Source of the DNA: Paragordius varius | Taxonomy: Eukaryota; Animalia; Nematomorpha | DNA: 64,000 bases | Reading direction: 5' to 3' | Assembly (NCBI GenBank): GCA_964247055.1 | Contig: OZ176060.1 | Location: forward strand, 62,001-126,000 | Part shown: in pieces, positions 1 to 64,000 of the stretch | Layout: every line of letters begins with the position of its first letter | Numbering within the stretch: position 1 is the stretch's first letter | Program-made: the position numbers and the translations under genes | Notes under the pieces: generated by a model | Seen by the model: the letters and a program-made list of their open reading frames with translations, nothing else | What the model was told of the DNA's origin: nothing | Databases searched by the model: none

Positions 1-3000
1 ATTCAACAATCTACCGTAAATAATGCAATGTTCAACACAGTGAATTCAATAAATACGTTTTAATTTGGTTAATAATTCTTATTTGATTGTTGGGTTTATG
101 CAGGATTTTGAATATAATTTTACAAGTATAAACATTGGTCTTTTATTTGAGCTTCAATACGTATTCATCCTAAATTGATACTTGCTCGTCGCATTATTGA
201 TTATTTGGTTATATTTTGGATTTAACAATCTACCGTAAATAATGCAATGTACAATGAATTTAATAAAATACGTTTTAATTTGGTTTATGATTCTTATTTG
301 ATTGTTGGGTCTATATGCAGGATTTTGAATATAATTTTACAACTAAAAACATTGGTCTTTTATTTGAGCTTCAATACGTATTCATCCTAAATTGATACTT
401 GCTCGTCGCATTATTGTGTGTTAAAAAATCGATATTAAAAGTATTTTTGGATTCAACAATCTACCGTAAATAATGCAATGAACACAATGAATTTAATAAA
501 AAACGTTTTAATTTGGTTTATGATTCTTATTTGATTGTTGGTATATGCAGGGTTTTGAATATAATTTTACAACTAAAAACATTGGTCTTTTTTTGAGCTT
601 CAATACGTATTCATCCTAAATTGATACTTGCTCGTCGCATTATTGATTATTTGGTTATATTTTGGATTTAACAATCTACCGTAAATAATGCAATGTACAA
701 TGAATTTAATAAAAAACGTTTTAATTTGGTTTATGATTCTTATTTGATTGTTGGTATATGCAGGATTTTGAATATAATTTTACAACTAAAAACATTGGTC
801 TTTTATTTGAGCGTCAATACGTATTCATCCTAAATTGATACTTGCTCGTCGCATTATTGATTATTTGGTTATTTGGATTCAACAATCTACCGTAAATAAT
901 GCAATGTTTAACACAATGGATTTAATAAAAAACGTTTTAATTTGGTTTATGATTCTTATTTGATTGTTGGTATATGCAGGGTTTTGAATATAATTTTACA
1001 ACTAAAAACATTGGTCTTTTTTTGAGCTTCAATACGTATTCATCCTAAATTGATACTTGCTCGTCGCATTATTGATTATTTGGTTATATTTTGGATTTAA
1101 CAATCTACCGTAAATAATGCAATGTACAATGAATTTAATAAAAAACGTTTTAATTTGGTTTATGATTCTTATTTGATTGTTGGTATATGCAGGATTTTGA
1201 ATATAATTTTACAACTAAAAACATTGGTCTTTTATTTGAGCGTCAATACGTATTCATCCTAAATTGATACTTGCTCGTCGCATTATTGATTATTTGGTTA
1301 TTTAGATTCAACAATCTACCGTAAATAATGCAATGTTTAACACAATGAATTTAATAAAAAACGTTTTAATTTGGTTTATGATTCTTATTTGATTGTTGGG
1401 TCTATATGCAGGATTTTGAATATAATTTTACAACTAAAAACATTGGTCTTTTATTTGAGCTTCAATACGTATTCATCCTAAATTGATACTTGCTCGTCGC
1501 ATTATTGATTATTTGGTTATATTTTGGATTTTAACAATCTACCGTAAATAATGCAATGTACAATGAATTTAATAAAATACGTTTTAATTTGGTTTATGAT
1601 TCTTATTTGATTGTTGGGTCTATATGCAGGATTTTGAATATAATTTTACAACTAAAAAGATTGGTCTTTTATTTGAGCTTCAATACGTATTCATCCTAAA
1701 TTGATACTTGCTCGTCGCATTATTGATTATTTGGTTATATTTTGGATTTAACAATCTACCGTAAATAATGCAATGTACAATGAATTTAATAAAAAACGTT
1801 TTAATTTGGTTTATGATTCTTATTTGATTGTTGGTATATGCAGGATTTTGAATATAATTTTACAACTAAAAACATTGGTCTTTTATTTGAGCTTCAATAC
1901 GTATTCATCCTAAATTGATACTTGCTCGTCGCATTATTGATTATTTGGTTATATTTTGAATTCAACAATCTACCGTAAATAATGCAATGTTTAACACAAT
2001 GAATTTAATAAAAAACGTTTTAATTTGGTTTATGATTCTTATTTGATTGTTGGGTCTATATGCAGGATTTTAAATATAATTTTAAAAAACATTGGTCTTT
2101 TATATGAGCTTCAATACGTATTCATCCTAAATTGATACTTGCTCGTCGCATTATTGATTATTTGGTTATTTGGATTCAACAATCTACCGTAAATAATGCA
2201 ATGTTTAACACAATGAATTTAATAAAAAACGTTTTAATTTGGTTTATGATTCTTATTTGATTGTTGGGTCTATATGCAGGATTTCGAATATAATTTTACA
2301 ACTAAAAACATTGGTCTTTTATTTGAGCTTCAATACGTATTCATCCTAAATTGATACTTGCTCGTCGCATTATTGATTATTTGGTTATATTTTGGATTTT
2401 AACAATCTACCGTAAATAATGCAATGTACAATGAATTTAATAAAATACGTTTTAATTTGGTTTATGATTCTTATTTGATTGTTGGGTCTATATGCAGGAT
2501 TTTGAATATAATTTTACAACTAAAAACATTGGTCTTTTATTTAAGCTTCAATACGTATTCATCCTAAATTGATACTTGCTCGTCGCATTATTGATTATTT
2601 GGTTATATTTTGGATTCAACAATCTACCGTAAATAATGCAATGTACAATGAATTTAATAAAATACGTTTTAATTTGGTTTATGATTCTTATTTGATTGTT
2701 GGGTCTATATGCAGGATTTTGAATATAATTTTACAACTAAAAACATTGGTCTTTTATTTGAGCTTCAATACGTATTCATCCTAAATTGATACTTGCTCGT
2801 CGCATTATTGATTATTTGGTTATATTTTGGATTTTAACAATCTACCGTAAATAATGCAATGTACAATGAATTTAATAAAATACGTTTTAATTTGGTTTAT
2901 GATTCTTATTTGATTGTTGGTATATGCAGGATTTTGAATATAATTTTACAACTAAAAACATTGGTCTTTTATTTGAGCGTCAATACGTATTCATCCTAAA

Positions 3001-6000
3001 TTGATACTTGCTCGTCGCATTATTGATTATTTGGTTATTTAGATTCAACAATCTACCGTAAATAATGCAATGTTTAACACAATGAATTTAATAAAAAACG
3101 TTTTAATTTGGTTTATGATTCTTATTTGATTGTTGGGTCTATATGCAGGATTTTGAATATAATTTTACAACTAAAAACATTGGTCTTTTATTTGAGCTTC
3201 AATACGTATTCATCCTAAATTGATACTTGCTCGTCGCATTATTGATTATTTGGTTATATTTTGGATTTTAACAATCTACCGTAAATAATGCAATGTACAA
3301 TGAATTTAATAAAATACGTTTTAATTTGGTTTATGATTCTTATTTGATTGTTGGGTCTATATGCAGGATTTTGAATATAATTTTACAACTAAAAAGATTG
3401 GTCTTTTATTTGAGCTTCAATACGTATTCATCCTAAATTGATACTTGCTCGTCGCATTATTGATTATTTGGTTATATTTTGGATTTAACAATCTACCGTA
3501 AATAATGCAATGTACAATGAATTTAATAAAAAACGTTTTAATTTGGTTTATGATTCTTATTTGATTGTTGGTATATGCAGGATTTTGAATATAATTTTAC
3601 AACTAAAAACATTGGTCTTTTATTTGAGCTTCAATACGTATTCATCCTAAATTGATACTTGCTCGTCGCATTATTGATTATTTGGTTATATTTTGAATTC
3701 AACAATCTACCGTAAATAATGCAATGTTTAACACAATGAATTTAATAAAAAACGTTTTAATTTGGTTTATGATTCTTATTTGATTGTTGGGTCTATATGC
3801 AGGATTTTAAATATAATTTTAAAAAACATTGGTCTTTTATATGAGCTTCAATACGTATTCATCCTAAATTGATACTTGCTCGTCGCATTATTGATTATTT
3901 GGTTATTTGGATTCAACAATCTACCGTAAATAATGCAATGTTTAACACAATGAATTTAATAAAAAACGTTTTAATTTGGTTTATGATTCTTATTTGATTG
4001 TTGGGTCTATATGCAGGATTTCGAATATAATTTTACAACTAAAAACATTGGTCTTTTATTTGAGCTTCAATACGTATTCATCCTAAATTGATACTTGCTC
4101 GTCGCATTATTGATTATTTGGTTATATTTTGGATTTTAACAATCTACCGTAAATAATGCAATGTACAATGAATTTAATAAAATACGTTTTAATTTGGTTT
4201 ATGATTCTTATTTGATTGTTGGGTCTATATGCAGGATTTTGAATATAATTTTACAACTAAAAACATTGGTCTTTTATTTAAGCTTCAATACGTATTCATC
4301 CTAAATTGATACTTGCTCGTCGCATTATTGATTATTTGGTTATATTTTGGATTCAACAATCTACCGTAAATAATGCAATGTACAATGAATTTAATAAAAT
4401 ACGTTTTAATTTGGTTTATGATTCTTATTTGATTGTTGGGTCTATATGCAGGATTTTGAATATAATTTTACAACTAAAAACATTGGTCTTATATTTGAGC
4501 TTCAATACGTATTCATCCTAAATTGATACTTGCTCGTCGCATTATTGATTATTTGGTTATATTTTGGATTCAACAATCTACCGTAAATAATGCAATGTAC
4601 AATGAATTTAATAAAATACGTTTTAATTTGGTTTATGATTCTTATTTGATTGTTGGGTCTATATGCAGGATTTTGAATATAATTTTACAACTAAAAACAT
4701 TGGTCTTTTATTTGAGCTTCAATACGTATTCATCCTAAATTGATACTTGCTCGTCGCATTATTGATTATTTGGTTATATTTTGGATTCAACAATCTACCG
4801 TAAATAATGCAATGTTTAACACAATGAATTTAATAAAATACGTTTAAATTTGGTTAATGATTCTTATTTGATTGTTGGGTCTATATGCAGGATTTTGAAT
4901 ATAATTTTACAACTAAAAACATTGGTCTTTTATTTGAGCTTCAATACGTATTCATCCTAAATTGATACTTGCTCGTCGCATTATTGATTATTTGGTTATT
5001 TGGATTCAACAATCTACCGTATATAATGCAATGTTTAACACAATGAATTTAATAAAAAACGTTTTAATTTGGTTTATGATTATTATTTGATTGTTAGGTC
5101 TATATGCAGGATTTTGAATATAATTTTACAACTAAAAACATTGGTCTTTTATTTGAGCTTCAATACGTATTCATCCTAAATTGATACTTGCTCGTCGCAT
5201 TATTGATTATTTGGTTATATTTTGGATTCAACAATCTACCGTAAATAATGCAATGTTTAACACAATGAATTTAATAAAAAACGTTTTAATTTGGTTTATG
5301 ATTATTATTTGATTGTTAGGTCTATATGCAGGATTTTGAATATAATTTTACAACTAAAAAGATTGGTCTTTTATTTGAGCTTCAATACGTATTCGTCCTA
5401 AATTGATACTTGCTCGTCGCATTATTGATTATTTGGTTATATTTTGGATTGAACAATCTACCGTAAATAATGCAATGAACACAATGAATTTAATAAAAAA
5501 CGTTTTAATTTGGTTTATGATTCTTATTTGATTGTTGGTATATGCAGGATTTTGAATATAATTTTACAACTAAAAACATTGGTCTTTTATTTGAGCTTCA
5601 ATACGTATTCATCCTAAATTGATACTTGCTCGTCGCATTATTGTGTGTTAAAAAATCGATATTAAAAGTATTTTTGGATTCAACAATCTACCGTAAATAA
5701 TGCAATGTTTAACACAATGAATTTAATTAAATACGTTTTAATTTGGTTTATGATTCTTATTTGATTGTTGGGTCTATATGCAGGATTTTGAATATAATTT
5801 TACAACTAAAAACATTGGTTTTATTTGAGCTTCAATACGTATTCATCCTAAATTGATACTTGCTCGTCGCATTATTGATTATTTGGTTATATTTTGGATT
5901 TAACAATCTACCGTAAATAATGCAATGTACAATGAATTTAATAAAATACGTTTTAATTTGGTTTATGATTCTTATTTGATTGTTGGGTCTATATGCAGGA

Positions 6001-9000
6001 TTTTGAATATAATTTTACAACTAAAAAGATTGGTCTTTTATTTGAGCTTCAATACGTATTCATCCTAAATTGATACTTGCTCGTCGCATTATTGATAATT
6101 TGGTTATATTTTGGATTCAACAATCTACCGTAAATAATGCAATGTTTAACACAATGAATTTAATTAAATACGTTTTAATTTGGTTAATGATTCTTATTTG
6201 ATTGTTGGGTCTATATGCAGGATTTTGAATATAATTTTACAACTAAAAACATTAGTCTTTTATTTGAGCTTCAATACGTATTCATCCTAAATTGATACTT
6301 GCTCGTCGCATTATTGATAATTTGGTTATATTTTGGATTCAACAATCTACCGTAAATATTGCAATGTTTAACACAATGAATTTAATTAAATACGTTCTTT
6401 TGTTAATGATTCTTATTTGATTGTTGGGTCTATATGCAGGATTTTGAATATAATTTTACAACTAAAAACATTGGTCTTTTATTTGAGTTTCAATACGTAT
6501 TCATCCTAAATTGATACTTGCTCGTCGCATTATTGATTATTTGGTTATATTTTGGATTCAACAATCTACCGTAAATAATGCAATGTTTAACACAATGAAT
6601 TTAATTAAATACGTTCTTTTGTTAATGATTCTTATTTGATTGTTGAGTCTCTATGCAGGATTTTTAATATAATTTTACAACTAAAAACATTGGTCTTTTA
6701 TTTGAGCTTCAAGACGTATTCATCCTAAATTGATACTTGCTGGTCGCATTATTGATTATTTGGTTATATTTTGGATTCAACAATCTACCGTAAATAATGC
6801 AATGTTTAACACAATGAATTTAATTAAATACGTTCTTTTGTTAATGATTCTTATTTGATTGTTGAGTCTTTATGCAGGATTTTTAATATAATTTTACAAC
6901 TAAAAACATTGGTCTTTTATTTGAGCTTCAATACGTATTCATCCTAAATTGATACTTGCTCGTCGCATTATTGATTATTTGGTTATATTTTGGATTCAAC
7001 AATCTACCGTAAATAATGCAATGTTTAACACAATGAATTTAATTAAATACGTTTTAATTTGGTTAATGATTCTTATTTGATTGTTAAGTCTATATGCAGG
7101 ATTTTGAATATAATTTTACAACTAAACACATTGGTCTTTTATTTGAGCTTCAATACGTATTCATCCTAAATTGATATTTGCTCGTCGCATTATTGATTAG
7201 TTGGTTATATTTTGGATTCAACAATCTACCGTAAATAATGCAATGTTTAAAACAATGAATTTAATTAAATACGTTCTTTTGTTAATGATTCTTATTTGAT
7301 TGTTGGGTCTATATGCAGGATTTTGAATATAATTTTACAACTAAAAACATTGGTCTTTTATTTGAGCTTCAATACGTATTCATCCTAAATTGATACTTTC
7401 TCGTCGCATTATTGATTATTTGGTTATATTTTAGATTCAACAATCTACCGTAAATAATGCAATGTTTAACACAATGAATTTAATTAAATACGTTTTAATT
7501 TGGTTAATGATTCTTTTAGATTGTTGAGTCTCTATGCAGGATTTTTAATATAATTTTACAACTAAAAACATTGGTCTTTTATTTGAGCTTCAATACGTAT
7601 TCATCCTAAATTGATACTTGCTCGTCGCATTATTGATAATTTGGTTATATTTTGGATTCAACAATCTACCGTAAATAATGCAATGTTTAACACAATGAAT
7701 TTAATTAAATACGTTCTTTTGTTAATGATTCTTATTTGATTGTTGGGTCTATATGCAGGATTTTGAATATAATTTTACAACTAAAAACATTGGTCTTTTA
7801 TTTGAGTTTCAATACGTATTCATCCTAAATTGATACTTGCTCGTCGCATTATTGATTATTTGGTTATATTTTGGATTCAATAATCTACCGTAAATAATGC
7901 AATGTTTAACACAATGAATTTAATTAAATACGTTCTTTTGTTAATGATTCTTATTTGATTGTTGGGTCTATATGCAGGATTTTGAATATAATTTTACAAC
8001 TAAAAACATTGGTCTTTTATTTGAGCTTCAATACGTATTCATCCTAAATTGATACTTGCTCGTCGCATTATTGATAATTTGGTTATATTTTGGATTCAAC
8101 AATCTACCGTAAATAATGCAATGTTTAACACAATGAATTTAATTAAATACGTTCTTTTGTTAATGATTCTTATTTGATTGTTGGGTCTATATGCAGGATT
8201 TTGAATATAATTTTACAACTAAAAACATTGGTCTTTTATTTGAGTTTCAATACGTATTCATCCTAAATTGATACTTGCTCGTCGCATTATTGATTATTTG
8301 GTTATATTTTGGATTCAATAATCTACCGTAAATAATGCAATGTTTAACACAATGAATTTAATTAAATACGTTCTTTTGTTAATGATTCTTATTTGATTGT
8401 TGGGTCTATATGCAGGATTTTGAATATAATTTTACAACTAAAAACATTAGTCTTTTATTTGAGCTTCAATACGTATTCATCCTAAATTGATACTTGCTCG
8501 TCGCATTATTGATAATTTGGTTATATTTTGGATTCAACAATCTACCGTAAATAATGCAATGTTTAACACAATGAATTTAATTAAATACGTTTTTATTTGG
8601 TTAATGATTCTTATTTGATTGTTGGGTCTATATGCAGGATTTTAAATATAATTTTACAACTAAAAACATTAGTCTTTTATTTGAGCTTCAATACGTATTC
8701 ATCCTAAATTGATACTTGCTCGTCGCATTATTGATAATTTGGTTATATTTTGGATTCAACAATCTACCGTAAATAATGCAATGTTTAACACAATGAATTT
8801 AATTAAATACGTTCTTTTGTTAATGATTCTTATTTGATTGTTGGGTCTATATGCAGGATTTTGAATATAATTTTACAACTAAAAACATTGGTCTTTTATT
8901 TGAGTTTCAATACGTATTCATCCTAAATTGATACTTGCTCGTCGCATTATTGATTATTTGGTTATATTTTGGATTCAACAATCTACCGTAAATAATGCAA

Positions 9001-12000
9001 TGTTTAACACAATGAATTTAATAAAATACGTTTAAATTTGGTTAATGATTCTTATTTGATTGTTGGGTCTATATGCAGGATTTTGAATATAATTTTACAA
9101 CTAAAAACATTGGTCTTTTATTTGAGTTTCAATACGTATTCATCCTAAATTGATACTTGCTCGTCGCATTATTGATAATTTGGTTATATTTTGGATTCAA
9201 CAATCTACCGTAAATAATGCAATGTTTAACACAATGAATTTAATTAAATACGTTCTTTTGTTAATGATTCTTATTTGATTGTTGAGTCTCTATGCAGGAT
9301 TTTGAATATAATTTTACAACTAAAAACATTAGTCTTTTATTTGAGCTTCAATACGTATTCATCCTAAATTGATACTTGCTCGTCGCATTATTGATAATTT
9401 GGTTATATTTTGGATTCAACAATCTACCGTAAATAATGCAATGTTTAACACAATGAATTTAATTAAATACGTTCTTTTGTTAATGATTCTTATTTGATTG
9501 TTGGGTCTATATGCAGGATTTTGAATATAATTTTACAACTAAAAACATTGGTCTTTTATTTGAGCTTCAATACGTATTCATCCTAAATTGATACTTGCTC
9601 GTCGCATTATTGATTATTTGGTTATATTTTGGATTCAACAATCTACCGTAAAATGCAATGTTTAACACTATGAATTTAATTAAATACGTTTTAAATTAAT
9701 TAATGATTCTTTTTTGATTGTTGAGTCTCTATGCAATATTTTGAATATAATTTTACAACTAAAAACATTGGTCTTTTATTTGAGCTTCAATACGTATTCA
9801 TCCTAAATTGATACTTGCTCGTCGCATTATTGATTATTTGGTTATATTTTGGATTCAACAATCTACCGTAAATAATGCAATGTTTAACACAATGAATTTA
9901 ATTAAATACGTTCTTTTGTTAATGATTCTTATTTGATTGTTGAGTCTCTATGCAGGATTTTGAATATAATTTTACAACTAAAAACATTGGTCTTTTATTT
10001 GAGCTTCAATACGTATTCATCCTAAATTGATACTTGCTCGTCGCATTATTGATAATTTGGTTATATTTTGGATTCAACAATCTACCGTAAATAATGCAAT
10101 GTTTAACACAATGAATTTAATTAAATACGTTTTTATTTGGTTAATGATTCTTATTTGATTGTTGGGTCTATATGCAGGATTTTAAATATAATTTTACAAC
10201 TAAAAACATTAGTCTTTTATTTGAGCTTCAATACGTATTCATCCTAAATTGATACTTGCTCGTCGCATTATTGATAATTTGGTTATATTTTGGATTCAAC
10301 AATCTACCGTAAATAATGCAATGTTTAACACAATGAATTTAATTAAATACGTTCTTTTGTTAATGATTCTTATTTGATTGTTGGGTCTATATGCAGGATT
10401 TTGAATATAATTTTCCAACTAAAAACATTGGTCTTTTATTTGAGTTTCAATACGTATTCATCCTAAATTGATACTTGCTCGTCGCATTATTGATTATTTG
10501 GTTATATTTTGGATTCAACAATCTACCGTAAATAATGCAATGTTTAACACAATGAATTTAATAAAATACGTTTAAATTTGGTTAATGATTCTTATTTGAT
10601 TGTTGGGTCTATATGCAGGATTTTGAATATAATTTTACAACTAAAAACATTGGTCTTTTATTTGAGTTTCAATACGTATTCATCCTAAATTGATACTTGC
10701 TCGTCGCATTATTGATAATTTGGTTATATTTTGGATTCAACAATCTACCGTAAATAATGCAATGTTTAACACAATGAATTTAATTAAATACGTTCTTTTG
10801 TTAATGATTCTTATTTGATTGTTGGGTCTATATGCAGGATTTTGAATATAATTTTACAACTAAAAACATTGGTCTTTTATTTGAGCTTCAATACGTATTC
10901 ATCCTAAATTGATACTTGCTCGTCGCATTATTGATTATTTGGTTATATTTTGGATTCAACAATCTACCGTAAAATGCAATGTTTAACACAATGAATTTAA
11001 TTAAATACGTTCTTTTGTTAATGATTCTTATTTGATTGTTGAGTCTCTATGCAGGATTTTGAATATAATTTTACAACTAAAAACATTGGTCTTTTATTTG
11101 AGCTTCAAAACGTATTCATCCTAAATTGATACTTGCTGGTCGCATTATTGATTATTTGGTTATATTTTGGATTCAACAATCTACCGTAAATAATGCAATG
11201 TTTAACACAATGAATTTAATTAAATACGTTCTTTTGTTAATGATTCTTATTTGATTGTTGAGTCTCTATGCAGGATTTTGAATATAATTTTACAACTAAA
11301 AACATTGGTCTTTTATTTGAGCTTCAATACGTATTCATCCTAAATTGATACTTGCTCGTCGCATTATTGATTATTTGGTTATATTTTGGATTCAACAATC
11401 TACCGTAAATAATGCAATGTTTAACACAATGAATTTAATTAAATACGTTCTTTTGTTAATGATTCTTATTTGATTGTTGAGTCTCTATGCAGGATTTTGA
11501 ATATAATTTTACAACTAAAAACATTGGTCTTTTATTTGAGCTTCAATACGTATTCATCCTAAATTGATACTTGCTCGTCGCATTATTGATTATTTGGTTA
11601 TATTTTGGATTCAACAATCTACCGTAAATAATGCAATGTTTAACACAATGAATTTAATTAAATACGTTCTTTTGTTAATGATTCTTATTTGATTGTTGAG
11701 TCTCTATGCAGGATTTTTAATATAATTTTACAACTAAAAACATTGGTCTTTTATCTGAGCTTCAATACGTATTCATCCTAAATTGATACTTGCTCGTCGC
11801 ATTATTGATTATTTGGTTATATTTTGGATTCAACAATCTACCGTAAATAATGCAATGTTTAACACAATGAATTTAATTAAATACGTTCTTTTGTTAATGA
11901 TTCTTATTTGATTGTTGAGTCTCTATGCAGGATTTTGAATATAATTTTACAACTAAAAACATTGGTCTTTTATTTGAGCTTCGATACGTATTCATCCTAA

Positions 12001-14560
12001 ATTGATACTTGCTCGTCGCATTATTGATTATTTGGTTATATTTTGGATTCAACAATCTACCGTAAATAATGCAATGTTTAACACAATGAATTTAATTAAA
12101 TACGTTTTAATTTGGTTAATGATTCTTATTTGATTGTTGAGTCTCTATGCAGGATTTTGAATATAATTTTACAACTAAAAACATTGGTCTTTTATTTGAG
12201 CTTCAATACGTATTCATCCTAAATTGATACTTGCTGGTCGCATTATTGATTATTTGGTTATATTTTGGATTCAACAATCTACCGTAAATAATGCAATGTT
12301 TAACACAATGAATTTAATTAAATACGTTTTAATTTGGTTAATGATTCTTATTTGATTGTTGAGTCTCTATGCAGGATTTTGAATATAATTTTACAACTAA
12401 AAACATTGCTCTTTTATTTGAGTTTCAATACGTATTCATCCTAAATTGATACTTGCTCGTCGCATTATTGATTATTTGGTTATATTTTGGATTCAACAAT
12501 CTACCGTAAATAATGCAATGTTTAACACAATGAATTTAATTAAATACGTTCTTTTGTTAATGATTCTTATTTGATTGTTGAGTCTATATGCAGGATTTTG
12601 AATATAATTTTACAACTAAAAACATTGGTCTTTTATTTGAGCTTCAATACGTATTCATCCTAAATTGATACTTGCTCGTCGCATTATTGATTATTTGGTT
12701 ATATTTTGGATTCAACAATCTACCGTAAATAATGCAATGTTTAACACAATGAATTTAATTAAATACGTTTTAATTTGGTTAATGATTCTTTTAGATTGTT
12801 GAGTCTCTATGCAGGATTTTTAATATAATTTTACAACTAAAAACATTGGTCTTTTATTTGAGCTTCAATACGTATTCATCCTAAATTGATACTTGCTGGT
12901 CTCATTATTGATTATTTGGTTATATTTTGGATTCAACAATCTACCGTAAATAATACAATGTTTAACACAATGAATTTAATTAAATACGTTCTTTTGTTAA
13001 TAATTCTTATTTGATTGTTGGGTCTATATGCAGGATTTTGAATATAATTTTACAACTAAAAACATTGGTCTTTTATTTGAGTTTATTTGCTCGTCGCATT
13101 ATTGATTATTTGGTTATTTGGATTCAACAATCTACCGTAAACAATGCAATGTTTAACACAATGAATTTAATAAAAAACGTTTTAATTTGGTTAATGATTC
13201 TTATTTGATTGTTGGGTCTATATGCAGGATTTTGAATATAATTTTACAACTAAAAACATTAGTCTTTTATTTGAGCTTTTATACGTATTCATCCTAAATT
13301 GATACTTGCTCGTCGCATTATTGATTATTTGGTTATATTTTGGATTCAACAATCTACCGTAAATAATGCAATGTTTAACACAATGAATTTAATTAAATAC
13401 GTTTTAATTTGGTTAATGATTCTTATTTGATTGTTGGGTCTATATGCAGGATTTTTAATATAATTTTACAACTAAAAACATTGGTCTTTTATTTGAGTTT
13501 ATTTGCTCGTCGCATTATTGATTATTTGGTTATTTGGATTCAACAATCTACCGTAAACAATGCAGTGTTTAACACAATAAATTTAATAAAAAACGTTTTA
13601 ATTTGGTTAATGATTCTTATTTGATTGTTGGGTCTATATGCAGGATTTTGAATATAATTTTACAACTAAAAACATTGGTCTTTTATTTGAGTTTATTTGC
13701 TCGTCGCATTATTGATTATTTGGTTATTTGGATTCAACAATCTACCGTAAACAATGCAATATTTAACACAATGAATTTAATAAAAAACGTTTTAATTTGG
13801 TTAATGATTCTTATTTGATTGTTGGGTCTATATGCAGGATTTTAAATATAATTTTACAACTAAAAACATTAGTCTTTTATTTGAGCTTCAATACGTATTC
13901 ATCCTAAATTGATACTTGCTCGTCGCATTATTGATTATTTGGTTATATTTTGGATTCAACAATCTACCGTAAATAATGCAATGTTTAACACAATGAATTT
14001 AATTAAATACGTTTTATTTTGGTTAATGATTCTTATTTGATTGTTGAGTCTCTATGCAGGATTTTTAATATAATTTTACAACTAAAAACATTGGTCTTTT
14101 ATTTGAGTTTATTTGCTCGTCGCATTATTGATTATTTGGTTATTTGGATTCAACAATCTACCGTAAACAATGCAATGTTTAACACAATGAATTTAATAAA
14201 AAACGTTTTAATTTGGTTAATGATTCTTATTTGATTGTTGGGTCTATATGCAGGATTTTAAATATAATTTTACAACTAAAAACATTGGTCTTTTATTTGA
14301 GCTTCAATACGTATTCATCCTAAATTGATACTTGCTCGTCGCATTATTGATTATTTGGTTATATTTTGGATTCGACAATCTACAATGTTTAACACAATGA
14401 ATTTAATAAAATACGTTTTAATTTGGTTTATGATTCTTATTTGATTGTTGGGTCTATATGCAGGATTTTGAATATAATTTTACAACTAAAAACATTGGTC
14501 TTTTATTTGAGCTTCAATACGTATTCATCCTAAATTGATACTTGCTCGTCGCATTATTGA
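1..14560. repeat. Satellite domain A: ~217-bp monomer (variants ~212 and 194 bp)
   Basis: Period is 217 (near-identical ORFs start at 4306 and 4523). The diagnostic segment TTTGGTTATATTTTGG lacks the B-type AGAATCCAT...AATGTAT insert. Confidence 0.95.
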
Positions 14561-17500
14561 TTATTTTTATTATAGAATCCATCATAAATGTATTTTTGGA
14601 TTCAACAATCTACCGTAAATAATGCAATGTTTAACACAATGAATAAATTCGTTTTAATTTGGTTAATGATTCTTATATGATTGTTGAGTCTCTATGCAGG
14701 ATTTTGAATATAATTTTACCAATAAAAACATTGGTCTTTTTTTGAGCTTAAACACGTATTCATCCTAAATTGATACTTGCTCGTCGCATCATAGATTATT
14801 TGTATTATAGAATCCATTATAAATGTATTTTTGGATTCAACAATCTACCATAAATAATGATTTTTATTGAATTGTTGAGTCTATATGCAGGATTTTGAAT
14901 ATAATTTTACAACTAAAAACATTGGTCTTTAATTTGAGCTTAAACACGTATTCATCGTAAATTCATACTTGCTCGTTGCATTATTGATTATTTTTATTAT
15001 AGAATCCATTTAAATGTATTTTTGGATTCAACAATCTACCGTAAATAATGCAATGTTTAACACAATGAATAAATACGTTTTAATTTGGTTAATGATTCTT
15101 ATTTGATTGTTATGTCTTTATGCAGGATTTTGAATATAATTTTACAAGTAAAAACATTGGACTTTTATTTGAGCTTAAACACGTATTCATCCTAAATTGA
15201 TACTTGCTCGTTGCATTATTGATTATTTTTATTATAGAATCCATTTAAATGTATTTTTGGATTCAACAATCTACCGTAAATAATGCAATGTTTAACACAA
15301 TGAATAAATACGTTTTAATTTGGTTAATGATTCTTATTTGATTGTTGAGTCTCTATGCAGGATTTTGAATATAATTTTACAAATAAAAACATTGGTCTTT
15401 TTTTGAGCTTAAACACGTATTCATCTTTAAATGATACTTGCTCGTCGCATTATTGATTATTTTTATTATAGAATCCATTTAAATGTATTTTTGGATTCAA
15501 CAATCTACCGTAAATAATGCAATGTTTAACACAATGAATAAATACGTTTTAATTTGGTTAATGATTCATATTTGATTGTTGAGTCTCTATGCAGGATTTT
15601 GAATATAATTTTACAAATAAAAACATTGGTCTTTTTTTGAGCTTAAACACGTATTCATCTTTAAATGATACTTGCTCGTTGCATTATTGATTATTTTTAT
15701 TATAGAATCCATTTAAATGTATTTTTGGATTCAACAATCTACCGTAAATAATGCAATGTTTAACACAATGAATAAATACGTTTTAATTTGGTTAATGATT
15801 CTTATTTGATTGTTGAGTCTCTATGCAGGATTTTGAATATAATTTTACAAATAAAAACATTGGTCTTTTTTTGAGCTTAAACACGTATTCATCTTTAAAT
15901 GATACTTGCTCGTCGCATTATTGATTATTTTTATTATAGAATCCATTTAAATGTATTTTTGGATTCAACAATCTACCGTAAATAATGCAATGTTTAACAC
16001 AATGAATAAATACGTTTTAATTTGGTTAATGATTCTTATTTGATTGTTATGTCTTTATGCAGGATTTTGAATATAATTTTACAAGTAAAAACATTGGACT
16101 TTTATTTGAGCTTAAACACGTATTCATCCTAAATTGATACTTGCTCGTTGCATTATTGATTATTTTTATTATAGAATCCATTTAAATGTATTTTTGGATT
16201 CAACAATCTACCGTAAATAATGCATGTTTAACACAATGAATAAATACGTTTTAATTTGGTTAATGATTCTTATTTGATTGTTGAGTCTTTATGCAGGATT
16301 TTGAATATAATTTTACAAGTAAAAACATTGGACTTTTATTTGAGCTTTAACACGTATTCATCCTAAATTGATACTTGATCATCGCATTATTGATTATTTG
16401 TATTATAGAATCCATCTTAAATGTATTTTTGGATTCAACAATCTACCGTAAATAATGCAATGTTTAACACAATGAATAAATACGTTTTAATTTGGTTAAT
16501 GATTCATATTTGATTGTTGAGTCTCTATGCAGGATTTTTAATATAATTTTACAAGTAAAAACATTGGACTTTTATTTGAGCTTTAACACGTATTCATCCT
16601 AAATTGATACTTGCTCGTTGCATTATTGATTATTTTTATTATAGAATCCATCTTAAATGTATTTTTGGATTCAACAATCTACCGTAAATAATGCAATGTT
16701 TAACACAATGAATAAATACGTTTTAATTTGGTTAATGATTCATATTTGATTGTTGAGTCTCTATGCAGGATTTTGAATATAATTTTACAACTAAAAACAT
16801 TGGTCTTTTATTTGAGCTTCAATACGTATTCATCCTAAATTGATACTTGCTCGTCGCATTATTGATTATTTGGTTATATTTTGGATTCAACAATCTACCG
16901 TAAATAATGCAATGTTTAACACAATGAATTTTATTAAATACGTTCTAATTTGGTTAATGATTCTTATTTGATTTTTGGGTCTATATGCAGGATTTTGAAT
17001 ATAATTTTACAACTAAAAACATTGGTCTTTTATTTGAGCTTCAATACGTATTCATCCTAAATTGATACTTGCTCGTCGCATTATTGATTATTTGGTTATA
17101 TTTTGGATTCAACAATCTACCGTAAATAATGCAATGTTTAACACAATGAATTTTATTAAATACGTTCTAATTTGGTTAATGATTCTTATTTGATTTTTGG
17201 GTCTATATGCAGGATTTTGAATATAATTTTACAACTAAAAACATTGGTCTTTTATTTGAGCTTCAATACGTATTCATCTTAAATTGATACTTGCTCGTCG
17301 CATCATAGATTATTTGTATTATAGAATCCATTATAAATGTATTTTTGGATTCAACAATCTACCATAAATAATGATTTTTATTGAATTGTTGAGTCTATAT
17401 GCAGGATTTTGAATATAATTTTACAACTAAAAACATTGGTCTTTTATTTGAGCTTAAACACGTATTCATCGTAAATTTATACTTGCTCGTTGCATTATTG

Positions 17501-18650
17501 ATTATTTTTATTATAGAATCCATTTAAATGTATTTTTGGATTCAACAATCTACCGTAAATAATGCAATGTTTAACACAATGAATAAATACGTTTTAATTT
17601 GGTTAATGATTCTTATTTGATTGTTATGTCTTTATGCAGGATTTTGAATATAATTTTACAACTAAAAACATTGGTCTTTTATTTGAGCTTCAATACGTAT
17701 TCATCCTAAATTGATACTTGCTCGTCGCATTATTGATTATTTGTTTAAAGAATCGATGTTAAATGTATTTTTGGATTCAACAATTAACCGTAAATAATGC
17801 AATGAATAACACAGTGAATATAATAAAATACGTTTTAGATTGGTAAATGATTCTTATTTGATTGTTGAGTCTATGTGCAGGATTTTCAATATAATTTTAC
17901 AAATAAAAACATTGGTCTTTTATTTGAGCTTAAACAGGTATTCATCCTAAATTGATACTTGCTCGTCGCATTATTGATTATTTGATTATAGAATCCATAT
18001 TAAATGTATTTTTGGATTCAACAATCTACCGTAAATAATGCAATTTTTTACACAATGAATAAATACGTTTTAATTTGGTTAATGATTCTAATTTGATTGT
18101 TGAGTCTATATGCAGGATTTTGAATATAATTGTACAAGTAAAAACATTGGTCTTTTATTTGAGCTTAAACACGTATGCATCCTAAATTGATACTTGCTTG
18201 TCGCATTATTGATTATTTGATTATAGAATTCATATTAAATGTATTTTTGGATTCAACAATCTACCGTAAATAATGCAATTTTTTACACAATGAATAAATA
18301 CGTTTTAATTTGGTTAATGATTCTAATTTGATTGTTGAGTCTCTATGCAGGATTTTGAATATAATTGTACAAGTAAAAACATTGGTCTTTTATTTGAGCT
18401 TCAATACGTATTCATCCTAAATTGATACTTGCTCGTCGCATTATTGATTATTTGATTATAGAATCCATATTAAATGTATTTTTGGATTCAACAATCTACC
18501 GTAAATAATGCAATTTTTTACACAATGAATAAATACGTTTTAATTTGGTTATTGATTCTAATTTGATTGTTGAGTCTGTATGCAGGATTTTGAATATAAT
18601 TTTGCAACTAAAAACATTGGTCTTTTATTTAAGCTTCAATACGTATTCAT
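14561..18650. repeat. Satellite domain B1: ~235-bp monomer
   Basis: Carries TTATTATAGAATCCATTTAAATGTATTTTTGG, plus AATGAATAAATACG, GATACTTGCTCG and often GAGCTTAAACACG. Measured period 234 (15241, 15475, 15709). Confidence 0.9.
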
Positions 18651-21600
18651 CCTAAATTGATATTTGATCGTCGCATTGATTATTTGTATATAGAATCCAT
18701 GTTTAATGTATTTTTGGATTCAACAATTAACCTTAAATAATGCAATGTTTAAAAAAATGAATTTAATAAAATACGTTGTTTTAATTTAGTTAATGATTCT
18801 TATTTGATTGTTGAATCTATCAGAATTTTGAATATATTTTTACAACTAAAAACATGGGTCTTTTATTTGAGCTTCAATACGTATTCATCCAAAATTGATA
18901 TTTGATCGTCGCATTATTGATTATTTGTATTATAGAATCCATGTTTAATGTATTTTTGGATTCAACAATTAACCTTAAATAATGCAATGTTTAAAAAAAT
19001 GAATTTAATAAAATACGTTTTAATTTAGTTAATGATTCTTATTTGATTGTTGAATCTATCAGAATTTTGAATATATTTTTACAACTAAAAACATGGGTAT
19101 TTTATTTGAGCTTCAATACGTATTCATCCTAAATTGATATTTGATCGTCGCATTATTGATTATTTGTATTATAGAATCCATGTTTAATGTATTTTTGGAT
19201 TCAACAATTAACCTTAAATAATGCAATGTTTAAAAAAATGAATTTAATAAAATACGTTTTAATTTAGTTAATGATTCTTATTTGATTGTTGAATCTATCA
19301 GAATTTTGAATATATTTTTACAACTAAAAACATGGGTATTTTATTTGAGCTTCAATACGTATTCATCCTAAATTGATATTTGATCGTCGCATTATTGATT
19401 ATTTGTATTATAGAATCCATGTTTAATGTATTTTTGGATTCAACAATTAACCTTAAATAATGCAATGTTTAAAAAAATGAATTTAATAAAATACGTTTTA
19501 ATTTAGTTAATGATTCTTATTTGATTGTTGAATCTATATGCAGGATTTTGAATATATTTTTACAACTAAAAACATGGGTCTTTTATTTGAGCTTCAATAC
19601 GTATTCATCCTAAATTGATATTAGATCGTCGCATTGATTATTTGTATTATAGAATCCATGTTTAATGTATTATTGGATTCAACAATTAACCTTAAATAAT
19701 GCAATGTTTAAAAAAATGAATTTAATAAAATACGTTTTAATTTAGTTAATGATTCTTATTTGATTGTTGAATCTATCAGAATTTTGAATATATTTTTACA
19801 ACTGAAAACATGGGTCTTTTATTTGAGCTTCAATACGTATTCATCCTAAATTGATATTTGATCGTCGCATTATTGATTATTTGTATTATAGAATCCATGT
19901 TTAATGTATTTTTGGATTCAACAATGAACCTTAAATAATGCAATGTTTAACACAATGAATTTAATAAAATACGTTTTAATTTAGTTAATGATTCTTATTT
20001 GATTGTTGAATCTATATGCAGGATTTTGAATATAGTTTTACAACTAAAAACATGGGTCTTTTATTTTAGCTTCAATACGTATTCATCCTAAATTGATATT
20101 TGATCGTCGCATTATTTATTATTTGTATTATAGAATCCATGTTAAATGTATTTTTGGATTGAACAACTAACCATTAATTATTCAACGTTTAATATAACAC
20201 AATGAATTCAATAATACGTTTAATTTGGTTAATGATTCTTATTTGATTGTTGAGTCTATATGCAGGATTTTGAATATATTTTTACAACTAAAAACATTGG
20301 TCTTTTATTTGAGCTTCAATACGTATTCATCCTAAATTGATATTTGATCGTCGCATTATTGATTATTAGTATTATAGAATCCATGTTAAATGTATTTTTG
20401 GATTGAACAACTAACCATTAATTATTCAACGTTTAATATTACGAAATAAATTTAATAAAATACGTTTTAATTTAGTTAATGATTCTTATTTGCTTGAATC
20501 TATATGCAGGATTTTAAATATAGTTTTACAACTGAAAACATGGGTCTTTTATTTGAGCTTCAATACGTATTCATCCTAAATTGATATTTGATCGTCGCAT
20601 TATTGATTATTTGTATTATAGAATCCATGTTTAATGTATTTTTGGATTCAACAATGAACCTTAAATAATGCAATGTTTAACACAATGAATTTAATAAAAT
20701 ACGTTTTAATTTAGTTAATGATTCTTATTTGATTGTTGAATCTATATGCAGGATTTTGAATATATTTTTACAACTAAAAACATTGGTCTTTTATTTGAGC
20801 TTCAATAAGTATTCATCCTAAATTAATATTGTCGCATTATTGATTATTTGTATTATAGAATACATGTTAAATGTATTTTTGATTGAACAACTAACCATAA
20901 ATTATTCAACGTTTAATATAACACAATGAATTCAATAATACGTTTAATTTGGTTAATGCTTATTTGATTGTTGAGTCTATATGCAGGATTTTGAATATAG
21001 TTTTACAACTAAAAACATGAGTCTTTTATTTGAGCTTCAATACGTATTCATCCTAAATTGATATTTTCTCGTCGCATTATTGATTATTTTTATTATAGAA
21101 TCCATGTTAAATGTATTTTTGGATTGAACAACTAACCATTAATTATTCAACGTTTAATATTACAAAATAAATTTAATAAAATACGTTTTAATTTAGTTAA
21201 TGATTCTTATTTGCTTGAATCTATATGCAGAATTTTAAATATAGTTTTACAACTAAAAACATTGGTCTTTTATTTGAGCTTCAATAAGTATTCATCCTAA
21301 ATTGATATTTGATCGTCGCATTATTGATTATTTGTATTATAGAATCCATGTTAAATGTATTTTTGGATTGAACAACTAACCATAAATTATTCAACGTTTA
21401 ATATGACACAATGATTTCAATAATACGTTTAATTTGGTTAATGATTCTTATTTGATTGTTGAGTCTATATCCAGGATGTTAATTAGAGTTTTACAACTAA
21501 AAACATGGGTCTTTTATTTGAGCTTCAATACGTATTCATCCTAAATTGATATTTGATCGTCGCATTATTGATTATTTGTATTATAGAATCCATGTTTAAT

Positions 21601-24600
21601 GTATTTTTGGATTCAACAATGAACCTTAAATAATGCAATGTTTAACACAATGAATTTAATAAAATACGTTTTAATTTAGTTAATGATTCTTATTTGATTG
21701 TTGAATCTATATGCAGGATTTTGAATATATTTTTACAACTAAAAACATTGGTCTTTTATTTGAGCTTCAATAAGTATTCATCCTAAATTAATATTGTCGC
21801 ATTATTGATTATTTGTATTATAGAATACATGTTAAATGTATTTTTGATTGAACAACTAACCATAAATTATTCAACGTTTAATATAACACAATGAATTCAA
21901 TAATACGTTTAATTTGGTTAATGCTTATTTGATTGTTGAATCTATATGCAGGATTTTGAATATATTTTTACAACTAAAAACATGGGTCTTTTATTTGAGC
22001 TTCAATACGTATTCATCCTAAATTGATATTTTCTCGTCGCATTATTGATTATTTTTATTATAGAATCCATATTAAATGTATTTTTGGATTCAACAATCTA
22101 CCGTAAATAATGCAATGTTCAACACAGTGAATAAATACGTTTTAATTTGGTTAATGATTCTTATTTGATTGTTGAGTCTATATGGAGGATCTTGAATATA
22201 GTTTTACAACTAAAAACATTGGTCTTTTATTTAAGCTTCAATACGTATTCATCCTAAATTGATATTTGATCGTCGCATTGATTATTTGTATATAGAATCC
22301 ATGTTTAATGTATTTTTGGATTCAACAATTAACCTTAAATAATGCAATGTTTAAAAAAATGAATTTAATAAAATACGTTGTTTTAATTTAGTTAATGATT
22401 CTTATTTGATTGTTGAATCTATCAGAATTTTGAATATATTTTTACAACTAAAAACATGGGTCTTTTATTTGAGCTTCAATACGTATTCATCCAAAATTGA
22501 TATTTGATCGTCGCATTATTGATTATTTGTATTATAGAATCCATGTTTAATGTATTTTTGGATTCAACAATGAACCTTAAATAATGCAATGTTTAACACA
22601 ATGAATTTAATAAAATACGTTTTAATTTAGTTAATGATTCTTATTTGATTGTTGAATCTATATGCAGGATTTTGAATATATTTTTACAACTAAAAACATG
22701 GGTCTTTTATTTGAGCTTCAATACGTATTCATCCTAAATTGATATTTGATCGTCGCATTGATTATTTGTATTATAGAATCCATGTTTAATGTATTTTAGG
22801 ATTCAACAATTAACCTTAAATAATGCAATGTTTAAAAAAATGAATTTAATAAAATACGTTTTAATTTAGTTAATGATTCTTATTTGATTGTTGAATCTAT
22901 CAGAATTTTGAATATATTTTTACAACTAAAAACATGGGTATTTTATTTGAGCTTCAATAAGTATTCATCCTAAATTGATATTTGATCGTCGCATTATTGA
23001 TTATTTGTATTATAGAATCCATGTTAAATGTATTTTTGGATTGAACAACTAACCATTATTATTCAACGTGTAATATTACAAAATAAATTTAATAAAATAC
23101 GTTTTAATTTAGTTAATGATTCTTATTTGCTTGAATCTATATGCAGAATTTTAAATATAGTTTTACAACTAAAAACATTGGTCTTTTATTTGAGCTTCAA
23201 TAAGTATTCATCCTAAATTGATATTTGATCGTCGCATTATTGATTATTTGTATTATAGAATCCATGTTAAATGTATTTTTGGATTGAACAACTAACCATA
23301 AATTATTCAACGTTTAATATGACACAATGATTTCAATAATACGTTTAATTTGGTTAATGATTCTTATTTGATTGTTGAGTCTATATCCAGGATGTTAATT
23401 AGAGTTTTACAACTAAAAACATGGGTCTTTTATTTGAGCTTCAATACGTATTCATCCTAAATTGATATTTGATCGTCGCATTATTGATTATTTGTATTAT
23501 AGAATCCATGTTTAATGTATTTTTGGATTCAACAATTAACCTTAAATAATGCAATGTTTAATACAATGAATTTAATAAAATACGTTTTAATTTATTTAAT
23601 GATTCTTATTTGATTGTTGAATCTATATGCAGGATTTTGAATATATTTTGAGCTTCAATACGTATTCATCCTAAATTGATATTTGATCGTCGGATTATTG
23701 ATAATTTGTATTATAGAATCCATGTTTAATGTATTTTTGGATTCAACAATTAACCTTAAATAATGCAATGTTTAATACAATGAATTTAATAAAATACGTT
23801 TTAATTTAGTTAATGATTCTTATTTGATTGTTGAATCTATATGCACGATTTTGAATATATTTTTGTAACTAAAAACATTGGTCTTTCATTTGAGCTTCAA
23901 TACGTATTCATCCTAAATTGATATTTGATCGTCGGATTATTGATAATTTGTATTATAGAATCCATGTTTAATGTATTTTTGGATTCAACAATGAACCTTA
24001 AATAATGCAATGTTTAACACAATGAATTTAATAAAATACGTTTTAATTTAGTTAATGATTCTTATTTGATTGTTGAATCTATATGCAGGATTTTGAATAT
24101 ATTTTTACAACTAAAAACATTGGTCTTTTATTTGAGCTTCAATAAGTATTCATCCTAAATTAATATTGTCGCATTATTGATTATTTGTATTATAGAATAC
24201 ATGTTAAATGTATTTTTGATTGAACAACTAACCATAAATTATTCAACGTTTAATATAACACAATGAATTCAATAATACGTTTAATTTGGTTAATGCTTAT
24301 TTGATTGTTGAGTCTATATGCAGGATTTTGAATATAGTTTTACAACTAAAAACATGAGTCTTTTATTTGAGCTTCAATACGTATTCATCCTAAATTGATA
24401 TTTGATCGTCGCATTGATTATTTGTATATAGAATCCATGTTTAATGTATTTTTGGATTCAACAATTAACCTTAAATGAATGCAATGTTTAAAAAAATGAA
24501 TTTAATAAAATACGTTGTTTTAATTTAGTTAATGATTCTTATTTGATTGTTGAATCTATCAGAATTTTGAATATATTTTTACAACTAAAAACATGGGTCT

Positions 24601-27600
24601 TTTATTTGAGCTTCAATACGTATTCATCCAAAATTGATATTTGATCGTCGCATTATTGATTATTTGTATTATAGAATCCATGTTTAATGTATTTTTGGAT
24701 TCAACAATGAACCTTAAATAATGCAATGTTTAACACAATGAATTTAATAAAATACGTTTTAATTTAGTTAATGATTCTTATTTGATTGTTGAATCTATAT
24801 GCAGGATTTTGAATATATTTTTACAACTAAAAACATGGGTCTTTTATTTGAGCTTCAATACGTATTCATCCTAAATTGATATTTGATCGTCGCATTTTTG
24901 ATTATTTGTATTATAGAATCCATGTTTAATGTATTTTTGGATTCAACAATGAACCTTAAATAATGCAATGTTTAACACAATGAATTTAATAAAATACGTT
25001 TTAATTTAGTTAATGATTCTTATTTGATTGTTGAATCTATATGCAGGATTTTGAATATATTTTTACAACTAAAAACATGATTTGAGCTTCAATACGTATT
25101 CATCCTAAATTGATATTTGATCGTCGCATTGATTATTTGTATTATAGAATCCATGTTTAATGTATTTTTGGATTCAACAATTAACCTTAAATAATGCAAT
25201 GTTTAAAAAAATGAATTTAATAAAATACGTTTTAATTTAGTTAATGATTCTTATTTGATTGTTGAATCTATCAGAATTTTGAATATATTTTTACAACTGA
25301 AAACATGGGTCTTTTATTTGAGCTTCAATAGTATTCATCCTAAATTGATATTTGATCGTCGCATTATTGATTATTTGTATTATAGAATCCATGTTTAATG
25401 TATTTTTGGATTCAACAATGAACCTTAAATAATGCAATGTTTAACACAATGAATTTAATAAAATACGTTTTAATTTAGTTAATGATTCTTATTTGATTGT
25501 TGAATCTATATGCAGGATTTTGAATATAGTTTTACAACTAAAAACATGGGTCTTTTATTTTAGCTTCAATACGTATTCATCCTAAATTGATATTTGATCG
25601 TCGCATTATTTATTATTTGTATTATAGAATCCATGTTAAATGTATTTTTGGATTGAACAACTAACCATTAATTATTCAACGTTTAATATAACACAATGAA
25701 TTCAAAAATACGTTTAATTTATTTAATGATTCTTATTTGATTCTTGAATCTATATGCAGGATTTTGAATATATTTTTGCAACTAAAAACATTGGTCTTTC
25801 ATTTGAGCTTCAATAAGTATTCATCCTAAATTGATATTTGATCGTCGCATTATTGATAATTTGTATTATAGAATCCATGTTTAATGTATTTTTGGATTCA
25901 ACAATGAACCTTAAATAATGCAATGTTTAACACAATGAATTTAATAAAATACGTTTTAATTTAGTTAATGATTCTTATTTGATTGTTGAATCTATATGCA
26001 GGATTTTGAATATATTTTTACAACTAAAAACATTGGTCTTTTATTTGAGCTTCAATAAGTATTCATCCTAAATTGATATTTGATCGTCGCATTATTGATT
26101 ATTTGTATTATAGAATCCATGTTAAATGTATTTTTGGATTGAACAACTAACCATTATTATTCAACGTGTAATATTACAAAATAAATTTAATAAAATACGT
26201 TTTAATTTAGTTAATGATTCTTATTTGCTTGAATCTATATGCAGAATTTTAAATATAGTTTTACAACTAAAAACATTGGTCTTTTATTTGAGCTTCAATA
26301 AGTATTCATCCTAAATTGATATTTGATCGTCGCATTATTGATTATTTGTATTATAGAATCCATGTTAAATGTATTTTTGGATTGAACAACTAACCATAAA
26401 TTATTCAACGTTTAATATGACACAATGATTTCAATAATACGTTTAATTTGGTTAATGATTCTTATTTGATTGTTGAGTCTATATCCAGGATGTTAATTAG
26501 AGTTTTACAACTAAAAACATGGGTCTTTTATTTGAGCTTCAATACGTATTCATCCTAAATTGATATTTGATCGTCGCATTATTGATTATTTGTATTATAG
26601 AATCCATGTTTAATGTATTTTTGGATTCAACAATTAACCTTAAATAATGCAATGTTTAATACAATGAATTTAATAAAATACGTTTTAATTTATTTAATGA
26701 TTCTTATTTGATTGTTGAATCTATATGCAGGATTTTGAATATATTTTGAGCTTCAATACGTATTCATCCTAAATTGATATTTGATCGTCGGATTATTGAT
26801 AATTTGTATTATAGAATCCATGTTTAATGTATTTTTGGATTCAACAATTAACCTTAAATAATGCAATGTTTAATACAATGAATTTAATAAAATACGTTTT
26901 AATTTAGTTAATGATTCTTATTTGATTGTTGAATCTATATGCACGATTTTGAATATATTTTTGTAACTAAAAACATTGGTCTTTCATTTGAGCTTCAATA
27001 CGTATTCATCCTAAATTGATATTTGATCGTCGGATTATTGATAATTTGTATTATAGAATCCATGTTTAATGTATTTTTGGATTCAACAATGAACCTTAAA
27101 TAATGCAATGTTTAACACAATGAATTTAATAAAATACGTTTTAATTTAGTTAATGATTCTTATTTGATTGTTGAATCTATATGCAGGATTTTGAATATAT
27201 TTTTACAACTAAAAACATTGGTCTTTTATTTGAGCTTCAATAAGTATTCATCCTAAATTAATATTGTCGCATTATTGATTATTTGTATTATAGAATACAT
27301 GTTAAATGTATTTTTGATTGAACAACTAACCATAAATTATTCAACGTTTAATATAACACAATGAATTCAATAATACGTTTAATTTGGTTAATGCTTATTT
27401 GATTGTTGAGTCTATATGCAGGATTTTGAATATAGTTTTACAACTAAAAACATGAGTCTTTTATTTGAGCTTCAATACGTATTCATCCTAAATTGATATT
27501 TGATCGTCGCATTGATTATTTGTATATAGAATCCATGTTTAATGTATTTTTGGATTCAACAATTAACCTTAAATGAATGCAATGTTTAAAAAAATGAATT

Positions 27601-30600
27601 TAATAAAATACGTTGTTTTAATTTAGTTAATGATTCTTATTTGATTGTTGAATCTATCAGAATTTTGAATATATTTTTACAACTAAAAACATGGGTCTTT
27701 TATTTGAGCTTCAATACGTATTCATCCTAAATTGATATTTGATCGTCGCATTTTTGATTATTTGTATTATAGAATCCATGTTTAATGTATTTTTGGATTC
27801 AACAATGAACCTTAAATAATGCAATGTTTAACACAATGAATTTAATAAAATACGTTTTAATTTAGTTAATGATTCTTATTTGATTGTTGAATCTATATGC
27901 AGGATTTTGAATATATTTTTACAACTAAAAACATGGGTCTTTTATTTGAGCTTCAATACGTATTCATCCTAAATTGATATTTGATCGTCGCATTTTTGAT
28001 TATTTGTATTATAGAATCCATGTTTAATGTATTTTTGGATTCAACAATGAACCTTAAATAATGCAATGTTTAACACAATGAATTTAATAAAATACGTTTT
28101 AATTTAGTTAATGATTCTTATTTGATTGTTGAATCTATATGCAGGATTTTGAATATATTTTTACAACTAAAAACATGATTTGAGCTTCAATACGTATTCA
28201 TCCTAAATTGATATTTGATCGTCGCATTGATTATTTGTATTATAGAATCCATGTTTAATGTATTTTTGGATTCAACAATTAACCTTAAATAATGCAATGT
28301 TTAAAAAAATGAATTTAATAAAATACGTTTTAATTTAGTTAATGATTCTTATTTGATTGTTGAATCTATCAGAATTTTGAATATATTTTTACAACTGAAA
28401 ACATGGGTCTTTTATTTGAGCTTCAATACGTATTCATCCTAAATTGATATTTGATCGTCGCATTATTGATTATTTGTATTATAGAATCCATGTTTAATGT
28501 ATTTTTGGATTCAACAATGAACCTTAAATAATGCAATGTTTAACACAATGAATTTAATAAAATACGTTTTAATTTAGTTAATGATTCTTATTTGATTGTT
28601 GAATCTATATGCAGGATTTTGAATATAGTTTTACAACTAAAAACATGGGTCTTTTATTTTAGCTTCAATACGTATTCATCCTAAATTGATATTTGATCGT
28701 CGCATTATTTATTATTTGTATTATAGAATCCATGTTAAATGTATTTTTGGATTGAACAACTAACCATTAATTATTCAACGTTTAATATAACACAATGAAT
28801 TCAAAAATACGTTTAATTTATTTAATGATTCTTATTTGATTCTTGAATCTATATCCAGGATGTTAATTAGAGTTTTACAACTAAAAACATGGGTCTTTTA
28901 TTTGAGCTTCAATACGTATTCATCCTAAATTGATATTTGATCGTCGCATTATTGATTATTTGTATTATAGAATCCATGTTTAATGTATTTTTGGATTCAA
29001 CAATTAACCTTAAATAATGCAATGTTTAATACAATGAATTTAATAAAATACGTTTTAATTTATTTAATGATTCTTATTTGATTGTTGAATCTATATGCAG
29101 GATTTTGAATATATTTTTGCAACTAAAAACATTGGTCTTTCATTTGAGCTTCAATACGTATTCATCCTAAATTGATATTTGATCGTCGGATTATTGATAA
29201 TTTGTATTATAGAATCCATGTTTAATGTATTTTTGGATTCAACAATTAACCTTAAATAATGCAATGTTTAATACAATGAATTTAATAAAATACGTTTTAA
29301 TTTATTTAATGATTCTTATTTGATTGTTGAATCTATATGCAGGATTTTGAATATATTTTTGCAACTAAAAACATTGGTCTTTCATTTGAGCTTCAATACG
29401 TATTCATCCTAAATTGATATTTGATCGTCGGATTATTGATAATTTGTATTATAGAATCCATGTTTAATGTATTTTTGGATTCAACAATGAACCTTAAATA
29501 ATGCAATGTTTAACACAATGAATTTAATAAAATACGTTTTAATTTAGTTAATGATTCTTATTTGATTGTTGAATCTATATGCAGGATTTTGAATATATTT
29601 TTACAACTAAAAACATTGGTCTTTTATTTGAGCTTCAATAAGTATTCATCCTAAATTAATATTGTCGCATTATTGATTATTTGTATTATAGAATACATGT
29701 TAAATGTATTTTTGATTGAACAACTAACCATAAATTATTCAACGTTTAATATAACACAATGAATTCAATAATACGTTTAATTTGGTTAATGCTTATTTGA
29801 TTGTTGAGTCTATATGCAGGATTTTGAATATAGTTTTACAACTAAAAACATGAGTCTTTTATTTGAGCTTCAATACGTATTCATCCTAAATTGATATTTG
29901 ATCGTCGCATTATTGATTATTTGTATTATAGAATCCATGTTTAATGTATTTTTGGATTCAACAATGAACCTTAAATAATGCAATGTTTAACACAATGAAT
30001 TTAATAAAATACGTTTTAATTTAGTTAATGATTCTTATTTGATTGTTGAATCTATCAGAATTTTGAATATATTTTTACAACTAAAAACATTGGTCTTTTA
30101 TTTGAGCTTCAATAAGTATTCATCTTAAATTAATATTGTCGCATTATTGATTATTTGTATTATAGAATACATGTTAAATGTATTTTTGATTGAACAACTA
30201 ACCATAAATTATTCAACGTTTAATATAACACAATGAATTCAATAATACGTTTAATTTGGTTAATGCTTATTTGATTGTTGAATCTATATGCACGATTTTG
30301 AATATATTTTTGTAACTAAAAACATTGGTCTTTCATTTGAGCTTCAATACGTATTCATCCTAAATTGATATTTGATCGTCGGATTATTGATAATTTGTAT
30401 TATAGAATCCATGTTTAATGTATTTTTGATTGAACAACTAACCATAAATTATTCAACGTTTAATATAACACAATGAATTCAATAATACGTTTAATTTGGT
30501 TAATGCTTATTTGATTGTTGAATCTATATGCACGATTTTGAATATATTTTTGTAACTAAAAACATTGGTCTTTCATTTGAGCTTCAATACGTATTCATCC

Positions 30601-33600
30601 TAAATTGATATTTGATCGTCGGATTATTGATAATTTGTATTATAGAATCCATGTTTAATGTATTTTTGGATTCAACAATGAACCTTAAATAATGCAATGT
30701 TTAACACAATGAATTTAATAAAATACGTTTTAATTTAGTTAATGATTCTTATTTGATTGTTGAATCTATATGCAGGATTTTGAATATATTTTTACAACTA
30801 AAAACATTGGTCTTTTATTTGAGCTTCAATAAGTATTCATCCTAAATTAATATTGTCGCATTATTGATTATTTGTATTATAGAATACATGTTAAATGTAT
30901 TTTTGATTGAACAACTAACCATAAATTATTCAACGTTTAATATAACACAATGAATTCAATAATACGTTTAATTTGGTTAATGCTTATTTGATTGTTGAGT
31001 CTATATGCAGGATTTTGAATATAGTTTTACAACTAAAAACATGGGTATTTTATTTGAGCTTCAATACGTATTCATCCTAAATTGATATTTGATCGTCGCA
31101 TTGATTATTTGTATATAGAATCCATGTTTAATGTATTTTTGGATTCAACAATTAACCTTAAATGAATGCAATGTTTAAAAAAATGAATTTAATAAAATAC
31201 GTTGTTTTAATTTAGTTAATGATTCTTATTTGATTGTTGAATCTATCAGAATTTTGAATATATTTTTACAACTAAAAACATGGGTCTTTTATTTGAGCTT
31301 CAATACGTATTCATCCAAAATTGATATTTGATCGTCGCATTATTGATTATTTGTATTATAGAATCCATGTTTAATGTATTTTTGGATTCAACAATGAACC
31401 TTAAATAATGCAATGTTTAACACAATGAATTTAATAAAATACGTTTTAATTTAGTTAATGATTCTTATTTGATTGTTGAATCTATATGCAGGATTTTGAA
31501 TATATTTTTACAACTAAAAACATGGGTCTTTTATTTGAGCTTCAATACGTATTCATCCTAAATTGATATTTGATCGTCGCATTTTTGATTATTTGTATTA
31601 TAGAATCCATGTTTAATGTATTTTTGGATTCAACAATGAACCTTAAATAATGCAATGTTTAACACAATGAATTTAATAAAATACGTTTTAATTTAGTTAA
31701 TGATTCTTATTTGATTGTTGAATCTATATGCAGGATTTTGAATATATTTTTACAACTAAAAACATGGGTATTTTATTTGAGCTTCAATACGTATTCATCC
31801 TAAATTGATATTTGATCGTCGCATTATTGATTATTTGTATTATAGAATCCATGTTTAATGTATTTTTGGATTCAACAATTAACCTTAAATAATGCAATGT
31901 TTAAAAAAATGAATTTAATAAAATACGTTTTAATTTAGTTAATGATTCTTATTTGATTGTTGAATCTATATGCAGGATTTTGAATATATTTTTACAACTA
32001 AAAACATGGGTATTTTATTTGAGCTTCAATACGTATTCATCCTAAATTGATATTTGATCGTCGCATTATTGATTATTTGTATTATAGAATCCATGTTTAA
32101 TGTATTTTTGGATTCAACAATTAACCTTAAATAATGCAATGTTTAAAAAAATGAATTTAATAAAATACGTTTTAATTTAGTTAATGATTCTTATTTGATT
32201 GTTGAATCTATCAGAATTTTGAATATATTTTTACAACTAAAAACATGGGTATTTTATTTGAGCTTCAATACGTATTCATCCTAAATTGATATTTGATCGT
32301 CGCATTATTGATTATTTGTATTATAGAATCCATGTTTAATGTATTTTTGGATTCAACAATTAACCTTAAATAATGCAATGTTTAAAAAAATGAATTTAAT
32401 AAAATACGTTTTAATTTAGTTAATGATTCTTATTTGATTGTTGAATCTATATGCAGGATTTTGAATATATTTTTACAACTAAAAACATGGGTCTTTTATT
32501 TGAGCTTCAATACGTATTCATCCTAAATTGATATTTGATCGTCGCATTGATTATTTGTATTATAGAATCCATGTTTAATGTATTTTTGGATTCAACAATT
32601 AACCTTAAATAATGCAATGTTTAAAAAAATGAATTTAATAAAATACGTTTTAATTTAGTTAATGATTCTTATTTGATTGTTGAATCTATCAGAATTTTGA
32701 ATATATTTTTACAACTGAAAACATGGGTCTTTTATTTGAGCTTCAATACGTATTCATCCTAAATTGATATTTGATCGTCGCATTATTGATTATTTGTATT
32801 ATAGAATCCATGTTTAATGTATTTTTGGATTCAACAATGAACCTTAAATAATGCAATGTTTAACACAATGAATTTAATAAAATACGTTTTAATTTAGTTA
32901 ATGATTCTTATTTGATTGTTGAATCTATATGCAGGATTTTGAATATAGTTTTACAACTAAAAACATGGGTCTTTTATTTTAGCTTCAATACGTATTCATC
33001 CTAAATTGATATTTGATCGTCGCATTATTTATTATTTGTATTATAGAATCCATGTTAAATGTATTTTTGGATTGAACAACTAACCATTAATTATTCAACG
33101 TTTAATATAACACAATGAATTCAAAAATACGTTTAATTTATTTAATGATTCTTATTTGATTCTTGAATCTATATGCAGGATTTTGAATATATTTTTGCAA
33201 CTAAAAACATTGGTCTTTCATTTGAGCTTCAATACGTATTCATCCTAAATTGATATTTGATCGTCGGATTATTGATAATTTGTATTATAGAATCCATGTT
33301 TAATGTATTTTTGGATTCAACAATGAACCTTAAATAATGCAATGTTTAACACAATGAATTTAATAAAATACGTTTTAATTTAGTTAATGATTCTTATTTG
33401 ATTGTTGAATCTATATGCAGGATTTTGAATATATTTTTACAACTAAAAACATTGGTCTTTTATTTGAGCTTCAATAAGTATTCATCCTAAATTGATATTT
33501 GATCGTCGCATTATTGATTATTTGTATTATAGAATCCATGTTAAATGTATTTTTGGATTGAACAACTAACCATTATTATTCAACGTGTAATATTACAAAA

Positions 33601-36600
33601 TAAATTTAATAAAATACGTTTTAATTTAGTTAATGATTCTTTGCTTGAATCTATATGCAGAATTTTAAATATAGTTTTACAACTAAAAACATTGGTCTTT
33701 TATTTGAGCTTCAATAAGTATTCATCCTAAATTGATATTTGATCGTCGCATTATTGATTATTTGTATTATAGAATCCATGTTAAATGTATTTTTGGATTG
33801 AACAACTAACCATAAATTATTCAACGTTTAATATGACACAATGATTTCAATAATACGTTTAATTTGGTTAATGATTCTTATTTGATTGTTGAGTCTATAT
33901 CCAGGATGTTAATTAGAGTTTTACAACTAAAAACATGGGTCTTTTATTTGAGCTTCAATACGTATTCATCCTAAATTGATATTTGATCGTCGCATTATTG
34001 ATTATTTGTATTATAGAATCCATGTTTAATGTATTTTTGGATTCAACAATTAACCTTAAATAATGCAATGTTTAATACAATGAATTTAATAAAATACGTT
34101 TTAATTTATTTAATGATTCTTATTTGATTGTTGAATCTATATGCAGGATTTTGAATATATTTTTGCAACTAAAAACATTGGTCTTTCATTTGAGCTTCAA
34201 TACGTATTCATCCTAAATTGATATTTGATCGTCGGATTATTGATAATTTGTATTATAGAATCCATGTTTAATGTATTTTTGGATTCAACAATTAACCTTA
34301 AATAATGCAATGTTTAATACAATGAATTTAATAAAATACGTTTTAATTTAGTTAATGATTCTTATTTGATTGTTGAATCTATATGCACGATTTTGAATAT
34401 ATTTTTGTAACTAAAAACATTGGTCTTTCATTTGAGCTTCAATACGTATTCATCCTAAATTGATATTTGATCGTCGGATTATTGATAATTTGTATTATAG
34501 AATCCATGTTTAATGTATTTTTGGATTCAACAATGAACCTTAAATAATGCAATGTTTAACACAATGAATTTAATAAAATACGTTTTAATTTAGTTAATGA
34601 TTCTTATTTGATTGTTGAATCTATATGCAGGATTTTGAATATATTTTTACAACTAAAAACATTGGTCTTTTATTTGAGCTTCAATAAGTATTCATCCTAA
34701 ATTAATATTGTCGCATTATTGATTATTTGTATTATAGAATACATGTTAAATGTATTTTTGATTGAACAACTAACCATAAATTATTCAACGTTTAATATAA
34801 CACAATGAATTCAATAATACGTTTAATTTGGTTAATGCTTATTTGATTGTTGAGTCTATATGCACGATTTTGAATATATTTTTGTAACTAAAAACATTGG
34901 TCTTTCATTTGAGCTTCAATACGTATTCATCCTAAATTGATATTTGATCGTCGGATTATTGATTATTTGTATTATAGAATCCATGTTTAATGTATTTTTG
35001 GATTCAACAATTAACCTTAAATAATGCAATGTTTAATACAATGAATTTAATAAAATACGTTTTAATTTATTTAATGATTCTTATTTGATTGTTGAATCTA
35101 TCAGAATTTTGAATATATTTTTACAACTAAAAACATTGGTCTTTTATTTGAGCTTCAATACGTATTCATCCTAAATTGATATTTGATCGTCGCATTATTG
35201 ATAATTTGTATTATAGAATCCATGTTTAATGTATTTTTGGATTCAACAATTAACCTTAAATAATGCAATGTTTAATACAATGAATTTAATAAAATACGTT
35301 TTAATTTAGTTAATGATTCTTATTTGATTGTTGAATCTATATGCACGATTTTGAATATATTTTTGTAACTAAAAACATTGGTCTTTCATTTGAGCTTCAA
35401 TACGTATTCATCCTAAATTGATATTTGATCGTCGGATTATTGATAATTTGTATTATAGAATCCATGTTTAATGTATTTTTGGATTCAACAATGAACCTTA
35501 AATAATGCAATGTTTAACACAATGAATTTAATAAAATACGTTTTAATTTAGTTAATGATTCTTATTTGATTGTTGAATCTATATGCAGGATTTTGAATAT
35601 ATTTTTACAACTAAAAACATTGGTCTTTTATTTGAGCTTCAATAAGTATTCATCCTAAATTAATATTGTCGCATTATTGATTATTTGTATTATAGAATAC
35701 ATGTTAAATGTATTTTTGATTGAACAACTAACCATAAATTATTCAACGTTTAATATAACACAATGAATTCAATAATACGTTTAATTTGGTTAATGCTTAT
35801 TTGATTGTTGAGTCTATATGCAGGATTTTGAATATAGTTTTACAACTAAAAACATGAGTCTTTTATTTGAGCTTCAATACGTATTCATCCTAAATTGATA
35901 TTTGATCGTCGCATTTTTGATTATTTGTATTATAGAATCCATGTTTAATGTATTTTTGGATTCAACAATGAACCTTAAATAATGCAATGTTTAACACAAT
36001 GAATTTAATAAAATACGTTTTAATTTAGTTAATGATTCTTATTTGATTGTTGAATCTATATGCAGGATTTTGAATATATTTTTACAACTAAAAACATGAT
36101 TTGAGCTTCAATACGTATTCATCCTAAATTGATATTTGATCGTCGCATTGATTATTTGTATTATAGAATCCATGTTTAATGTCTTAAATAATGCAATGTT
36201 TAAAAAAATGAATTTAATAAAATACGTTTTAATTTAGTTAATGATTCTTATTTGATTGTTGAATCTATATGCAGGATTTTGAATATATTTTTACAACTAA
36301 AAACATGGGTATTTTATTTGAGCTTCAATACGTATTCATCCTAAATTGATATTTGATCGTCGCATTATTGATTATTTGTATTATAGAATCCATGTTTAAT
36401 GTATTTTTGGATTCAACAATTAACCTTAAATAATGCAATGTTTAAAAAAATGAATTTAATAAAATACGTTTTAATTTAGTTAATGATTCTTATTTGATTG
36501 TTGAATCTATCAGAATTTTGAATATATTTTTACAACTAAAAACATGGGTATTTTATTTGAGCTTCAATACGTATTCATCCTAAATTGATATTTGATCGTC

Positions 36601-39300
36601 GCATTATTGATTATTTGTATTATAGAATCCATGTTTAATGTATTTTTGGATTCAACAATTAACCTTAAATAATGCAATGTTTAAAAAAATGAATTTAATA
36701 AAATACGTTTTAATTTAGTTAATGATTCTTATTTGATTGTTGAGTCTATATCCAGGATGTTAATTAGAGTTTTACAACTAAAAACATGGGTCTTTTATTT
36801 GAGCTTCAATACGTATTCATCCTAAATTGATATTTGATCGTCGCATTATTGATTATTTGTATTATAGAATCCATGTTTAATGTATTTTTGGATTCAACAA
36901 TTAACCTTAAATAATGCAATGTTTAATACAATGAATTTAATAAAATACGTTTTAATTTATTTAATGATTCTTATTTGATTGTTGAATCTATATGCAGGAT
37001 TTTGAATATATTTTTACAACTAAAAACATTGGTCTTTTATTTGAGCTTCAATAAGTATTCATCCTAAATTGATATTTGATCGTCGCATTATTGATTATTT
37101 GTATTATAGAATCCATATTTAATGTATTTTTGGATTCAACAATGAACCTTAAATAATGCAATGTTTAACACAATGAATTTAATAAAATACGTTTTAATTT
37201 AGTTAATGATTCTTATTTGATTGTTAAATCTATATGCAGGATTTTGAATATATTTTTACAACTAAAAACATTGGTCTTTTATTTGAGCTTCAATAAGTAT
37301 TCATCCTAAATTGATATTTGATCGTCGCATTATTGATTATTTGTATTATAGAATCCATGTTTAATGTATTTTTGGATTCAACAATTAACCTTAAATAATG
37401 CAATGTTTAATACAATGAATTTAATAAAATACGTTTTAATTATTTAATGATTCTTATTTGATTGTTAAATCTATATGCAGGATTTTGAATATATTTCAAC
37501 TAAAAACATTGGTCTTTTGTTGAGCTACAATACGTATTCATCCTAAATTGATATTGTCGCATTTTTGATTATTTCTATTATAGAATCCATGTTAAATGTA
37601 TTTTTGATTGAACACTAACCATAAATTATTCAACGTTTAATATAACACAATGAATTCAATAATACGTTTAATTTGGTTAATGCTTATTTGATTTTTGAGT
37701 CTATATGCAGGATTTTGAATATAGTTTTACAACTAAAAACATTGGTCTTTTATTTGAGCTTCAATAAGTATTCATCCTAAATTGATATTTGATCGTTGCA
37801 TTATTGATTATTTGTATTATAGAATCCATATTTAATGTATTTTTGGATTCAACAATGAACCTTAAATAAAGCAAAGTTTAACACAATGAATTTAATAAAA
37901 TACGTTTTAATTTAGTTAATGATTCTTATTTGATTGTTAAATCTATATGCAGGATTTTGAATATATTTTTACAACTAAAAACATTGGTCTTTTATTTGAG
38001 CTTCAATAAGTATTCATCCTAAATTGATATTTGATCGTCGCATTATTGATTATTTGTATTATAGAATCCATATTTAATGTATTTTTGGATTCAACAATGA
38101 ACCTTAAATAATGCAATGTTTAACACAATGAATTTAATAAAATACGTTTTAATTTAGTTAATGATTCTTATTTGATTGTTGAATCTATATGCAGGATTTT
38201 GAATATATTTTTACAACTAAAAACATCGGTCTTTTATTTGAGCTTCAATAAGTATTCATCCTAAATTGATATTTGATCGTCGCATTATTGATTATTTGTA
38301 ATATAGAATCCATGTTTAATGTATTTTTGGATTGAACAACTAACCATAAATTATTCGTTTAATATAACACAATGAATTCAATAATACGTTTAATTTGGTT
38401 AATGATTCTTATTTGATTGTTGAATCTATATGCAGGATTTTGAATATATTTTTGCAACTAAAAACATTGGTTTTTTATTTGAGCTTCAATACGTATTCAT
38501 CCTAAATTGATATTTGATCGTCGTATTATTGATTATTTGTATTATAGAATCCATATTTAATGTATTTTTGGATTCAACAATTAACCTTAAATAATGCAAT
38601 GTTTAATACAATGAATTTAATAAAATACGTTTTAATTTATTTGATTCATATTTGATTGTTGAAACTATATGCAGGATTTTGAATATATTTTTGCAACTAA
38701 ACATTGATCTTTTATTTGAGCTTCAATACGTATTCATCCTAAATTGATATTTGATCGTCGGATTATTGATAATTTGTATTATAGAATCCATGTTTAATGT
38801 ATTTTTGGATTCAACAATTAACCGTAAATAATGCAATGTTTAATACAATGAATTTAATAAAATACGTTTTAATTTAGTTAATGATTCTTATTTGATTGTT
38901 GAATCTATATGCAGGATTTTGAATATATTTTTGCAACTAAAAACATTGGTCTTTTATTTGAGCTTCAATAAGTATTCATCCTAAATTGATATTTGATCGT
39001 CGCATTATTGATTATTTGTATTATAGAATCCATGTTTAATGTATTTTTGGATTCAACAATTAACCTTAAATAATGCAATGTTTAATACAATGAATTTAAT
39101 AAAATACGTTTTAATTTATTTAATGATTCATATTTGATTGTTGAAACTATATGCAGGATTTTGAATATATTTTTACAACTAAAAACATCGGTCTTTTATT
39201 TGAGCTTCAATAAGTATTCATCCTAAATTGATATTTGATCGTCGCATTATTGATTATTTGTATTATAGAATCCATGTTAAATGTATTTTTGGATTCAACA
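18651..39300. repeat. Satellite domain B2: ~239-242-bp monomer with several interleaved subtypes
   Basis: Diagnostic GATATTTGATCGTCG, TTTAGTTAATG, GTTGAATCT and AACCTTAAATAAT. Measured periods are 239 (19143 to 19382) and 242 (31801 to 32043). Confidence 0.9.
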
Positions 39301-42300
39301 ATTAACCGTAAATAATGCAATGTTTAATACAATGAATTTATACGTTTTAATTTGGTTAATGATTCTTATTTGATTGTTGAGTCTATATGCAGGATTTTGA
39401 ATATAATTGTACAATAAAAACATTGGTATTTTATTTGAGCTATACGTATTCATCCTAAATTGATACTTGCTCGTCGCATTATTGATTATTTTTATTATGG
39501 AATCCATTTTAAATGTATTTTTGGATTCAACAATTAACCGTAAATAATGCAATATTTAAAACAATGAATAAATACGTTTTAATTTGGTTAATGATTCTTA
39601 TTTGATTGTTGAGTCTATATGCAGGATTTTGAATATAATTTTACAATTAAAACATTGGTATTTTATTTGAGCTTCAATACGTATTCATCCTAAATTGATA
39701 CTTGCTCGTCGCATTATTGATTATTTTTATTATAGAATCCATTTTAAATGTATTTTTGGATTCAACAATTAACCGTAAATAATGCAATGTTTAAAACAAT
39801 GAATAAATACGTTTTAATTTGGTTAATAATTTTTATTTGATTGTTGAGTCTCTATGCAGGATTTTGAATATAATTGTACAATAAAAACATTGTTGAGTCT
39901 CTATGCAGGATTTTGAATATAATTTTACAATTATAACATTGGTATTTTATTTGAGCTTCAATACGTATCCATCCTAAATTGATACTTGCTCGTCGCATTA
40001 TTGATTATTTTTATTATAGAATCCATCTTAAATGAATTTTTGGATTCAACAATTAACCGTAAATAATGCAATGTTTAACACAATAAATAAATACGTTTTA
40101 ATTTGGTTAATGATTCTTATTTGATTGTTGAGTCTATATGCAGGATTTTGAATATAATTTTACAATTAAAACATTGGTATTTTATTTGAGCTTCAATACG
40201 TATTCATCCCAAATTTATACTTGCTCGTCGCATTATTGATTATTTTTATTATGGAATCCATTTTAAATGTATTTTTGGATTCAACAATTAACCGTAAATA
40301 ATGCAATATTTAACGTTTTAATTTGGTTAATGATTCTTATTTGATTGTTGAGTCTATATGCAGGATTTTGAATATAATTTTACAATTAAAACATTGGTAT
40401 TTTATTTGAGCTTCAATACGTATTCATCCTTAATTGATACTTGCTCGTCGCATTATTGAATATTTTTATTATAGAATCCATCTTAAATGAATTTTTGGAT
40501 TCAACAATTAACCGTAAATAATGCAATGTTTAACACAATAAATAAATACGTTTTAATTTGGTTAATGATTCTTATTTGATTGTTGAGTCTATATGCAGGA
40601 TTTTGAATATAATTTTACAATTAAAACATTGGTATTTTATTTGAGCTTCAATACGTATTCATCCCAAATTGATACTTGCTCGTCGCATTATTGATTATTT
40701 TTATTATGGAATCCATTTTAAATGTATTTTTGGATTCAACAATTAACCGTAAATAATGCAATATTTAAAACAATGAATAAATACGTTTTAATTTGGTTAA
40801 TGATTCTTATTTGATTGTTGAGTCTATATGCAGGATTTTGAATATAATTTTACAATTAAAACATTGGTATTTTATTTGAGCTTCAATACGTATTCATCCC
40901 AAATTGATACTTGCTCGTCGCATTATTGATTATTTTTATTATGGAATCCATTTTAAATGTATTTTTGGATTCAACAATTAACCGTAAATAATGCAATATT
41001 TAAAACAATGAATAAATACGTTTTAATTTGGTTAATGATTCTTATTTGATTGTTGAGTCTATATGCAGGATTTTGAATATAATTTTACAATTAAAACATT
41101 GGTATTTTATTTGAGCTTCAATACGTATTCATCCTAAATTGATACTTGCTCGTCGCATTATTGATTATTTTTATTATGGAATCCATTTTAAATGTATTTT
41201 TGGATTCAACAATTAACCGTAAATAATGCAATATTTAAAACAATGAATAAATACGTTTTAATTTGGTTAATGATTCTTATTTGATTGTTGAGTCTATATG
41301 CAGGATTTTGAATATAATTTTACAATTAAAACATTGGTATTTTATTTGAGCTTCAATACGTATTCATCCTAAATTGATACTTGCTCGTCGCATTATTGAT
41401 TATTTTTATTATGGAATCCATTTTAAATGTATTTTTGGATTCAACAATTAACCGTAAATAATGCAATATTTAAAACAATGAATAAATACGTTTTAATTTG
41501 GTTAATGATTCTTATTTGATTGTTGAGTCTATATGCAGGATTTTGAATATAATTTTACAATTAAAACATTGGTATTTTATTTGAGCTTCAATACGTATTC
41601 ATCCTAAATTGATACTTGCTCGTCGCATTATTGATTATTTTTATTATGGAATCCATTTTTAATGTATTTTTGGATTCAACAATTAACCGTAAATAATGCA
41701 ATATTTAAAACAATGAATAAATACGTTTTAATTTGGTTAATGATTCTTATTTGATTGTTGAGTCTATATGCAGGATTTTGAATATAATTTTACAATTAAA
41801 ACATTGGTATTTTATTTGAGCTTCAATACGTATTCATCCCAAATTGATACTTGCTCGTCGCATTATTGATTATTTTTATTATGGAATCCATTTTAAATGT
41901 ATTTTTGGATTCAACAATTAACCGTAAATAATGCAATATTTAAAACAATGAATAAATACGTTTTAATTTGGTTAATGATTCTTATTTGATTGTTGAGTCT
42001 ATATGCAGGATTTTGAATATAATTTTACAATTAAAACATTGGTATTTTATTTGAGCTTCAATACGTATTCATCCTTAATTGATACTTGCTCGTCGCATTA
42101 TTGAATATTTTTATTATAGAATCCATCTTAAATGAATTTTTGGATTCATCAATTAACCGTAAATAATGCAATGTTTAACACAATGAATATATACGTTTTA
42201 ATTTGGTTAATGATTCTTATTTGATTGTTGAGTCTATATGCAGGATTTTGAATATAATTGTACAATAAAAACATTGGTGAGTCTCTATGCAGGATTTTGA

Positions 42301-43723
42301 ATATAATTTTACAACTAAAACATTGATCTTTTATTTGAGCTTCAATACGTATTCATCCTAAATTGATAAATGCTCGTCGCATTATTGATTGTTTTTATTA
42401 TAGAATCCATCTTAAATGAATTTTTGGATTCAACAATTAACCGTAAATAATGCAATGTTTAACACAATAAATAAATACGTTTTAATTTGGTTAATGATTC
42501 TTATTTGATTGTTGAGTCTATATGCAGGATTTTGAATATAATTTTACAATTAAAACATTGGTCTTTTACTTGAGCTTCAATACGTATTCATCCTAAATTG
42601 ATACATGCTCGTCGCATTATTGATTATTTTTATTATAGAATCCATCTTAAATGAATTTTTGGATTCAACAATTAACCGCAAATAATGCAATGTTTAACAC
42701 AATGAATAAATACGTTTTAATTTGGTTAATGATTCTTATTTGATTGTTGAGTCTATATGCAGGATTTTGAATATAATTGTACAATAAAAACATTGTTGAG
42801 TCTCTATGCAGGATTTTGAATATAATTTTACAATTAAAACATTGGTCTTTTATTTGAGCTTCAATACGTATTCATCCTAAATTGATACTTGCTCGTCGCA
42901 TTATTGATTATTTTTATTATAGAATCCATCTTAAATGAATTTTTGGATTCAACAATTAACCGTAAATAATGCAATGTTTAACACAATGAATATTTACGTT
43001 TTAATTTGGTTAATGATTCTTATTTGATTGTTGAGTCTATATGCAGGATTTTGATTATAATTTTACAACTAAAACATTGGTGTTTTTTTGAGCTTAAACA
43101 CCCATTCATAAATTGATACTTGCTTGTCGCATTATTGATTATTTTTATTATAGAATCCATCTTAAATGAATTTTTGGATTCAACAATTAACCGTAAATAA
43201 TGCAATGTTTAACACAAAGAATATTTACGTTTTAATTTGGTTAATGATTCTTATTTGATTGTTGAGTCTATATGCAGGATTTTGATTATAATTTTACAAT
43301 TAAAACATTGGTCTTTTATTTGAGCTTAAACACGTATTCATCCTAAATTGATACTTGCTCGTCGCATTATTGATTATTTTTATTATACAATCCATCTTAA
43401 ATGTATTTTTGGATTCAACAATTAACCGTAAATAATGCAATGTTTAAAACAATGAATAAATACGTTTTAATTTGGTTAATGATTCTTATTTGATTGTTGA
43501 GTCTATATGCAGGATTTTGAATATATTTTTACAAGTAAAAACATTGGTCTTTTTTTGAGCTTAAACACGTATTCATCCTAAATTGATACATGCTTGTCGC
43601 ATTATTGATTATTTTTATTATAGAATCCATCTTAACTGTATTTTTATATTCAACAATCTACCGCAAATAATGCAATGTTTAACACAATGAATAAATACGT
43701 TTTAATTTCGTTAATGATTCTAA
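39301..43723. repeat. Satellite domain B3: ~235-bp monomer, B1-like
   Basis: Returns to GATACTTGCTCG, AATGAATAAATACG, GTTGAGTCT and TTTTATTAT. Period 235 (40681 to 40916), with a near-identical run at ~40700-42000. Confidence 0.9.
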
Positions 43724-44405
43724 TTTTTTTTGAAAAACCACTTTTTTGTTTCAAAATATATTTTTAAATTGAACAAAATTATTGACTTTTAAATGTTTTT
43801 AATGAAAAATTTTACTTAATAACCTAGAGAATTTATATATTTATTCATTTCGGGTTAAAATCTTATAATTATCCAAAAAAAGATATACGGTTTCTCAAAG
43901 ATTTAAAGTTGATATCGATTTAAATTTTATGTATACTAAAGAGATTAAATAAGATTTAGATGATATTTTTAGGTTAATTTTTGGATTTTGAAATTTTGAC
44001 ATTTATTATTTTTTATTTTGATATTATTTTTAAAAATATTAAATTAAATTCCATCTATACTAATGTTTCATCTATAAATTCATTTTTTATCAAATTACCT
44101 CATGTAAAAATTCATGTACATTTTAATTAGATAAATGATTATTTAAATTGATTTAATAATAATAAATTCTAGTTTTTTTTATTTATAACATTTTTCTAAT
44201 CTTATTTTATCACGCTTTTCTTGAAAAAATATTATGTTTAGATTTTAAATTATATTAATTTATAATGTCCTTTAGTGTTTTACAATTACCAATGATCCAA
44301 CTTTATAAGCGACTTTATACAACCTTAGATGATTATAGGATATTTTACATATTTTTTTTCTTAAGTCTAATTAAAGTTTATCTTTGCAAAGTTACTCAAA
44401 TATTA

Positions 44406-44655
44406 CAGTAAAAATTAAAATTATACGGAGAAAACGTAAATATATAAAGACAAATTTGGCAATTCTTAACCGTGATATTTAAGTAAACAAGCAACATTAA
44501 AAAAGTATGCGGTAACACAATCTATTATATATTTTAGAACGTAAGTAAATAATTTTTTTGGAAAAATATTAATGTTTTAAAAATATGGTAATGTTTTAAT
44601 AAAAAAATTTGTCTTTTTATTTCTTAAGTTTTCGCCTGTATTTATTTAGTAATAT
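44406..44655. mobile_element. Degenerate MITE, TA|CAGT-ended family (Tc1/mariner/pogo-like termini)
   Basis: Left end TA-CAGTAAAAATTAAAATTATACGGAGAAAACGTAAATATATAAAGACAAA; degraded inverted partner TTTGTCTTTTTATTTCTTAAGTTTTCGCCTGTA at ~44608-44640. The right boundary is approximate. Confidence 0.45.
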
Positions 44656-44761
44656 TTAATTAATGTCATAAAATTGATATTAAACCGGTTTTTGGCGTAT
44701 GTATTTTTGTCTCGTCATTTACAAATCATTTTTTATAATTAACTTTCACAATTTTTTTTAG

Positions 44762-45570
44762 ATTTCGGCCACTCGACTTACAAACTTTGGTGTGATCTCG
44801 ATACCAAACTTTATAAAATAGAACTTAAAAATCAACAAGAAACGTATCTTGATGATCCATCTAAACCGACATCATTTTTTAATTTATTGGAAAATGAAGA
44901 TTTCACAAATGATGATTTACGGAGAATTCTGAGCGCTTCTTTCAATAACTTTTGTTATTTAAGGGAACATAAAAGCAAAAATACCTTACAAAATAATAAT
45001 TCTAATGATGAAAATACCAAAACCATCAAAGATACCCTAATTATTGATTTGGTAGGAGAACAGACAGAACCTTTAGATCTTTCGCTGAAAAAATCACCAA
45101 AAAGTATGAAAAAAATTACTCCGGTGTGCGACAGTATTGATTCCAATGATATAAGCATGAATGATATTAACAATCTATTTGATGATAGTAACAAAACAAA
45201 ACCTAATAAGTCTTTAAACTCTTCAAAAATGGTTAATAATTATCGATGTATTCAATGTGATAAAATTTATAAGGACAAACATGTTTTAGTCACACATATT
45301 CGTTCTGTTCATGAAAAAGTTAAATACTCGTGCAAAATTTGTTCGAAAATATTTTCTAGCAAAGGCAATCTTGATAGGCACATTAAGTCAATTCATAAGA
45401 AAATTAAACATAAATGTCCGATTTGTAAAACTAATTTTTCTCAAAAAGGCAATCTTGCAACACATATTTCAGCAGTTCATGAGAAAATTAAACATGAATG
45501 TCCGATTTGTAAAAAGGAATATACAAAAAAAAGCAGTCTTGCCATCCATATAAAAAATGTACATAAATGA
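44762..45570 (+). CDS. ZF1: main coding exon of a C2H2 zinc-finger protein (4 fingers, PLDLS motif); start exon not found
   Basis: A polypyrimidine-AG acceptor sits at 44760-44761. The frame is open from (G)AT TTC GGC (DFGHSTYKLWCDLDTKLYKIE...) to TGA at 45570. Four C-x2-C-x12-H-x4-H repeats occur at a 29-aa period. The ORF-track TTG start at 44887 is internal to the exon. Confidence 0.88.
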
Positions 45571-47146
45571 ACACTTAATTCAACATATATAATAGATTAA
45601 ATGCAGCATTAAATATGATTTAAATATCCATTTCGAAAATTACAGATATTGAGATACATATTATTTTATGAAGACGTTGTGCAAAAAGCATCATTAAAGA
45701 TATTGGAATGCTTTTTGACCGGTCTGTTCTGGAGTTTTTTGCAGATAAAAAATAAATTACAAATTCGAATATAAAAAAGTTTAAATTAATAATAGATCCT
45801 AATAGTTAATAACCATTTATATCACCACTTTTTGTAATTTCACCCCTTTACTTCTTTTATGCGACAACATTTTTTCGCGTACTGCCATTTTATATAAAAT
45901 TTATTTTTAGCTTTGCGAAAAAGATTATACTATTATTTATGGAAAAATAGTACTTAATTTATAGATTAAATTTTATTTGCCGATATTATATGATAACAAA
46001 ACACTGTTTTTTAACGTTTTAGCTCAATTATTTAATGAATATATTGCTTTTAACACAGCTTTTTTCAAAAGTATACATTATATATTTGTAAATAATATTA
46101 AATTTTTAACTTTTATACAAATAGAGATTGATAAACTTAAAATTATAAAAATATAATTTTGTGTAAAATAGATGGCGTGCATTTATCTTTTTTATTTTTC
46201 CTATTCTCTAAAACAAATATAGAGGGACCACACTAGACAACATTTGTTTCTTGAGTTTATTTATAAACTATATAATATATTTTTAAAAATTTTATTTTGA
46301 AACTTAATTAGTTGTAAATAACTAAGGTTTGGTGAAATCTTTCACCTTTCTAATAGAATCATACTTTAATTTTTATTTCAATAAACACATAAATTATCAT
46401 AAAAATGGAATTCCGTTTTCATTATATAAATAAAGGGCCCTCCTATTTAAAAAAGGTGAGAATAAAATTTATGTTATTATTGACTAATTATTTGAGGGAG
46501 TTTTGTAAAAGCGATATATCATTATCGGATTACTACACTATTTGTAAACGCATTCAATTTTTTTTAAAAAAGTAAAATTTTAAAGACACATTGATATTAA
46601 ATTTTCCTCACCATGTTTTTCTTTATGATCAAAATCAACAATTTCGTTCTCTATTAATGAATTAGTAAACTGGTCTCCTATAAAAAATTTAGCCATCAAT
46701 TTAAAATATAGGCATTAATTACATAATAAAATGTTTAATGTACTACAATAGGTAAATAACCTAAATTTTAAATTTTAATGTATATTGGTGAAATAATAAC
46801 TATATATTTAATATTTGTAATTGAATAACATATCTTTTGCCTTTATATTGCGTTTTTTTACTTACATTTGGTGTATTAAAAAAAGGAAACTTAAATGTTA
46901 ACTATTTTCTGATTTTATTAAGACAAAATTTTAACCTTCCTTTCGTAAAAAATATGTTTTGATTGAATAAACGATAAGATATAATTTGGTATCAATTTTT
47001 TATAAATTTCTAATCATTTAACTCCTCATAGTACCAAATAAAAAATATAGATATAAAATTTTGATTTTTGTAACATATATGGAAATCAAACAATCTAACA
47101 TTTATACGAAAAAATGATATTCGATATCATTTAAATAGTTTTAATA

Positions 47147-47683
47147 AAGTAAAAATTGAAAATATACGGACAAAACATAAAATATAAAACCAACCTTATT
47201 TTTTCTAAAAGACAACCATATTCTTTATAACATTAATTTTTCCCAAAACTGTATAGTTATAATTTATAATATAATTGGGTTTAATGATTTACAATTTCCC
47301 TATTTTTTAACCAAAAACGATGATTATTCGAAAAAATTATATTTAAAAAAGTATGTTTTTAGAAAAATATATTTGTCTTTATATGTTTACGATTTCTCTT
47401 AATAATTAGTACAGTACAAAATAAGGACATTTTTTTTTCAAAAGACAACCATACATATTTAAGCTTCATTTTTCTATTTGTAAATATAATTCATCGTTTT
47501 TAATTGCATATAATCGAATTGATATCTGTATTGTGACACAATTAATTATATATTTTTTAATTGTATTTATATTTTTTATATATGAAAAACATTAAGGTTA
47601 AAAAATGTAAGGTAGTCTTTTAGAAAATGATTTTTGTCTTTAATATTATAACGTTTGTCTGTATAATTTCGGTTTTTACTGTA
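47147..47683. mobile_element. MITE, TA|CAGT-ended family, ~75-bp TIRs
   Basis: Left AGTAAAAATTGAAAATATACGGACAAAACATAAAATATAAAACC...TTTTCTAAAAGACAACC matches the reverse complement of right GGTAGTCTTTTAGAAAA...GTCTTTAATATTATAACGTTTGTCTGTATAATTTCGGTTTTTACTG-TA. Confidence 0.65.
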
Positions 47684-47789
47684 TCCTTTTTATATATTAT
47701 TTTAGAGCAAAAAGAGAGAATAAGTTTTTATTGAGTTCACATAACTTACGAAGGGGCACATAGCCCGCTAATATCTTAGCTGGGTTGTG

Positions 47790-48120
47790 GGTTTTAATTA
47801 TAATTTTGATGATTTTAAACAAATATTTATTTATAGGCAAAAATTTATCTAGGTGACTTTAATACTATCATAGGAGAGGGTGTTATTTTATATAAATGAT
47901 AATTATAAATATATATTACCTTCATAAAAGTGAAAAAATGCCTTTTAACTTCTTTTAAAGAATAAATATTTATTTAATTATTAGTAGGTTAAGTGTATTC
48001 CAAGAGCCTTGAAGTAACATAAATGATACTATGAAAATATGCCATTTATTTAATGCAATAAATATACGGTACTGCTAATAATTAAAAAAATGCTAAATAG
48101 TTTATTAATTTGTTTCTTGC
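47790..48120 (+). repeat. Dispersed ~330-bp repeat, copy 1 (direct copy at 56230-56550)
   Basis: Shared blocks GGCAAAAATTTATCTAGGTGACTTTAA, GATAATTATAAATATATATTACCTTCA, AAAATATGCCAT and AAAAAAATGCTAAAT occur in the same order. Probably a TE fragment. Confidence 0.85.
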
Positions 48121-48850
48121 TTGATTAAAATTTGATCAAAAATAGATATTTTATCGTTTTTTAATTAATATTTTATTGAATTGATGATTTTATTTCTGAT
48201 GATTCATAACCTCTTAAGATAAATTCTCAACTGTATCTAATAGGCATAACAGCAAAGTCCAAGAATTTATAAAATCTAACGAAAACCTGTTGATGAATGA
48301 TTTTGTAGAACAGATGGTTCCATTATTAACTACGCAAATATCCATGTTCAATTTGTTAAAAACTTTCTCATAAAGTAAGTCAAAGAGCAGAAAGTTCATG
48401 AGGATTTAATATGATGTCAATTTAGTAAAATAAATTTAATAAATTTAATCATAAAAAAATCATCCACCTGTTTAAAAAAACTAAATCTATTGGATTTTAT
48501 AATGTTAAACATTTTATCAGCTTAGAAATTTTATTTCAACGTATTCATGTTATTTTAAGCGATTTACCCGATTTTTAGAGAGCAAATGTGACTTTCGAGG
48601 CCTGCATCCAAAAATTAAAATGTTTTAAATGCTTTTTATAAGTATTTTATGATTTAATATACTGATATATTTAAAAATAAACCGTTTAGCCTTATCAACA
48701 AAATTATCAACTTAATGGGGTATATTTTGCAAAACACTGATAATACTGGACAACAAATTTTTCTGCCACTCGAGTTTTTTGAATTTTCTGATATGTATCA
48801 TTTTAACAGTAAATCTGAAATAAAAATTATAACTCGTTGGAAGAATTTTG

Positions 48851-50135
48851 TATACCATTTCCCAGTCTAAATAAACGTTTTCCCAGTCAATCGAAACATT
48901 TTCCCAGTCAATCGAAACGTTTTTCCAATCAATCGAAACGGTTTCCCAGTCAATCGAAACATTTTCCCAGTCAATAAAAACATTTTCCCAATCAATAAAA
49001 ACTTTTTCCCAGTCAATAAAAACGGTTTTATTTTTGATGATAAATATCAAAACAAGACATAAAATTAACTTTTAACCATTATCAGCGTAATATTAGGCTA
49101 TTATTTTTCATGAAAAAACAATTATTGAATGACAATTTACCAGGTATATTCCAATGGACAATCATTAATGACTTATTCTTTAAAAGTTATATTTTTTGTA
49201 ATTTGAGATGTTTATAAGATAATATTTTTTATTTTATTGATGGTTCGCATTAATATTTGCCGAACGCTTCAATTAAAAAAGTCAGGTTTTTCCATAAAAA
49301 TACTGTCGGAAATAATCTCTAATTTTAAAAATAATTGATAATATATCTGACTACTAGAGGGGTGTCCTACCAAAAGACTTCGCGGGCCGCATTACTCAAA
49401 AAGCACGGTGTTCCGCATTTGATATATTTCATAAATAATTTTTCGATTAGACATAAGACTGTAAAATACAATAATATAACAATTTTTTTAAATTTGTTAC
49501 CAATTTAATGAACTCATTCAGAGTAATTGCGTAAGAAATATGTATATTACTAAGATTTTGTGGGCATATTTTTGCATATGGATCTCTAAATTTTTAGTGG
49601 GCAGCACATAGATCCTCGGCACTCCGCGTTGGACACCCGGTGAACCAATGATAAATATAATAAAATTAGCGTAAAATTTATGTTTAAGATCCAATATAAA
49701 GTGTTAAATGACCTTTTAGATAAAAATGGTATATTATTTTTATTTTTAATATTTCATCTAAAACTATAGATTTTTTAAGTTAGCCGCAAATAATGCGAAC
49801 CTTCAATAAAATAAATAATATTAAAAATATCTCAAATTCCAAAAATATAATTTTTAATTAATAAGTCATTAATGATTGTGCAGTGGAATATATTTGGAAA
49901 ATTGTCATTCAATAATTGTGTTTTTATAAAAAAATAATATCCTAATATTACGCTGATAATGGTTAAAAGTAAATTTATAATAAAAAATTAAACCGTTTTT
50001 ATTGACTGGGAAAATGTTTCGATTGACTGGGAAAACGTTTCGATTGACTGGGAAAACGTTTCGATTGACTGGGAAAACGTTTAATTGACTGAAAAAATGT
50101 TTCGATTGACTGGGAAAACGTTTATTTATGGTATA
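48851..50135. mobile_element. Foldback-type non-autonomous DNA transposon (~1.29 kb) with ~400-bp TIRs containing 21-bp tandem subrepeats
   Basis: Ends are TATACCAT...ATGGTATA. About 8 copies of TTCCCAGTCAATCGAAACGTT lie on the left and about 6 inverted copies on the right. The arms keep matching (e.g. TTTTAACCATTATCAGCGTAATATTAGG / CCTAATATTACGCTGATAATGGTTAAAA) to ~49265 and ~49780. Confidence 0.85.
49357..49642. mobile_element. Possible nested hAT-like (Charlie/Buster-type) MITE remnant
   Basis: Ends GAGGGGTGTCC... and ...TTGGACACCCGG resemble CAGGGGTGTCCAA-type hAT termini, and the subterminal GCGGGCCGCAT fits that. No 8-bp TSD is visible. Confidence 0.3.
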
Positions 50136-50151
50136 TATATATATATATATA
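50132..50151. repeat. (TA)n microsatellite between two foldback elements
   Basis: TATATATATATATATATATA runs directly on from the ATGGTATA end of the preceding element. Confidence 0.9.
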
Positions 50152-51365
50152 GACTGTGTGCAAAAAAATTTTTAACAAAAAAATTTTTTTTCATGAGGCT
50201 TATGACCAGCATACTCATTTGCCGCTAAAAATTATTGACAACCTAATTTTCGAAATATTGAGAGAAAATCGAAATTGGGCAAAAAATGAAAATTAAGGAT
50301 AAATCAACAAATAATGATATAAAATTTGAGATATTATGGTTTATTATCATTTTAAGAGATATTTTTAATATATAAATAGCCTAAAATCATATAGTTTTGA
50401 TTTCTATAAAATTTCAGGTCAAAAGATGGCGTTTTTCTTTTATCACACTTAAAAAACAGAATAAATTTAATGAATTATTAAAATAATTTATTTTAATTAT
50501 TTACTACCTTTACTCACTATTAAAATCTTAACATTTATATTTAATTCAGTAAAATAAACTTCTATAAAATAAAACCAAAAATATTGTTTTTTATTTTTGC
50601 ATTTGTCATCTGGTTTATGAGTGCAAAAAAATGTATACTGTTTTATTTTGGATTCTCACATGATTAAGAATTATTAAGCATATAATTTATGCAAAATAGG
50701 TTTTAAAAGTAGTATAATATCTACCAAAAAATCCTTACAATTTCCTCTAAAGTCTGTTTTATGACAAATTTATATTTGTATTTGGATTTGTAAATATTGT
50801 TGGTTGATATTCCATTACTTTTAAATCCTATTTTGCATAAATTTTATACTTTATTATTCCCACTCAGGTAAGATTCCAAAACAAAACAGTATAAATTTTT
50901 TATACCCAAAAAAATGCAAAAAAAACAATATTTTTGGTTTTATTTTGATATATAAGTTCTTTTTACTGAATAAAATATGAATAAATTTTAATAGTGAGTT
51001 TTAGGTAATAAATAATTAGAAAAAAATTATTTTAATATAGTTTCATTTTTGTGTTAAGAGTGTGTTAGAAAAACGCCATCTTTTGATCTGAAATTTTATA
51101 GAAACCCTAACTATATGATTTTAGGCTATTTATATATTGAGAATATCTCCTAAATGATAATAAACCATAAATTTTATCATTATTTAAATTATACTTAATT
51201 ATACTTAATTTTCACTTTTTGCCCGATTTCGAATTTCTCTCAATATTCCAAAAACTAGGTTGTCAACAAATAAAAATTTTGCGGCAAATGAATACGCTGG
51301 TCATAAGTTCTCATGAAAAAAAATTTTTTTGATTTTTTTCGTTAAAATTATTTTTGCACACAGTG
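50152..51365. mobile_element. ~1.2-kb palindromic foldback element with CACTGTG/CACAGTG termini (Transib/Chapaev-like ends)
   Basis: Left (G/C)ACTGTGTGCAAAAA pairs with right TTTTTGCACACAGTG. The arms align in inverted orientation for ~590 bp (e.g. TCAAAAGATGGCGTTTTTC / GAAAAACGCCATCTTTTGA; TTTATGCAAAATAGG / CCTATTTTGCATAAA), leaving a ~45-bp loop near 50742-50787. No coding capacity and no matching TSD. Confidence 0.85.
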
Positions 51366-51575
51366 ACAATAATGCAAAAAATGTTTATAAAATGGATATC
51401 ATTTGAAAAAAATAATTCTGCTTTTTTAAAAAATTATTGTTTATGCGAAAATGATTAAATTGCGGATTATATACAATGTATTTAAAAAAAAGCTCTTGAA
51501 ATTAAATTTTCGAATTTTATTTTAAGCGAATCCAGCTCAATTGAATTACATGGTGAATTATTTTAAATTTTTTCA

Positions 51576-52163
51576 TATACCATTTGCTCTTTAAGAGTGT
51601 GCTTGAACACTTCAAGTTGACCCACATTTCAAGTTGGTCCTTGAACATTTCAAGTTGGTCTTTAAACACTTCAAGTTGGTCGTTGAACACTTCTCTTAAA
51701 TTTTTTTAAATTTCGTTCATGATTTTTTGTATTTTTTATCATATTTTTAACCTAATTTTCTTTATTTATATTTATCATTAAAAAATAAAATATTCTATTC
51801 AATAACTACTTTTTTGTTTCATACTAATTTTTTTCAATGTAATAAAATTATTGACCAATTGTCTTCGAACTTGAAAATAATAACCCAAAAAAATTATATA
51901 TTTTTAATAACGTGTTAAGATCTTATATATATCCAAAATAATTAAAAAAAATTAATAAACATATACGGTTTTTTAATGATTAGAAGTTGATATTAAAATT
52001 TATGTTGGTAAAAGAAAATAAGTTAAAAACGATAAAATAGATGAATGATTAACGATTTGATTGATAAAAGGTATAAACAAACAAAAATGTTAAATGACTA
52101 ATTTGAAGTATTTAAGGACCAACTTGAAGTGTTCAAGGACACTCTTGAAGTGCCAATGGTATA
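51576..52163. mobile_element. MITE with TATACCAT...ATGGTATA ends and 21-bp subterminal repeats (copy 1, downstream of ZF2)
   Basis: About 4-5 copies of TTGAACACTTCAAGTTGGTCC at the left end and inverted GGACCAACTTGAAGTGTTCAAGGACACTCTTGAAGTGCCAATGGTATA at the right. The interior is homologous, inverted, to 61220-61750. Confidence 0.85.
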
Positions 52164-52518
52164 AGTAAAAAAGGTAAATATTTATAAAATTTGTTTAAAA
52201 AATGATTTGTTACGAAAACTCTATTTTACAGCAGTATAGGCCAATCAGTTATAATTAAGAATGAAATCTAGATAAAATTATGTTGTCTTAAAGAAATTTG
52301 TGTTTATATTTTTAGGTTTTGGCGGCATAATTTTGATTTTACTGTAATTTTTATGTACATAGGATACTCCAGAACAGATCGGTCAATAGCATGTAAAATA
52401 TTTTTTAAAATTTTTTTACAAAACATGTCCATAAAATGAATTAAATCCCAATATTTATTTGCAAAAATGATAAATTTTAAACATTTTATATTTATGTGAA
52501 CAGATGCTACATGTATAT

Positions 52519-53405
52519 TCAATTATGTAAATTTTTAATATGCTTAGCATGACTGCTTTTATGGGTATATTCCTTTTTACAAATCTTACAATTATATGTA
52601 ATTTTTTCGTGAACAGAATGAATATGTGTTGCAAGATTGCTTTTGTAAGAAAAATTAGTTTTACAAATCGGACATTCGTGTTTAATTTTTTCATGAATTG
52701 AATGAATGTGCTGAGTAAGAGAGCTTTTGTCAGAAAACAACTTTGAACAAACTTTGCACGGATATTTCACTTGTTCATGAACAGATTTAACATGTGTGGC
52801 AAGATGGTTTTTGTTAGAAAACATCTTACAACAAATTTTGCACGGATATTTTACTTGTTCATGGACAGAACGAATATGTTGGGCCAAGCCTTTTTTATAC
52901 ATATATATCTTATCACATTGATTACATCTATAATTATTAGCCAATTTTAAAGATTTAATAGGCTTTGTTTTGTTACTATCATCAAATAGCTTGTTAATAT
53001 CATTCAAGCTTATGTTGGAATCAATGTTTGAAGATACCAAGCTTATATCTTTTACAATTTTTGGTGATTTTTTCAGCGAAAGATCTAAAGGTTCCGTCTG
53101 TTCTCTTACCAAATCAATAATTAGGGTATCTTTGTTGGTTTTAATATCATTTTTATTTTCATAGTCTAAATTATTATTTTGTTGAGTATTTTCGCTTTTA
53201 TGTTCCCTTAAATAACAAAGGTTATGGAAGGAAGCGTTCAGAATTCTCCGTAAATCATCGTTTGTAAATTCGTCATTTTCCAATAAATCAATAAAAGATG
53301 CCGGTTTACATGGATCAATATACTCTTCTTGTTGATTTTTGAGTTCTACTTTATAAAGTTTGGTATCGAGATCACACCAAAGTTTGTAAGTCGAGTCGCC
53401 GAAAT
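52519..53405 (-). CDS. ZF2: main coding exon of a C2H2 zinc-finger protein (5 fingers, PLDLS motif)
   Basis: Minus-strand TTTTTTAG acceptor at 53407-53406. The frame is open from (G)AT TTC GGC GAC (DFGDSTYKLWCDLDTKLYKVE...) to TGA at 52519, with five C2H2 (H-x4-H) repeats. Clear paralog of ZF1. Confidence 0.9.
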
Positions 53406-55407
53406 CTAAAAAAATTTTCAGAAATGTAATATAAAACTCAAGTTATCAATGAAGAAACAAAAATCCTGACAACACAGGAAAGGAATCTGCAATCAAATTA
53501 TAACAAGTCACTATAAATTGATGATGCATACATATATCATTGAGTAATGGATGAAAAAATATAGACAAAATAAAAACATAAAGGAATCAAAGTTTATAAA
53601 AATACTTTTCAACATAAACTATAATATTATGTGTGATATATTAAATTCCTTATATTATCAATTACATCTCTAACCCCATTTTGTATATCATGAGTCCTAT
53701 AATATAAAGTATGGCTGTCAAAAATATATTTAGTTTTTTCCCTTATATCTGTACGTTTTTGGATTTTACCGGTATTAGATTTAGTTCTAAATTTTGACTA
53801 TTTAAAATAAAAATTATCTAAAATTAATAAAAGGTTGCAGAAAGTCGCGGATTGGTAATAAATTAATTTTTATCAAGACAACTAACCCCACAAATGACAC
53901 AACTTAAATTGATTAAAAGTTTAAAAATCAAACAATTTAATATTTTTCTCAAAAAAAGCGGTCTTGTTTTAAATGAAAAGAATATAAAACTAGTTTATAA
54001 TTTTATTTTTACGTTTGACTAGTAATCGAAATATTATAATAAATTTATATAATTTTTGCCGAATTATTCCATATATAATAGTATATTTATTATATTTATT
54101 ATTATTATACCCAATTTAATATTTTTACCAATTATTTTAATAAAAACCTCTATTAATTTTAATATAAGGTAACTTGATGTTTTATGATGAGTTTTTGTTA
54201 AAACATTAAAGTAGATTAGGAATTTAATTTTCGCGATTTATACATATATTTTCTGAAACCAAAAATAATTATTGATAAATAGAATCATATCAAAATAAAA
54301 AAATTAATACAAAATATCCAAATCTAAATAATATTTTAATAATATTATCTATCAACTATAAATGATATAATAGGTTCTATTATAATATTTTAAAATTAAT
54401 ATTAAATTAATTCATAAACAAATATTAAATTTTTTTAAAACAAATTATTTTGACATTTTATTACAAAAAATATATATTTAAATAAATGATACAATAAATA
54501 AATTTTTATTAAAGTATTTAAAAATGAATACCCATTTTCCAAATGAATTTGAATATTTTTTCGAAGAAACAAAAAGCAGACAATTTAAAAAACTGTTGGT
54601 AATGTAATCGTCTGTTGTTTCATTTCATAAAATTTAAATTATTTTCAATTATTTTTGGGTTTAAAACATTTTAAAATAAAATAATTTTTTAATATTTTTA
54701 AATTATATATATATAATCTTAATTTCCCTTAGAAGGTTATGCTAAATATTTTTAAATAATTACGATTTTATTTATTAATAATTTAAATAATTTATTTAAC
54801 TAAAATATATCTTATTTTAATTTTGATTTACTTTCCTGCACTTACTAAATCATAATACTTTTTACAATTACCAAACTTTATTTATTAATAAAAATGACGG
54901 ATTATCTTTTGTGATTTAGATTATTTTTTATAATTATCATAAAAAATATAAAATATATATTTTTGATAAAATTTAATGCATATATTTCTAATGATTTTTT
55001 TCATTTATCAAAGAAAACAATCTGTCAATTCTTTTTTATGAATATTTTAAAAATATATTTAGAGATAGTAAAAATATCTTAATCGGGATATCTTTATTTT
55101 GCGATTTTCCACTAAGTAAAAGTTTGGCATGTAAATGAATTTATATTTTATAAAAGACAGCGCCATTTTTAATATTAAATGCCCATTTAAATAAATTTCT
55201 TTCTTCTAAAGAATAAACTGTACTTTTATTGCTATAATTAAATATAAAATTATTAAGTGGTTGACAAATATGATTATAATTCTATCATTAAATAATAAAT
55301 AGTTTTGTTTAATTTACATTCAAAGATAGATAAGATAGGTCACATTTATTTTCCATATCTTTTTCTTTTTGAATACAATTATACTACATTGTAGAAAAAT
55401 ATTTTTA

Positions 55408-55440
55408 ACTAGCTGGCCCTGTCACGCTTCGCGTGGCATA
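55408..55440 (+). mobile_element. Possible 5' terminus of an insect-type Helitron-like repeat
   Basis: ACTAGCTGGCCCTGTCACGCTTCGCGTGGC resembles ACTAGCTG.CCCG....CTTCG starts of non-autonomous insect Helitrons as I recall them. No 3' end was identified. Confidence 0.3.
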
Positions 55441-56229
55441 GTCTCTTCAATAATTATCTTAATAATTTGCAATAAATAGTAAGGGAGATAAAAAAATAAT
55501 AAAAACATATTTAATAAGAATGTCTTAAATTATTATTCTTTTAAGGGTTTTTGCATGGGCTCAAATATTGATTCTAAAATGACCATATTAAAACTGTCCC
55601 TTATTAAAGTTAGTATTCAATAATTATTGAAATTATTTTAAGATTTTCGTTGTTCACACAGTTGGGATTAAGGGATATAAAAAGTAAATCATTTGTGGTC
55701 CCTTTTTAAAGGAAAGAATGATATTATACGAATTCTTCCGAAATGTATAAATTAAACTCGTATGGCCTCTCAAGTTTTTTAAAAGCGATGAATTAAATTC
55801 TTTGCTTCATAGGGCAAATATTTGGTTTTTAATACCATCATCTCAAGGATTATTTAAAAATACCTCAACATTAAATAATCGTTTTATGATGGCCTATTTT
55901 TAGGGCATAAAGGCCTCAACGGCTAATAAATAACGCCTGACCTTATTTAGTTACGGATAATATTTTAAGCTTTTATGAGCTGGCTTCATAAAATTTCTGT
56001 TAATTAGCTCCGAAACAACGCATTATCTATATAGTGGCGCAGTTTTTGGCGGACAGCTCCTACAGGGCAATAAAAGGGCGTTGGGGAAAATTTTTACGGA
56101 ATATCTTGATTTATAGGTTTTTTGAAAATTGGCTCCAAAGGCATGCTGTACCGATATGGTGACCGACGCGAGTAGCCACAAATCAGGGGTGAAACAAATA
56201 GCGCTAAAGTCCTGGGTGGGTGGGTGGGG

Positions 56230-56550
56230 GGTTTTTAATTAAAATTTTGGTGATTTTAAAGATATATTTATTTAAGGCAAAAATTTATCTAGGTGACTTT
56301 AAGAGCATTGTAGGAGACGGTGTTAATTTATAATTGATAATTATAAATATATATTACCTTCACAAAAGTTGGAAAAATGCCTATTAAATCCTTATAAAGA
56401 AAAAATATTAAATCAATTATTAGTAAGTGAAGTTTATGCCAAGGGCTTGCATAATGAATGTAACAAATATTAAAATATGCCATCTTAATGTAGTAATTAT
56501 ATTTTTTAAAAAAATGCTAAATGGTTTTCTGTTAATTTGTTTGTTACTTA
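56230..56550 (+). repeat. Dispersed ~330-bp repeat, copy 2 (direct copy of 47790-48120)
   Basis: Collinear similarity to copy 1; both copies are preceded by a GGGT-rich tract. Confidence 0.85.
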
Positions 56551-58013
56551 ACAATCAAATATTCAAATATGTATCAATTGACAATTGTGATATGCTTATT
56601 AAAATGACCTAAGAATACATTATTGGCTGTATATAAATATGTTTAAATAATTACAAATTTATATTTAAGTATTTACAGCAAGATTGGGCAGTACTGTTAA
56701 TTCTCAAATTGACTTTGACTAAATTACCTTCTTATTAAATTAAAAACTTTTATATTTTCTATTTCAAATCTGGCTTTTTGTCTAAACATATTTTATAATA
56801 ATATTATTAGGGATATTTATTATACTCAAAAATAGTATAATATAAACTCTAAAATTATTAGAATTTGATTTTTAAAAAATGATAGAAATATATTATAAAA
56901 TTAAAATGTAAGCCATCCAAACATCATGCTACGATTCATTTTTACACATCTTGAAAATTAAATTTATATTAATAAAAACTAAGTTTATATTCGCGTATAA
57001 AAAGCATTCTAAAGTTCGCTTAGAAATAAATTAGTTTTAAAATTAGCTAATATCGTAAAATAAACATTTTATTATAAAAAAGGCTAATTTATTCTAATCA
57101 TATTCAAATATTGCACCAATCAACTTCATTTATTGAATTAATAGTTTAAAGAAGTGAATTCCAACACAAATCGCTTTGCGGGCCGCATTTTTAGCTTAAA
57201 AATAGGACGTTAGGAATATATATGCGAGCATTCATAATTAATTTATATGATTTTTGAACATAAGATCATAAAAAGAAATCGGAAGGCAACAATATATCTT
57301 GTTATTTAAAAAATATTTTTTAGGAATCATTAATTTTTAGATTTTATGAGAATGTTTTTGATGGAATCTTTTTAAAAAAACTAAAAAATTCATTTCAATA
57401 TAAGGAATGACAATTGTTGTCTCTCATAAATAAATTAACTAGAAATATTTTCATATTCACTACAATAAAAATATTATTTTTATCGATGAATTTTTTTATA
57501 TATTTTAAATTATTTACTTAAATTATTAAATTTTTTTAAATATAATTATAAATTGGCGATTTTAATTAATTATGTTAAGTATTAGTTAATAAAATTTTAT
57601 CAGAATCAATATATTTTAAGTAATATATTTATATATATAATTATTTGTAGAAATATTCGAAAGTAATTAATATTTGATGAATATAGCTAAATAGTTTTTC
57701 ATAAGGTGAATAGATTAATTGTTATTAATAGTAAATAATATTAAACTATTTCAAATCATATATTAATTGATAAACATTTCTTTATGAATATCTTAATAGA
57801 TTTTCAATAAGTAATTAGATTTATCAGTACTAAATTATAATAACTAATTTAGTTGTTAATTATTGTCAAATACATATCCAGCAAAGAGAATTATTATTGG
57901 CTAATAATTGAGAACAAAGTGAAAAAAATAACTATAAGCCAATAATACTGCCCTTTGTTGAATATGCCATTTATTTGTCAATAATTTATAACTTTCTAGC
58001 AATGCATACTTAC

Positions 58014-58017
58014 CCAT
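58014..58017 (-). CDS. Candidate coding part of the ZF2 first exon (ATG G | GTAAGT, phase 1)
   Basis: The minus strand reads ...ACAGT-ATG-G|GTAAGT. This phase-1 donor exactly fits the phase-1 acceptor at 53405, giving M-D-F-G-D-S-T-Y (296 aa) across a 4608-nt intron. No transcript evidence. Confidence 0.45.
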
Positions 58018-58525
58018 ACTGTAATTGAATATTTTTTTGTGATTTAATTTATTATTAATTATACTAATTTAAAATATTAGTGTTTAAAAGATATATAAAT
58101 AAATATTAAATTTTTAGTTAATATTATTAGATTATTTCTTAACTATGAAATAAATTATTTTTTATTTGAATTATTTAATCAATAATTAATTTAAAAATAA
58201 AATATTTCTTATATTAAAAATAATAAAACTTATAATCTAGTTTAATGTTTCAACAATAAATTTATATTATATAAGATCAAATTACCAATATTAATTCCTA
58301 GTCTTTATTGATATAATTATATAGACTCATAATATAATAATACTAGTTATATTTAATTAATTTTATAAAATAATTAATACCGCTTTTTGGAGAAAAACAT
58401 TAAATTGTTTAATATTTTAAAATTTTAATTTATCATATAATAGTTTTGTCATTTTTAGTGTACATGGTATTAATAAATATATTTTATCAATCCTGCTTTA
58501 TAAGCGACTTATATGTAATCTTATA

Positions 58526-59101
58526 TTAATAACACTGCTCAACAAGGTTTTGCACCACCCCATTATTTTTGCATTTTCTGATACCTAATGGCATGGAAAG
58601 GCCAAAACAAAAAAGAAAATTGAGGCCGTTAATAGGATTTTTCCGAAATTTAATTTTTAAATTTGTATTTAATTCAAAAATAACAATCATTCCTCGTGCA
58701 CATATGTTTAAATATTCAAACGAACAAGTTGATACAAGTAATATTCCATGCATGAATAACAAAATTCCAGGTATTAAATAAGATACTAAACAAGCTAAGA
58801 GCCAAAGTATTAAAAATCCAAAAAGGGCTTATGTATAGTGTGATAGATATGGGCGGCTGCACAAGCTCTGCATATCCCCCAAGCGATCCAATTATGCCAG
58901 ATATGGCAAAGATAACAATATGTAATCGTAAAGCCCGATAAGAGAGACTTGCAAGCAAAATCCAGGCAAATTGACATGACAAATTAACCAATTCACAGAA
59001 TAAAGTTAGATAAATTCTACAATTAAATTGAATAAAAAGATATACAAATGGTCCAATCCCATAATAGTAAATTCTACTAAAAGTGGCTACACAACATCCA
59101 T
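58526..59101 (-). pseudogene. Hydrophobic (multi-pass membrane-like) exon or gene fragment with an apparent frameshift; unidentified
   Basis: A TTTCAG acceptor precedes ~128 stop-free codons (DGCCVATFSRIYYYGIGPFVYLFIQF...SGIIGSLGGYAELVQPPISITLYI...). An overlapping frame from ~58830 (ALFGFLILWLLACLVSYLIPGILLFMHGILLVSTC...FCFGLSMPLGIRKC...) runs to 58526. GC is higher than in the flanks. No family recognised. Confidence 0.4.
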
Positions 59102-59913
59102 CTGAAATTCAAAATACAAAACAACCAATAATTTAAAAAAAATAAGGTATATCCACTAGGTATAAATAAGGGATTTTTTATAAGAACCAACTCAAGAGAA
59201 ACAGTCTAATAAGTACTCGAAAGAACGAAAACTAACAAAAAAATATAACCTATCTGAAAGCCGAAGGTTTAAACCATAGAATGCCTTTTTTGTATTTTTG
59301 TAAAAAATTTTTATATGTGTGAAAAATTCACTTAAAAAAAAGACTAAATTTTGACGTTTAAGTCCGTCTATTTTTTTCTCTCTGATATATTTAAATGACA
59401 TATTTATATTCAAAAGATAGAGTTTAAAACGCTTTATTAAATGATATTAAGTTTATAATATAATAGCATTTTATTATAAAGTTATATTTATCTCGATTTT
59501 CACTTGTTTTTGAAAAATTGAAAAACCTATAAAATTTCAGAATTCTGATTGGCGGGATCAAAATTTTTTTGAATTTCGGTTTTAAAACACTGAAATTAGT
59601 CAAAATCTAAAAAGTTTGAGTGGTGGTGCTTAAAAATGTCCAAATTTGTCGACTAGTGTAGTTTATGTAGAAAAGTTTTCCTTTTAATAAGTATAGTTTT
59701 ATATCATAAAAAAATATTTTTCTTTATACTTTAACATTTTATCTATCAATTATAATCATTAGTGTAATGATTTAATGTTTGCAAAAGTTGTAATTTTTAT
59801 AGTTACAATAATAAACCTATACACAAAGTTTTATGTCATTACTTGGGCTTTTAAAACGAATTTTATCATTAATAATTTGACTTTTCAAATTACATTTATA
59901 CAAATTTGTTTAG

Positions 59914-60840
59914 ATTTCGGCGATTCGACCTACAAACTTTGGTGTGATCTCGATACTAAACTTTATAAAGTAGAACTCAAAAATCAACAAGAAGAATATA
60001 TTAATCCATGTAAACCGGCATCTTTTATTGATTTATTGGAAAACGAAGACTTTACAAACGATGATTTACGGATAATTTTGAACGCTTCTTTCCATAACCT
60101 TTGTCATTTAAGGGAACATAAAAACGAAAATGCTCTACAAAATAATAATTTAAATGATGAAAATAAAAATGATACCAAAACCAACAAAGATACCCTAGTG
60201 ATCTTTCTCTGAAAAAATCACCAAAAAATGTAAAAGATATAAGCTCGGTATCTTCAAACATTGATTCCGGTAACATAAGCTTGTATTTGATGATAGTAAC
60301 AAAAAACCTATTAAATCTTTAAACACTCAAAAATTGGACAATAATTATCGATGTATTCAATGTGATAAGATATATATGTATAAAAGCACCTTAACTAAAC
60401 ATATTCGTTCTGTTCATGAACAAGTGAAATATCCGTGCAGAATTTGTTCAAAGATGTTTTCTTGCAAAAGCTCTCTTATTCAGCACATTAAGTCAGTTCA
60501 TGAGAAAATTAAACATGAATGTCCGATTTGTAAAAGAGAATTTACTCAAAGAGGAGATGTTACATCACACATTCAATCTGTTCATGAACAAGTTAAATAT
60601 CCTTGTCCGATATGTAAAATAGATTATTCTAGAAAAAGATATCTCACCAAACACATTCTATCTGTTCATGAAAAAAAAACATGATTATCCCATTGGTAAA
60701 TCGGTATTTTCTAATAAACCAATCTTGCATCGCTCATTCAATCTGTTCATGAACAAATATAACATGAATGCCAGATTTGTAAAAAGGAATATACGGACAA
60801 ATACTATTTTAACAGGTACATCAAAAATGTACATAATTGA
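59914..60840 (+). pseudogene. ZF3: disabled paralog of ZF1/ZF2 (6 fingers, last two degenerate)
   Basis: Acceptor TTTGTTTAG at 59912-59913. Relative to ZF2 it has a net 34-nt deletion at ~60198, a 16-nt deletion at ~60283, 2-nt and 1-nt deletions near 60670 and 60718, an in-frame TAA before finger 6, and loss of zinc ligands (HDYPIG instead of HECPIC). Confidence 0.9.
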
Positions 60841-61219
60841 ACACTTTATAAATATATGTAGCATGTGTTCATAAATATAATTTGCTTAAAAATTATGATT
60901 TTCGCAAATGTTATATATTGAGATTAATGTTATTTTATGAAGTTTTGCAAAATGCATCATTAATAAAATATTTGAAATGCTATTTGACCGCTCTGTTCTG
61001 GACCTTTTTTTGTAGAAAAAAATTACAGTAAAAATCAAAATTATACCGTCAAAACCTAAAAATATAAACATAAATATTTTATTTTAGAACAACCATAATT
61101 TTATCTCCTTGATTTTCTTAATTATAACTGATTGGCCTACATTTTAGATTGTAAAATAGAGTTTAATTCGTAACAAATCTTTTTTCGACAAATAATCTAT
61201 ATAAATATTCACTTTTTTT

Positions 61220-61750
61220 TATACCATTCGCACTTCAAAAGTGTCCTTGAAAACTTCAAGTTGGTCCTTGAACGTTTCAGGTTGGTCTTTGAACATTTAA
61301 AGTTGATCCATAAATACTTAAAATTAGTCATTCATTTTTGTTTGTTTATACCTTTTATCAATCAAATCGTTAATCATTCATCTATTTATCGTTTTTAACT
61401 TATTTTCTATTACTAACATAAATTTTAAATCAATATCAACTTTTAATAATTGAAAAACCGTATAGCTTTATTATTTTCTCTAAATAATTTAGGATATTTA
61501 TAAGATGTTAACACTTAATTAAAAAATATATAATTTTGCTGGGTTAACATTTTTAATTTCGAAGACAATTAAAAGTCAATAATTTTGTTAAATGGAAAAA
61601 ATAGTTTGAGACAAAAAAGTGGTTTTAAATTAAAAAATTTTATATTAAATGAATAATATGAATAAAAAGGTAGGTTAAAAAATCAAATACATTCAAATAT
61701 TTTAAGGACCAACTTGAAGTGTTCGACAACACTCTTGAAGTGATGGTATA
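61220..61750. mobile_element. MITE with TATACCAT...ATGGTATA ends (copy 2, downstream of ZF3, inverted relative to copy 1)
   Basis: Left TATACCATTCGCACTTCAAAAGTGTCCTTGAAAACTTCAAGTTGGTCC; right GGACCAACTTGAAGTGTTCGACAACACTCTTGAAGTGATGGTATA. Interior 61320-61560 matches the reverse complement of ~51850-52105. Confidence 0.85.
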
Positions 61751-63584
61751 TGATAAGCATAACATATTCATATATACTACTAAACTATAGCCAGTGTGTT
61801 TAGATCACCTCATAATATATATTTTTGGTTAAATATATATATATTTTTAAATATTTAATTATCTAAACTAATTCAAATTTCTAAAAGGAACTAAGGAGAT
61901 TAAATGTTAAATTATGGCTATCAAAACTAGCTATTTTATCTAAAATAAACATAAACCCCAGACACATTGTTAAAACTTATTATAATCAAAATTTTATTAT
62001 AATGAAATTCTAAGGGTTAAACAGGCAAAAATTTTAGTTTTTAGGAAAACATCAAAAGTATAGACATAGGAGAGTTAAAAACCTAATCTTTCAAGTTTAG
62101 GTTACGCATAATTTGTATATATTTTGCCATTTAATTTCGTATGATTTTCAAATAATACACATAAAATTTTTAAATTAATCAACTGATCTAAATTCGTATA
62201 TTTATATCGTCAAATAATATTAAAAGGAGAGTAAATATTTCACATATACGGACAAAATGTAAAATATGAAGACAAATATAATTTTTCAAAAAATCATGCA
62301 TTCTAAATCTTAATAAATTTAAATTTAACTCACATTATGTATATCTTGATAATGTTAAACATTTACACCTCGAACATTTTCGAGTTTATTTTAAAATAAC
62401 TAGCCCATTTATGAAGAGCGATGAAATTTGGGATTCGGGGTCTATATCAAAAAATTAAAATATTTGAAATATCTGTTTGTCTATTTATAAGTAATTTATG
62501 ATAAAATTTACTGATATTTACAAATGAACCGTTAAACCTTTATCAAAAAAAATATATTTAACATGGCGCAAATTTTGCCATACTCTGTTATAAACCGTTG
62601 CAATTAAAGTGTAATTTGGTTAAATCAGTCGTGAGGATCAAAACCAAAAGCCCTATGATATTCCTAATACTTTTCCTATCGAATAATTTTTTTTATATAT
62701 TTCAATTTTATAATTTAAGAAAGAAGCCTTTAGAAAGAGGATATAAATTAATTGTATTATCACGAGCTGATGAAAAATATAACGCGGAGTTTTTTTTAAA
62801 GAAAATTTGACTTTATTTGGTCTTTCAAGTCGAATTCACGACAACAAGTAGCCTACGAGTAGTATTATATGTGTTATTAATTATCCAAATTTGTTAAAAT
62901 TTTTTATATTTATAATAATAAAAATTGTAGTATTTTATATTTTTGTACTATGCAAATATTATAACCATTGTTTACTCGTATAATTTTGTATGTATTATCG
63001 CTAATCATATTTATTTGGTAAATTACCATCACAGAAATTTCGTTTAAAACCTATATACTAAGTGAATGATCATTTTCACATATATTTTATTATAGCGGAT
63101 AAATGTAAAAATTAACTGTATAAGTTGAATTGTTAAGTACATGCCATCTTTTTAATGTTTATATTTAATATATATCGTAATTAGTTCAAAGATAGTTTAT
63201 TAGGAATGTATAAAAAGTTATGTTACAATGTTGACTCACCAATAATAAAGTACATGACTGAAAAAATTGTTTTGATTTTCTTCTAAATATTTTTATTAAT
63301 TTTCAATTATGATTATATCTTGTTTAATGTTAAATTTATAATATTTTATTGTGAAATTAAGCTAGAATTCGCATTAAATAAAAGTCGAAAATAATTTTAA
63401 TTTATATCCATTCGATTATTTTGATATAAATTACCTTTTATATTATGCGGAATTCTCTCAATTATTCTACATTCTACCATTTTTAAAAAATATAAACATT
63501 TTTAGGAGGCACGAATATATAGAGTGCTGTGTTTTGTCCATATTTGGGTATCAATAGCAACATAAAGGGAATTCTTCCATGATT

Positions 63585-63830
63585 CAGTAAAAATTAAACT
63601 TATACGGCAAAAAACGTAAAATATAAAGAATTATTTAAAAGATATCCATTTTATAAACATTTTCGGCATAAAAATTGTATTGTTAGAATTAAGAAATATG
63701 TATTGATTGTGTTTAGCATAAACTTTTACTACTTTGAAATATTAACGAATGATATATAAAAAAAATAAAAATTTAAAGTACTGAAAATTTGACTATATTT
63801 TACGTTTTGTCTGTATATCAATTAAAACTG
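63585..63830. mobile_element. MITE, CAGT-ended family (~245 bp)
   Basis: Left CAGTAAAAATTAAACTTATACGGCAAAAAACGTAAAATATA; right TATATTTTACGTTTTGTCTGTATATCAATTAAAACTG-TA. Confidence 0.6.
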
Positions 63831-64000
63831 TATTAAGAAATAAAATAAATTAACTGCTTATAAAATTGAATAACTTTATAATTAATATAAAACAATTATA
63901 ATATTTTTTTTAAGATCTTTTCCTTCTTCAATCAATAACATTATTTATTTACTATTTAAAAGTATTCTTTTACAAAAGATATAATTTATTAAAATAAATA

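Follow-up and report, generated by a model that had tools for sequence, protein, structure and literature searches.

The DNA analysed here, a stretch of 64,000 nucleotides from contig OZ176060.1 of the nematomorph Paragordius varius (hereafter the window), contains three paralogous coding blocks with C2H2 zinc fingers, designated ZF1, ZF2 and ZF3 (table 1). A tblastn search across the window revealed no fourth C2H2 paralog and, together with the coordinates, confirms an earlier note, made from the sequence alone, that had counted three; the limits given there were likewise exact, position 44762 being the start of the ZF1 exon and 60840 the end of the ancestral ZF3 stop codon (60838-60840). The note had also placed the start of the paralogs ~1 kb from the end of a >43-kb satellite, and the array indeed ends at position 43733, leaving 1029 bp between it and ZF1. 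TRF and anchor spacing indicate monomers of 219-222 bp (from position 1 to ~13.1 kb), 235 bp (~14.9-18.6 and 40.4-42.2 kb) and 242-244 bp (~20-38 kb), with 80-85% identity among the types. The surroundings of the zinc-finger exons are gene-poor and rich in repeats, with MITEs and foldback elements, and ZF2 and ZF3 constitute a local duplicate pair, having ~800 nt of non-coding 3' flank in common, a foldback element included. The three blocks are best read as the last exons of a lineage-specific, repressor-like zinc-finger gene family, two of them intact and one recently broken.

Table 1. Features of the zinc-finger locus and the adjoining satellite (positions in the window).
Feature	Position	Strand	Evidence
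Satellite array (context only)	1-43733		TRF, anchor spacing
ZF1, intact 3'-terminal exon, ~270 codons + TGA	44762-45570	+	translation, acceptor sequence
ZF1 PLDLS, aa 105-109, followed by LKK; candidate CtBP-docking site	45070-45084	+	sequence
ZF1 array, four C2H2 fingers, 28-aa units	45241-45567	+	sequence, Pfam
ZF2, intact 3'-terminal exon, ~296 codons + TGA	52519-53405	-	translation, acceptor sequence
ZF2 PLDLS, aa 107-111; candidate CtBP-docking site	53077-53091	-	sequence
ZF2 array, five fingers	52522-52932	-	sequence
ZF3, decayed copy (pseudo-exon)	59914-60840	+	frameshifts, relic fingers, alignment to paralogs

The exon encodes a conserved segment of ~70 aa, then a disordered stretch rich in N, D and K that includes PLDLSLKK, and finally 4-5 fingers of canonical length. 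The N-terminal region, previously described as nearly identical among the copies, is only 78% identical between ZF1 and ZF2. Its 159 aa found no match among 1.84 billion (1.84e9) representative proteins, nor in Pfam, metagenome contigs or viral contigs, and it is because of this lack of a database relative that we call the family lineage-specific. The PLDLS motif had been overlooked in the earlier note. PLDLSLKK is invariant in ZF1 and ZF2, where it lies inside an invariant block EQTEPLDLSLKKSPK, and is deleted from ZF3; structure prediction gives the region a low pLDDT and no secondary structure. DNA-binding repressors use PLDLS-like motifs for binding CtBP (PMC2749851), and ZF1 and ZF2 have, at the sequence level, the PxDLS-type motif within a disordered region that is expected of CtBP-recruiting repressors. 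This docking motif of five residues, of a textbook type, probably recruits CtBP to ZF1 and ZF2 and would so cause repression.

As for the fingers, four stretches in each of the three copies match Pfam zf-C2H2 (E = 1.6e-19, 8.4e-18 and 1.4e-19), and all three arrays show the tandem C2H2 pattern (PF00096: C-x2-4-C-x12-H-x3-5-H, period ~28 aa). The actual period is 84 nt (28 aa), not the 29 aa reported before, and the spacing C-x2-C-x12-H-x4-H occurs in 13 of 13 intact fingers. The linkers, which read (S/A)(V/I)HE(K/Q)(V/I)K(Y/H), had correctly been called atypical and unlike TGEKP, and all 13 helix signatures had been given without error (positions -1, 2, 3 and 6: DHVT, SGNR, QGNT and KSSI in ZF1; YKGQ, NNHT, DSSQ, YSNT and HSSK in ZF2; YSTK, CSSQ, QGDS and RRYK in the intact fingers of ZF3). 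A PDB search aligns the array with the DNA-bound fingers of ZNF568, PRDM9, ZBTB24 and CTCF, and AlphaFold predicts five beta-beta-alpha units; by analogy, the arrays would bind DNA sequence-specifically, with canonical contacts and non-TGEKP linkers. The statement that no finger is shared between paralogs holds for the full signatures, which differ throughout, but not for descent, the fingers being clear positional homologs with 78-87% nucleotide identity (78-86% in the F1 group, 87% for Z2F3/Z3F2, i.e. finger 3 of ZF2 and finger 2 of ZF3, 85% for Z1F3/Z2F4 and 80% for Z1F4/Z2F5). Homologous fingers have from none to three of the four contact residues in common (three in the case of DSSQ vs CSSQ). 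ZF2 owes its additional finger, F2, to a tandem duplication within the F2 group, and in the alignment with ZF1 this finger appears as an insertion of 84 nt.

All three copies start straight after a conserved TTTTTTTAG acceptor in phase 1 (with the AG at 44760-44761 in ZF1 and, on the minus strand directly 5' of the exon, at 53407-53406 in ZF2), and none has a start codon: the ZF1 exon lacks an in-frame ATG upstream of codon ~118 and the ZF2 exon upstream of finger 2. Neither the acceptor nor the absence of start codons had been noticed before. Identity among the paralogs is 93-95% in the 90 bases at the start of the exon but drops to 69-83% at -30 to -1 and ~50% beyond -60, the step coinciding exactly with a T-rich tract and AG in each of the three copies, and stop codons lie 5-12 codons 5' of the acceptor in both ZF1 and ZF2. 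From these sequence features we infer that each exon is spliced onto a 5' part. No 5' exon was found for any copy within the window, and upstream open frames of at least 45 aa on the correct strand contain no Pfam domain; unambiguous homology of the paralogs ends ~60 nt 5' of the acceptor, and the duplications may have carried no 5' exon along. As expressed genes, ZF1 and ZF2 are candidates only, neither a start codon nor a 5' exon having been found. A candidate tiny first exon of ZF2 begins with an ATG at 53533 and ends at 53512, where a GT in the correct phase comes next; this ATG is not conserved in ZF1.

In the insect genes lola, fruitless, broad and mod(mdg4), alternative terminal exons are joined to a common 5' part that encodes a BTB domain, with trans-splicing in mod(mdg4). 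Start-less terminal exons at acceptors, each with a different finger set, are characteristic of the lola and mod(mdg4) loci, and those of mod(mdg4) lie on both strands, as the blocks do here. The blocks could accordingly all belong to a single locus as alternative terminal exons that share a distant 5' part, rather than being separate genes, a reading with which the identical acceptor phase, the onset of clear homology only ~60 nt 5' of the acceptor, the failure to find a nearby 5' exon with a recognisable domain and the mere 1 kb between ZF1 and the satellite are all compatible. Nevertheless, we consider it unlikely. No BTB domain was found anywhere in the interval 43.7-64 kb, and the window shows no other 5' exon that the copies could have in common, although the upstream DNA is of low complexity with 12-15% GC, so that homology there cannot be judged; the copies may also possess tiny first exons of their own, such as the candidate in ZF2. 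Furthermore, the exons are recent duplicates of one another, each repeating a 160-aa N-terminal region and bearing 4-5 tandem C2H2 units, whereas the isoform exons of lola and mod(mdg4) are short and carry a single finger pair or a FLYWCH domain. Under such an arrangement ZF2, on the opposite strand, could be included only by trans-splicing or with a promoter of its own. A single satellite-boundary locus with alternative terminal exons on both strands, a remote common 5' part and trans-splicing for the opposite-strand copy appears very improbable to us; if it existed, one gene would supply a CtBP-recruiting module to several fast-replaced DNA specificities, possibly aimed at the neighbouring repeats.

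The earlier idea that the contact residues diversify on a conserved scaffold is supported by two comparisons sharing the ZF2 branch (p ~0.009), and a check of helix against scaffold rates in the three paralogs of the window finds the helix and contact positions to be faster. Amino acid differences affect 14 of 24 sites at helix positions -1, 1, 2, 3, 5 and 6 but 18 of 85 scaffold sites between ZF1 and ZF2 (Fisher test, p = 7.5e-4), the corresponding figures for ZF2 and ZF3 being 12/18 and 14/66 (p = 4.7e-4). The non-synonymous rate of the contact codons (positions -1, 2, 3 and 6; 12-16 codons per comparison) is 0.49 against a gene-wide synonymous rate of 0.28 in ZF1-ZF2 (Fisher test, p = 0.0085) and 0.42 against 0.18 in ZF2-ZF3 (p = 0.0086); the resulting omega >1 at the contacts derives from Nei-Gojobori counts on a small codon sample in a 23% GC genome. 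Of the 28 positions of the finger, no others vary as much as -1 and +3. The N-terminal region and the finger scaffold are under purifying selection, with omega of 0.40 (ZF1-ZF2) and 0.25 (ZF2-ZF3) in the former, 0.23-0.40 in the latter and 0.23-0.42 overall; the ZF2-ZF3 value of 0.25 is calculated from 12 differences at 76 synonymous sites and 14 at 332 non-synonymous sites.

Indels between ZF1 and ZF2 are all in frame (3, 9, 3, 9 and 84 nt, each a multiple of three), and when 60 substitutions were simulated under neutrality, <1% of the runs kept the ORF open. ZF3 is a pseudogene, a fact missed by the earlier note: of the finger counts of four, five and six stated there, the first two were right, and the six of ZF3 prove to be four intact fingers (60346-60681) and two decayed relics. 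A 34-nt deletion at 60199/60200 has removed IIDLVREQTEPL together with PLDLS and shifted the frame, and a 16-nt deletion at ~60283/60284 causes a second frameshift. The intact fingers are followed by a premature TGA (60682-60684), by the relic of F5 (60685-~60759), which has lost its cysteines and suffered a frameshift, and by a TAA (60760-60762) ahead of the relic of F6, in which a zinc-binding histidine has become tyrosine. Because the dS of 0.18 between ZF2 and ZF3 is about the same as the divergence of their 3' flanks (~25%), ZF3 was constrained during much of its history. The decay of one copy in three, the missing start codons and 5' exons and the gene-poor setting full of MITEs, foldback elements and other repeats could mean that all the blocks are dead, i.e. 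unexpressed partial duplicates in satellite-flanking DNA whose constraint was inherited from functional parents elsewhere. We find this quite unlikely: ZF2 and ZF3 are local duplicates, as is evident from their common 3' flank, yet their coding omega is 0.25, which places the constraint after that duplication; the long frames of ZF1 and ZF2, moreover, have stayed open in DNA of 23% GC with in-frame indels only.

The explanation that we favour, and hold to be reasonably probable, is a lineage-specific birth-and-death family of C2H2 last exons, situated in repeat-rich DNA flanking a satellite and encoding probable CtBP-recruiting repressors. Each exon would be joined via the conserved phase-1 acceptor to a 5' part, the finger array would bind a DNA site of 12-15 bp, and PLDLS would bring in the CtBP corepressor complex, silencing the bound site. 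The copies would have arisen by local, partly inverted segmental duplication and gained fingers by tandem duplication; replacement of base-contacting residues under positive or diversifying selection would have given each paralog a different specificity, and ZF3 would have decayed recently.

The earlier note went further, suggesting that the paralogs recognise the satellite or local repeats and co-evolve with the array, whose monomer subfamilies turn over. Such a role would suit contact residues that diversify in genes only 1 kb away from a satellite whose monomers come in several variants; some fast-evolving zinc-finger proteins, for example Nicknack and Oddjob, do localise to heterochromatin (PMC7655104, PMC12947871), and a direct interaction of CtBP with the H3K9 methyltransferase G9a has been reported (PMC12809078). 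The suggestion is not supported by our analysis, adjacency at one locus being the sole tie and an uninformative one, since a trans-acting protein need not adjoin its target. In what is a weak test, crude recognition-code motifs of ZF1 and ZF2 had no match at ≤1 mismatch in the 43.7 kb of satellite, and matches there were fewer than with finger-order-permuted controls; the zinc-finger gene region contains no satellite fragments. Human zinc-finger clusters at 19p12 expand beside beta-satellite (Eichler et al. 1998, as cited in PMC8125562), a precedent that in our reading casts the satellite as a setting for duplication and not as a target. We thus judge satellite or repeat binding decidedly unlikely; the edge of the satellite is most likely a place in which young duplicates form and are retained, and the location of the exons there does not mark the satellite as their target.

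The mode of evolution of the family is best read as a familiar one, as in KRAB zinc-finger genes, and the family itself as new. The likeness to tetrapod KRAB-ZFPs (including the 19p12 cluster), already proposed in the earlier note, fits well: young clustered paralogs stem from segmental duplication, a single terminal exon holds the entire finger array, the number of fingers changes by gain and loss, base-contacting helix residues are under positive selection on a conserved scaffold, an N-terminal part recruits a corepressor (a prediction in the present case), and the location is satellite-adjacent. However, no KRAB domain was detected in the N-terminal regions (E up to 10) or in upstream open frames of at least 45 aa, E(K/Q)(V/I)K(Y/H) after H-x4-H stands in place of TGEKP with H-x3-H, the fingers number only 4-5, the predicted corepressor is CtBP, bound via a short linear motif, instead of KAP1/TRIM28, and the host is a very AT-rich eukaryote. 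The parallel drawn with insect ZAD-ZNFs (Nicknack, Oddjob, Kipferl) was less precise. These are likewise lineage-specific, fast-turnover C2H2 proteins with a disordered region between N-terminal part and fingers, and some act at heterochromatin, but their positive selection, unlike that of KRAB zinc-finger genes, falls mainly on the linker and not on the C2H2 domains (PMC7655104), whereas in the present family purifying selection acts on the region ahead of the fingers and change is fastest at the contact residues; the four-cysteine ZAD (PF07776) was not detected in the exon or in upstream open frames of the window. PRDM9 shares the rapid change at -1, 3 and 6 of tandem fingers in one exon, but Pfam finds no PR/SET domain in the exon-encoded proteins, and its minisatellite-like array is highly homogeneous, whereas different fingers inside one protein are here just 45-74% identical in DNA; the variation seen here, moreover, is between paralogs. 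Finally, the combination of a C2H2 array with a PLDLS-type motif in a disordered region is found in CtBP-dependent repressors (ZEB1/2, Drosophila Knirps/Kruppel/Snail, ZNF217 and ZNF366), which are ancient, conserved, single-copy developmental regulators, unlike the present orphan family with its local duplicates, diversifying specificity residues and fresh pseudogene.

The only recognisable coding blocks in the ~20 kb to the right of the satellite are three paralogous sets of tandem C2H2 zinc fingers (ZF1, ZF2 and ZF3), all three matching the Pfam zf-C2H2 family with E values of ~1e-18 to 1e-19, while the finger blocks match DNA-bound arrays in the PDB, including those of ZNF568, PRDM9, ZBTB24 and CTCF. 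They belong to a genuine, previously undescribed zinc-finger family, represented here by two intact terminal exons and one that has freshly decayed. None of the blocks contains a start codon, an upstream stop lies 5-12 codons before the conserved sequence in ZF1 and ZF2, and each block opens directly after a T-rich tract followed by AG (TTTTTTTTAG, TTTTTTTAG and TTTGTTTAG). Identity among the paralogs falls from 93-95% over the first 90 exon bases to 69-83% in the 30-base stretch leading up to the AG and to ~50% past -60. The lack of a start codon, the T-rich tract with its AG and this step in identity together argue that the blocks, as read from the sequence, are 3'-terminal exons with a phase-1 acceptor and not entire genes.

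Features of the window (window positions)
Feature	Position	Strand	Remarks
Satellite array	1-43733		single array
219-222-bp monomers	up to ~13.1 kb
235-bp monomers	~14.9-18.6 and 40.4-42.2 kb		flank both sides of the 242-bp block
242-244-bp monomers	~20-38 kb
ZF1	44762-45570	+	coding block
ZF1 fingers	45241-45567
ZF2	53405-52519	-	coding block
ZF2 fingers	52932-52522
Micro-exon candidate upstream of ZF2	53533-53512	-	ATG, 22 nt, then GT in phase; acceptor ~106 nt away
ZF3	59914-60840	+	coding block
ZF3 intact fingers	60346-60681
~240-bp dispersed repeat	43732-43965; 51790-52034; 61387-61639 (reverse)		AAAACCACTTTTTTGTTTCAAA...TATACGGTTTTTCAAT...
Foldback-like elements	48816-50193; 51556-52183; 61193-61779		inverted arms of 21-bp tandem subrepeats
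Complete MITE	47144-47684		~540 bp, inverted ends
Further MITE termini	~44413; ~61027; ~62230; ~63586; 52250-52360 (reverse)
Self-complementary stretch	50153-51364		1.2 kb
GC-rich islands	56000-56240; 58800-59000		42% and 40% GC
Open frame	58719-59108	-	130 aa
~430-bp direct repeat	47757-48184; 56195-56607		75% identity

As for the 5' part, the 36 upstream open frames (at least 45 aa, correct strand, all copies) contain no Pfam domain, and no BTB, ZAD or KRAB exon was found among them near ZF1-ZF3; blastn among the three upstream regions returned only low-complexity matches in both orientations. Just 1 kb separates the satellite from ZF1, and the DNA upstream of ZF2 and ZF3 (12-15% GC) is of low complexity and self-matching in both orientations, so homology is untraceable there. 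The micro-exon candidate upstream of ZF2 has CTG in place of its ATG at the equivalent ZF1 position (44636-44654), and an ATG..TGCA..TATAGT-like string resembling it lies upstream of ZF3 at 59775-59806; the candidate may be due to chance. Tiny private first exons, one for each block, are possible, as is a remote common 5' part to which the blocks would be joined as alternative terminal exons, in which case the copy on the opposite strand would depend on a separate promoter or on trans-splicing, with mod(mdg4) offering a precedent for trans-splicing of opposite-strand exons. All three copies have TGA as their stop, although TAA would be expected in such a very AT-rich genome (GC content of the window 23-26%). 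A ciliate genetic code, considered on account of these stops, was rejected: the paralogs cease to resemble one another at the DNA level ~60 nt before the acceptor, so reading the TAA/TAG codons upstream as Gln gives no additional conserved coding sequence.

ZF3 bears two frameshifting deletions, one of 34 nt (60199/60200), which removes the first part of its PLDLS motif, and one of 16 nt (~60283). A premature TGA (60682-60684) closes its open frame after four good fingers, the fifth is out of frame and lacks its cysteines, and a TAA (60760-60762) precedes the sixth, which is without one zinc-binding histidine; ZF3 is thus a pseudogene. The copies might on this account be taken for mere dead fragments, a reading against which the pattern of divergence speaks. 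ZF1 and ZF2 differ by 120 substitutions in 794 aligned bases, yet their indels (3, 9, 3, 9 and 84 nt) are all multiples of three, and when 60 substitutions were simulated under neutrality, the frame of ZF2 was still open in <1% of runs. Nei-Gojobori estimates of omega for the N-terminal region (the ~160 aa preceding the fingers) are 0.40-0.42 between ZF1 and ZF2 (dS 0.26-0.28) and 0.25 between ZF2 and ZF3 (dS 0.18), and the finger scaffold gives 0.23-0.40 in all pairs. ZF2 and ZF3 form a local inverted duplicate pair that has ~800 nt of non-coding 3' flank in common (~75% identity), the foldback copies downstream of each being part of the duplicated segment. Their synonymous divergence is on a par with that of the flank, and non-synonymous change is lower by a factor of four; it follows that constraint was still acting once the local duplication had taken place and that the death of ZF3 is only recent, which argues against dead fragments.

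The fingers follow the canonical C2H2 period of 28 aa (84 nt), not the 29 aa of the earlier note, with the spacing C-x2-C-x12-H-x4-H and four residues (E-K/Q-V/I-K) between the last histidine and the next aromatic residue. The coordinates and the linker consensus reported in that note proved correct on re-check, as did every one of its thirteen four-residue helix signatures. Its 4, 5 and 6 fingers are right as to six finger positions in ZF3, of which only four are good, the fifth and sixth being decayed, and the N-terminal region, described there as nearly identical, shows 78% identity in the ZF1-ZF2 comparison. The statement that no finger is shared has to be revised, since the fingers are positional homologs with 74-87% DNA identity within groups: 78-86% for the first finger (F1) in all three copies, 74-87% for Z1F2/Z2F3/Z3F2 (finger 2 of ZF1, finger 3 of ZF2 and finger 2 of ZF3), 76-85% for Z1F3/Z2F4/Z3F3 and 80% for Z1F4 versus Z2F5, Z2F2 being an additional tandem duplicate. 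Homologous fingers have 0-3 of the four contact residues (helix positions -1, 2, 3 and 6) in common, positions that are assigned by analogy here, given linkers of a non-TGEKP type.

The proposed diversification of the DNA-reading residues, indeed, holds. When positional homologs only are compared, changes at helix positions -1, 1, 2, 3, 5 and 6 exceed those in the scaffold in all three pairs (Fisher p 5e-5 to 7.5e-4): 14/24 versus 18/85 for ZF1-ZF2 (p = 7.5e-4), 12/18 versus 14/66 for ZF2-ZF3 (p = 4.7e-4) and 14/18 versus 16/66 for ZF1-ZF3 (p = 5e-5). At the four contact codons the non-synonymous proportion is 0.49 against a gene-wide synonymous 0.28 for ZF1-ZF2 (p = 0.0085) and 0.42 against 0.18 for ZF2-ZF3 (p = 0.0086), values that come from few codons and a counting method in an extremely AT-biased genome, with the ZF2 lineage entering both tests. 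Across the 13 intact fingers, the most variable of the 28 positions are -1 and +3, with +6 and +2 within the top seven. Helix position +1 carries a lysine in every finger but one (12 of 13), the exception having arginine. The same pattern of diversification has been described for KRAB zinc-finger genes, whereas in the ZAD-ZNFs of Drosophila selection falls chiefly on the linker region (PMC7655104) and not, as in ZF1-ZF3, on the contact positions. The family's mode of evolution is KRAB-ZFP-like, and the system is of a well-known kind rather than a new one.

What sets it apart from known families is the effector, here an orphan N-terminal region that apparently recruits CtBP through a short linear motif. 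An exhaustive HMMER search found no relative of this region among 1.84 billion (1.84e9) representative proteins, Pfam returned only noise at E values up to 10, and scans of metagenome and viral contigs gave no match; a word-index protein search yielded distant matches to the fingers only, at no more than 44% identity. AlphaFold predicts, with low confidence, a possible beta-hairpin (residues 6-24) and two short helices followed by disorder, and the disordered part of both intact copies contains an invariant EQTEPLDLSLKKSPK block. PLDLS is the classical motif by which DNA-binding repressors dock the corepressor CtBP (PMC2749851), which has been called a bilaterian corepressor (PMC9907507). The motif in ZF1 and ZF2 is probably a CtBP-recruiting effector, and, judging from this short motif, the proteins may be sequence-specific repressors acting through CtBP recruitment; if so, their host would probably be an animal. 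Provided that the exons are expressed, the family would represent an independent invention, in a non-tetrapod and very AT-rich eukaryote, of the KRAB-zinc-finger strategy of duplicating genes, retaining scaffold and effector and rewriting the residues that read DNA, and would give one more case from which to judge the frequency at which such systems arise and the corepressors they employ.

For the suggested co-evolution of the fingers with the satellite we found nothing beyond proximity. The textbook recognition code, applied as an exploratory test only, predicted no ZF1 or ZF2 target site in the satellite at up to one mismatch, and matches were worse than those of finger-order-permuted controls, a weak negative given that the code is approximate and the linkers non-canonical; nor are there satellite fragments among the zinc-finger genes. 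It is more economical to explain the location by satellite-flanking DNA being where segmental duplicates arise and persist, for which the cluster of zinc-finger genes at human 19p12, where beta-satellite lies interspersed, is a precedent, as cited in PMC8125562 (Eichler et al. 1998). The locus alone says nothing new on satellite biology. The monomer types of the array (219-222, 235 and 242-244 bp) are mutually 80-85% identical, and no printed occurrence of the satellite sequence was found in the literature.

MITE and foldback elements are abundant around the zinc-finger exons. The MITE termini read CAGTAAAAAT(T/C)AAAATTATACGGACAAAAC, usually with TA just before, which suggests a Tc1/mariner-type origin of the family. 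A transposon carrying the exons was considered and rejected, as no terminal repeats consistently bracket the copies and the nearby MITE termini represent separate insertions. The ~240-bp dispersed repeat abuts the satellite end exactly, with further copies downstream of ZF2 and ZF3. The foldback subrepeat is TTTCCCAGTCAATCGAAACGT in the leftmost element and resembles TTCAAGTTGGTCCTTGAACA in the remaining two; the self-complementary stretch (78% end to end) is either one more foldback element or a long palindrome. The parts of the window searched for tRNAs and Rfam families contained neither. Two GC-rich islands stand out from a background of 12-25% GC, the first terminating in GGTGGGTGGGTGGGGGG and the second lying within the only other sizeable open frame, which is hydrophobic-looking; neither the islands nor this frame matched Rfam, Pfam, the PDB or the protein collection. 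The ~430-bp direct repeat is unrelated to the zinc-finger exons.
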